A stretch of 64,000 nucleotides of DNA from Octopus sinensis. Taxonomy: Eukaryota. A program made the translations under genes and the position numbers. Below are positions 1 through 64,000 of this stretch, in pieces; positions within the stretch are counted from its first letter, which is position 1, and the number at the start of each line of letters is the position of its first letter. The notes beneath the pieces are model-generated. The model was not told where the DNA came from, searched no databases, and saw only the letters and a program-made list of their open reading frames with translations. Location: NCBI RefSeq assembly GCF_006345805.1, contig NC_042998.1, positions 138,322,001 through 138,386,000 on the forward strand. The letters run 5' to 3'.

Positions 1-190
1 AGCAATTTTTGAGGGAAAGGGGTCCAGTCGATTACATCGAGCCCAGTACTCGACTGCTAATTTATTTTATAGACCCAGAATAGATTAAATGGAAAGTTGA
101 CCTCAGCTAGATTTGAACTCAGAACGTAAAGAGTCGGAAGAAATACTGCGAAGCATTTTGTCAGACTTGCAAACAATTCTGCCAACTCAC
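1..190 (-). mobile_element. tRNA-derived SINE, family A, diverged copy
   Basis: Reverse complement matches the repeat seen at 26271 and 44903 (GAGCTGGCAGAA head, GAGTTCAAAT B-box, GGTCGA..AGTACCAG body). Confidence 0.8.
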
Positions 191-296
191 TACACGAGAA
201 AGTAAAATACGCTGCTCGATATCATTTGCATCTTATGATCGAACACACATACACGCTGGCACGCACAAGCACACGCACAGAGAGAGAGAGAAAGAA

Positions 297-340
<44 letters not shown>

Positions 341-1289
341 AGAGAGAGAGAGAGAGAGCATATAACACAAGTATTTTGAAAGAAAGAGGATAGGAGTAGG
401 AGGAATAGAAGCGTAGGGAGAGAAGGAGCTTGATCTTGGTGAAAACAGAAGCATCGTTCTCAATATCAATTTTAGTAAACACATATCTCTTTATCACTAA
501 ATAGTGGAAGGGGCTGAAAGACAATCCGATATGGAGGTAATTGGAAGTTCCGGGTAATGAGAATTAATAGGCGGCCTTTGTATATGGCTAGCGGTGTTGA
601 AGATGAGGTTAAACCCACGAGAAATCGAGTCAGAGATCCGTATTCGATTAAAGATTGTAGTCTTTAGAAAAAAAGGAAAATAGTAATAATAATGATAATA
701 AAGAATGAGAGATGGAAAGAAAGAAATGAAAGTAAATTGTATTAAAATTAATGGTTTCTTCTACTGGTATACAGCTTCGAATTTATTGGCGGAAGCCTAT
801 CATTCAAAATTTAACTGGTAGTTATTTTATCACTGGATCGATCCCAGAAATATGAATGGCTATATTTGCGTTCGTACCTTGTCAGAGCAAGTAAATACAC
901 TAAAGTATTTATTCCGATTATATAACGATTTTGCCACTACTTTTATGGAAAAAAAGAATGAAATAGCAAGAATATACAATAATAAAAACCAATCGTTTAG
1001 TCGATTAGGCTAACCAAAGATATATACAGACTACAATGAAAAGGAAATAATTTCATGCAAATATTAAGCATTAATTTCATAGATTCAAATAGCAGTCTGT
1101 ATGCCATTTGGAATGTGTTTCCAAACACAGATCGACATTAGCTGTATATGTTATAGTTGGTACCGCTTCATGTTTGTATACGCATTAACATGTTATACAT
1201 ACCTGTATTTTGATTTAAGTTTGCTTATTATACTGATATAATTTTATTCTATTTGCCAATTTCTATACTGAATCAAGCATTTTCGGAAT

Positions 1290-1342
1290 GGATCACAATG
1301 CCTGAGGAGATCAGATCAAGTCGAAACACTGTTTGGTGATTC
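1290..1342 (+). ncRNA. Degenerate type I hammerhead ribozyme motif
   Basis: CTGAGGA (1302-1308), weak stem II GAT/GTC, GAAAC-ACT-GTT; flanks ATCAC/GTGAT pair out of register. Confidence 0.4.
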
Positions 1343-1678
1343 ACCGGCTTTCTAAGCAAAACAATGTTTATAACACTCAAATTTCTTTCAGTAATTTCTC
1401 TAAAAATAAAAAAGAAAAGTTACATCTTGTGCCATTTCATGTTTGCATATACAATATATACGTTGGAGTTTTCATCAGAAAAATAAAATAACGAAAAAAG
1501 AAGTGGCGGGAAAATAAAAAGAACGAGAGAAGTTGTGGAAAAGAAAAGATGGTAAGGGGCCAGGAGAGAATGCGGTTGTACGGAAGAATTGGGAAGTGAA
1601 GAGAAGGAATCGAGTTGCATTGTGCCTTTATAGGAGATTATCACACACACACACACAACACACACACATATATATATA

Positions 1679-1728
<50 letters not shown>

Positions 1729-1736
1729 TATATATA

Positions 1737-1894
1737 TATACATAGAAGTAAATATATGGCGCAACGAAGTACCGATATTTACTGGAAAATAGCGAATGTA
1801 ATAATACGACGCTAATGTATAGCTTCACCGCGTATGTACTATTTTCCAGTAAATATCGCTACTTCGTTGTGCCATATATTTACTTCTATGTATA
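1737..1894. repeat. Fold-back inverted repeat, ~55-bp arms, next to (TA)n
   Basis: TATACATAGAAGTAAATATATGGCGCAACGAAGTACCGATATTTACTGGAAAATAG is the reverse complement of 1839-1894 with 2 mismatches. Confidence 0.9.
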
Positions 1895-1948
1895 ATTTTC
1901 CCTCACAGGCTATTCTTTACTGGAAAGCAATACTCTCGTATTGCATTG

Positions 1949-1990
<42 letters not shown>

Positions 1991-1997
1991 TATATAT

Positions 1998-2053
<56 letters not shown>

Positions 2054-2059
2054 TATAAT

Positions 2060-2297
2060 GTAACCAAACGTGAACGGTTGGTATTTTCCTTTTTCCTTCT
2101 TTTCTGGAATTTTCCCCTTTCTCCTTTCCGACGAAGAGACATGTTTGAAACGTTAAAACCTCTCTTTTTTACCGAATATCAAACTAATATAATTCTTGTG
2201 CACGTCCTTACATTCGTTTTTTTTTTTCACTTTTCGTTTTTTTCTCTCTTCGTTTTTTATTCGTTTTGTTAAATTGTTTGTTCGTTGAATTGACTAT
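2060..2297 (+). mobile_element. Penelope-type terminal-repeat fragment with decayed minimal HHR (2125-2157), between (TA)n tracts
   Basis: TTT-CCGACGA-A-GAG..TTT-GAAACGTT-AAA, similar to 41500-41700, 50060-50235 and 63830-64000. Confidence 0.55.
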
Positions 2298-2319
2298 GTA
2301 TATATATATATATATATTA

Positions 2320-2351
<32 letters not shown>

Positions 2352-2359
2352 GATAAACT

Positions 2360-4060
2360 AAGCTTAGTATTATTATGAAGCAAGTTTAAGACAGCGGCTT
2401 TTTCAGTGCCTTTTACTGAACAGACGTGTTTTTCTGCTGCTCTCATTTAATTGTAGGTTTTCCCTTTTGGGATTACCGTTGTTTTTGAACTGTTGTACAA
2501 CTTTTTCTGTGTTTTGTGTCCTTTAGATACATTGCCTACTTTAGCAAATTCGTTTTTTGTGCAAATTTTCCCTGTTCAGGGGCGAATTGTTTTCCTTTGT
2601 GGAAAATGTTTTACACCATCAGAACAACATTGAAGTTGAAGTTACCCAATAAAAAAATATAAAAGCTTATTGCAGAGGGAAGGAGCGAATATGAAGCTGA
2701 CTCCCCCAGAAGAAGTGATGTACAACACAAAACACAAAACAATAGTTTACAGAACGCTGTCTCTGACAATAAAAAGGATAGAGATGGCCTCTGAGGACGC
2801 CATCGAAAGTGCCTACTACAAATTTGGCGCGACATAAAATATGTAAATAGAGGAAGGCGATTCGGCACAGTAAAGATGAGATTCGCTTCCAAAGAGGAGG
2901 CATAGGAACACTCTACGTCTCCCTTAAAGCCGGCAGATCTGGTGTTACTGCCGACTTGCCTTGGAAGGCAAACACCGCAAATAAATATAGGGGAGGTCCC
3001 ACCAGAAATCGATGCTGTGTGGATGGTAGCAGCCGTACTGCTGAACCTGGAGGATAGAGCCACTATCCCTCAGGCCACCTGGTTACACCAATAGAACTGA
3101 TGGGAACAAGATCTGGAGCTAATAATCCAGGCCACCCAGAAGGACTTGGAAGAAATACCAGAGCAAATAATACTTCCGGACGAGACCACACTAAGAGTCG
3201 TGGTGAAGGGAAGAAGTCCAAGGTGCTTTAAGTGTAGGCAAAAGGGCCACTTAAAAACCACGTGCCCACAGGCCCTACAGCCAGAAGCACCCCTCCGCTT
3301 AGCAACCCACCACAGTCTGACGACCCAAAGGAAAGCAAGGGGGAGCCAGCCAGCACCGTGACGCAACAACCCATCAACCCACCACAAACTGACGACCCGA
3401 AGAAAGACAGAATGAAGTCGACCAACACCACGATAAAACAGCCTACATCAAAGGTGCCACAGAAGGAAGCGGAGAACCCCAAGAGGGACACCCCAAAGGA
3501 ACCAGCACCAACCTTGTTCGAGGAAAGCGACAACGGATGAATAATGGTCAAAAAGAGACGAAAATGGAAGGTACCCCCTCGCACCCATAAAGAGAGCACC
3601 AAAGACAACCAAAAACTCGCATCCACAATACACACACAAGCCACAAACATCCTATTCATTTTCCCCCCAAAAGCCACATATAATCCATTCACACAAAACA
3701 TATCACTGCCAGCAACACCGGGGCAAAATAAACCACCCTAGCTAAACATACATACAGAAATTCACGTGTTTCCCCATAATTATCCCCCTGCATTCGAACG
3801 CCAGTGAAATCAAAAGACAATGCAATGTTTCTTTTTTTTTTTCAATTGTTACGTTATTTGATCATATGATGTTTCAACCCATTTTGTCTGGCCTGTACTG
3901 TGAATGAAGAGTGCATGCCTTGCTACATGTGTAAGTGAGATGATTGAATGTGAGTACCAGTGATCCTGAAAGAAGATCAAAAGACAATGCGGCATTCCTT
4001 TTTCATCATATCAGAGTAATTCACTGTAAACATTATTAAGTTTATCCCCCCACCAAAAAA
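2360..4060 (+). mobile_element. L1/Tx1-like non-LTR element retaining a disrupted ORF1 (gag-like, CCHC zinc knuckle); no ORF2 seen
   Basis: The frame across ~2690-3270 reads ...INIGEVPPEIDAVW...LRVVVKGRSPRCFKCRQKGHLKTTCP, with stops and frameshifts, followed by a low-complexity P/K/T tail. No endonuclease or RT motifs follow. Confidence 0.7.
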
Positions 4061-4071
4061 CAAAGTTTAAG

Positions 4072-4305
4072 ATAGTGAGCTGGCAGAATAGTTAGCATCT
4101 CGAACACACTGCGTAGCGGTATTTCTTCTAGCTTTTTACGTTTTGGGTTCAAGTCCGACCGAGGTCAGCGTTTCCTTTCATTCCTTCAGAGTCGTAAAAA
4201 TAAAGTACAAATCGAAATAAAGTACAAGCTAAATACTGTAGTTGATGTAAACTTAACCACTCCCTTCAAAATTGCTGGCCTTGTGCCGAAATTATAAAGA
4301 ATTAT
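4072..4305 (+). mobile_element. SINE family A copy
   Basis: GTGAGCTGGCAGAA head, GGTTCAAGTCC B-box, GGCCTTGTGCC tail. Confidence 0.8.
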
Positions 4306-4999
4306 TATGAAACAGGCTGAAGAATATAAAGGAACGGTTACTGTTGGGAGACTCAATTGTTAGAGTCAAATTATGGTAAATTTCGTGGTGACACAGTTTA
4401 GCCGAACGGTTAAGAAGTTTAGTCCGTAACAACGTATTCTTTGGTTCAATTACTCTACTTATCAGTGACAAAACATCGAGAACATAACATATCTATTTAT
4501 TAATATTATGATTCGTGACAAAGTAGCATTCATTTTGTTCTACTGAACTCATCCATTGAGTTCAGTGCATTGAGGTATACGGCTAATATATGTGTGTGTA
4601 TAAAGCAACACATATACATATCTTATTTACATATATGTGTGTGCGCATATGGGGAAAAGTAAGGAGAACAGATATATTGATAAAATGATCGGTATATGTA
4701 TGTGTATTTTCATGAAACCGTTTATGTACATTTGAATCACGACAGAATATATCGTCTTCATTTAGTGTGCCAAGAGTAATTATCCTTGATTACGGTCAGT
4801 AAATCTCATGGTTTAACTGCTAATTGAGCTTACATAGCAGACTCGATTCTGTTACAATTTACACCACGCACATGCACATGCACACACGCGCACGCACGCA
4901 CGCATATACATACATACGCTCATACATACACATGTACACACGCATGTACCCAAAATACACGCACGCATATACATAAAAACCTGTATGTATATATATATG

Positions 5000-5058
<59 letters not shown>

Positions 5059-6116
5059 CCTTTCTCTTTCTCACTTTCTCGCTCTTTGTACACACGTATG
5101 TGTAATGTCAGTTAGTTGGCAGAATCATATGACCCTTGGATAAATTCCCTTCGGTATTTTACCAGCCATTCTCATTGTAAGTTCGCATCCTTCCGAGTTC
5201 AAATGTACCTTATATATATATATATATTACTCAAGTCGATAAATAAATTACAATCCTAATGCGTATCGCTCTGTCTGTCTCTCTTTCTCTCTTTCTCTCT
5301 CACTCTCTGAACATATACATATATATATAGTATGGTGGAAGTCAACTCGTGATCGCGTAAGACAGCTTACTTCTTCGACTCAGCAAGTCCGTGCGCATGT
5401 TTGAATAGACCAAGAAGTTCCTGTGTGTCAATTTGTTTTGAGTGGGTAAAGTGTTGCACGACACTGAACCCACTTTTCAGTGCAATCTGCTATAAAACCA
5501 GCTACACAACAGAGGTTGAGACGATCAGAGATCAACTGCACTTATATTCTTTTATACGAGCTTACTTTCTTCTAGAAGGAAGTTCTAACGAGAAGTGGGG
5601 TTGTCCTTCACTAGGAGTGTTGAATCTGTTACGTCTTGGATGTTCCATTGTCTCAAGGATGTGATTCTCAAGATGTACCCGCTCTCGACGTATGCTACGC
5701 CTAAAATGCATCAGCGAATGGTATATGATTCATACTGATTACAAGTTATATTTGATCGCTGGTTATACATGCAATATAGCTATGTATTTTCTGGACCCTA
5801 TTCTTATTCACAACAATGAATTTTGTGATTGCACTGTATATTTAAAAATCATCAGTTATCCAAATATATCTTACAACAATCCTTTGCACATTTATTACCG
5901 AAGCTTTTATTACAATGTTGAATGTTATTTCACTGAAGGTCGGTGTATTTTTAAGCTTATAATTATGATCTAATGGAGTAAGGTACCTTAAACAATTTTT
6001 AATGTTATTTCCCAAATATAACAAATAAGCTAATTTTATATAAAAATTCTATTCTAAAAACCGTATAAGAATTTTATCGTTCTTTGTTTTTTGTTAGTTT
6101 AAATATGTATATATAT

Positions 6117-6173
<57 letters not shown>

Positions 6174-7031
6174 TATATATTAATGTTTTGTTTTGTTATT
6201 TTTCTCATTGTTTTATTAGAGAATTTGCAAATTATTTTGTTTCCCTCACGCCGTAGAGAACTTAATGTTCGCTGCACATATATCATTGTAACACGGAAAA
6301 TGGCGCCAGAATGATGGCGTCTATTATAGTTGGACCAGATTATCCTGTGGGGAGTTGAAATCAAAAACACGCAATAAACTGTACACGGCTTCAATGATAG
6401 ATGAAGTCACATGCAAACGTATTGTGCTCAGTAATGTCAGACAGTCCATGAATCAAGAGAAAACGCCAGGTAGCTTCGTAATCAACATTGACTTTGGTAG
6501 GTGTAGCAGAGCAGCGCAGCACTAATGAACTTCGAAAGAGAGAGGTCAGTAGATTTCTCAAGTGATGGATGGTCTAACGACTTGGCGAACACAACTCATC
6601 CTTTTTCATTCTTCCTATGTGCATTTTTTTCTTTGTCTTTTAACGTTTTTCGCTAGTTATTTATTTATTTTCGTTGTATTGCATTTTCTCTCTCTTTTTC
6701 TCAGTAGGAAGAGCTGAAGAAGCCATTAAGAAAGATATTAAACACCAGAAATATACATATCAAAAGCATATACATACATATACTCGCATATATATAAATA
6801 TATAGAAATCTATATTATATATGCATATATATATATATACACATATATATGTATACATACATACACACACACACACACACGCACTCACATATATTTGACT
6901 TCTACATCTATATACTTTTATATATTATTGTATGTTTGTTGTACATAAATATATCAAAATGTGTGTGTATCCGTATATGGATATGTGTGCCTATGTATGT
7001 GTATATATGTGTGGACGCGTATGAAGGAGTA

Positions 7032-7113
<82 letters not shown>

Positions 7114-7379
7114 CGGTTGTGGTGTGTGTGCATGTCCATATGTGTGTGTGAGAGAGAGAGAGAAAGGGACACTTTGAAAAAGTTATATCTTGTATTGCAC
7201 ATTGTTTCATCTTTACTAATCAAAATTTTTAACGTGTCAGCCATCCTCATTCGTCTAAGAATGTCGGAAAATTTTCGATAATAACAACTCTTATCTACTC
7301 TTCACAATACAAAACAACGACAACCATGCAGTGTGTAAGTTAGAAGAGCTCAAACTTTCAAGCAATGTCAGTAACAAAC

Positions 7380-7980
7380 GTATTCTTGATTTTGTTCAAC
7401 TTACTCTGTGTTTGTAAAGTAATATTGATGTGATTTTAGTAGAAACAAGATGGTTGCTTACTTAATAACACTGAATCATTTTCATATAATAGATGAGTCA
7501 TTGAACAGAGTGTGAAATTGTTTGTTGGATATTGAAAATTGGAACAAATAAAAGTAATAAATATAAAACAATAAAGGCTTTGTAGTGTGTTATTCGTTGA
7601 AGCTAAGTTTTTAATCATTGACTCGGTGTGAAGTTTACAAAGATTTCTATCTCTACAGATACTTAAGCTGCGATAAAACTTAGATAAAACATTGCATGGT
7701 GCTAGACGTAGTTGGTCTTACTGTTTAGTTTATAAATACATTATTTGTTTTTTTCCTCTGAAGAAGAGGTGGAGTCATAAAACTCAAATACCACGAACTG
7801 GAAATTTTCCGCCATCTTTGTCGACCCATCTGTTGTTAGTTTTCTTCTGTCGAATTTTTCAAGGTCGGTGTTACGGAGATATTCATCAATGAAGGGTAAT
7901 AACTGTTGATTTATAGATGAATGAAATCAAATAATTTGAAGATAAATTGCAAGATCTTGATATCACTGTGAGAGTGAAGG
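7380..7980 (-). pseudogene. Highly degraded Penelope-like C-terminal remnant
   Basis: Minus-strand peptides LLPFIDEYLRNTDLEKFDRRK and YPTNNFTLCSMTHLLYENDSVLLSK loosely resemble PLE C-terminal regions. Confidence 0.3.
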
Positions 7981-8360
7981 TTGTTATTCTAATTTGAGAG
8001 AGGCTCCTTTGGATTCGTTGCCCGACACGAAAAAAAGGTCGAGTTACTGACTTCCTCTACACTATTTGCTGGTCCTAGAATTGGGAATCTAGTCCATGAT
8101 AGTATTTCAAATTTTGAGGCGGAAGCTGGCAGGATTGTTACAGCGCCAGACAAAATTCCGCCATGATCAACTTTGTGTTTCATCACTTTCAGTGTCAATA
8201 AAATAAGCACCAGTTGAGCATTGGGGTCGATGTAATTGACTTACTTCCACCCCTGAACTTGCTGCCCTTGAGCCAATATTTGAAAATATTATTATTATTG
8301 AAGGTAGCTCGCAAGTAAAATCGTTAGCACCCCAGGCAAAAAAAACTGCTGCTGCTGCTG

Positions 8361-8430
<70 letters not shown>

Positions 8431-8889
8431 CACTGCTGTTGCTGCTGATAGCTTAGTCTATGTCTTGTGAGAAGGAGCACCTCTCTTTCGGTGCCATTAA
8501 AATAAAGTACCATTACTGAGATTCAAATAATAAATTAACCCCTCCCCTTAAAAAAACTGTTAACCCTGTACCTAAATCAGTAAACATTACTATTAAAGCA
8601 GTGATTAGTAGAAGAACTCATAAAATGCGCTGGGAAAAAAAAACATCTTGCAGTATTTAGTTATGTTTCTGCCGAGGTCGATATCGCCTTTGATCCTTCT
8701 AGGATTTATTTAAAAAAGAAAAGTGCCTTTCAAGTACTGTGGTCAATTCAATCGACCCTGTCCTTCTCTAAAATTTGTGTCCATGTGTCTTTGTTAGAAA
8801 ACTATTATCATCATTGTTAAGAAAACACAATAGTAATTATTATCATAAACACCATTCAGAACCCTCTACACTTCCTCTTCATCATCAGA

Positions 8890-8958
<69 letters not shown>

Positions 8959-9460
8959 CATCACCTGGACCAAGTCTTCTGTTTTAGTATGAACTTGTCC
9001 GGCGTGGCTACTTACCTTCGACCATTATGACATATTTCTATAATTATTCAGTCATGCATAAAACATCAGAACAGTGCATCTTCTCATGCAGAAAATGGTT
9101 TATTGCTAATCAAACATCACACCTATTTGTCAAACACCTAATATTCCTCACTTTACTTACATTTTACTTTCTCTCTTACTTCCTTCCTTCCGTAATTTCT
9201 TCTTTGCTTTCATTCTGCCCTTCACTCATTCTTTCCTTCATGCTTTTTACCCCATTGATCTTACTTCAGGCTCTTTCAAGCAATAACAACGATCGATTTG
9301 ACACTCAAACTTTCTTTAACATTGATATTTACATACTTACGTACATACACACATGCATACATACATACATACATACATACATACATAAATACATACATAC
9401 ATACATACCTACATACATACGCACACACATATATACATATAAATATTACATATATATATG

Positions 9461-9527
<67 letters not shown>

Positions 9528-9664
9528 TATTATATATATATATATAAATAGATGAGTGTATTTTACCTTGTTAACAATTAACACGGATAAATGAATGAAT
9601 AGTTACCAGGGCAGCAAAATCTCACAAGTAAAGATGTATATGTATGAATGTATGTATGTATATG

Positions 9665-9872
9665 TAAAAAAATACAAACTGGGACAAGAACGCAAAACAT
9701 TTAGAAGACGATGAACCGGTCATCCTCGCAATTTCGGCTGATTAATCTTGAGATTGCTCCGATCTGGCCAGCCCCAAAGGAAAATTTAAGCCAAGCGCAT
9801 TAGATTCCTTGGAAGAAAGCCTCGAATGTATACAAAACAAGGACGGAAAAACGGGCGATATTACCCAAATAT
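9665..9872 (-). mobile_element. Short interspersed repeat fragment, probably Penelope-derived, in microsatellite
   Basis: Non-microsatellite cassette between (TATG)n and (TA)n; resembles octopus PLE terminal repeats from recall only. Confidence 0.35.
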
Positions 9873-9873
9873 A

Positions 9874-9918
<45 letters not shown>

Positions 9919-10344
9919 TATATATATATATATATCGTTGCTATTACGCAAAAGTCTCGTAAATCCAAAACGTTGCTTTTCCAGAAAACGAAAAAATCTC
10001 TTTTTACATCAGCTACAGTTTCAGCTTAATAATAATACTTTGTTGGGTGCATAAAATCGTAACTCCAAGCATGTATGATATTGTCAGTCAGAAATAGTTT
10101 TACAAAACTGTCGTATGTGAGTCTTTCTACACTTTTCAAAAATGCAAAACCGGTGTACTGCACTTTGACAATTTTCCTTTGAAGCAGCTGGAGATACGAT
10201 AGTTTCACCAAAATAACCTGCTATTGCAAGCAAAATTAAATATTGAAAAAAAAACGCATTTGATCATATTTGGACATACGGGAGTAAACATAATAGTAAT
10301 GATATATATATATATAATATATATATATATATATTATATATATA

Positions 10345-10449
<105 letters not shown>

Positions 10450-10568
10450 GGAGATAGAGAGAGATAGAGATAGATAGATACATACAAACATACATACATA
10501 CATACATACATACTACATACATACATATGAGTGTTGAGAAAGAAGTTTAAGTGTATATATATATTTAT

Positions 10569-10644
<76 letters not shown>

Positions 10645-10666
10645 ACTGGGGCCTCTAGAAGGACGA

Positions 10667-10734
<68 letters not shown>

Positions 10735-10748
10735 ATACATATATATAT

Positions 10749-12550
10749 AGAATAACTTAGAATAACTTAGAAAGGTCATGTCTAACTTAATAGCACCACC
10801 TGGCGAAGTCTTTCAGTTCAGGATTTGGGCACCAATGCCCATTCGAGCAGAGAGTTATTGTTTGCGGAGACATATCCGGGTGTGGTGTTTGTCCGGTACT
10901 GTTTGAAGGAATTTGTCCAAAGACTTCTTGATTTTGTTGTGGTCAGTTTCTTTTTTGACGTGCCCTGGTGTAATGTTGAAGAGAGCAGGTCCAATTGAGG
11001 TGAAATAGTTGTGCCGTATTGTCGTTATGTGATGCGATTTAGATTTTTGTTGTGGACGGATGGCACGTGTCCTAGCCTTGGATGCATTTTGAAGGTGATG
11101 CCAACATCATTCGGACAGTGCTGGTGGAATATTTTCCACATCATACAGATGATGTAGCGTTCACGGCGTCGTTGGAGTGAATACAATTTCAGCTTCTCTA
11201 GTCTACCCCAGTAGTCAAGGTCTGACATGCCATCTATCTTTTTTGTGATTGACCTTTGGGGAGCTTCAATTCTCATAATATTTTGTTTGTGTAGGGAGAC
11301 CACAGTGGACAGCAGTATTCAGGTGGGGGTCGGGCAAAAGTGGAGAAGAGAAGGATAATAGCGTGGGAATCTCTCGACTGGAAGGTTCTGAGAATCCAGG
11401 AACACATTCTGCGGGCCATGTCAACTTTGCTGCTTATATGTGTAGCCCAGCTTATGTTGTTGTCCACTGTTACTACTCCCCGGTCTCTGATGTTGTTGGA
11501 TGCCATGAGAATTTCTCCAGAAGGAAGAGAGTATGGGAGTTTCAGAATGTCCTCTCTTCCAAAGTGGATCAGTTCAAATTTGTCTTCATTTAGCAACATG
11601 TTATTCTTTTCCGCCCATTGGACAACAGCCAGTAGGTCTGACTGAAGGTTTATTCGGTCATCCACGCCATTGATGACCTTCTGGAGCTTGGAATCATCAG
11701 CGAAGGTTCTGATGTTACTGTGTTTGATGGTGTCAGTAATATCATTTATGTAGATGATGAAGAGAAGTGGGCCTAACACAGTGCCTTGTGGGACACCACT
11801 GCTGACTTTGGCTGGGCTGGATTTGACTCCTTCGACTACAACATGTTGGGTTCTGTTAGACAGGAAGCACTTGATCCCTGCAGCAGCTTTCAGTGACACC
11901 AATATTGGACAGCTTTCTCGAAGGATCTTATGATCAACCCTGTCAAAGGCCTTGCTGAAATCAAGGTAGATGACATCAGTGTTGGAACCTTCTCCCAAGG
12001 CTCTCAAAATGTCATCAAAATGATGCAGTAAGCTGCGTCAGGCAATCTCTCCCATTACGGAATCCATGCTGGTTGGGGTTCAGCATATTATGACTCTCAA
12101 GGAAGTGAGTCATACGCGATCTCAGTACCCTCTCAAATACCTTGATGATATGAGAGGTGAGTGAGATTGGACGGTAATTCACAGCAAGCGATTTGTTTCC
12201 TTTCTGAAAACTGGACAACAGACTGGGATAAGGTCTTCTGGTATATATCCAGCATCCAGTGAGTTCCGCCACAGATTGGCTAGAGGGGGTGCAAGTTGGT
12301 TTGACACATCTTCAAGACACAAGCAGGGAACCTATCGGGACCTACTGCTGAATTATGCTTCATTTCCTTTATTGCTGCTAAGACATCAGGAGCGCCAAAT
12401 GTTATGTCCGATAAAGTGTATTGGGGAGTAACATCACTGATACAGCCCAGATCAGTCATATCAGGATTGCTGAAAACAGAGCAATATTGTTTCTGCAATA
12501 TCTCTCCCATGGTTTTGGCATTGTCTTGAAGAGTACCATTTTCATCAATC
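10749..12550 (-). mobile_element. 5'-truncated CR1-group LINE (RT domain, frameshifted) with tandem 3' tail
   Basis: NYRPISLTS, YLDFSKAFDRV, GVPQGTVLGPLLF, FADD and LYSLQRRRER motifs; the 3' end is (TTCTAAGTTA)x2 on minus at ~10749-10772; the 5' end abuts (TAGA)n. Confidence 0.92.
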
Positions 12551-12553
12551 TAT

Positions 12554-12688
<135 letters not shown>

Positions 12689-12870
12689 TAGATAGATATG
12701 TATACATAAATATATACATACATATGTGTGTGTATATATATATACTTATATACATAAGTATAGATATAAATATGTGTATATATGTATATATATTTTTTTA
12801 GTCAGAAATATTTTTGCAAAACTGTCGAATGTGGGACTTACTACACTTTTGAAAAATGCTAAACAATTTT

Positions 12871-13005
12871 CATTTGAAGCAGCTGAGATACGATAGTTTT
12901 TTACCAAAAGAACCGGCATTTATATATATATATATATATATATATCATATATATATAAATGCCGGTTCTTTTGGTAAAACTATCGTATCTCAGCTGCTTC
13001 AAATG
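12871..13005. repeat. Inverted repeat, ~50-bp arms, with (TA)n loop
   Basis: 12871-12921 is the reverse complement of 12957-13005 apart from a 2-nt homopolymer indel; a related sequence lies at ~10087-10220. Confidence 0.9.
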
Positions 13006-13388
13006 TGGTTAGGGCAGCGGACTCGCGGTCGTAGGATCGCGGTTTCGATTCCCAGACCGGGCGTTGTGAGTGTTTATTGAGCGAAAACACCTAAAGCTCC
13101 ACGAGGCTCCGGCAGGGATGGTGGTGATCCCTGCTGTACTCTTTCACTACTGTGGTGATCCCTGCTGTACTCTTTCTCTCATTCTTATTTCCTGTTTCTG
13201 TTGTACCTGTATTTCAAAGGGCCGGCCTTGTCACTCTCTGTCTCACGCTGAATATCCCCGAGAACTACGTTAAGGGTACACGTGTCTGTGGAGTGCTCAG
13301 CCACTTACACGTTAATTTCACGAGCAGGCTGTTCCGTTGATTCGGATCAACCGGAACCCTCGTCGTCGTAACCGACGGAGTGCTTCCA
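13005..13388 (+). mobile_element. tRNA-derived SINE, family C
   Basis: GTGGTTAGGGCAG..GGTTTCGATTCCC A/B-box-like head; internal duplication of GTGGTGATCCCTGCTGTACTCTTTC; ends at (TA)n. Confidence 0.75.
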
Positions 13389-13449
13389 TATATATATATA
13401 AGACTTTGTAAGTTACAGAGGGGAAGCTACTATTGAAGGCTCATAGTAT

Positions 13450-13504
<55 letters not shown>

Positions 13505-13666
13505 TAATAATAATAATTGTAATAATAATAATAATAATGGCTGGGGTTAGCTCATCATTTTTCAGTCATTTGTTTGTATTTAAAAATTGTCGCTTGAAAT
13601 CCGAGAATAAAATATTATTATGATATATTATTATACAGTTATATATATATATATATATATATATAG

Positions 13667-13697
<31 letters not shown>

Positions 13698-13709
13698 ATA
13701 TATATATAG

Positions 13710-13781
<72 letters not shown>

Positions 13782-14206
13782 ATATATAAACATAGTATTA
13801 ATATATATATATATATAAATGTTGGAATATACATATATATATACACACACAGAAAGAGACAGAAGGAATGAGAAGGAGAGCGAGGGAGACTGGCATGTTT
13901 TGCAAGTAAGAAAAAGAGTGACTTTGTGACCAATTGCGGTACTTATTGGATTTTACTGCAATCCTAGCGAACAAATGAGAATGATAACAATAACTATAAA
14001 CCTGAGATTGAGGATGACCGGAGGCGTTAGAAGTTTTATGACTGTTTCATTTCTTTCTTTCATCTCCCTCTTCCCAGTATATGTGTGTGTGTGTGTGTGT
14101 GTGTGGAGAGAGAAGGAGAGAGTGGTAGATGGGTAGAAAAATAGATTAATAGTTAGATATCTGTGTGTGTGTGAGTGAGTGTGTGTGTGTGTGTGTGCGT
14201 GTGTGT

Positions 14207-14279
<73 letters not shown>

Positions 14280-14924
14280 CGAGAACAATTCTGCCAATCC
14301 ATTGCTGTATGGATAACTTGCCTCTCAAAAGAGAAGACAGGAAAGCCTCCATCTTTGTTTCTCTAATTATCTGCATGAAAAACATGAAGTTATATATTGT
14401 CGTTAGTTGCTCCCGCTGGAGAATAAACCTAGGTAAGTGTTTTAAAAGGCGACAGGAGAGACGGATGCTTACTAATACAAAAGAAATCAAATTCGACCGA
14501 AAAAGGACGCTGCACCAGATCAAGATTTGTAGGTAGGACCTTAAAATATAGGTCACTGTTGCCAGAACTGTCACTCACAGATTGGTCTATACAGCGACAA
14601 CAGATGCTGTTCTACCAATAAGACCAATGCGAGACTCCTCAGGCACTGCGATGCTCCTTTGTGTATGTGCCTATGTCTGTATGTATGCATGTGTGTGCAT
14701 ATGTATGTATGTATGTATGTGCGTGCGTGGGTACGTATGTGCATGAGCGCATGTGCGTATATGTGTGTGTGTGTGTGTGAGTGTGTGTGTGTCGATGGCA
14801 TGACTGTGTAGTCAAGAAGTTCGCTTTACAACCATGTGGTTTCAGGTTCAGTTTCACTGCGTGGCACCTTAGGCCTGTGTTTTCTACAAGACCAATGCTT
14901 TGTAAGAGGAATTATTAGACGGAA

Positions 14925-14955
<31 letters not shown>

Positions 14956-15039
14956 TGTGTGTGTGTGTGTGTGTGTTGTGTGTGTGAGCGTGCGTGTGTA
15001 CGTGTGTGTGTGTGTGTGAGCGTGCGTGTTGTGTACAAT

Positions 15040-17815
15040 CAAGTCGATCATCCTGGAAAAATCTACTCAGTGGTATTTGGCGGACTTCTGGATTTTTAAT
15101 TTGTTGTCTGTGCACACGTGAGCGTTCTGATAGTGCATAACCTGTCTGGCCAACATACAGTTCTTCACAATTCGGGCATTTGATGCAGTAGATTAAATTT
15201 CTACTTTTGCAGGTTCATATTTGCGCTGGTGAATATTTTCCCCGTTTTTGTGTTCATATACGGGCCGGTATGAATTAATTGGCATGCACCGCTCGGCTAT
15301 CATTGCATTTAGACACAGTGAATGGTTGGTGTTTGTTGCTAAGGTCAAACCTTACTTTTGTTAATAACTTTTTCAAGCTTTTAGGATGTCTTTTACTGAG
15401 ACTTTTTTTTTTTTTTTTGGTCTATAATATCTCTTAATTCCTTACTTTGAGCAGTGATTGGTAGGTTTGCTTTAGCGATATTGAAGATGTTCTGGTAGCA
15501 TGGATTGTGCGTCACTATAAATGGTATGATTTGTTCTTATTTTTCTCTTCTTTGTGTTGTCCTCAGTTGTTGAGTGGGCATATTCATAGCCCGCTGAATA
15601 CCATTTTCTATAAGTAGTGACGGGTATTTTTGTTCGAGCAGAAATTCTTTCAGTTCCATCAGGTGCTGATTCCTGATCTTCAAATCTTCTACAATGGTAC
15701 AGATTCTCCTAGCTAAGCAGTATGGTACGTTACGTTTTGTATGCAGTGGATGGCACGATTTAAAATTCGGGTATTGATGTTTATCTGTGTGTTTATAATA
15801 TATATCTGTGGTAATGATGGTGTTCTTTTTAATTACTATTATATCTAGGAATGGTAATTTGGTACTGCTCATCTCCTTTGTAAATTGGATGGATGGGTGT
15901 AGGTTGTTCAGGTGGATATTGAATTCTTCCATGGTGTTTCGAGATTTTGCCCAGATTATGAAGCAATCGTCGAGGTGTCTCTTTGATGTCTTTTCAATAT
16001 ACTTCCTAAATTCAGTGCTGTACCTCTCTTCTATTTCCTGGTAGAGTTTTGTTCTAAGTATCTCATCACCGAGTTCGCGTAAACGGGAGCAAACTATGTT
16101 CCCATAGACGTGCCTTTAATTTGGATGTAGTTCTTTCCATTGAAGAAGAAAGTGTTGTTTTCGAGTCTAATATAAATGTCACTGTGAATTTGTTGGGAAT
16201 TGCTTCTCTATGTTTATCTAACCAGTATTTAATCGCTTTTATTCCTAAATCATGTGGGATATTGGTGTAAAGGCTTACAACATCAAAACTCGGTAGGATT
16301 GAGTTTGTTTCAGATGTTTTGAGAAGATGGGACAGGAAATCGATGTCACCCCGAATGAAGCTAGGTGTGTAAGTACATAGTGGTTTCAAAATAATGTCGA
16401 TGAAATTGCTTAGACGATGGGTAGGGCATGCTGAGCCAGCTATAATTGGTTTAAGTTTTAAGTCTTTTGGATATAGTAATTTTATGTATTCACTTCCTTG
16501 TTCTTTTACTGCCTGTTGAATATCTTCTGACTTATGTATTTTTGGTAAGCCGTAAAAGTTGCTGGGTTTTGGCTCGAAATTGGTGATGTATTCTCTTTCA
16601 TTGTCAGTGAGTGAGTTGTAGTGTTTTGAAACCAGATAGTTGATCTTCTTCATGATGTGGTGATCTATATTAGAGGGTATTTCACAATAGAAGGTTGTAT
16701 CCTTCAGTTGGTCATCAACCAAATTTTATAGTATTCCACATTCATAATAACAATTGCACCCTCTTTATCTGCTTGTTAAATTATTATTGTTTCATCGCTT
16801 TGCATGCGTTTAAGTGCAGATATCTCTGATTTGTTAACATTAAGCCTAAACTTAGTACTATGTTTTAGGGGAAAGTTTTGATAGGATGTCAATATATTGG
16901 TCATGGTAGATATTTCTGCCATTTGGTGGGGTGAAATTTGATTTATTCCTTACTAAGAATTCTTCGGTCTCATTATTGTTGTTATTGTTGTTGTTGCTGC
17001 TGCTGTTGTTGTTAGTAAAGAATTCCACAAGTCGCAACCTACGACAGAATTTTTGGATATCTTCCTTTAGTTCATGGTGGTTGACTGTTGGTGTAGCTGT
17101 AAAGTTTAGGCCTTTTAACAGGAGTTGGATTACATCATTGTCAAGATCTCTTTTGGAACAATTAATTATCTTAGGATCTATATGTCCAGTTGTTTTGGGT
17201 ATGTTTCCTCTTGGAATTTTTCTTTCTCCGGTGTTTGTTGTCCTGACATTAAAAAAAAAAGAATTTTTTTCTGTTTGTGATTTCCATTTCTGTTGGTGTT
17301 AACTTGAAGATTGTGTTTTAGTTGTGTTATTTTACCTGGCTTTGTTATGTTTTGTGTCCTATTTTTGGAATTATACATTTTATTTTTCAATTTGTTTCCG
17401 GTTCTTGATCGGTTCTTTTATTCTCAGTTTTTTGCAGGTAGTCTTTGTTGAGGTTTTGAAAATGATCTATTATTTCTACTTCTAACGGCCTGATCAAAGG
17501 AATATTTATCTTGATTATGTTTTTTTGTTTATATTGTGTATATTAGAGTGTTTGATTACGAAAAGGGAAGAGTTCTTATCATAGTTCCTCTTTAACTCGT
17601 GGTGGAGCGTCCATGTTGCCCCATGTTCTGGCTTTTGTTACGTTGGTGAGATTGTTCTCTTTCACTGTTATTTCTCTGAGTTCTACAGTCTTTACCGTAA
17701 TTGGTAGCATATTTATCGAGGAATAGTTGATTCTGCTGCCATAATTTTCTTGATTTGCTCTCTTCGTTTTTGAGATATCTTTGGTCCATAGTTCTCGCAT
17801 TTTCCCCCTAGATTG
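15040..17815 (-). mobile_element. Penelope-like retroelement, RT + GIY-YIG endonuclease, disrupted ORF
   Basis: INCSKRDL..KGLNFTATP, ADKEGAIVIM, FYGLPKIHK, FDVVSLYTNIP, RHLDDCF and LPFLDI motifs, then NLIYCIKCPNCEELYVGQT (GIY-YIG, ~15145-15200). Confidence 0.93.
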
Positions 17816-18365
17816 CTAGTTTTGATATTTCATCTTCAATTGGGTTATCGATTGCTTCGTATTTGGCTTTGTAACAGGATTGTTTGTTTATACAGGGTAA
17901 TAGAGATATCGGTCCTGAATTTTATAAGGGTAAGGTCCCATCTATGTATGTATGTATGTATGTATGTATGTATGTATGTATGTATGTATGTATGTATGTA
18001 TGTATGTATGTATGCGCATGCATGTATGTATGTATGAATGTATGTATGCATGCATGCATGTATGTATGTATGTATGCATGCATGTATGTATGTATGTATG
18101 TATGTATGTATAGCATGAAATATTTGAATACTGTTCAGATTAAATTATATTTATCCCTCACTGGATGCAGTACTTCTTTTGTTAATCCTACAAATAACGA
18201 AACAGTAACTATATATATATATATGTGTGTGTATGCCTTGCATACCACACCTGTTTTTTTATGGTTATTTTTTTTATACACGCACCCATTCGTTGAGTTA
18301 GTCTCTTGCTGCTCTGAGTTTGGCGTGTGGTTGCACAGTGTCTTTAGGCAAGTTGAAGCACGTAA

Positions 18366-18413
18366 TTTACCTGAAGACACTGTGCATAAACGGGTGAAAA
18401 TTAGAGTAGTAAG
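18366..18413 (+). ncRNA. Type I hammerhead motif, partly decayed
   Basis: TTTAC-CTGAAGA-C-ACTGT/GCATAA/ACGGGT-GAAA-ATTAGA-GTA-GTAAG; stem I TTTAC/GTAAG pairs. Confidence 0.5.
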
Positions 18414-18478
18414 AGACTAACTGGACCCAAATAAACAGTGTGTGTGTGTCTGTGTATGTATGTATGTATGTATGTATG

Positions 18479-18512
<34 letters not shown>

Positions 18513-18529
18513 TATACATATATATATAA

Positions 18530-19058
18530 TATGTCTTGTAAACAACTTGCAGATGCAAGTGCTGCCAGTTGGAACCTCCGCATACCGGATGTCAGCAAGT
18601 TTATGAGGTCATCAGGAGAGAATGCGCGCGCCGTTTCGGGGCCTACCTCTTGACGGTATCAATGCTACCGGTCTCCCTCGGTGAAATGAGGCCCCGCCTG
18701 CTAGATAAACTGGTCATCAGATTTAGCTCAATATTCTTCTAGCCATTGCTCATCGTCTCTTTTTAACCAAATCCAGTGGCTTGCCTTTTTTCCACTGTAG
18801 TTTGGATATTACTCACGGTGGTATTTCCTTTACAATGAGTTAGGCCTAACGATAACAACAGTCGCCCCACACTGTGTCCAACGAATCCCCTACATACGAC
18901 TTTGGAAAATGGTCCGCTTTCCGTCCTGCGTCTTCGCATTCCTCGAGGAGTTTACATAACGGTCAATCTTTTAAGCCAAAGCAGCGTCCATGTTATCTTC
19001 ATGAGGAAACGTTAACTCGACTAGGTTTACCACTTTCTTTCTTTTACACCATATGATA
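18530..19058 (-). mobile_element. 3' end of an RLE-type non-LTR retrotransposon, HERO-like
   Basis: [64 protein letters not shown] matches restriction-like endonuclease C-termini; frameshifted; stop at 18728-18730. Confidence 0.8.
18609..18695 (-). ncRNA. Rearranged (non-circularly permuted) hammerhead ribozyme candidate in the LINE 3' UTR
   Basis: Minus strand GGGGCCT..CCGTC-AAGAGG-T-AGGCCCC-GAAACGG..TCTCTC-CTGATGA; all core nucleotides are present and three stems can form. Confidence 0.6.
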
Positions 19059-19187
19059 TTTGCATACATATCTACACAAAATATGTGTGTATGTATAAAA
19101 GTGTATATATGTATATATGTGTATCTATATATGTACACATACAAAAATTATTCATATGTGTATATACATGTGTGTACATATATATAT

Positions 19188-19240
<53 letters not shown>

Positions 19241-19285
19241 ATATGTATGTGTATATATATATATATATATATATACGTATATTTG

Positions 19286-19330
<45 letters not shown>

Positions 19331-19399
19331 GGTTGTGTGCATATAGTGTGTTATATGTTTGTATTTGTATGTACGTAAGTATGTGTGTACACACACATG

Positions 19400-19441
<42 letters not shown>

Positions 19442-20382
19442 ACACACCACACACATACACACACACATATGCAAACATCCATACATTCGCACATTTATTG
19501 CTGCTGGCTTATTTACAGGGTAGGTTGTTAATCGTTTAATTGCCGCCCAAGACACGCGCGTTTTTCCCTATAAAAGTTAGGGTAGATGGGCAGGGTATGG
19601 AACGCCGTGTTTTGATGCTACCAACCTGACTTCGTTTTATACATAATCCTAACTTTTTTGTTGGATATTTTCCTGTTGTTGACCGATGGTTTTGATAGTA
19701 AATTGTCGTGGTGGTGATCACAATAGTGCTGTTGTTGGTGCTGACGATGTTAGTGATGACGACATGACAGGATAGTTGACGGCGTGAGGTGGGGGTATTT
19801 TATTGTGGCGGGGAGGATGTTTTGTTATTCTTCGTGTCGGAGTGTGGGGAAGGTATGAGCAGTAGGCTGCAGCACGTGCGCGGTCGCTAAGGGTTGGGAG
19901 TGTGGGATGGAATCAGAGGTGAGATGTAGGGATGGGTGGGTGTTTGGGTGGAGGTGCCTGTAGTGTTTATCATATCGAGGAGTATAATAAAGAAGTTATA
20001 ACAAAACAGGATAGATAAAACACAATGAAAAACATAAAAAAGACAGATATTAGCTATAATATAAACAATACAGAAAGAAAAACAAGGAAAATATAATAAA
20101 TATAAAGATAGGTATGATAGATGAAAAAAGTGTAATTCGTGAAAGTAAAGAGGGGTGGTAGTAAGAGTGAGTGAGTGAGTAAGTGAGAGAGAGAGTGTAT
20201 GTGTAGATAAAGAGAAACTGAAAGAGGAGAGAGAGACAGAGAGAGAAAGAGTAAATAAAGAGAAGCTAAAATAAGAGAAAGGGGAGTAGATAAAAAAAAA
20301 CGGAAAGAGGGGAAAAGTGGGAAGAAGTTGAAGAGAAACTGAAATAGTAGAGGGAGAGCGGGACAGAGAGAGAGAGATGTGG

Positions 20383-20413
<31 letters not shown>

Positions 20414-21362
20414 TTAACGAAGAGAAACGGAAAGTGTGGGTGTTGGGAAATTATAAAAAAAAGAGAATAATTTAAGGAGAGGTAGATAGAGAATTTACAT
20501 TGTCTTTAAGAGGAGTAGAGAGAGCAGAATTAGAGAAGAGATACAAGGATGGTGAGAGAGAAAGAGAGTAAGGGAGAGAGAGAGAGAGAGAGAAAGAGAT
20601 AGAGAGTTTTCACATATATGTATGTATGTATGTATATATGTGTGTATGTATGTATGTATGTATGTATGTAGGCATATCAATATGATAACCTATGTATAGA
20701 GAATGAATGTTTGCATGAATGTGTGTGCATGTGTGTGAGAGAGGGGGGGAGATGGAAGGAGGGAGGGAGGGAGAAAGAAATAGAACGAAGGAGATAGAAA
20801 GGGAGAAAGAGAGAGGAAGAGCGAGCGAGATATATATATAGAGAGAGGGAGACAGACAGACAGACAGACAGACGGACAGACAGAAAAAGACAGTGAGAGG
20901 AGCCAAGCCAAACAAGTTGAGTTTGAGTGAGAAACTGAAACTAACTGAAATGAGAGAGAGGGGTGGGGTGAAAATGGGAGGAAAAGAGGAAAAGAGGCGA
21001 GAAAGAGAGACGAAGAAAGAGACGACGAGAGATAGAAAAACAGTGAGAGCGAGTCTGTAATATATGAGAGGACGATGAGACAGCTCCGGGCTAAATAAAA
21101 TGTAATTAAGCAGAATTTAAGAACGGGGTTGCTTGTAAAGGTTACAGAATAACATTTTAAATTGCGAAGTAAACGGACATTTTGTTGGGAATCATGTGGA
21201 GATATTTTCCACAAATATAAAATATGTTCCTTATTTATGACAATACGTCACTGCAGCCACATAAACCAACGACATAGTACGGTATAAAGATCATGACATT
21301 ATTCGTATTATTATTGCAGCCCTTGTGGCTAACAAAGAAAGAATTATTATCATCATCATCGA

Positions 21363-22015
21363 AGACGAAGAGCTAGGAGAATTGCTAGCAAGCCGGACAA
21401 AAATGTTTAGCGGCATTTAGTTCGTGTTTGTGTTCTGAGTTCATATTCTACTGAAGTCGACTTTACCTTTCATCCTTCTGGGGTGGATAAAATAAGTACC
21501 AGTCAAGTACTGGGGGTCTATGTAATCCACTTGCCCTTCCATTCAAAAACCTGCTGGCCCTGTGCCAAAATTTGAAACCATTATTATTATTAAAGACAGC
21601 AATTTAGCACGCTGGACGAAATGTTTAGCGGTATTTCGCCAGTCGCTACATTCTGAGTTCAAATTCCGCCGAGGTCGACTTTGCCTTTCATCCTTTCGAA
21701 GTCGATAAAATAAGTACCAATTGAACAGTGGGGTTCGATGTAATCGACTCATCCCTACCTTTTCCAAGTTGCCTTTGTAGCAAAAATTTGAAATAATCAT
21801 TAGACAACAAGCAGGCAGAATCGTTTGCTCGTCGGACAAAATGCTTACCGGAAATTCTTCAGGTTTTATGTTCTGAGTTCAAATTCAGCTGAGGTCAACT
21901 TTGCCTTTCTTCTTTTCGGCGTCGATCAAATAAAGTACCAGAAGATCACTAGAACTGGTATAATGACTTCCTCCTTCCCTTGAAATACCAAGGCTTATGT
22001 CTATTGCAGAAACAA
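21363..22015 (+). mobile_element. Three tandem SINE family A copies
   Basis: Three successive TTCTGAGTTCA..GTC(G/A)ACTTT..AAGTACCA bodies. Confidence 0.85.
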
Positions 22016-25000
22016 TACCAGTAACAGTTGCAGCACGATGAGTGACAAAAATATTATTAAAAGCATATAAATCATAACTCGGATTACCACATCATGCACA
22101 TTTTCCAAAAATAACTCTGCTAAGTACATCCTATGTAAGACACTTTCAATTCAGTAGCACAACTCAAATAGTACACTCTCTTCGCATACGTCACATATTC
22201 TATAAAGTAATTTGCCCAATACAATACAATAATTCATAGAACACATACTCTACACGATCAGCACTCAATAAAATATCACTACAGATTTCTACATAACCAA
22301 TAGATGACATTATAACACTGGCAATTCGTATAAATCACATTCTAGGCAGTTGCAACCCATTCATGCGATACAAACTACATACCTGTTCTGCAGCAAAGCA
22401 CCGACACTAAACACATACTACATACGAAACCCAAATGTCATCCTGCAAAATAACACAACTAATATGCTACGTACACGTATATTTTTTTTTTTAGCCCTAG
22501 TACTCATAAGGCTGGTTACCGGTTTCCATGGCGTATAAGTGACTGATATCACAATATTCCCCTTGAACGGGTCGCTGGTCTGTTACAAGGTTCAAAGTCA
22601 AAAAGCTTTGAGGAGAAGAGACAGGTCGATTATGTTGACCCCAGTACCTGACTGGTTCTTTATTTTATCGACCCGAATGGATGAAAAGCAAAGCTAACCT
22701 CAGCGGGATTTGAACACATGATGTAAAAAGCATTTTGTCCGACGTGCCGGCAACAATTCTTCTACCAGTTCGCCGCCTTGCTAACGTATTAAAACGTAAT
22801 TACTTGAACTCGGACGTCGAGAATTAAGTGTCTGTAACACAATGCACCCTTTCGTTTCTACGAGATATGCCGTTTTCTAGCTTCTCGGTACATCTACAAT
22901 CTATATTACTGCACGAAGATCAAAACTTTCTCTTATTTTTATCTCTAGATCAAGAGCTAATCAACCATTGTTAAACACATCTACGACAGCTCAGGCAACT
23001 CAGGCAACTGACTTTTTCATTTATAAAGGAGACGTAGGCATAACCATTGGCATTGTTGCGAGGTTAAGAAGATCATCGCTTTACAACCACCTATAACCTG
23101 GTTCAGTCCCATTGCGCGGTAACTTGGGCGAGTATCTTCCATTATAGCCCCGAACTGACCAATACCATGTGAGTGAATTAGATAGACAGAAACTTACTCG
23201 CTACGAGGGACTGAACCCTAACCTGCGTTGTCGCAAAGCAGCTTTTTAACCACGGTCATTCATGATTAACCCTTTATTTTTCTTCTGAAAAGCGATGAAA
23301 TTAGTACCAGTCATATACTTAGGTAATGTCAAATTGTTATCACGTCTTCCTGTTTATAAGGAAAAAATTGTCCCGAGAAACGAAACTCTTGAAGACATTT
23401 CCTTTTGAATTTCTCTCTATTGATAGACATCTCCATTCACGTCACTTCCGTGTAAAGGTATCAGTACTGCGTGTTTATTCCGCCGAGCATCGAGCGAGAA
23501 TAATATTCTAAAAGGATTATAGTGTAATCTCCTTCTCGGTGACAAATAAGTGAGATAAAATCGAATATCTTACTGATTAAAAAAGAAAACACCAATAGAG
23601 GCTATTTTAGCTCGCAAACGTAGAGAATTAAAAGAATATCAAACAAAAATATAAATTCGATAAATTTTTTTCCACTCTCCCTTTCTAGAATTAGTTCATA
23701 CCAGAGAAACTAGAGATTGAGAGAAATTCTGATAACTTTAGGGTGGAAAAGCAGAGAAAATGAGCGAGAGAAAGAGAAAAAGATGGGGACAAAAAGGGCG
23801 ACAGGAAGGATAGAGAGTGGAGTAAAGACAGATAAAGAGACATAGGTGATATACAACAGAGTGATGTAGTAAAGTAGCGTTCAGATCTGATTGATAGTGG
23901 GAAGAAGCTTCCAGTACGGTGATGCAGTGATGGAGCTTGTATGTCAAGATTTGTACCATCGTAACCAGGGTTGGGATGTAATACCAGCGTGACAGTCCTT
24001 AATTGACTAAGCATATTCACATCTCATAAAATCCATCTCAGCAATTTTACAACAGATCACAACACTAATTGAATAAAAGTGCTTAAAAGGATTTGATGTA
24101 GATAGAACCCGGAGCGGGGAAAGTCAACAAGCGAATGACTTCCTCAGTTTCTTTTATTTTTTCTCTTTTTCTCTCTCTGTCTCTTTCGTTTTCCTTCTTT
24201 CTTTTCATTTTATTTTATTTCATTTTTGTTGCTGATGCTGTTTTTTGACGTTTATTTACTTTTTTTTTAACCGAGACGTGATAGAACGTCCGGCATTATG
24301 GTAGTTCTGACGCGGCTCTGATCACAAACTCAATTCGTTCCTTTTATCTGCACAGAGCGAATACCTTGGAAATTGTGTAAATTTCCCGATGCCAACCGGA
24401 ACGAAAGGATCACATTGGAACAGAAAGGCGATGAATATAATATATCTATTAGATGAAGCGCTGGGAGATACATTAAGTTAAACTCGCTGTATTATGCATG
24501 TGCAAATAAGAAATATTTGTCCGGAACTTCATCCTGTACGGACTGGTGCTGCCTGAAACATTATTAAAGCTAATTAGCCTCCATTAATAAGTGTTAGTTT
24601 TGCTGGTGAATGGAAGAAGTAATGGGGATGGTGGAAGTAAGAGTTGTTTTGTGTAGGCAATTTGATCTTATGTGTATATAAATCTGCATACATCTCTTTG
24701 TGTGTATGTGTGTGTGATAGCATGAGTTTTGTTTGCTTTTTATATGTTTGCATAGCAGTATGTAAATATATATTAAAATAGGTGTTAGTCTGTAAGTCTG
24801 TGTGTGAGTCAGAGAGTGAGAGAGAGGGAAAGAAAGAAGAAGAGAATGGGCGCAGAGAGAGAGAGAGAGAGAGAGAGGAGGTTGTGTGTATGAGAGTGAG
24901 TGTCTGTGCGAATGTTTATGTGCATTTGTCAACGAAAGTAAAAATAACCGGCATAATTTAAAGCATATGCGTGTTCATGCTTTTGTTGCGGGGTGGGTAT

Positions 25001-25169
25001 ATAGAACGATTATAGATATTTATTGGATCATTCAGCTCTTCCTATTTAATTAACGGCTCCACCCAAGCTCTTTCTTATGTTACCTTTTAAGTATAATATA
25101 CATACATATCTATCATCTCGTACATTACCGTCCGACCGTCACATCTTGCCCCAGTTTTAGACTGACCAG

Positions 25170-25900
25170 TTGAAAGCGTCTGATTTTTCGCTTCTTGTGC
25201 AAAGGACATGCTCTATCGGTCAAATGGTCCATTTGCTGCCGACGTCTTCCAAGTGGAGAGCTCTGGGTGTCTTGTATGATGATGAAAAGTCTTACACTGA
25301 AACTGCGGTACTAGCAAGAGATTCCTGGACAATAAGCAGGTGCGATGGCCATTTGTTAGGAACGTTCATCCTCAGTGTGCTTCTTTCAGACAGCTGCAGT
25401 CCTGGTTCAAATGAAGACCATGACTGAACGTCTGCTACCTGGAATGTCAGGGGCTCCCAGCTCACTACTAGTCAGGCAGTGAGGCTGGTGGAACTTCCTA
25501 GTTAACTTCTTGCAGAGGAATAGTGGTGGGAAACAGTGACGAACTTCTCGGGGAAATTTTAGTTGTCAAAGAGAATTCACTGATTGGTCTACTCTGAAGA
25601 ATTTTCAGTATGAATACTATAGATAATTTCCAGATATTTATGCAAGTACTAACGGGAAAAAGTGCCGTCAGCCGAATCTGACAAAGACGCAAGCTGAGCG
25701 ACAAAGAGTTTCTTCCTACACTTGTTCAGAGTCTGAACATTGTTGGTGTTTGTAGGTATATCGAAAATTTGTTGGCTTGTGCAGGGCTGATGTGGCTATC
25801 GATCGTGTCTATCATGATGATCACTGGCTGCCTTTCTTTAGCCGTGAAAGGCAGGCATTTTCCCTATTTGATGGTCATGGTGAAAGATACTGTATGGTGG
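25170..25900 (+). pseudogene. Degraded LINE apurinic-type endonuclease remnant
   Basis: SATWNVRG at ~25431-25454 (APE N-terminal motif) and IDRV..DH-like residues at ~25800. Confidence 0.4.
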
Positions 25901-26270
25901 GAGCGACGAAATAAAAGAAAGAAAAGAAATCAGACTTTGAACTATCCTCGCTTACCTCTTAGGCCTAGCTCTCATCGACTTTTTACAGTTCCACTAAGAA
26001 AAGAAAGTAGGAGTGGATAGGGAACGGCTGTCTCTAGTATGTTTGCTGAGAGGTGGATTCGAGTGGAGAGCATGGCATGACTGAATGGGATAACTGTTAG
26101 CAAATGTCCATTTACCAGGGAATGTTGCGGGTAAGGACACTTACGCTTGATAGTCAAGTTCATCGTGTATCTGTGAGGCTTCTTAATTTACTTCTTTCTA
26201 TTAACTCCAATGTCTTGTCCCTTGTAGCCAATGAAAGAAAATATGATTATCAATATTTTATTATCTGTAA

Positions 26271-26856
26271 AGCGGCGAGCTGCCAGAAACGTTAGCACGC
26301 CGGGCGAAGTGCTTAGCGGTATTTCGTCTACCGTTACATTCTGGGTTCAAATTCCGCCGAGGTCGACATCGCCTTTCTTCCTTTCGGGGTCGATTAAATA
26401 AGTACCAGTTACGCACTGGAGTCGATATAATCGACTTAATCCGTTTATCTGTCCTTGTTTGTCCTCTCTGTGTTTAGCCCCTTGTGGGTAGTAATGAAAT
26501 AGGTATTTCGTCTGCCGTTACGTTCTGAGTTCAAATTCCGCCGAAATCGACTTTGCCTTTCATCCTTTCGGGGTCGATTAAATAAGTACCAGTTGATTAC
26601 TGGGGGTCGATATAATCGACTTAATCCGTTTGTCTGTCCTTGTTTGTCCTCTCTGTGTTTAGCCCCTTGTGGGTAGTAAAGAAATAGGTATTTCGTCTGC
26701 CGTTACGTTCTTAGTTCAAATTCCGCCGGTGTCGATTTTGCCTTTCATCCTTTTGAGGTAGATAAATTAAGTACCAGTTGCGTACTGGGGCCGATCTAAT
26801 CGACTGATCCCCTTCCCAAAAATTTCGGGCCTTGTGCCTAAAGTAAAAAAGAATAT
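26271..26856 (+). mobile_element. SINE family A head-to-tail trimer, ~185-bp period
   Basis: GTATTTCGTC starts at 26319, 26503 and 26688; only the first unit has the head. Confidence 0.92.
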
Positions 26857-27952
26857 TTTATCGTCTGTAGTGAGCTATCAGCTTACTACAGGCTTCTTAG
26901 AGTGTCGAAATAAATACCTTGAATTATTTGTTCGAGTTCTTTGCATTCTGAGTTCAAATCGTGACGAGGCCAACTTTGCTTTTCATCCACCCCTGTCCTC
27001 GGTGTCGATAAAATAAAGTACCAGCCTACTACTGATATCTATGATTTCGTCTAACCTCACTTCCTACCTCCTGTACCGCACTATAAATTTAGGCTGGCCT
27101 TGTGGCTTAATTAGAAACAATTATAATTGTATCATCTTAGACAGCTACCTTAGTGCAGAGGCACTTTCTCTTTAGATCAGGATCCACAAAGCAGTTTCAA
27201 TTAGTATTGTGTTCTAATTCTCTAATTTTAGTTTCTATGTCTAGTATTATATTCTCAGTGCGGATCAATATGCAACTTCTTAAAATCGCTTTGGCATACT
27301 TGTCTAATCTCATACACATCTTGATGTCTTTGCTGAAACTATGAACAATTTTTGGTAAGGTTTCCCCACCACCATCGTCGCTGCCACCACCCTCACCATC
27401 ACTACCATCGTCGTCATCATCATTTCTTTCCTAGTAATCTCATTATTATTTTACACATGCCAATGCAGCTCGTGTGTATGTGTAGTACTGTTTTTGTTTT
27501 TGTATTTTACTTATAGTATTGAATGTACAGTACCTCGCATTGCTATGTCATGTAAGCTGTGTATATTTGCAAGTTCCAAGGATTTGGTTATGTTTTTGAC
27601 TTACATATCTTTTTGTAATAATTCTCAGGGAGCTATCAGAATAAGGATTGATTCTGTTTTCAGTCCACACGTTTTTGGTTAGTTCCTAGACATTTTAAAT
27701 TGCACATAGTTATTTCTGCAGGCATCTATTTTCTTTGTTTATTTCGTTTCAAAATGGATGGCTCTATAGACAAAAATACGTCACTTAAACGCACATACTC
27801 GGGTTTAAGCATAAACATTTATAATCACAATTAGAAAAGCCGTCAACCTCTTCAGAATATAGTTAAAAACGTCAATTTAAATTACAGAAACATTATAAAT
27901 TAAAAAAAAACACCATTCACCAATTACAGCAATTAATATTTTGCTAGCAATA

Positions 27953-28411
27953 AAGGTGGCAAGCTGACAGAATCGTTAGCAGGGCAGGAAAATGCTTAGC
28001 GATATTTCGTCCGTCCTTACGTTCTGAATTCAAGTTCCGCCGGGGTCGAGTTGGCCTTTCAGCTTTACGAAGTTAATAAAAATAAGTACAAGTTAATCAC
28101 TGATATCGATTTAATCGACCTGGCCCCCACCTTCACCCAATTACTACTTTGTGCCAAAATTTGAAGCCAATATTTTGCTAGCAAAAAGGCAGCTAATTGG
28201 CAAAATCTTTAGCACACCAGGCAAAATGCTTAGCGGCATTTCGTCCGTCTTTGCGTTCTGAGTTCAAATCCACCGGGGTCAACTTTCCCTTCATCCTTTC
28301 GAAATCGAGAAAATCAGTACCAATTGAGCAGTGGGGGTTGATATAATCGACATAATCCTTTTCCTAACTTGCTAGCTTCGTGCCAAAATTTGAAACCAAT
28401 ATTTTGCTAGC
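27953..28411 (+). mobile_element. SINE family A dimer
   Basis: Two full copies; ATTTTGCTAGCA precedes, separates and follows them. Confidence 0.85.
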
Positions 28412-28690
28412 AGTCTGCATTGTGTTCATTCATCAGTTTTATTAACTTGCCTTAAAGTTTGGGGGAACGCTTTTGTTCCACCGCTAGCTATGGCTGTGTG
28501 GTTTAAGAAGTTCCCTTCGCAACCACGTGCTTTCGGATTCAGTCTCATTACGTGGCACCTTAAGCAAATATCATTCGCTTTACTTGAAGACGGTGATCAG
28601 TCTGGGGCTGACCAATGCCTTGTGAGTGAATTTGTTTGACGGAAACTGGATAGAAACCTGTTATTTATGCAGGCATATATATAGAGAGAT

Positions 28691-29140
28691 GTAGGAGTGG
28701 CTGTGTGGTAAGTATAGGCGTAGGAGTGGGTGTGTGGTAAGTAGCTTGCTTAACAACCACATGGTTCCGGGTTCAGTCCCACTGCGTGGCACCTTGGGCA
28801 AGTGCCTTCTACTATAGCCTCGGGTCGACCAAAACCTTGTGAGTGGATTCGTTAGACGGAAACTGAAAGAAGCCCGCCGTATATATGCATGTATATATGT
28901 GTGTATGTGTATGTGTGTGTGTGTGTGTGTTTTTTGTGTGTCTGTGGTTGTCCGCCCAACATCGCTTGACAACCGATGCTGGTGAGTTTACGTCCCCGTA
29001 ACTTAGCGGTTCGGCAAAAGCGACCGATAGAATAAGTACTAGGCTTACAAAGAATAAGTCCTGGGGTCGATTTGCTCGAATAAAGGCAGTGCTCCAGTAT
29101 GGCCACAGTCAAATGATTGAAACAAGTAAAAGCGTAAAAG
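28691..29140 (+). mobile_element. tRNA-derived SINE, family B (CCTTGGGCAAG CORE-like motif, internal microsatellite)
   Basis: TGGCTGTGTGGTAAG / GGTTCAGTCCC boxes, ACCTTGGGCAAG, internal (TG)n, GAAACAAGTAAAAG tail; duplicated 5' start. Confidence 0.88.
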
Positions 29141-29279
29141 AATATATACACGTATACGTGTTTGTATGTGTGTGTGTGTTTGTGTGTACCTCAACCGCTA
29201 GACAACCAGTTTTATTTTATGTACATCCTCGAAACTTAACGGTTTGGCAACAAGAGACAATAGGATAAGTATTCTCTCT

Positions 29280-29509
29280 TTTCTTTTACTCTTTTACTTG
29301 TTTCAGTCATTTGACTGCGGCCATGCTGGCACCGCCTTTAATCGAGCACCGCCTTTAATCGAGCAACTCGACCCCGGGACTTATTCTTTTGTAAGCCCAG
29401 TACTTAATCTATCGGACTCTTTTGCCGAACCGCTAAGTAGCGGGGACATAAACACACCAGCATCGGTTGTCAAGCAATGTTAGGGGGACAAACACAGACA
29501 CACAAACAT

Positions 29510-29606
<97 letters not shown>

Positions 29607-29772
29607 TACGACAGGCTTCTTTCAGTTTCCGTCTACCAAATCCACTCACAAGGCATTGGTCGGCCCGAAGCTATAGCAGAAGACACTTGTCCAAGATGCC
29701 ACGCAGTGGAACTGAACCCAGAACTATGTGGTTGGTTAGCAAGCTACTTACCACACAGCCACTCCTGCGCCT
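29280..29772 (-). mobile_element. SINE family B, inverted relative to the 28691 copy
   Basis: Reverse complement of the same family; internal (TA)n; 17-bp tandem duplication ACCGCCTTTAATCGAGC. Confidence 0.88.
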
Positions 29773-30296
29773 AGTCTTAAAATCTAAGAACTGGGGTCGA
29801 TTTGATCGGCTAAACTTATAAAGCGATGCTCCGGTATGGCCGCAGTCGCATGAGTGAAGCAAGTAAAAAAATAACTTATATAACTGTGTGTATGCATCAA
29901 CACATGTCCTAATCCATGTTAAGGAACCATGTGTATAATGAAAGTGTATATAATAAAAGCCAAGTGTATACAATGGCTTCAAATTTTGGTACAAGGTCAG
30001 CAATTTCAGAGGAGTTAAGTCAATTCATCAACCCCAGAAAGAATAAAAGTCAAAGTCAATCTCGGCGGAATTTGAACACAAAACGTATAGATTGACAAAA
30101 TACGTTAAGCAGTTTGCCCGGCGTGCTGACGATTCTGCGAGCTCACCTTTTAAAGTGTATATAATAAAGTATGAAAAATAAAAACCAAATGGTAAAGCTT
30201 GGCCAAGAATATCCATAATCCTCGATCTTAATAATAATTTACGGGATGTACGCACAAGGGCGAGAATGTAAACAGTAACGTAGTTATTCATTCTCA

Positions 30297-30860
30297 ACGA
30301 CATGTATTCATAGCACACGCGACTCATTAAAGTAAAGGAGCTTTGGGACACCACAACCTCGACCTTATTGTATCTCTTCAGTCAAAGCTAAACTAGGATC
30401 AGTGGATCTAACAAGAATACTTACTCTTGTTTATAGAAATCAGCAAACAAATTATTTGTTGATGCGTAATGATAATTATCAAAACGATAGTATTTCATGG
30501 AACGCACACAGAACAACAGGAATCCAAGCAATAAGTTATCTATTCATTCTCAATATGTTCTGGCAGACTCAAACGTGAATATGCTGAGCGCCGTTATATT
30601 TCGTCATCGGAGAACATCTCTTTATTTTTTATGAAGTGCGGTAATCTTTTGAGAATCATAGATCCTGGTTAGCTGTGACTGAAGAGACACCTCGTGAATA
30701 TACTGAGCGCTGTTATATTTCGTCATCGGAGAACATCTCTTTATTTTAGATTGATTCAGGTAAGCTTTGATTGAGGAGACATCAAAAGTTTAACGCACCG
30801 CGGTGTCTCAAGACCCCCTTACGTCAATGAATTGCGTGTATTATGAGCATACATCGTCAA
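30297..30860. mobile_element. Old MITE-like element with diverged ~57-bp inverted ends and an internal 55-bp direct repeat
   Basis: 30297-30354 roughly matches the reverse complement of 30800-30858; CGTGAATA..CTCTTTATTTT occurs at ~30574 and ~30693. Confidence 0.55.
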
Positions 30861-30863
30861 AAG

Positions 30864-31188
30864 CAGTGGTTTCCAAAGTGGGCGGTACTTGCCCACTACA
30901 CATACACTGGGGCGGTGGAACGATACAAAGATGTGTTGAAGAAAAGTGGGGTGATAATGGAGTGTCGAAAAGGGAGCGATGGATGTAAAAACAAGTAAAT
31001 AGTGGGTTAATTAGGTCAAGTTTCATTTGTGAAACACAGTTGTTTTGAATTTGCTGCAGAAAGTGGTCGGTGTTTGCAGTGGTGAGTGTGTGGGGAGGGG
31101 GCTAGGAATGTGTCTCCTCGGTCAAAGCTAACCCGGATCAATGATTCTAAAAAGATTAACACAGCCTGAAAAAGTTTAGGCACCACTG
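30864..31188. mobile_element. hAT (Charlie-like) MITE
   Basis: Ends CAGTGGTTTCCAAA..TTTAGGCACCACTG; 8-bp flanks GTCAAAAG / GTCTAGAG (NTCTAGAN-type TSD, 6/8 match). Confidence 0.8.
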
Positions 31189-31854
31189 GTCTAGAGGGCG
31201 AAGATATTCTTCGATGATGGACTGCAGCAGCAATCAGCACTCTCACGTTCAAATCTGTCACAACGTATTGAGATGAATAGTTTGCGTTATTGCTCCGATA
31301 TTGGATCTACATTGAAAAAACAAAGAACAAAATGAAAAACTTTTACGTTTATTCATCTTTCCAGGTAAATGCCGCTCACGTCCTCAAAAAATGCTTTATA
31401 GAAATCTAGGAGGGGAGTGCTCCAGTGAGTACTTTTGCAGTGATCCCATGACAAAGCTCCAAGTGCGGCCCGACGTCGACCAACAGCCTACACTTCACTC
31501 GAGACCTGGGTTGGTGTGCCTCATATAATTACTGAGACCACAAATGCTAATAATAAATCATCGATCCTTCCACGGCCATTATTATCACCAGGTATAGTCT
31601 CACCGCCACCCATTACCGTCTTCATCACCACCACCACCATCACCAACACCATCGCGACCACCATCACTACTAGCATTATCATAATCACAACCAATACCAA
31701 AGTAGTCACCATCACCTCCACCACCATCAGTACCATCACCACCCAAGTCACCACGGTCATTACCACTATCACCATCATCACCATCAACACTAACACCATC
31801 AGCGCTACACGGCTAAATCCACCACCAACCAACCACTACTACCACTTGCCACAA

Positions 31855-31885
<31 letters not shown>

Positions 31886-31915
31886 AGTAGTAGTAGTAGT
31901 AGTAGTAGCAGTAGC

Positions 31916-31950
<35 letters not shown>

Positions 31951-32453
31951 ACTGTTGATGTTGATGCTGATGTGTATTAGCTCACAGTGTGTTGGTGATG
32001 CGTGAAGAGAAACGGGGATGGTGTAAGGTAATGGCCAGGTGTCGGCGACGGCGGCGGCGGCGGTGACGGCTGTAATGGTGGTTTTGGTGGGAGTAGGGAG
32101 GGGATCGGTGGAGCAACTCCGCCGGCACGTGTGCTTAAACATCAAGTCTTTTAAGCATTGATTTATAGTTGGTTTTGTATTTTTTTTTTATATATATAGT
32201 TTTTATTGTTTATCAGGGCTTAATCGCAGACAGTGCAAACAGTAACAACAACTATAACAATACTGACAACAACGATAAGGTAAAAAAAAAAAAACCATGA
32301 GTATAAAGAAATATATTTAAAACACACACAAAAAAAAAAACGACCGTAAACTAGAAGAAAAAAATAACAAACAAACATTATCAGTGATACAATTCATTAG
32401 CTGAAATACAATTAGAGTTCAATAAAACCATACTGAGATCGAATATATATATG

Positions 32454-32519
<66 letters not shown>

Positions 32520-32595
32520 TATATACACACATATATATATGTATGTGTGTGTGTATACAAACACAATTTCTTTACATACTCACATATATATTCTG

Positions 32596-32637
<42 letters not shown>

Positions 32638-33469
32638 TGTCCCCTCTATATATGTATGTATGTATATATATACATACAGACATATATGTATGTGTGTGTA
32701 TTTGTGAATTATATATATATATATATATTATAAATATATAATCCTGTATATGTGTGTGTGCGTGTGAGAGTACATACATATATATCATTTACATACATAC
32801 ATGTATCTATGTATGTATGTATGTGTGTATGTATGTATGTGTGTATGTATGTATGTATGCAAGCTATAGAAGTATATGTGAATATACGTAATATAGGTAT
32901 ATATATATGTATATGTGTGTGTGTGTGTGAGTGTATGTGTGTATGGTATGGAGAGAGAGAAAGAGAGAGAGACTATACACACTCACGTGCACGTATGCAT
33001 ACACACATAGAGTAACAGTAAATTACACTCAGTTACACACACACATACACTCACACATACACACACACACACGTATACACACAAACACACACAACACAAC
33101 ACACGCATACATAAGCACGCGCACACGTTTTATGAGCCTGATTCGTAATTTTCATTTCTGTCTTATTTTTAAACATCGATGTAAATACAACGGTAGTGAT
33201 GGCGGCGGCGGCGGAATTGATATCGGTGGCTAATGGCGGAGGATGTCGTCTTCATAGTTGTCTACCTCCAGATCAGCCCTGTGGCGACCTGAGAAATATT
33301 ACCACAAGCCTTTCCTATCATTACAATCCCGTATTTCTTTTTGGTCATAGTGTATCTAGGACTACATTACCTTACGTTTCCTTTCTTTATTGAAACGGTA
33401 CGGTTTAATCGGAAAGAGATTTAGCTGCTATTTCCATCAGACCGTACGACGGTATTACCTTTTATATTT

Positions 33470-33790
33470 CACTTGTTTTTGTTATTGGGCTGCGGCCATG
33501 CTGGAACACTGCCTTGAAGGGCTTAGTCGAAAAAATCGACCCTAGGTCTTGTTTTAAGCCTGGTACTTATACTATCGGTGACTTTTTCCAAACCGCTGAT
33601 TTACAGAGAGGTAAACAAACCAACACCGGTTGACAGGTGCTGAGAGACAAACACACACGCACACATGCACGACAGGCTTCCGCACAGTTTCCATCTACCA
33701 AATTCACTCACAAGCCATTGGTCGACCCGAGGCTATAGTAGAAAGCACTCACCCAAGGTGTCACGTGGTTGCAGAGTGAGCATCTTAATC
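33470..33790 (-). mobile_element. SINE family B, diverged
   Basis: GCGGCCATGCTGG..TTTCCATCTACCAAATTCACTCACAAG..CCCAAGGTG. Confidence 0.75.
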
Positions 33791-33821
33791 ATTTGGCTTT
33801 GACACGATATAAAGTATTTCT

Positions 33822-34080
33822 AAGGTGGCGAGCTGGCAGAAACGTTAGCACACCGGGCGAAATGCTTAGCGGTATTTCGTGTACCGGTATTTCGTGTACT
33901 GAGTTCAAATTCCGCCGAAGTCGACATCGCCTTTCATCCTTTCGGGGTCGATTAAATAAGTACCAGTTACGCACTGGAGTCGATGTAATCGAATTAATCC
34001 GTTTGTCTGTCCTTGTTTGTCCTCTCTATGTTTAGCCCCTTGTGGGTAGTAAAGAAATAGGTATTTCGTCTGCCGCTACG
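33822..34080 (+). mobile_element. SINE family A with the start of a second unit
   Basis: Full copy followed by the GAAATAGGTATTTCGTC junction also seen at 26496 and 26681. Confidence 0.88.
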
Positions 34081-34440
34081 TCAGCCATTTATGAACCGCT
34101 TCTCGCGTTTCTTCATCCATATAAAATCGGCGATCTCGTGAAGGATACTTTAGCGATCCAAAGAGGTAATAGTCAGAAGGGGCGAGATCTGGACTGTATG
34201 CGGGGTGTTTCAACAACTCGAAACCCGATTTGTCGATGGTTTCAATGGTGTGGGCAGTCGTATGTGGGCGTACATTATCGTGCAACAACAACACTGGCGT
34301 ACATTATCGTGCAACAACAACACTGGCGTACATTATCGTGCAACAACAACACTGGCGTACATTATCGTGCAACAATAGACCTGGGCGTTTGGTGCGAATT
34401 GCTGGTTTCAATTTGTTGACCAGCATTTCACTGTAGCCTG
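34081..34440 (-). mobile_element. Mariner transposase fragment (pseudogene)
   Basis: LLLHDNVRPH..HPAYSPDLAPSDYYLF mariner catalytic-region motifs. Confidence 0.9.
34267..34375. repeat. 29-bp tandem repeat, ~3.8 copies
   Basis: GGCGTACATTATCGTGCAACAACAACACT starts at 34267, 34296 and 34325, with a partial copy at 34354. Confidence 0.95.
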
Positions 34441-34444
34441 CGGC

Positions 34445-35590
34445 GATACAATTTGACGGGACGAATCCAACCCATGAGTTACAGTTGCACTGCGGGTTTG
34501 ACATACGATGGCATTAAGCAAATCGTTAATGTACGGATTGAAGAGTGTGAGCGATACAACCAAGCTGTGGAGATTACCAGTGTTGATGGAGCGTGGGTTA
34601 GAGAAAGCCCTTGTGTGCATGCTTAGATAGGGCGATTTTATAGGAATTTCAAGCTCATGAGTCAAAAGTTGAACGAACCCTATTTGAAGGTAATTTAGTC
34701 TGGAGAGCTTTATGCCAGACACAGTTAAGTCTTTTGTTATGTCAAGTGCAACGATGTGGTTTTTGCAGAATTTTTCAAGGGCGAAAATCCAAATTTTCAA
34801 TGGATTTGATTCTACGGAAGAACGAGATTTAGGAGAATAGGGCGATAGTTGGTGCAGTCAGAGAAGCACATTATAGCTAAAAAAATCATGAGAGATTCCA
34901 CTAAAGAGAGCAGGGTAGATTGGTTTGACGAAACTAGATGTTAGCTGTGGCGCATAGTTTGTGAGAAATCGTAATGGTCTGGGACTAATGCATTGTCAGA
35001 GCTGATGACCGTGTTGCTTTGAAAGTTTGGTAACTTGGAAAAGAGTTTTGATGGAATTTTCCGTGTTTGTGCAACGTGGTGTTAGTTGTAAATTGGACAG
35101 CAAAGTTGAACAGAATTTAGGAGACAGAAGAGTTTACTGGTTGTGGAAAAGCTAAGACCAATAATCTTCAATGGTACTCTCAATTGAAAAATACAAGTGA
35201 GTTTTGGTTAAGGTGAAAGCATCTTTTGCTTTACAGGCAGTAGTCTTTATGAGTATCAGTATTTAGTAATAGCCACCAAGTTGATAGATATATGTGTAAT
35301 ACACTTCAGGTTTTGTAGGAATATTTTTAGCTTGCACTGCGGCAGCACAGCTTGGTGTAAATCATTTGAAAGTATTTTGGAGGAGATAATGAGATTGGAT
35401 GTGTAGAGAGTGTGAAGGAACATGCTCATGGAGGATGGTTTTGGTCACCTTCTTTGCTAACTAGGACGAGTCCAGAGTGAAGCAGGAGTACTTAGCATAA
35501 AACTGATGTGGCTCCGGCTACTTAACTGACTTGAAGTGGTAAAGGCACTGGGAGGAGACGGATATCGTATATAGATATCTGGTGTACACA
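34445..35590 (-). pseudogene. Degraded CR1-group LINE RT region
   Basis: NYRPI (~34840), VALDITK and LFNPYINDLL remnants. Confidence 0.6.
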
Positions 35591-35769
35591 ACGACTAGGA
35601 ATAAATAATGAGACGATAATTTCTTTTTTTTTTTCTTGTTACCTTGCATTGCATGCATTGATATTTGTCGTTGATTTTAACATATGTATTCCCTTCTTCC
35701 ATTTTGTAATCAACAAAATCAAAATACTTCGTTTGAAACCATCTATCTGAACAGTGAAACTCTACTGGA

Positions 35770-36476
35770 TTCATCATCCTCAATAACAACAACCCTTGGA
35801 GATTATGTCGCGCATCCAAAGACTCGTAGAGCCGGTTACCCAGTTTCCGTGACGTACAAGTGACCGAGATCACAAAACTCTCCCAGGACGAGACGCCTGT
35901 CCGTCTCGTTTTTTTTTTAAGCATTCGCTCGTTACAAGGTCCTTAGACCACTGAAAACGCAAGAACCACTAGAATAAAATGAACGCTAGACGGAAGTCAT
36001 TAGGTGACGATGTACATTAGACTTAAAAGACAGGAGGTCATATTGAAGAGGAAAACAAGACTGCAGAAGGGAATTCTAAAGTTCAAAGGTGCGAGGGAAA
36101 AAACTGGTACTGTAAAGTGGTTTACGACACTTAGAAGGTTGCACAATATACTGATGAGAACTGGATGCAAGTCTAGTTGATCGCTGATAAGTTCTTAAAG
36201 GAGGAACCAGAGAAGAGAGCTCAGCTGAACAATGTCCATGAAAATACTTATAGAAAAGAGACAAGGAAGCCACACGACGACGATGAGAGAGCGAATCCAA
36301 TTTAGAAGATAGATCAGGAACAATAGCATTACAAATACTCATGAGTGGACTGGAGTGACATGAAATGAAATGAAGTGTTTTGCTCAAGAACACAACGTAT
36401 CTCCCGGTCCAGGAATCGAAACTGCAATATCACGATCGTGAGTGCAACACCCTAACCACTTGGCCATGCACCTTCA
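35770..36476 (-). mobile_element. tRNA-derived SINE interrupted by a CR1-group LINE 3' fragment (~35909-36341)
   Basis: SINE head at 36342-36476 (TGGCCAAGTGG..GTTTCGATTCC on minus) and body at 35770-35908; between them LDSLSHRRRVASLSLFYKYFHGHCS..SFFPRT and an A-tail. Confidence 0.7.
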
Positions 36477-38099
36477 TTACTCGATTGTACCCTGTTACAA
36501 ACCATAATACAATCGATAAGTGGAAAAATCAAAATCAATGAACGTTTAGTTTTAAAAATTATTTTGATATAGAATTTTTTTAATATCTTCAAAAAACAGG
36601 AGAAAGAAAAAATGTACAGGTACAACATTGATTTTCCGAAACCTTTGGTTCCAAAGCTTTTCCGAATTTCCGATTTTTTTCCCGAACCAGCGATTGGGCA
36701 CCTTAGTCAACACACTCTAAATTAAACAAATGTTAAATATACATAATGAAATGAAATATAAGTACCTATACATTACTATAAATTATGCAAATTTATTAAT
36801 ACTGTATTATGCAGTCTACACAAGGTATGTATAAACTAGTGTGGCGGCTGCAAAAATTTGAAATACTGTTCGTAAATTTGTGAGGATTATAAGAGATCCC
36901 CGATCATCAGTGTCCTGTAAGTCGGTGGTGATCCTGTATTATTAAAACCTGTTCCTTTAAAAAAATGTACTTTTTTCACTTTAGTATTTAACTGAAGTGA
37001 AAAAAATGTACTTTTTTGACTTTAGTTTTTAACTGAAGTGGGATACGAAACCCCAACTACGGACTTAAGATGTGAGTTATTGATCCTCAGTTGTATGACT
37101 CAGCAGGATGTTAAAACATTTCTTACATGCATCACCAACAGATATTCATTACTAGTCGGAGTTAAATAAACATTATAGCTTCAAAAAACTTAACCGTTGC
37201 CGTCTTACATTATAATGAGATTGAAATTTGCTTTCAAGACCCTTTCTGAAAGAAACAACAGCAAAAAAAAAATAATAATAAATAAAAAATAAGAGAAAGA
37301 AATAAAAGAAAGAAAAGATGATTTATAATCGAATGATTCTAAGGTTTACTATAGGGAGGCAATTTTTGTAGACTTTAAATTTTAATGCTTAAAAACTCAG
37401 AATGATGTCCCTGCTCATGAAACTGATACAGACATTATATTGAAGTGAAGACATTAAAGTTCAAACACGACCATTGTTTGAAGAAAAAGGCTGTTATTTG
37501 ATCTTATTGGTGTGGTTTACCAAACTGATGAAATTTATTCGAAAAAATTTTACCAGTAATTAAATTCTATTATATTTTTTTCATTAGCTTTCTTCAGAAT
37601 TCTAGTTAAAAATTGTCAAAAATTTATCATGGGGTGTTTCTAATTAAAAACAGCTGCGTTTATGAAATATTTTTGAATAGTTTTTATTTAATTTTGTTCT
37701 ACTTCTTTATCTCATATTTGTCGTTTATTTGTATCGTAGAAGGATGTTATTTAATGTAAGAAATTACGTTCTTGTTCAACACTGACCTTGTGTCACACAC
37801 ATTGCCAGAAATTTACCATCTGAAATGGTAACTATAGAGAAAGACTTCAGATTCAAACTCGCTTCTAATAAACTGAATCAGCATGACTCCTTAAAGTCGG
37901 AGATTTAACTTTAAAAGAAAATGGCGTCCTTTAACAAAACTGTCGTCCCATGTTTGTGTGTTTCTGTGCGTCCATTTTAAACGTCCGTTACATATAAACT
38001 CCACGGGATAGCCACAGAACTCCCAAAGGAAAATCCATCTCATGAGAGAAAGCGAGAGAGGGGGAGGGAGAGAGAGATGCGTGGTTGGGAGAGAAAACG

Positions 38100-38359
38100 A
38101 TGGCAAGAAGATGGTAAAGATGATAACGATGATGATGATAATGATAATGATGATGATGATAATGACGACGATGACAACAACGACGATGACAATGAAGAGG
38201 AAGGAACTGAAGGCAGGAAAGAAAGGAAGAAGAGAAGAAGAAGAAGAAGAAAGAAGAAGAAGAAGAAGAAGAAGAAGAAGAAGAAGAAGAAGAAGAAAAC
38301 TAATTGCGATGAGGACAATGACCATGAGGATGATGATGGTGACGATAACGACAATGGAA

Positions 38360-38423
<64 letters not shown>

Positions 38424-38974
38424 GAAAGAAAGAGAGAAAGAAAGAAAGAAAAGAAAGACAGAAAGAAAGAAAGGGGTAGGATGATGCGAAGGTGACGTAG
38501 AAAGGTAGGAGAGAAGGAGGCTGGGGGGATGTCGGAGGGGACAAAGAGAACGTTTAAGAAGAGACGAGTTTTTGTATCAGTCAGCAGCCGACAGAGCGAG
38601 CCATCGCCATTTACTGCCGTAGCCAACTGTCCGTTGTCAGCAGTATTTGATTATATGATGTGATTTCACGTAAACAAATCCCTGTCATTAATACCATGTC
38701 TCGTTTGTTTGTGTTTAGTAGTTGATTATTGCTAGATTAGGAAGGCTGTCAACGCTACGAGATCGACAGGCAAATGATACAGTGAGCAATGGAGGACAGC
38801 GTGAGTGGGAAGAAGGGAGTAAAAGAGGGGCTCACAAAACGAAAATATGAACGCATCCTCTTTCTTTATCTCCCACTCTCTTTGTCCCCCTCTCTTCTTT
38901 GTTCTTTCTCTTCTTTGTCCCCTCTCTCTTCTTTGTCCCATTCTTCCTTTCTGTTTTTCCTTTGTCCCTTTCTG

Positions 38975-39042
<68 letters not shown>

Positions 39043-39706
39043 CTATCATCTATTTATCTATCTATCTATCTATCTACCTGTCTATTTATCTGTACCTCCC
39101 AATCTCTCTTTTTTTCTTTCCCACACCCCTTCCTCTCCTTCCTCATTTTGTCTGTGCAAATGTTTCCCCTACATTGTAACTGATCTTCTGTTCTCTTCAT
39201 CTCTTCTATACATACTTAGATTCTCACTTTTCCTTCTCTTAATCTCTCACTCCCCCTTTCTCTCCTTTCCCTTCTTTCTTCCCACTGTTTTTGTCTTTCC
39301 CTCTCTACAAGCAATCTGTCTTTTCCTCTCTTTTGTCTCCTCTTCTTTCCCGTCATTCTTTCTCTCTTGTATCTCCCTTATTCTCACTTCTTTTCTCTTT
39401 TTCTCTCCCCATCTGCTATCCCTCTCTTTTCATTTTGGAGTTCCATATTAGAATTTAACTTACCCTATGACAACGTTCTGACACCCACTTCCTAATTCTC
39501 TCGGTTGCATTCAGGACTCATTGATGATGATGATGATTATGCTGATGATGATGACCACGACGACGACGACAGCACTAAAGACAGAACTAAAGAAGGACAT
39601 AACAAAAGTTTTTACGATGTTGAAGATGGTGATAAAGATGACTATGATAGTAATTATGTTTTCACTCCGGATGACGACGCTGCTGTTGATACTGACGGTG
39701 ATGATG

Positions 39707-39763
<57 letters not shown>

Positions 39764-39860
39764 GTGGTGGAGGTGGTGGTGGTGGTGGTGGTGATGGTGG
39801 TGGTGGTGGTGATGATGACAACGACAATGATGACGATAACGATGACAACGATGATGAAGT
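38100..39860. repeat. Representative compound microsatellite and low-complexity block
   Basis: (GAT)n, (GAA)n, (GAAA)n, (CT)n, (CTAT)n and (GGT)n. Similar (TA)n, (CA)n, (TATG)n, (TAGA)n, (TAA)n and (TAG)n tracts occur throughout the window. Confidence 0.95.
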
Positions 39861-40157
39861 TTTACATTTGCTTTCAGGATCTCCTCATTCTACCCATAAC
39901 CATTCGTATTTCTGATCATCTAATATAATTCCCGCCAGGTTATGTGTATTTATGGTCAGATTTTTCAAATCCTGACGGTATTGATCTTGCCATTTACCTC
40001 ACTTCTTTGCAGTAGATAAGTACCAGTCATGTACTGGAATTCACTGAAAGAATTTCTCCAAAGTTTGTGGTCGTGCACCACCGTTAGAAACTACAATCAA
40101 AGACAATGTATCAAAAGAAACTGCAACGCATCGTATTATTTATATTTCAGTGTGTAT

Positions 40158-40356
40158 ACTCTTTTACTTGTTTCAGTCATTTGACTGCGGCCATGCTGGA
40201 GCACCGCCTTTAGCCGAGCAAATCGACCCCAGGACTTATTCTTTGTAAGCCTAGTACTTATTCTATCGTTCTCTTTTGCCGAACCGCTAAGTTACGGAGA
40301 CATAAACACACCAGTATCGGTTGTCAAGTGATGTTGGGTGGACAAACACAGACACA

Positions 40357-40399
<43 letters not shown>

Positions 40400-40600
40400 A
40401 CACACACACACATGTATATATACTTATACATATATACGACGGGCTTCTTTCAATTTCCGTCTACCAAATCCACTTACAAGGCTTTGGTCGGCCCGAGGCT
40501 ATAGTAGAAGTCACTTGCCCAAGGTGACACGCAGTGGGACTGAACCTGGAATTATGTGGTTGGTAAGCAAGCTACTTACCACACAGCCACTCCTGCGCCT
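40158..40600 (-). mobile_element. SINE family B, full length
   Basis: Matches 29280-29772 end to end; internal (CA)n. Confidence 0.9.
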
Positions 40601-41146
40601 GTATGTTCTCATTCTTTTAATCTAGGTTCAAATTCTCGGGAATTTGATTTCTTTTTACCCATCTAAAAATGCATCAGAAACGTAGAAATAAAGAACCAAA
40701 CCGCCATACTCTTTCATAACACACCAGAAATTATTCATCTTCCACATGCAACAACTGGTCGAGTGGGTCAAAATATAATGTTTTCCTTAAAGATGTATCA
40801 ACTAATGGAAAGTTGACTTGACAAACGCCAACAAAATAGTTCTCCATGTTCTGTTCTTTCACCGTTTCGTTATGACATTCTTGTTAAAATACACTGCTTT
40901 TATTTCAATTAATTTCAAAAATAAGGAAGGATTATAGAACATAAATTAACATGAAATTTTCGTAGTTGGTTTTAATTTAGATTACTCTTAAAACAGATTT
41001 TGTATCATGCATCTAGGAGTGGTCTAAGACGGTTTGATATCAAAATGTTCGGAGCTGATTTTAAATATGTAATTATTTAATGTTCCAGTCAATATTTCAT
41101 TTCTAGCGTCCTTATGGAGTATAATACACAAGTATAATTCATGATA

Positions 41147-41212
<66 letters not shown>

Positions 41213-41322
41213 ATATATAGTAACAGAAAAGAGGAATTTCGATTATCCCCACGTTGTAAGTTGTAATGTATATAAAAAAAGGAAATAACGCACACTTACA
41301 TAGTTTTAATATAATTTTTAAT

Positions 41323-41357
41323 ATATCGACCGGTTTCGCTATCGCTATTCATGATAT
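41323..41357 (-). ncRNA. Minimal type I hammerhead motif with A3-U8 core covariation
   Basis: ATATC-ATGAATA-GC-GATA-GC-GAAA-CCGG-TC-GATAT. Confidence 0.65.
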
Positions 41358-41499
41358 TATGTTCTACTTATTTGAATATATATTTTTTCTTAAGAAGAAA
41401 TTTGGTCCATGTTGTGTGTGATGAAATTCACGAGTGAATGACTTCACAAGTAGATAACTAAAGGGAGGTAATTATATATATATGTATATATATATATAG

Positions 41500-41712
41500 T
41501 TAATCCAAGCATGAACAAAGAGAAAACACAATAACACGAGGACGTGGAATAAGTATAGTGTTATTGGACGCCCAGGAAAGGAAAGAAAGAAGGAGGATTT
41601 CACGTTTCGAGCTGACCTCTTGGTCAGAAATATAGAAAAAAAGAAAAAGTCCAAAGAAGGGAAGACGGAGAAAGAAAATCGCCAACGATACACACGCGGT
41701 CACATATTGAAA
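41500..41712 (-). mobile_element. Penelope-type terminal-repeat fragment with decayed minimal HHR (41597-41631)
   Basis: ATTT-CTGACCA-A-GAG-GTCAG-CTC-GAAA-CG-TG-AAAT on minus; flanked by (TA)n. Confidence 0.6.
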
Positions 41713-42947
41713 TATATATATATGTATGTATGTATGGATGGATGGATGTAAAATATATGCTTTAATGTATTTAAAGTACACACACACACATACATACACA
41801 CACATGGTTAAAAAGCTCACGTAAAGCAACCACGTAAATTTGGCTGGCGAAAACTGTGTGGAAGCCCGTTGTATATATGTATATGTGCGTGTCTTTGTGT
41901 TTGAGCTTGTCCACCTTTCCACCGCTCGACAATCGGTGTTAGTTTGTTTATGTTCCCGTAACTTAGAAGTTCGGCAAAAGAGCTGATAGAAAAGAACTGG
42001 CATCTATTGGTTCGACTAAGCTCCTCAATGCAGTACCCGAGCATGACCGCAGTCCAGTGACTGAACAGAGTGAAAAACAAAAGATATACTAGCCAATGAA
42101 CTTATTTAAAACTTATCAAAACCCAAAAGATCAGTGTTGATATTGAATTCTCCTCTAGTTACTAGAGATCTGGGTTCGTGTTTCTCAACAGCTAGTATCA
42201 TGTCCGGAGAAATACCGAAACGTCTGCAGCAATCGTCCAATAACTTACATTTCCAGCCATTTGCAGAAATCTCAGAAATAGTCTAATATGGCAGGTGTAT
42301 TCTACCCTATATTCGACTAAAATATTTATGAATGTCCCTTTCCTAAATACATGGGATCTTGGTGAACCTACGTGACCAAACGCACTAAATTATCCGGGTG
42401 GAAATCTTCGACGACGCTGAGATCTCATTTGTTCAACTCAGCATCCCCATCTACCACTGGCCCTTTTCTTCTTTCCTTCTTTACATTTCTCTTCTTCTTC
42501 TTCTTCTTCTTCTTCTTCTTCTTCTTCTTCTTCTTGATCATCAAATCTTCTCCGTCCGTTATCATCATTATCATGATAATAATAATAATAATAATAAAAA
42601 GAAGAACAAGAAGAACAAGAACAACAACAACAACAACAACAACAACAATAATAATAATAATAAATATAATAATAATAAATATTATAATAATAATAATAAT
42701 AATCCTTATCATCAACATCATCATCACCACCATCATCATCATCATCAGCAGCAGCAGCAGCAGCAGACGCAGCAGAAGCAGCATCTTTATAATTTGAATG
42801 CTACTTCTCTCCCTCTTTCTATATCTCTCCTTCTCTTTCTGTCTCTTTCTCTCTCTCTCTCTCTTCTGCGTGCGTGTACATTGGTGTTAGCATGTGTGCC
42901 TGTGCACAAGCGTGCGCGCATGTATGTGTGTGAGTGTGAGTCTGTGT

Positions 42948-43017
<70 letters not shown>

Positions 43018-43697
43018 GTGTGTGTGTGTGTGTCTGTGTGTTTGTGCGTGTGTGTGTATCAGTAAGACTACGGGTGGTGTTGATACCACAAAGATGTATG
43101 CTGAACACAGCAGCGCCATGATTGATGGTCTGACATTTTCACCACCCAGCCAATCTTCCGACGTACATTAACTATTTCCCCTTCTGTTAAATCATATTTT
43201 ATCTCCTAGAGAGGACATCGGGCTATTAATGCAATCGACAGCCAAGATCATATTACCTAGGTCCAGGTTACCCTTTGCCCCTATTTTCCTATTGCTATTC
43301 CTCTCCCAACCTATGCTTTCTTTTCTTCCCTTTGCTCCCCATTGGTCACACAACTACGTGGACAAACAATACATAGAAATCACCAAACATCAAAAATATA
43401 TTTAATTGTAGTATGTGTATCGTTTCCATTTTTTTCCTTCCTTTATTGAATACCTCATTGCAGCTGTGGTGGATTATTTAATAGTATAGGTCAAACTTTG
43501 TCCTTACGGCGAGCAATGAGGTGGGACCTTTTCTTATATAAAAAATCTTCATACACCTACTCCCCCACGCCGCACTCGGTCTGATGCCAGCGCGCAACTA
43601 GAATAAATATTCTTTGTGTTATGTGTGGTTAGCAACGTCATCAGAGATACTGCTCTTTATTTATATCTCAGGATATAGCAGATATTCATACATATCA

Positions 43698-43728
<31 letters not shown>

Positions 43729-43734
43729 CATCCG

Positions 43735-43768
<34 letters not shown>

Positions 43769-43885
43769 ATGGAGGAAAAGTACTCAATACAAGAAAAGTC
43801 GTTCATTTATTTGAATCTGTGGCTGATATATGTGCATGTACATCTGCTTGTGCATGTTTGTGTATGTATATGCAGACAGACAGAT

Positions 43886-43984
<99 letters not shown>

Positions 43985-44049
43985 ACAGTATCAGCGTAAT
44001 CTGCGAGATTTTGTTCAATACAGTTCCAATCATCTTTTTCATTTTGAGA

Positions 44050-44700
44050 CTCACTTAACTATTTCAAAAGTAACTTTCTGGTCATTAAATCAGTTTTAGG
44101 CATTGGTGAATACGAATAAAGGGATACACAGATAGCGTATCCCTTTATCCCATCATGTGACATCAGGTATTTGCTACATTCAGGACCATCTTAGCAGTAT
44201 TACAGGCAAAGCAATATACCGGGGCCTGTAGTATTTATTTGATGACAATTGACCACAGTATACGCTGATGAACATTCGGCCTCTGGATCTGTAATGTTCC
44301 CAAAGCAACTGTCCAGTATGTTTATAACTTAAGGCGAACCTGGCTACATTATACTTCCCTCAGCAACAATATCAAAGGCAGTTTTAAAATAGAAATGTAC
44401 GGATCGATGTTCCTGGAGCATTTCATATATAAATTGCAAATGTCTTCCATTTCTTCCCTCTTATCAGCAGGATTTCATTTGCACGTTTGCAATAGTCATA
44501 ATCTTTTCAGCAAAAGATTGTTGAAATGTGTCTCATCTTGAACCCACCAACTAAATTACGCTTGCCGATATCGGTTTGTCAGTCATTCCTATGAATCCAA
44601 TTTCAACACTTTTAAAGTGCTGCTTGCTCCTTGATGTTTGAGATCCATTCTTTTCCAAATTCATAGTGGAATTTTTTAAAAATCTACCCCTGTCCTGAAA
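44050..44700 (-). pseudogene. Very degraded LINE RT remnant
   Basis: VHFYFKTAFDIV (compare F.DF.KAFD) and KGIRYLCIP (compare GVRQGC.LSP) occur in the expected order. Confidence 0.35.
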
Positions 44701-44902
44701 AAGCTATAGCTATTCATAGTTGTTTTTGTGTAGCCCCAGATCAACACTGACTACCCAGACCAATGATCAAGACGCTCCAGCCGTAACTATCCTGTCTCTT
44801 ATTGTATCTTAGCACAGTTTCATTCTTATCTATTAGACATATGATCAATAGTGTCCCAGTCGCAATCATTCGAATACAGAAAGCCTACAATATCTTATTT
44901 AC

Positions 44903-45130
44903 AGCGGCGAGCTAGCAGAATTGTTAGGATGCCGGGCGAATTGCTTAGCGGTATTTCGTCTGCCATTACGTTCTGAGTTCAAATTCCGCCGAGGTCGACT
45001 TTGTCTTTCATCCTTTCGGGGTCGATTAGATAAGTACCAGTTACGCATTGGGTAGATGTAATCGACTTAATCCGTTTGTCTGTCCTTGTTTGTCCGCTCT
45101 GTGTTTAGACCCCCGTGGGAAATAAAGAAA
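44903..45130 (+). mobile_element. SINE family A, full copy
   Basis: Close match to the first unit at 26271. Confidence 0.9.
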
Positions 45131-46563
45131 TAAATATTTTATGTGATCTAAATTTTTTTTATTCCTGTGGCTTTTTCTGAAATGTCTGCTATGTTTTTCT
45201 TTGTTTATTCACTAGAAGAATACAGTATTTCTTTGTTTGGCAATTTTTTTCTTTATAATATTCATCTTTTTTAGTAACATTTCACATTTCAATAACTAGA
45301 CTGAACCTCCTAGCTAAATCACAGTAAAAAAAATATTATAACTAGATAGAGTGGTCTATGAATCAAGACTCGTCGTTCGGTCGACTATGTGCCATGGAGC
45401 AGATAAACCGGGCCTGATCTGGGGTTACATTCGACAACAACCACAATAAAAAAGAAGATTCGAAGAGACAGTGCTAGCTCAGACATTAGATGCATCGGCT
45501 ACAAGTTGAAAATGTACTTATTTACAGTAGGGAAAGCAGTGAATAGAGGCTGACACAAATTGAAGATTTCCTTTTTTTTATTTTTGTTTATTTTAATTTC
45601 ATTTGTTTATTTTATTTCTATTTCTCCAAGACACAATGCCGTGTTTGTATTGTGTTTATTACCGGGCAGTCCTAGTTTCTAGGTTCAGGGCTTCGATAGT
45701 TTATTCGGTGCCTAACTTTATTGGTATTTCACCGTACCCGATAAAGATTACAAGGAACAGTAGCAATGTTTATAACTGATTACTTCCGGTTTTGAAAAGC
45801 TACGTGAACGGCAATCATATCACGGTGAGCTTGTTTACAGCTCCGCATGAAATAGCTCCAGAGTCAAGGATAGGCTTCGTTGTAAGTCATGTGTCTAGAA
45901 AATGTTACGTTGCTCCGGAAACATTGACTGATATTTAAAATTCAGTACAACGGCGAGATGACTTGATAAAGGGGTTTCAATGAGACCACAATAAGCAAAT
46001 CTCTTTCCTTTTTACAATCAACCAACAAAGAAAGAAATTAACGGAAAGAACTATGTATAATTTTGAATAAACTCCGGATATTTTCGCAACTCGGCGGATA
46101 ATTTATTTTGTGATAAGAGAAATTACTCGGTGGTAAAGCATTTTAGTCGGAAATCTCTGAAATGACAAAATTTCCATTTCAAATCTAATCCCTCGTGAAT
46201 TCACAACACAAATCATATTCGACACATAGGAGTGCATATATATCCATATAAGTATCCATGATGTAAATATATTTATACAATTTATTGAGAGACTCACTCA
46301 TAACTAGATGAAAGTATTTATGTGTGTGTAGATGTATTTTATTATTTAGCATGTATATGTGTGAGTTTATGTGTATTTGAGAAAGCTGTGTTGCTTGGAA
46401 GCATTTGGATTATGGTTCAATCCCACTGTGCTGTTTTCTATTGTTGTCGCAGGCCAAATGAATTTGCTAGACAGAATCTGCATAAAGCCCACTGTGCGTG
46501 TACGTGTGTGTTTCTGTACGTGTACGAACGTGAGTGTATTTATGTGTATGCGTATGCGTATAT

Positions 46564-46635
<72 letters not shown>

Positions 46636-47193
46636 AATAATAATAATAATAATAATATAATAATAATAATAATAATAATAAACTTGAAATTCTGTATGTC
46701 CAGGACCCCTGTATCTCAGTCTACATTTGCTCTACAAAAGACATACATCAGGATGATCCCGTGATTGAAAATCTATTCATCATTTGGTTCTTGAACATCA
46801 GACATTGGGATCTAATTTAAAAGCCTTTAGGTTGCTATTTCTAGCAGTTAAAGCATTGGCTAATTCACGCCATCTTGGTTGGCGTTTGTCAGATGACGTC
46901 AGATATCATGGGAGAGGTAAATGACATTCGCTTCGTTAATTTTATGTGGAGTTAACAACTTTGAGGAAAACTAGCCAACAATTGAAATTCAACTTGGGAC
47001 TGGAACACTAGAATGATTACATTACAGAATTAATTCTCATCCGTCCTTAACCTCTGATTAAAAACCACCGAGGCATAGACGTCTTATAGCCATTCTATTT
47101 AGCTCTCTTTAGTTTTGGGAGGCAGGCCCAATCAGCCCTCCGCAGGAGCTAGCTTAGAAGTCCGCACACTATGCGGCTTTTAAGCTAGTATAT

Positions 47194-47247
<54 letters not shown>

Positions 47248-47310
47248 GATAGATAGATAGATAGATAGTTAGATAGATATATATATATATAGATAGATAT
47301 ATATATATAT

Positions 47311-47416
<106 letters not shown>

Positions 47417-47554
47417 TACATATATATACACACAAATATATGTATATACATACATATATATATATACACACATACACGTAGATGTTCGTGGTGTGTGTGT
47501 GTATGTGTGTGCGTTTGTGTGTGGTGTGTCTGCGTGGTGTGTGTGTGTGTGTGT

Positions 47555-47590
<36 letters not shown>

Positions 47591-48954
47591 TGCATGTACA
47601 TGGGTATGTGCACTACAAATAGTAGAGATTCTGCCAATTAGATACTCTACGAAATATAGTTTGTAGTTTCTTTTGTTCTGAGTTGAAATAACATTTAGAC
47701 CACTAAGTTGATAAAATATTACATGTTTTAATTTGCTTTTTAATTTTCGATCTTTGTACCACTCTTGGTGATTCCAACCCTTTCGCCCCTGTACTAACCG
47801 TTTTTGCCAATCTTTTCTCCCCAGAGCCTCGTCTCTCTGGAACCTTCTTGCTCATGTCTTTCCTGTTGGCGTTGACCTGTAACAGTTTAAACAGAACATT
47901 AACAGCATCAACCTCACTGATCTTGGAGTGCTTGCAAAATTCATGGGCACTGTCTCTATCTCCAGACTCGCGAATGCGGAAAAAATATATATATACTACG
48001 CTGAGTACGTGTTTTGTATGTCCTGATATAATTTCCATTTGTCATGTGCCTTGCGGAAGATTCGAGCACATAATTCTTCCAACGAATGACTCTGAATTCA
48101 TACGATCGTTGGAACTTGTACTGAAATTTAATTTTTTTTTTTTCATCCAAGTACCAGTTTTTAGGATAAAGAACCTGGACTCTGTAATGTTGATTTGCAA
48201 CATAAAAGAATAAGTACCATATCTGATGGAATGACAAATAAGACTCACTTTAAAAACAAAAAGTGTCTTTAAAAATCGCGCCGACTCCGATATGCAAAGT
48301 TGAGCCTATATTACCTGCTTCAGTGTGCTGAATAGGCGCTGCTGAGATTGGAGTGCGTCTAATTTTCCCATGCGTTTTTTAAGCCATCAAATACGATAGA
48401 TAGATTCAGGTGAGAATCGAATCCTCCGAACCACGGATCGGGATTTCCAAGGTTTTAACTTAAGTTCATGCTCTGCATTATCTGAGACCACTACTAGAAT
48501 TAATTCTATTGATTCTGAGCAGAATGCCCTGACATTACACAACAATTTGTGCCAAAACTTGCTACACCAAAAATATCAAGAAAAACATCAAAGAAGTTAC
48601 AAAAAAAAATGAAATTACTAAAAATAATGAAAAGAACATATATTGCATAAAAGTGAATTAAAGAGAATAATTTTGCCTCAGAATCTTTTAAGAAGATAAT
48701 TAAGAAGATTGTTCGATGAGCGCCAATTAAAGCATCCTGTTATAATTGAAATTTTCAGAAAGCATTTTACTAAAAAAAGAAAAACTGTATTGACCTGACA
48801 AATAATTCAGAAGTTTAGATCTTTATTTTACCTGCCTTAAAGGCTTTTAAAAAATATTTCTTTTTTATTATATTTTCGTTTATTGCTATGTGTCAAATAA
48901 ACTTTTCATGATAATGTAAAAAAAAAATTAATATAGCAAATTCAAAATAATAAT

Positions 48955-49555
48955 TCTGATTTAGGTAAAAGGACAGCAATTGAATAGAGCGCGACTATTC
49001 GATTACATCAACCCTGGTACTTTATTTTATAAACGTAAGAACAATGAAAGGGAGAACTGTGTTCGGCAGTATTTAAACTCTGGGCGTAAGCATTTTGCCA
49101 GACGCGCTTAACAATTCTGCCGGCTCACCGACCTTATATCGATGGTAATAATCCTTTTTACTGTAGGCACAATACCAGAAATTTGAAGGGAGGGGTATAG
49201 TCGATTACGTTGACTCCAGCGTTTAACTGGTACTTATTTTATCGACTCCGAAAGAATGAAAGGCAAAGTCGACTTCGGCAGAATCTGAACTCAGATCATA
49301 AAGAGGGACGAAATGCCGCTAAGCATTTTCCCGGCGTGCTAACGATTCAGCCAGCTCAGCGCCCTTATAACGATGGTAATAATAATAATAATTTTTATTT
49401 TGTGGATTTTTATATTCTGAAAACAAATCCCTCTGAAGTCAATTTTGCCTTTCATTCTTTCGAAGCCAATTCAATAAAGTACCGGTCGAGCAATTAGTCG
49501 ATTTAATCGACTAACTCCGCCCTTTAAAATTACAGGCCTTATGCTCATTTAGAAG
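48955..49555. mobile_element. Cluster of SINE family A copies (two minus, one plus)
   Basis: CTGGTACTT..AAAGTCGAC..GAACTCAG bodies on minus; TTTGCCTTTCATTC..AGTACC on plus. Confidence 0.75.
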
Positions 49556-49828
49556 GAGTAGTACTTTGACACAATGGTATGAACGTACGCATGCATGAAT
49601 ATATGTATGTGTGTATGTTTGTATGCACGTATTTATATATGCATTGCATGTGTGTGTATGCACAAGTGTATTTATATATATATACGCACTTATACTCTCT
49701 CACACACACACACACCTATACATACCAATACGTACTAATACATACTAATACATACTAATACATACTAATACATACACCAACCCCATACATACGCACGTCC
49801 AGACCAATCCTACGCACTAATACTCTCT

Positions 49829-49865
<37 letters not shown>

Positions 49866-50059
49866 ATACATACTAATACATACACCAACCCTATACATAC
49901 ACACATCCAGACCCCTCCCACGCACTTTTAGCTGGTCCCTCAACCCTTTTATCAACCCTATTATCTCCCCTTATTTCGCTCTCGCGTCTCATGTTTGATC
50001 TTTGACCTCTGGCCGAAATCAGATCGCCATGTTGATTCGTTAGCTACTGCACGCATTTT

Positions 50060-50233
50060 TTTTCTCTCCTTCTTTCTGTGTTTTTCTCTCTCTGTATATC
50101 TTTCTGTTGAAGAGCGTAGGCTCGAAACGTTAAAGACTTGTTTTATTTATATTTCCTGAGCGCCATACTAATACAATTGTTCGTTTGTTTTCCACCTGCC
50201 TTCGTCTTTTGTTTATTTTCATAAAGCTTCCCG

Positions 50234-50236
<3 letters not shown>
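50060..50236 (+). mobile_element. Penelope-type terminal-repeat fragment carrying a minimal HHR (50099-50136)
   Basis: TCTTT-CTGTTGA-A-GAGC-GTAG-GCTC-GAAA-CG-TT-AAAGA; homologous to 63830-64000 (minus); ends at (TA)n. Confidence 0.7.
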
Positions 50237-50273
<37 letters not shown>

Positions 50274-50388
50274 ATGTATGTATGTATGTATATAAACACA
50301 CGCATTATTAGTAGGTGGCATGTGACGTGGTATTGTAGGGTAAATAATTCATCAAAGTCGCATGAATTAACATATTTCATTGCATATA

Positions 50389-50497
<109 letters not shown>

Positions 50498-51719
50498 ACA
50501 ACATATCAACAATAGAATATATAGCTAGACGATTCAGATGTTTCCTTTTGAAAGTGTATGAGATAAGTCCCACAGAGCCATGTTTAACTCATTTGTCAGC
50601 CTGGTTGAGGCTATTTTACTTCACTTATGCCTCTAGAAAAGGCATGCATGTCAAAATATCCCATCTCTGCTTCTGTAAAATACAGAACGCTTCCACCGTA
50701 TTGAAAGAAACTTATTTATAACTCTGGTGTGGGTGAAGGGATTTCCTCTTCACCTTATAGTTTTATATTTTACAATATGGTATAGTATTTTACCGAGCCA
50801 AAAAAAAATCAATAAACACAGTAATATTTATTAAGCGGTTGAAATAATATCCCCGTATGAGCTGGCAAATACAGAATGTATACATAAGGAATGAGTCTTG
50901 CCTATCAAATAACACAATATTTCAAAGGCAACATTAAAAAAAATTAAGATAATTTTAAATTATTGCTACACGGCATATAAATAGCCTTATTCTTCTGTTA
51001 TTCTTTGGTTTAACTTCTTGAGACTTTCAATAAAAGATTTAAATTGAAGCAAGTCTCTGTTGATGTTATTCCTTTGTTGGTTATTAACTTCAAGACAGAT
51101 GGAGCGATCACGCAAAGAGGCCATTTTTTTTTTAGGTTGCCCAATGAGTTTTCCCAAAGGAACATTAACCTCTCACTATCGGCTGCTGTTCTCACCTTCG
51201 TGGAATTTCCCAGATAAATATGCAAACAAAGAGAAACGAAGAAAGAAATATACCAATTGTAAACGTATAGGATTTAAATTTTTACAACCTTTAGTCAAAA
51301 CGTTATTTCAATCTTTACAGTTTTTCATAAGAAAACTTTTAACGATATCCTGTAGACATGGTGGTTTCTCTTAAATAACTGGCTGAAAATTTACGATTTT
51401 TGCAGACATATACAGTTCTTCGTACCAGTATAATATCCAGAACACATTGAAGTTTATGAAATATACTGGCCCCACAAATTTACCTCTTATTAAATTGTTA
51501 TGATTCAATCGCAATAATCCCAACTCTATAATGTGATAAGTAATTTGCCAAACTTATGACACCCTTACTATGATGTCATAATAACTATCACTATGCTTTC
51601 ATTCTGAGCCCTATAACTAAATTACTATACTTTATGATTTTCAAATCAATATTTGATAATATTTAGATTACCAAGATTATTTTACTGCTATTTCACTAAC
51701 AGAGAATTATTATTCTCGG

Positions 51720-52225
51720 CGAACTTTACGTTGTGAGTTCAAATTCTATCGAGCTCAACTTTGTATTTCATTCCTTTAGAGTCAACAAAGTACCTGTTGC
51801 ACACTAGGGTCAATGTAATCGACATACAACTTACCCTAATATTGCTAGTTGTGCACCAAAATTTGAAACCATTATAAGGCAGCGAGCTGGCAGAATCGTT
51901 AGTACTACAGACAAAATGCTTAGCAGCATTTCTTCCGGTTTTACAGTCCTAGTTTCAATTCCACCGAGATCAGCTTCGACTTCCATCCTTTAGTATCAGT
52001 CGAGCATTGGGATCAATACAATCTACTAGCCCACCCATTACTTCAAAAACTGCTGGACTTGCGCCAAAATTTGAAACCATTATTATTATTATTATTATTA
52101 TTATTAAGGCGGTGAGCTGGCAGAATCGTTAGTACAGCGGAATATGAACTCAGAACACAAAGGCAGACAAAATGCCGCTAAGCACTTTACCAAGCGTGCA
52201 AACAATTCTGTCGGCTCACCACCTT
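51720..52225. mobile_element. Cluster of SINE family A copies
   Basis: Repeated GAGCTGGCAGAATCGTTAG heads and CCAAAATTTGAAACCATT tails; a minus-strand head at ~52140-52225. Confidence 0.8.
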
Positions 52226-52770
52226 CCAAATATGACATATTGCTTTCAAATTTTGGTACAATACTATATGTTGTACAATCAAGAGGAAGTACTCAATACT
52301 CGTAGAAGCACCATTTGTTCCTTCGAAGCTGATAATATATTGCGTCTCTGCTCTAAGCTTCTCGCTTCTGTACCGCGGATGCACAAACAAACACCTAGAC
52401 ATGTGTGTGTGTGTATGTGCGTGTGTGTGTGTGTACGAGTGTGTGTGTGTGGTGTGTGTGTGTGTGTGGTGCGTGTGTGTGTGTACGAGTGTGTGTGTAT
52501 GTGTGTGTGTGTGTGTTTACGAAGAGACGTTTGGGAGTGAGTTCAAAGTTTTACATTTTTTATCTTTGTGAGACCGACGATACCAAAGACTACGAAACTT
52601 TGAAATCACTATCAACTTTTCCTAATAAAAATTTGATGCAGTACTATACTTAAATGCATTCAGTAATCTTTCAATTAATATTTGACTGTTTTTAATATAT
52701 ATGATTATAAAAAACAAACATCATTATGTGTGTGTGTAGGTGTGTGTGTGTGTGTGTGTGTGGTGTGTGT

Positions 52771-52806
<36 letters not shown>

Positions 52807-53067
52807 GTGTGTGTGTGTGTGTGAGTGTTTATGAGTATATATTCTACGCATAGATTATAATGGATATCTGCCTCTAGCTAAGGAAACAGGGGCGGATGTA
52901 TCTTAACGGATTCGAATAATTAAAACGGCAATTATAAAAGCGGAGGTCGAAGGGTTTCGTATATCGTGTAACGGGTGTATGCAGTCTTGTCTGTCACTGT
53001 ACCAGCTTGTGATATATCTTTATCCTCACACTATGTGAAGGCGTGAGCGTTTGTATGCGTTTGTGGA

Positions 53068-53115
<48 letters not shown>

Positions 53116-53600
53116 GAGCGTCCTTTAAAATGTCTACCAGCCTCCAACAACACCAGTCAGCTCCATCAGTATTTTCATAATCGTCGTTTTGTCTTCATTT
53201 ATGTCTTTGTCTCTCTCATTAACCTTTTCTTTCTTTTTCAATTTCTTTCTTTCTTTCTTTCTTTCTTTCTGCCCCCCCCCTCTCACTCATTCACTCACTC
53301 ACTCTCTCTCTCTCTTTCTCCTCTCGTTTTCTCCGCTTCTGTCACCAAGTTTCGCCGACCAGGAAATAGAGTATAACAATAACAACAACAGCGGGAAAAC
53401 TAACATGCTAAAAGAAAAGCATGTAAACTTATACTTCTGCTGTAAATTGAGTGTGTCGAGGCTAAATATCACACGACAAATATTTGGTGGCGATTTGACA
53501 TACGGGCAGCAGTAAAAAATATTCGTCAAAAGCTAGGAAAAAAAACTTGATCATTCCCTCTGGACGTGAGGATAACGATAAAACGATTTCATTCATTCAT

Positions 53601-53682
<82 letters not shown>

Positions 53683-55494
53683 ATCTCCCTCCACATCTCT
53701 CTCATTCTCTCCCTTCCACATCTCTCTCACTTTCTATCTTTCTCTCCTTTCTTTCTAACATTCTTTCTCTCTATCCCTGTCTGCCTGCCTGTCTGTCCGT
53801 CTGTCTGTTTATCTGTCTGTCTCTGTCTCTATGTCTATCTATTTTTCTTTCTCTACTTCTTTCACTTTCACTTTCTGTTCCATTCATTCTTTTCCCTTCC
53901 CCGTCCTCCTTCTCCTCTTCTTCCTCTTCTTTCTCTTCCTGCTCCTCCCCATCCAATATCCCGCTCCTCTTCTTCAGAAGGTGGCCAAACTGTAAAGGTG
54001 TCAAGTAATCATAGACCAATTAATTTTTGGTTGTCGGATGGGTCGACTGTTATGTGAAAACAGAGACATTTGTTTGTTTCGAAGAGTGGATGCGAGAAGT
54101 CTAAGCCAAAGACCCTGGTCGGAAGTAAAAATAAAGATGTCATCATTTTAGCTGACTGTAATAGCGTTAAGAGAACGAATGTTGCCGGTGGTGATGCGGT
54201 TACGGACGCGAGATGCTTGTAATAAACACAGAAATGTAGCCATTACCCTGTCTTCTATTAACTGCGCCATATTTTACAGTTATACGAAAGAAATACAGAG
54301 ATTGTTATTGTCGTGTTGTGATCTAACGCTGTAACGGCTATAATGGTTGTAGTGTCAGAACATAACTTGACATTGATAATCAATGTGTGTTCTGGTCGTT
54401 GTTTGGTGTACGAGTAGTGATAGACGAATAGTGTGCTTCTGAGTTCATATCCCGCTACGAGTACGTTACAGTGTTCTGTATCAATCACTGGAGAATTTTG
54501 GTGCCTCATACCTTCGAACGGGCGAGGTAGTTGCAGAACAAGACCAGTTTGATGGTAAAGTGTTGTTTAGTAATAATCTACAGTGATTATTAAAGAGAGA
54601 GTTTATGGTAAAAAAAAATAAATAAATAAAAAATTTTTAAACGGAGCGTTAATGTAGTCGCTCAGCCTACTGGAAATAGGAGCCAAAATTCCATCAAATC
54701 ATACCATTCGGTCTTCGAAAGGGGAAAATTATGGAGGTGATACGGTGAGAATTCTTTTGATGACAGCTATAACAAACCTTGGGTCGGTAAGATTCTTAAA
54801 TTATTGACTCCTTTCATGGAATCGGTGATAACTTATTGACCCCCATCATGTAAATTTCTAAAATAAAATTAAAAGCTGTAATTAATAAAACATTTTTTTT
54901 TATTTAAAAGCAATAACTCCTTCGTTCTTTTATGTCTTTACTGCTATTTAAATAGAAATATTTAGATAAATATAATGAAAACGCTTAACGAAACCGATAA
55001 AAACCAATAAAAAAATTCAATCATATTAATTTTGTTATACCAGAAATATTTAATGTGAAATAAGTGTTTGGTGAATACTAGTCATAAGTACCAGATGCTT
55101 GGCTGAAAATTAATTTTAGCCTTAAATTACTGCACACTTTCAGATTCAGTTCACTAATAATTCAGCGTTTTTAATGGTCAAAATCGCTTAAGCTGTTTAT
55201 CGACTTCTTGGATAGCCAAAGATACACCACCCTGTCCCCAGGGGTCATAACGACCATTTTGACGATCCCTGGGCAACAACAACAACAACAACCGAGACAA
55301 CAGCTTTGAAAAAATTGAATTCTTTCACAGATCAATAAAGAAATATTAAATCTAGCTACAGTGAGAATCGCATGGCTCATCTAAGAATTGTTTCACCGAC
55401 AGAGGCTCATTAGGTCTTGTACTCTAGAAAGCATAGAGCTACATAAAAATGTCCCACCAGACTCTCTTGCAACAATTTGTCATTATACCCACAT

Positions 55495-55682
55495 GTACGC
55501 CGGGAAAAATACTTAGCGATATTTCGTCCGTCTATACGTTCTGGGTTCAAATTCCGCCGAAGTCGACTTTGCCGTTCATCCTTTCGGGGTAATAAAATAA
55601 GCATCAGTTGAGCTTTGGGGGTCGATGTAAGTGACAAACACCGCTCCCTCAAAATTTCAGGCCTATAGTAGAAAGGATTATT
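55495..55682 (+). mobile_element. SINE family A
   Basis: GGTTCAAATTCCGCCGAAGTCGACTTTGCC..CATCCTTTCGGGG. Confidence 0.8.
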
Positions 55683-55919
55683 TTAAACACATGTAGATTT
55701 ACACAAATTACTTACACGCATATACACACAGGTACATATAGTTCTTTTATTTGGTATAGTGTGAACAATACCTTTGTTGGTTATAAGTTTCCAGCAGATT
55801 AATCACTAGTTCACTTCATTTGTGATAGCGAGAGCAATAAGGGATCATCGGTGCAAGATAGGCAGAGCAAATATGACAAGAGACTTCGTATAGGCATATC
55901 GGTTTTTTCCTCGATGTTT

Positions 55920-55984
<65 letters not shown>

Positions 55985-56467
55985 CACACACACACACATG
56001 CACACGCACACGCACGCACGCCTACACACAAGAATTATTATACTTATTGATATACAGATTGACAGTGACTTCTAAGTTAAACAATCAATTAAAGGTTAGT
56101 AAGTTGAAACTTCGAAATTACTATCATCCTTTTCCTTGGAGAAATTGATAAATATGCACTCTACTACGTAAAAGTATTGAGTAATCCTTTACTTTGATGT
56201 TAAATAGTTTTTATATGTAACTTGACATAAAAACAAACATTGATATGTATTTACACACTCACACACACACGCACACACACACGCACACACACATATGTAT
56301 ACACACACACACACATATATATGTATATGAATGGAGATATGTATATATGTATGTATATCTATGTGTGTATCTATATGCATATATGTGTGTGAGCTTGTGT
56401 CTGTGAGTGTGTGTGTGTGTATGTGTGTTAACTCGTATTCAGTCTGATGTCATAAATATATATACAT

Positions 56468-56510
<43 letters not shown>

Positions 56511-56696
56511 ATATATATATATATATAAATATATGCATGTATATCACATCAGAGAGTTCACCTTACACTAGGTTACACAAGTCACAAAGTTTTATGTTAT
56601 GTACAATCTCTGATGGCGGACGAGACACAACCAGTTTCACTTTGACGAGATATTAATAGCCTTACGTTCGTTGCTTTCATTATGCGTAAGGAGCAA

Positions 56697-56905
56697 AAGC
56701 AGCGAGCTGGCAGAATCGTTAGCACGCCAGGCAAAATGTTTAGCGGTATTTCGTGTTTTTACGCTCTGAGTTCAAATTCCACCGAGGTCGACTTTGCCTT
56801 TCATCCCTTCTGAGTCGATTGAATAAGCACCAGTGAAAAGTGAGGTCGATTTAAATGACTTCGCTCCTTCTTCAAGCCTGCTGGCCTTGTGACAAAATTT
56901 GAAAC
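56697..56905 (+). mobile_element. SINE family A
   Basis: GCGAGCTGGCAGAATCGTTAGCACGCC head through GGCCTTGTG tail. Confidence 0.85.
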
Positions 56906-57198
56906 TAAGAATGGTAAGGAATGGGATGCTTCTCGGTGAATGCAAATTTTTCAAATAAAAACAAATCAAAGCCAGTGAGTCAAGCTGAGTAAATTTCATT
57001 CCCTTTCTTGGATCTTTGTAACACTGAGTGTGCGTGAACGCAGAATGCAGCTGAGCTAATTATTTATAAACTTTAGCACCAGCATTGAGTACTGTTTTTT
57101 TGTGTTTGTTACCACTGACGTGTGTATGTGTGTCTGTGTGCGCGCGCGCGTATGTATATGTTTGAATGTGAACATAACATCCACGCATACAGATTGCA

Positions 57199-57244
<46 letters not shown>

Positions 57245-57420
57245 ACGGGATTCTTTCAGTTTCTGTTCACCAAATGCGTTCTCAAAGCTTTGGTCAGCCC
57301 GAGGCTATAATAGAAGACACTTGCCCAAGGTGTCATGCAGTGGGACTGAACCGGAACTGGTTTGGAAGCAAGCTTCTTACCACACATGTATGTGTGTATG
57401 TATGTATGTTTGTATGTATG

Positions 57421-57584
57421 CCGGGCCGGCTCAAGGTACCGGCAACTAGGGCAGTCGCCCGGGCGCCATGTGCTAGTGGACGCCAAAGAGGGGTGACAAA
57501 GACAAGGAAATTTCTACGACCGTCTACTTGTACACTCCGAAGTTCAGCTTGACCGGGGCGCTAGCAACCCTAGGGCCGGCTCTA
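57421..57584. mobile_element. Short GC-rich hAT-like MITE inserted in (TATG)n
   Basis: Ends CCGGGCCGGCTCAAGG..CCTAGGGCCGGCTCTA resemble CAGGGCCGGC-type TIRs. Confidence 0.7.
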
Positions 57585-58692
57585 TATGTATGTATGTAAA
57601 TACGTATGTATGTATGTATGTATGTATGTATGTATGTATGTATGTATGTATGTATGCATGCATGCATGCATGCATGTACGTATGTATGTATATATGTATA
57701 TATGTATATGTATTGTATGTATATGTGTATTCTTCCGCATATTCTTCAAGTACATGTACCATGTAAACGTTTTCGTTAAAGTTTATTGAAAAAGATAACA
57801 TTTTTATTTATTTATTTTATTTTTTGAACAATTTAATGCAAAAGATGCGGGGTAAAATATTAAGTTAAACAGCGATTAATAAAGTTAGACCCACAATCAA
57901 GAATCAAACACAAACGGCAAATAAATACACAGAAAAAGGACAAAAAGTAAAAAAAGAAAAGAAAGAAAGAAAGAAATCTACATTTATCCGTTCATTACTT
58001 ATAAGTTTGACTTATGTATCTATTTATTGCATGCTAAACGCACATAACTGACTGTAGGTTAGTTAATCGAATTAGTACTGTCGATTTTGAGAAGTTTAGT
58101 GGCTTGGCGATGAGGCGTCTATTGATTCACCGTCGGCGACGACACTTCATCGTGACGATTTCATCTATCAACGGTAATAATAATCCTTTTACGTTCTCAC
58201 TTAAAGGGAAGTAGTTATTAGGTGACATTTCATATTCCTTCGCACAAGCGTATTTTTCCCCACATACACGTACATACATACATATATATATATATTAAGA
58301 GATATATACACTTACAATATCTTTCTCTTTCCGCTCTCTCTGCCTATTCTCCTATTCCTCCTCCTCCTGCCTTCCTCCTTCCCCCTTCTCTCTCTAGCTA
58401 TCTCCCCTTCCTACGTAAATAATACGTCATCTCTAATTTGTATGCATTCTTTCATCCTCCCTACGTTTTATCTATACTTCTATCACACTTTTGCCCATCA
58501 TTCTATACAAACGTACACACGTAGACATTCGAACATATATACATACGTACGTACGTACGTACATACATACATACATACTTACATACATACATACATACAA
58601 TACATACATACATACATACATACATACGTACGTACGTACGTACGTACATACGTATTTACATACATACGTGCGTACGTACATACATACTTAGA

Positions 58693-58848
58693 TGCAGGTG
58701 TGAATGTCTGGTTGAGAAGCTCACTTTCTAGCGACATAGTTTCAAGTTCAGTTTCACTGCGCAGCACTTTGGGCAAGTACCTTCTGTTTAAAGCTCCTGC
58801 TTGACCAATGCCCTACGAGCAAACTTGTGTGCGTGCGTGCATGTGTGT

Positions 58849-58881
<33 letters not shown>

Positions 58882-59125
58882 CACGCATGTGTATATGCTT
58901 CTGCGTGTGCGCGCGCGTAAGCGTCTTTGCGATTGAGTTTGTTCTCCACCAACGCTTGATAGTCGGTGTTGGTTTGTTTACGTTCTCGTAACTTAACAGT
59001 TCGGCAAAACTGAGCGATAGCATAGAAAAACAAATTTACAAGTATGTACTGGGTTCGATTTGTTCGACTAAACCCTTCAAGGCGATGCCTTCGCATCGCC
59101 ACAATCCAACAAGTTAAACAAATAA
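58693..59125 (+). mobile_element. SINE family B, diverged
   Basis: GTTCAGTTTCACTGCG..TTGGGCAAG..internal (TG)n..GTTCGGCAAAA. Confidence 0.75.
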
Positions 59126-59429
59126 ATGATGGTAAAGAATCCTACATTACACGATAAACAATGCTTGTACTCGTTTTCAACTGAGTTTTCTGAAATACCG
59201 TTTCATCCTCAAGAACACAGCGTGCCGGCTTGTCTACGAACTGATCTCAAGACATAACGGTCATAAGCGCAACACCCTTTACCACTAAGCCACGTGTATC
59301 CCAGTATAACTCTTATAATCGCTGTAATAATTTTTGTTAAATCTGTCTGTAATATAAATTCCGGTTTGGTTTGCATCTCCCTCTTTCCCTTTCTTGTTCT
59401 CTTCTTCTGTGTGTGTCTGTCTGTCTGTT

Positions 59430-60525
59430 CTCTATTTTTAATAATTTTCTGTAAAGAAAGACTTGATTTCTAACAAAGATACAAAACTCCAGCGTTGGAA
59501 TGTAGATAACAAAAACAAATTCACAAAAAGTCTTGCATATTTTTACTCTTCTGCTCACTGCTTGTGTTTGTAATGTGGGAGTTAGCTGACTGATTTTTTT
59601 CTTCCTGGTCACTTAAGCATTTACTCACAAAACCAAATGCACCAAATTTTATTGGTATAAATGTAAATTTATACTCTGAGTATAAAAGCTGAAGGTTTCG
59701 AAGAAGTTATCTGTAGTTATTCTCTATCTGTTTCATTTCCGAAGAAATATTCACATCGGCATGGTAGCGGACTTCAGTGACAGTACATACTTTTCCTTGC
59801 CACTCCCAAGTAACAATATCCGGCCTGTTATATTTTCAGTTGGTAGAACTTTCGATGGGAATGTTTCACCGATATTCATTGTGTTTGTGTTTATGTATTT
59901 ATTTAATAACAGTGGGTTTCTTAATATCCATTTCCGAACAGCCTCTTTTCAGATGGCTTTGTACATTGTTTTAGAAGTTAGTACCTTGATGACGTTTTTG
60001 GGACGACTGCTAGCCACACGAGTGATGTGTTCCACAGAGATTGCAAATGCATAACCTTCAAAATATAATGTGATGTAGCAGTCATGAGTCCAAGAAAAGC
60101 TGCACTTCATGATATTACTATCGCCTTCATGTTTTTGGAAAACATAACCAATTGTCTTTTTTGATCTGTTGACCATTTCCCATTCTTTGAGGAAGAGAGG
60201 ACACCCTTGGGAGCTCGCTAACGATACGTAGTATGCTGTTCTTTTCATTATTCAGCACAAGATTCACGTTTTTATTTTTGCCTCTGTTGTTATGTATGTA
60301 TGTATGTATGTATGTATGTATGTATGTATGTATGTATGTATGTATGTACGTACGTATACTTGCATGCATGTATGTATATGTCTTCTATTTTTTAATTATT
60401 ACAAATTTTCCATTGAGGAGGGAGCCGGTTTCCAATAAAGATACAAGGTTCCATCTTTGGAGTGTAGTTAACACGGACGAATTCACATTTGGAACTTGAG
60501 AAAAGTCTTGCATATTTTTACGGTT
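59430..60525 (-). mobile_element. Degraded LINE-like remnant bracketed by two related 3'-tail-like repeats
   Basis: AAAGATACAA..AAAAGTCTTGCATATTTTTAC occurs at ~59476-59547 and ~60437-60521; the sequence between looks like decayed coding DNA. Confidence 0.35.
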
Positions 60526-60551
60526 CCACTCACATGTATGTATGTATGCAC

Positions 60552-60582
<31 letters not shown>

Positions 60583-61359
60583 TGTATGTATGTATGTATG
60601 TATGTGTATGTGTATGTATGTATGTATTTTTGCATGTATGTATGCATTTGTGTATGTATGTATAAAGGGAAACGTTTATCTGTTAAATATGAATAAATTA
60701 CTTTCTTTACAATAAAACAAATGTGTTCACATATGGTTGAATTGTACGTTTCTCTGAGTAGAGTTGGGTATCCATCAGTAAAGATTTTTGCTGGTGAAAG
60801 TCAATTTATTATACCAAGCGGATCTCACAGACACCACAATTATGAAAATGTTAAATTGACAAAAAATATTTTATATACAGACATTATTTGATTGCCTAAA
60901 GTTTCTGTCTATGGTGTGCTGCATGTGATGATATGAAATGTTTCTTTTATTTCAATGTTGTATCTTCTTTTATTCAATTCTTTGTTAAATAGATACCTAT
61001 ATTTCAATCAGGTATAAAAAAAAATAACAGGTCATGCACAACTATTACTTAATTATAAATTGATGGACTTAAATGTTACAAGCTGAATGTCTTGACTAAA
61101 AAGACATTTTTATGTTGGAGTCAGCATACGAACCGTTGGTCATTCGACTTGCTGTCGAGTATCCTGTCAACACTGCCAGCTGTCGTCCTAATTTGAAAAT
61201 ATAGACTTTACTTGATATTATTGTCGTTCATGTTGCTTCTGTATTTTTTCGATCTCACTGTGATTCCAGTAATGTTATTACTGTTTTTGTATTTTGACTG
61301 TTTTGTGGTTGTTGCTGGTGTTATTGGTGCTGTTGTTGTTGTTGTTGCTGCTGCTGCTG

Positions 61360-61391
<32 letters not shown>

Positions 61392-62069
61392 GGTGGTGAT
61401 GTGTGATGGTGGTGATGTTGATGTACTCTAGTTTCTGTTTTATTTTTAACTATTTTATAGTTGTGTCTCTGTTTCATTCATTCGAATTAGTAGTTTCCAT
61501 TGTTACAAATGACGATGTGATGTTGACGAAGACAACGACGACAAGGGTGATGGTAATGTTGATAATTATTAGCATCATCATCATCATCATCATTATCGTC
61601 ATCATCATCATTATCATTATCATCATCATCATAATCATCATCATCATCATCCTGTTACATTCTCCCGCTGTGATTCCCAATACATTATTTTCAAATTCAG
61701 TTTTTGTAAACGAGTTAACAGCGAAACTGTCTTGCTGAAAGCCAACGTAGAGACAAGGCTGAGAGAGAAAAAGACAATAACGAAAAACAACACAGAACTA
61801 AGTAGAACTAGTATAAAATAAAGATAGGAGGAAAACTGAAGCGGTGAGAGTGGGGCGGTTGGGTGAATATTGATCAAATAGAGGAGGAGATGGGACTCAT
61901 GAAAATGAAGAAGAGGAAAGGGAAGAGAAAACAATGAACACCAAGTGATGCTGGGCAGTTGTGAATGTTGAGAAGTAAGATCGATTAGAACTGAATGAAT
62001 AAGGGAGAGAAAAAAATGTGACCTGCTAAAATAATTGTCTCTTTTAACTAGGTAAAGGTGATATTATAA

Positions 62070-62228
62070 AGGTGTAGCTGTGTGGTAAGAAGCTTGCTTC
62101 TCAACCCCATGGTTCTTGGTTCAGTTCCGCTGCGTGGAACCTTGGGCATGTGTTTCTACTCAGGTCGATTAAAGCCCTGTGAGTGGATTTGATAAGCGGA
62201 AACTGGAAGAAGCATGTCATACACACAC

Positions 62229-62326
<98 letters not shown>

Positions 62327-62562
62327 TTATGTGCGTGTGTGTCTTTGCGTCTGTGTTTGTCCGCCCTACTATCGCTTGACAATCGATATTGGTGTGTTTA
62401 TGACCCCGTAACTTACTGGTTCGGCTAAAGAGACCGATAGAATAAGTACAAGGCTAACACAGAATAAGTCCTGGGGTCGATTTCTTCAGAGATAAAACCC
62501 TTTAAGGCGTTGCTCTAGCATAGCTACAGTCAAATGACTGAAACAAGTAGAAGTGTAAAAGA

Positions 62563-62565
<3 letters not shown>
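62070..62565 (+). mobile_element. SINE family B, full length
   Basis: GCTGTGTGGTAAG head, CCTTGGGCA, internal (TA)n, GAAACAAGTA tail. Confidence 0.88.
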
Positions 62566-62608
<43 letters not shown>

Positions 62609-62631
62609 TATTTAACCATTGGAAATTCTTA

Positions 62632-62783
62632 TTTAACGACAATTGTTTCGCGGCTTAATAAAACATGGATACATAGTTTATTTTATTATATTTTACAATA
62701 AGTAATAAATTACTTACATGTCTGCATTAATATAAGCAATTTTCAAATTAATGTAGATATTAAGCTAACTCTTCGGGTAAAAA
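62632..62783 (-). ncRNA. Type I hammerhead motif with long branched stem II
   Basis: TTTTTAC-CCGAAGA-GTTAGCTTAATA..TATTAAGCCGC-GAAAC-AATT-GTC-GTTAAA. Confidence 0.55.
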
Positions 62784-62877
62784 GAAATCCATGTTAAAAA
62801 ATAATCCCTCGACATAGCGTTTCATGAACGCAAGGTCAATATTAGGAAACGAAAACTTTAAAAATAGTGAAGGCAAA

Positions 62878-63503
62878 AACAATAACATTAATAGAAATTC
62901 TTTTCTAAAGAAGGGAAGGGAGATTTAGTAAGATATTAAAAAGTAACTAGTAGATAATTTTGGTGTAAGAAAAAGAAAAATTATATATTTATCATTAATA
63001 ACTTAGAAAAGGAAAGATCGTAAAGATTGAGAAAGATAATAACAAAGCGAAACTAAGTTAGAGCTCTTAAAAGACAATGTTTACGAAATATAGGGATTGA
63101 TATCAACAAGAAAAATCTCAACAGCATTAAATTGAAAATTAGAAGATCAAAGATATAAGTAAATATTTAAAAAAAAGGAATCTTAAAAATTATGGAAGAC
63201 AATAACAATGAAATTAATAGAAATTAATAAGACGGTTTTCTAAGAAGGGAGGGGAAATTTGGTATGATATTAAAAAGTAACTACTAGATAATTATGGTAT
63301 AAGAAAAGGAAAAACATATATTCATCGGTAATAAGCTAGAAAATGAAAGATCGTAGAGATAGAGAGAAAAAAATAATAACAAAGTGAAACCCAAATAAAA
63401 GTTCTTAGAGACAATGTTAACGAAATATGGGATTTACATCAACAAGAAAACTATGAACAACATTAAATAAAAAATTGAAGTTCAAATACATAAGCAAATA
63501 GAG
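62878..63503. repeat. Diverged ~320-bp tandem duplication
   Basis: ATTAATAGAAATT, GATATTAAAAAGTAACTA, GAAAGATCGTA, GACAATGTT and ATCAACAAGAAAA each occur twice in the same order. Confidence 0.85.
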
Positions 63504-63554
63504 AATAGGCTGCAATGAAGAATAAGAGTAAGAATAAGTATAAGTGTATGTATG

Positions 63555-63587
<33 letters not shown>

Positions 63588-63755
63588 TGAAGACCAATGT
63601 TGGTGCGCTTACGTCCCCGTTATCTAGCGGTTCGGCAAAAGTTACCGATAGAATATGATCAAGCTTAAAAAGAGAATGAGTATTAGGGTCGATTAGTTTG
63701 ACTAAAATTCCTCAAGGCGGTGCCCAAGCACGGCCGCGGTCTAAAACAATTAAAG

Positions 63756-63829
<74 letters not shown>

Positions 63830-63833
<4 letters not shown>

Positions 63834-64000
63834 GGAATTTGCAAGAAACAAAAGGATGAAGACAGGTGTGTAAACAACAAGCAGACAAGCAGGTGTATTA
63901 GTTTAATGCTCGGGAAGGTGAGAAAGTCTTTTACGTTTCGAGCCTACGCTCTTCAACAGAAAAGAACACGATGAAATAAACAGAGAGAGAATAAAAAAAG
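63830..64000 (-). mobile_element. Penelope-type terminal-repeat fragment carrying a minimal HHR (63927-63965)
   Basis: TCTTTT-CTGTTGA-A-GAGC-GTAG-GCTC-GAAA-CG-TA-AAAGA on minus; ends at (TA)n. Confidence 0.7.

Follow-up and report, generated by a model that had tools for sequence, protein, structure and literature searches.

The 3′ untranslated regions (UTRs) of HERO-like LINEs contain a conserved RNA fold which, judged by sequence comparison across families, carries a complete hammerhead ribozyme core. We consider this a real hammerhead variant in a new host element, with a layout that was not found in the literature searched. The original prediction, a non-circularly permuted, split-core hammerhead in the 3′ UTR with a cut at GUC, came from one copy in a 64,000-nt stretch of Octopus sinensis DNA (the window), and parses of the family support this predicted fold. 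The window copy (19054-18531, minus strand) is a 5′-truncated repeat copy with 87% identity to its best genomic relatives. Its parts are as follows.

18531..19054, minus strand: copy of a non-LTR element with reverse transcriptase (RT) and restriction-like endonuclease (HERO-like), 5′-truncated, with a broken ORF end and the whole 3′ UTR
18728..18730, minus strand: ORF stop codon (frame broken)
18692..18704, minus strand: helix IV 5′ strand (GGGG and an extension past a bulge)
18676..18691, minus strand: hairpin V, between helix IV and stem II with 0 unpaired bases; two pairs lost in the window copy
18670..18675, minus strand: stem II 5′ strand, G10.1 first; 2 mismatches in the window copy
18664..18669, minus strand: 5′ strand of the stem I/II interaction helix (X), shortened in the window copy
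18653..18657, minus strand: stem III 5′ strand, ending in G16.2-U16.1
18651..18652, minus strand: predicted scissile bond C17/N1.1, placed by hammerhead analogy and by the pile-up of short-copy 5′ junctions
18646..18651, minus strand: stem I 5′ strand, whose first pair is A.C in the window copy and G-C in the family
18638..18643, minus strand: stem II 3′ strand
18630..18637, minus strand: G12-A13-A14 and stem III 3′ strand (A15.1, C15.2 and onward); 29/29 families
18622..18627, minus strand: interaction helix (X) 3′ strand
18616..18621, minus strand: stem I 3′ strand
18609..18615, minus strand: core C3-U4-G5-A6-N7-G8-A9; six positions fixed in 29/29 families, N7 free
18593..18608, minus strand: helix IV 3′ strand, beginning directly after A9
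18577..18589, minus strand: small hairpin 3′ of the ribozyme, common to close relatives (from sequence)
18531..18560, minus strand: terminal hairpin and fixed insertion end, ~119 nt past the cut (from alignment of copies); likely to serve as the RT priming signal

When the letters were read again, every string on which the original prediction was built was found on the minus strand where it had been placed: GGGGCCU at 18695-18689, 32 nt after the stop codon (18730-18728) and 32 nt before CCGUC; the cut site at 18652/18651; GAAA at 18637-18634; CUGAUGA at 18615-18609; and a second CUGAUGA at 18720-18714. The 22-mer across the predicted cut has 511 exact copies in the Octopus sinensis genome. 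The A.C first pair of stem I had been put down to decay, and because 28 of the 29 other copies in the alignment have G at position 1.1, it is indeed private decay of the window copy. The second CUGAUGA is a private change as well, present in 0/29 other copies, and proved irrelevant to the fold. Rfam at gathering thresholds gave no match in the window, in keeping with the expectation that standard descriptors would miss the fold. The window copy is mismatched in stems I, II and III, hairpin V and the interaction helix, and its ribozyme is probably a dead, decayed member. Taken by itself, this copy would suit a chance look-alike in a GC-rich UTR: the two core words sit at chance level in the window (1 match to the GAAAC..CUGAnGA pair versus 0.57 expected, with 40 of 100 shuffles as good), and shuffles fold as well as this copy does. 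The motif's significance therefore comes from conservation across the family and not from the window copy alone. Two other retroelement traces lie in the window: a remnant with an RVT_1 fragment at 11273-12037 (minus strand), and two frames at 15537-16725 (minus strand) that are presumably of a Penelope-type RT, which they resemble by motifs, with no Pfam match.

Matches in the genome were obtained for 40/40 scored DNA candidates and 150/150 scored protein candidates. Long copies encode a single ORF with an RT domain (RVT_1) and a C-terminal region typical of restriction-like endonucleases (RLE); we take the PD..D/E motif of this ORF to be that of an RLE. R2 proteins are the closest relatives of solved structure, and a weakly aligned part of the comparison covers their endonuclease region. 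No family match to a GIY-YIG endonuclease was found in the element, and the nearest structures were those of R2 and L1, so it is not Penelope-like. Named relatives occur in Octopus bimaculoides (87%), a lancelet (44%), a cnidarian and a fish; among molluscs, R2-Hero elements have been reported mainly from cephalopods. Unrelated flanks in 58 copies indicate that insertion is mostly not target-specific, a feature of HERO elements (PMC4640811). The HERO-like LINE named as host in the original prediction thus stands in its RT and RLE layout, and we keep the label HERO-like for this putative member of the HERO clade.

An alignment of 62 endonuclease-region proteins yielded relatives at 80 metagenome loci and 3 genome-bin loci, with 32-60% identity; two weak partial protein matches in viral contigs were left out. 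The three matches in prokaryote genomes are probably host DNA. One relative with a hammerhead parse lies on a 539-kb contig filed as a Rhodospirillales MAG (L149) and is likely host DNA in the bin. By eye the 3′ UTRs of the relatives defy alignment, yet in most of them CUGAnGA lies 20-30 nt after GAAAC.

To avoid circularity, we searched these UTRs with a parser that asks for nothing but five helices enclosing unpaired stretches of 7, 3 and 1 nt, with no sequence required. Input was 74 relatives' 3′ UTRs of at least 150 nt, with dinucleotide shuffles, reverse complements and ORF stretches as controls. A score of at least 60 was reached by 45/74 UTRs, as against 3/592 shuffles, 11/74 reverse complements and 3/68 ORF stretches. 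At 70 or above there were 35/74 UTRs and none of the 592 shuffles, 74 reverse complements or 68 ORF stretches, and this count fell to 8 with a core gap of 6 or a cut-site gap of 0. The gaps of 33 of the 35 read CUGAnGA, GAA and GUH, a perfect core. With the core emerging unasked in this way, and with 35/74 UTRs set against 0/592 shuffles, a chance look-alike is refuted at the level of the family, and we give it next to no credence.

Clustering at 75% protein identity produced 49 clusters, including that of Octopus sinensis. In 29 of them a member scored at least 65; the 20 without such a parse may be decayed, truncated, beyond the limits of the parser or truly without the motif. From the 29 we took representatives by helix score only (median protein identity 45%). 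In all 29, C3, U4, G5, A6, G8, A9, G12, A13 and A14 are invariant, and the pairs A15.1-U16.1 and C15.2-G16.2 are present. N7 takes all four bases (U16/C7/G4/A2), and H17 is C12/A10/U7, never G. These core bases match the hammerhead consensus given in PMC3088659. G10.1-C11.1 was found in 26/29 representatives versus 38/205 shuffle parses; since the parser picked the pairs, paired fractions lean high, and the shuffles serve as the control. The other pairs vary freely, with 191 Watson-Crick pair swaps by parsimony on the protein tree. Stems I, II and III abut the core and covary, as in hammerheads. Across the 29 families the core is fixed and the stems swap pairs, the two features that the original prediction proposed to check.

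The strands of the fold run in the order IV5′-V-II5′-X5′-III5′-H|I5′-II3′-GAA-III3′-X3′-I3′-CUGAnGA-IV3′. Here the original prediction needed correction. It had drawn stem II as GGGGCCU/AGGCCCC, strands which can pair, yet not in the conserved register: among nine close relatives that register leaves 76% of cells paired, shows a double change in 1/7 pairs and has its first pair broken in 5/9, and we rejected it. With the second G-run (18675-18670) as 5′ strand, 83-94% of cells are paired and 3/6 pairs show double changes in the same nine relatives. GGGG pairs with the bases right after CUGAUGA, forming helix IV, and CCUCA opens hairpin V. The linker between stems I and II, given as 1 nt in the original prediction, varies from 0 to 7 nt across families. 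In 29/29 representatives A9 leads straight into helix IV; the join of A9 to stem II seen in hammerheads, interrupted by no more than 1-2 bases, is absent. The stretch from IV5′ to II5′, which the parser does not score, closes end-to-end as hairpin V in 26/29 families and in 2/205 shuffle parses. Helix X, the stem I/II contact, is present in all representatives, with double changes in 2/5 pairs among the nine close relatives.

Stems I and II are both pseudoknotted, and nested folding consequently displays only IV, V, X and III. The nested folds of two close relatives prefer to pair the 3′ strand of stem I, or the core, elsewhere: at L067:1852-1965 and L062:290-410 (minus strand), an octopus-side fold pairs hairpin V or the G-run with the stem I 3′ strand and the core. 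This modelled competing fold is a candidate off state of the octopus-side subgroup. Pairing of the V loop with the core was also considered as a universal switch and rejected; the loop shows no covariation with N7 across families, so the idea is kept for the octopus-side subgroup only. The loop of hairpin V contains a 6-8 nt palindrome in 16/29 representatives (UGAUCA in 12, UGGCCA in 2 and GACGUC in 2), and the change from UGAUCA to UGGCCA, which keeps self-complementarity, hints at kissing-loop dimers of hairpin V.

In its succession of cut strand, GAAA strand and CUGAnGA strand, the fold resembles type-SGC hammerheads (HRIMA-1 and variants; Eckert et al. 2023, PMC10085705), and it shares with them a short stem I-II linker, a helix that connects stems I and II on their distal sides, and a doubly pseudoknotted core. 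Type-SGC hammerheads cleave and, according to that paper, were found only in metatranscriptomes, with none in the genome of a known organism. There CUGAnGA runs into stem II as "block C," assumed to be unbreakable, whereas the fold described here opens it; because block C is not intact, we do not file the fold as type SGC. Unlike type SGC as described there, the element has the stem II 5′ strand and the interaction strand upstream of the cut, A9 leads to helix IV and hairpin V, both cleavage products would stay paired by four helices, and the hosts are animal LINEs. Canonical SGC pairing directly after CUGAnGA amounted to only 0-2 pairs in most parses and was discarded. The literature searched contained no further type-SGC paper, and we found in it no tested hammerhead with a two-helix insert at A9-G10.1.

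The cut site was named before genomic copies were scanned for junctions. Among 30 protein-picked copies, 29 run through the ribozyme to the fixed end ~119 nt past the cut; copies ending at GUC numbered 0/30 in this set and 0 in a genome-wide probe, whose single match of this kind was an internal duplication. Copies beginning at the cut do exist. A first probe, which demanded three non-element bases upstream, gave 8 matches, 7 of them beginning exactly at the base after GUC and six being stand-alone inserts of ~120 nt. Probes of the same design gave 0 matches three bases upstream of the cut and 1 three bases downstream. A scan of 12 positions returned 31 matches; the 30 that were fetched comprised 13 internal changes and 17 true junctions, of which 6 fell at the first base after the cut (P = 0.002 if uniform, with one duplicate pair included). 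A 47-position scan was weaker: its 64 matches contained 22 junctions, with 3-5 at the cut (3 scored, one ORF-joined and one inverted case fitting the cut) and 4 at +25. A separate reading by eye gave 4-5 at the cut versus ~16 across 22 upstream positions. In all scans together, 13 distinct loci begin at the scissile bond, and 3 of these join ORF sequence to that base. The numbers are small, and these junction fossils suggest cleavage in vivo. On the evidence of sequence conservation and junctions, real cleavage by the element's ribozyme is very likely.

Almost all copies nevertheless carry the site uncut, and because most keep it intact, cleavage must be slow, reversible or switched off. The same observation could favor a hammerhead-shaped but catalytically silent module for RT docking or priming, with tandems arising from adjacent insertion or template jumps; the separation of A9 from stem II and the octopus-side nested folds, in which a competing helix sequesters the core or stem I, would also fit such a module. 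From a binding module, however, one would not expect exactly the catalytic bases to be fixed, with N7 free and G17 forbidden, over 29 families. With the second G-run taken as the 5′ strand of stem II, helices IV and V are compatible with a hammerhead. There is also an excess of copies that begin at the scissile bond, and private variants are shared between the two ends of a locus. We consider a silent docking fold improbable; it fits the data less well than an active ribozyme acting on linear RNA.

The arrangement of long copies bears on what would follow cleavage. Long genomic copies have no fixed 5′ end. A query just inside the apparent start found 41 genomic places; 30 were fetched and 28 reached the start. 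Upstream of the start, each of the 28 passes by one and the same junction into the 3′ end of the element itself. Their upstream pieces measure ~10 nt to ~1 kb; ~12 of the 28 are one amplified insertion, which leaves ~15 independent lengths, and in 11 of these the upstream GUC is passed intact. Four further loci are also head-to-tail; at L327, BLAST found no upstream piece. One head-to-tail insertion is present in at least 12 near-identical copies, at G000:C18 3.7-5.2 Mb and on unplaced contigs, which reflects segmental amplification. At loci where both ends were aligned and compared by eye (n = 11), 3 share private variants between the ends, 6 share subfamily variants, one is ambiguous and one (L322) has discordant ends; in whole-piece identity between upstream and downstream ends, decay after insertion dominates. 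Seven of 28 ordinary 3′ ends extend into the junction sequence by 2-5 nt, which internal priming would predict. In distant relatives, the N-terminal ORF lies directly 3′ of the ribozyme in 5/59 contigs. Of the sequencing runs that contain the element, none is registered as RNA. In run X1, guessed to be RNA, one contig joins up with itself over a deleted unit of ~1.25 kb that has the ribozyme and the junction, where a circle and a tandem are indistinguishable. Internally deleted, non-autonomous copies with units of 0.6-1.5 kb were seen at eight loci (L228, L229, L232, L237, L242, L255, L328 and L329), and all eight retain the ribozyme and the 3′-to-5′ junction.

The reading that we prefer, and hold to be probable on these sequence data, is that the fold self-cleaves after GUH and rejoins the RNA into a unit-length circle which the RT copies. 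A transcript through a head-to-tail copy would carry two ribozymes, and two cuts would release a unit RNA of ~3.7 kb. The two ends of this unit would stay paired by helices II, III, IV and X, and since ends so held favor the reverse reaction, ligation to a circle could follow. The RT/RLE protein would then prime internally, ~119 nt past the cut, and run round the circle for a variable length, producing 5′-truncated and unit-length copies as well as copies longer than one unit, which would be the next donors. Priming on unligated linear RNA would halt at the cut and leave inserts of ~120 nt. An RNA circle would account for long copies that run head-to-tail into themselves; for this component, circular RNA, we judge the case fairly good. 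Against the model, A9 is detached from stem II, a join that Eckert et al. took as obligatory, and template jumping or linear tandem transcripts can also yield head-to-tail copies.

The latter point leads to a second account with an active ribozyme, in which the RNA stays linear: the upstream cut would make its 5′ end, the downstream site would remain uncut or nicked but held, and the RT would jump between RNA ends. The conserved core, the junction peak at the cut and the ORF pieces joined to that base are all explained in this way, ribozyme processing of R2 co-transcripts is established, and most of the data can be accommodated by linear RNA with template jumps from end to end. This account has more difficulty with the 11 of ~15 upstream pieces that pass GUC intact, up to ~1 kb, which require that the cut did not happen, that the RNA was religated or that the jump was letter-perfect, and with the absence of an indel scar at the cut site in all 58 aligned copies. 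We regard the linear account as unlikely, while giving it appreciable weight.

The hammerheads of Penelope-like elements (Cervera and de la Pena 2014, PMC4209133) likewise lie in the terminal region of a retroelement with head-to-tail partial tandems, and they conserve, or commonly have, a single additional base between A9 and 10.1. A circular RNA template for more-than-unit copies has been proposed, and is unproven, for these elements. Their hammerheads are minimal type I motifs in circular order that depend on dimers, and they accompany a GIY-YIG endonuclease and a telomerase-like RT; in the element studied here the stems are full, the strand order is non-circular, two helices are inserted, and the RT is R2-like and followed by a C-terminal RLE. 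The HDV-like ribozyme of R2 (PMC12222951, PMC13580325, PMC6765202) also frees an RLE-type non-LTR element from a longer transcript. R2 has an HDV fold at its 5′ end, a linear RNA with a defined 3′ end and site-specific insertion into rDNA; the element studied here has its hammerhead 3′ of the ORF, lacks a defined 5′ end and inserts at dispersed sites. Retrozymes and the Varkud satellite RNA undergo cleavage and ligation to circular RNA that is reverse transcribed (PMC6765202), as proposed here; they are non-coding and need the RT of another element, whereas this element encodes its own RT and endonuclease. In the available text of the review PMC6765202, ribozymes are named only for R2, L1Tc, schistosome SINEs, Penelope elements and retrozymes, and in the literature searched we found no report of a hammerhead in HERO or other RLE elements.

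If the fold is what it appears to be, it would add a hammerhead topology beyond the six permutations thought possible and would be the first non-circularly permuted hammerhead in animal genomes, tied to a defined host element of which dozens of natural variants exist. In its fullest form, the proposal would make HERO-like LINEs autonomous retrotransposons with a circular RNA genome of ~3.7 kb, made and sealed by their own seventh-topology hammerhead and inserted by internal target-primed reverse transcription (TPRT); we see the chances for and against it as balanced. The same circular-genome reading would have the core, opened at A9-G10.1, lock both products together, giving a protein-coding, viroid-like circle in the R2 group across animals, and here too we stand midway between acceptance and doubt. 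A LINE clade would then replicate without a 5′ end, from an internal priming site and probably on a circular template. The genomic fossils, that is, the scissile-bond starts and wrap-around copies, make the circular-template model directly testable. A ribozyme that holds its products, together with an internally priming RT, would be of practical interest for RNA circularization and for R2-type insertion tools.

Two minor features of these sequences were also recorded. About 20 of the 64 matches in the 47-position scan (G000) share a recurrent short deletion between two GTG words, which removes the 3′ side of hairpin V and the stem II 5′ strand and may mark one subfamily or a slippage hot spot. 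Just past the 3′-to-5′ junction, at L062:3820-3965 (minus strand), lies a tandem array of five small hairpins that share one purine-rich loop of 6 nt (fold z = -2.3), and similar repeats occur 3′ of the ribozyme in L074, L095, L105, L108, L111 and L112. This array at the start of the element is possibly a protein-binding array or a cap-independent translation signal.
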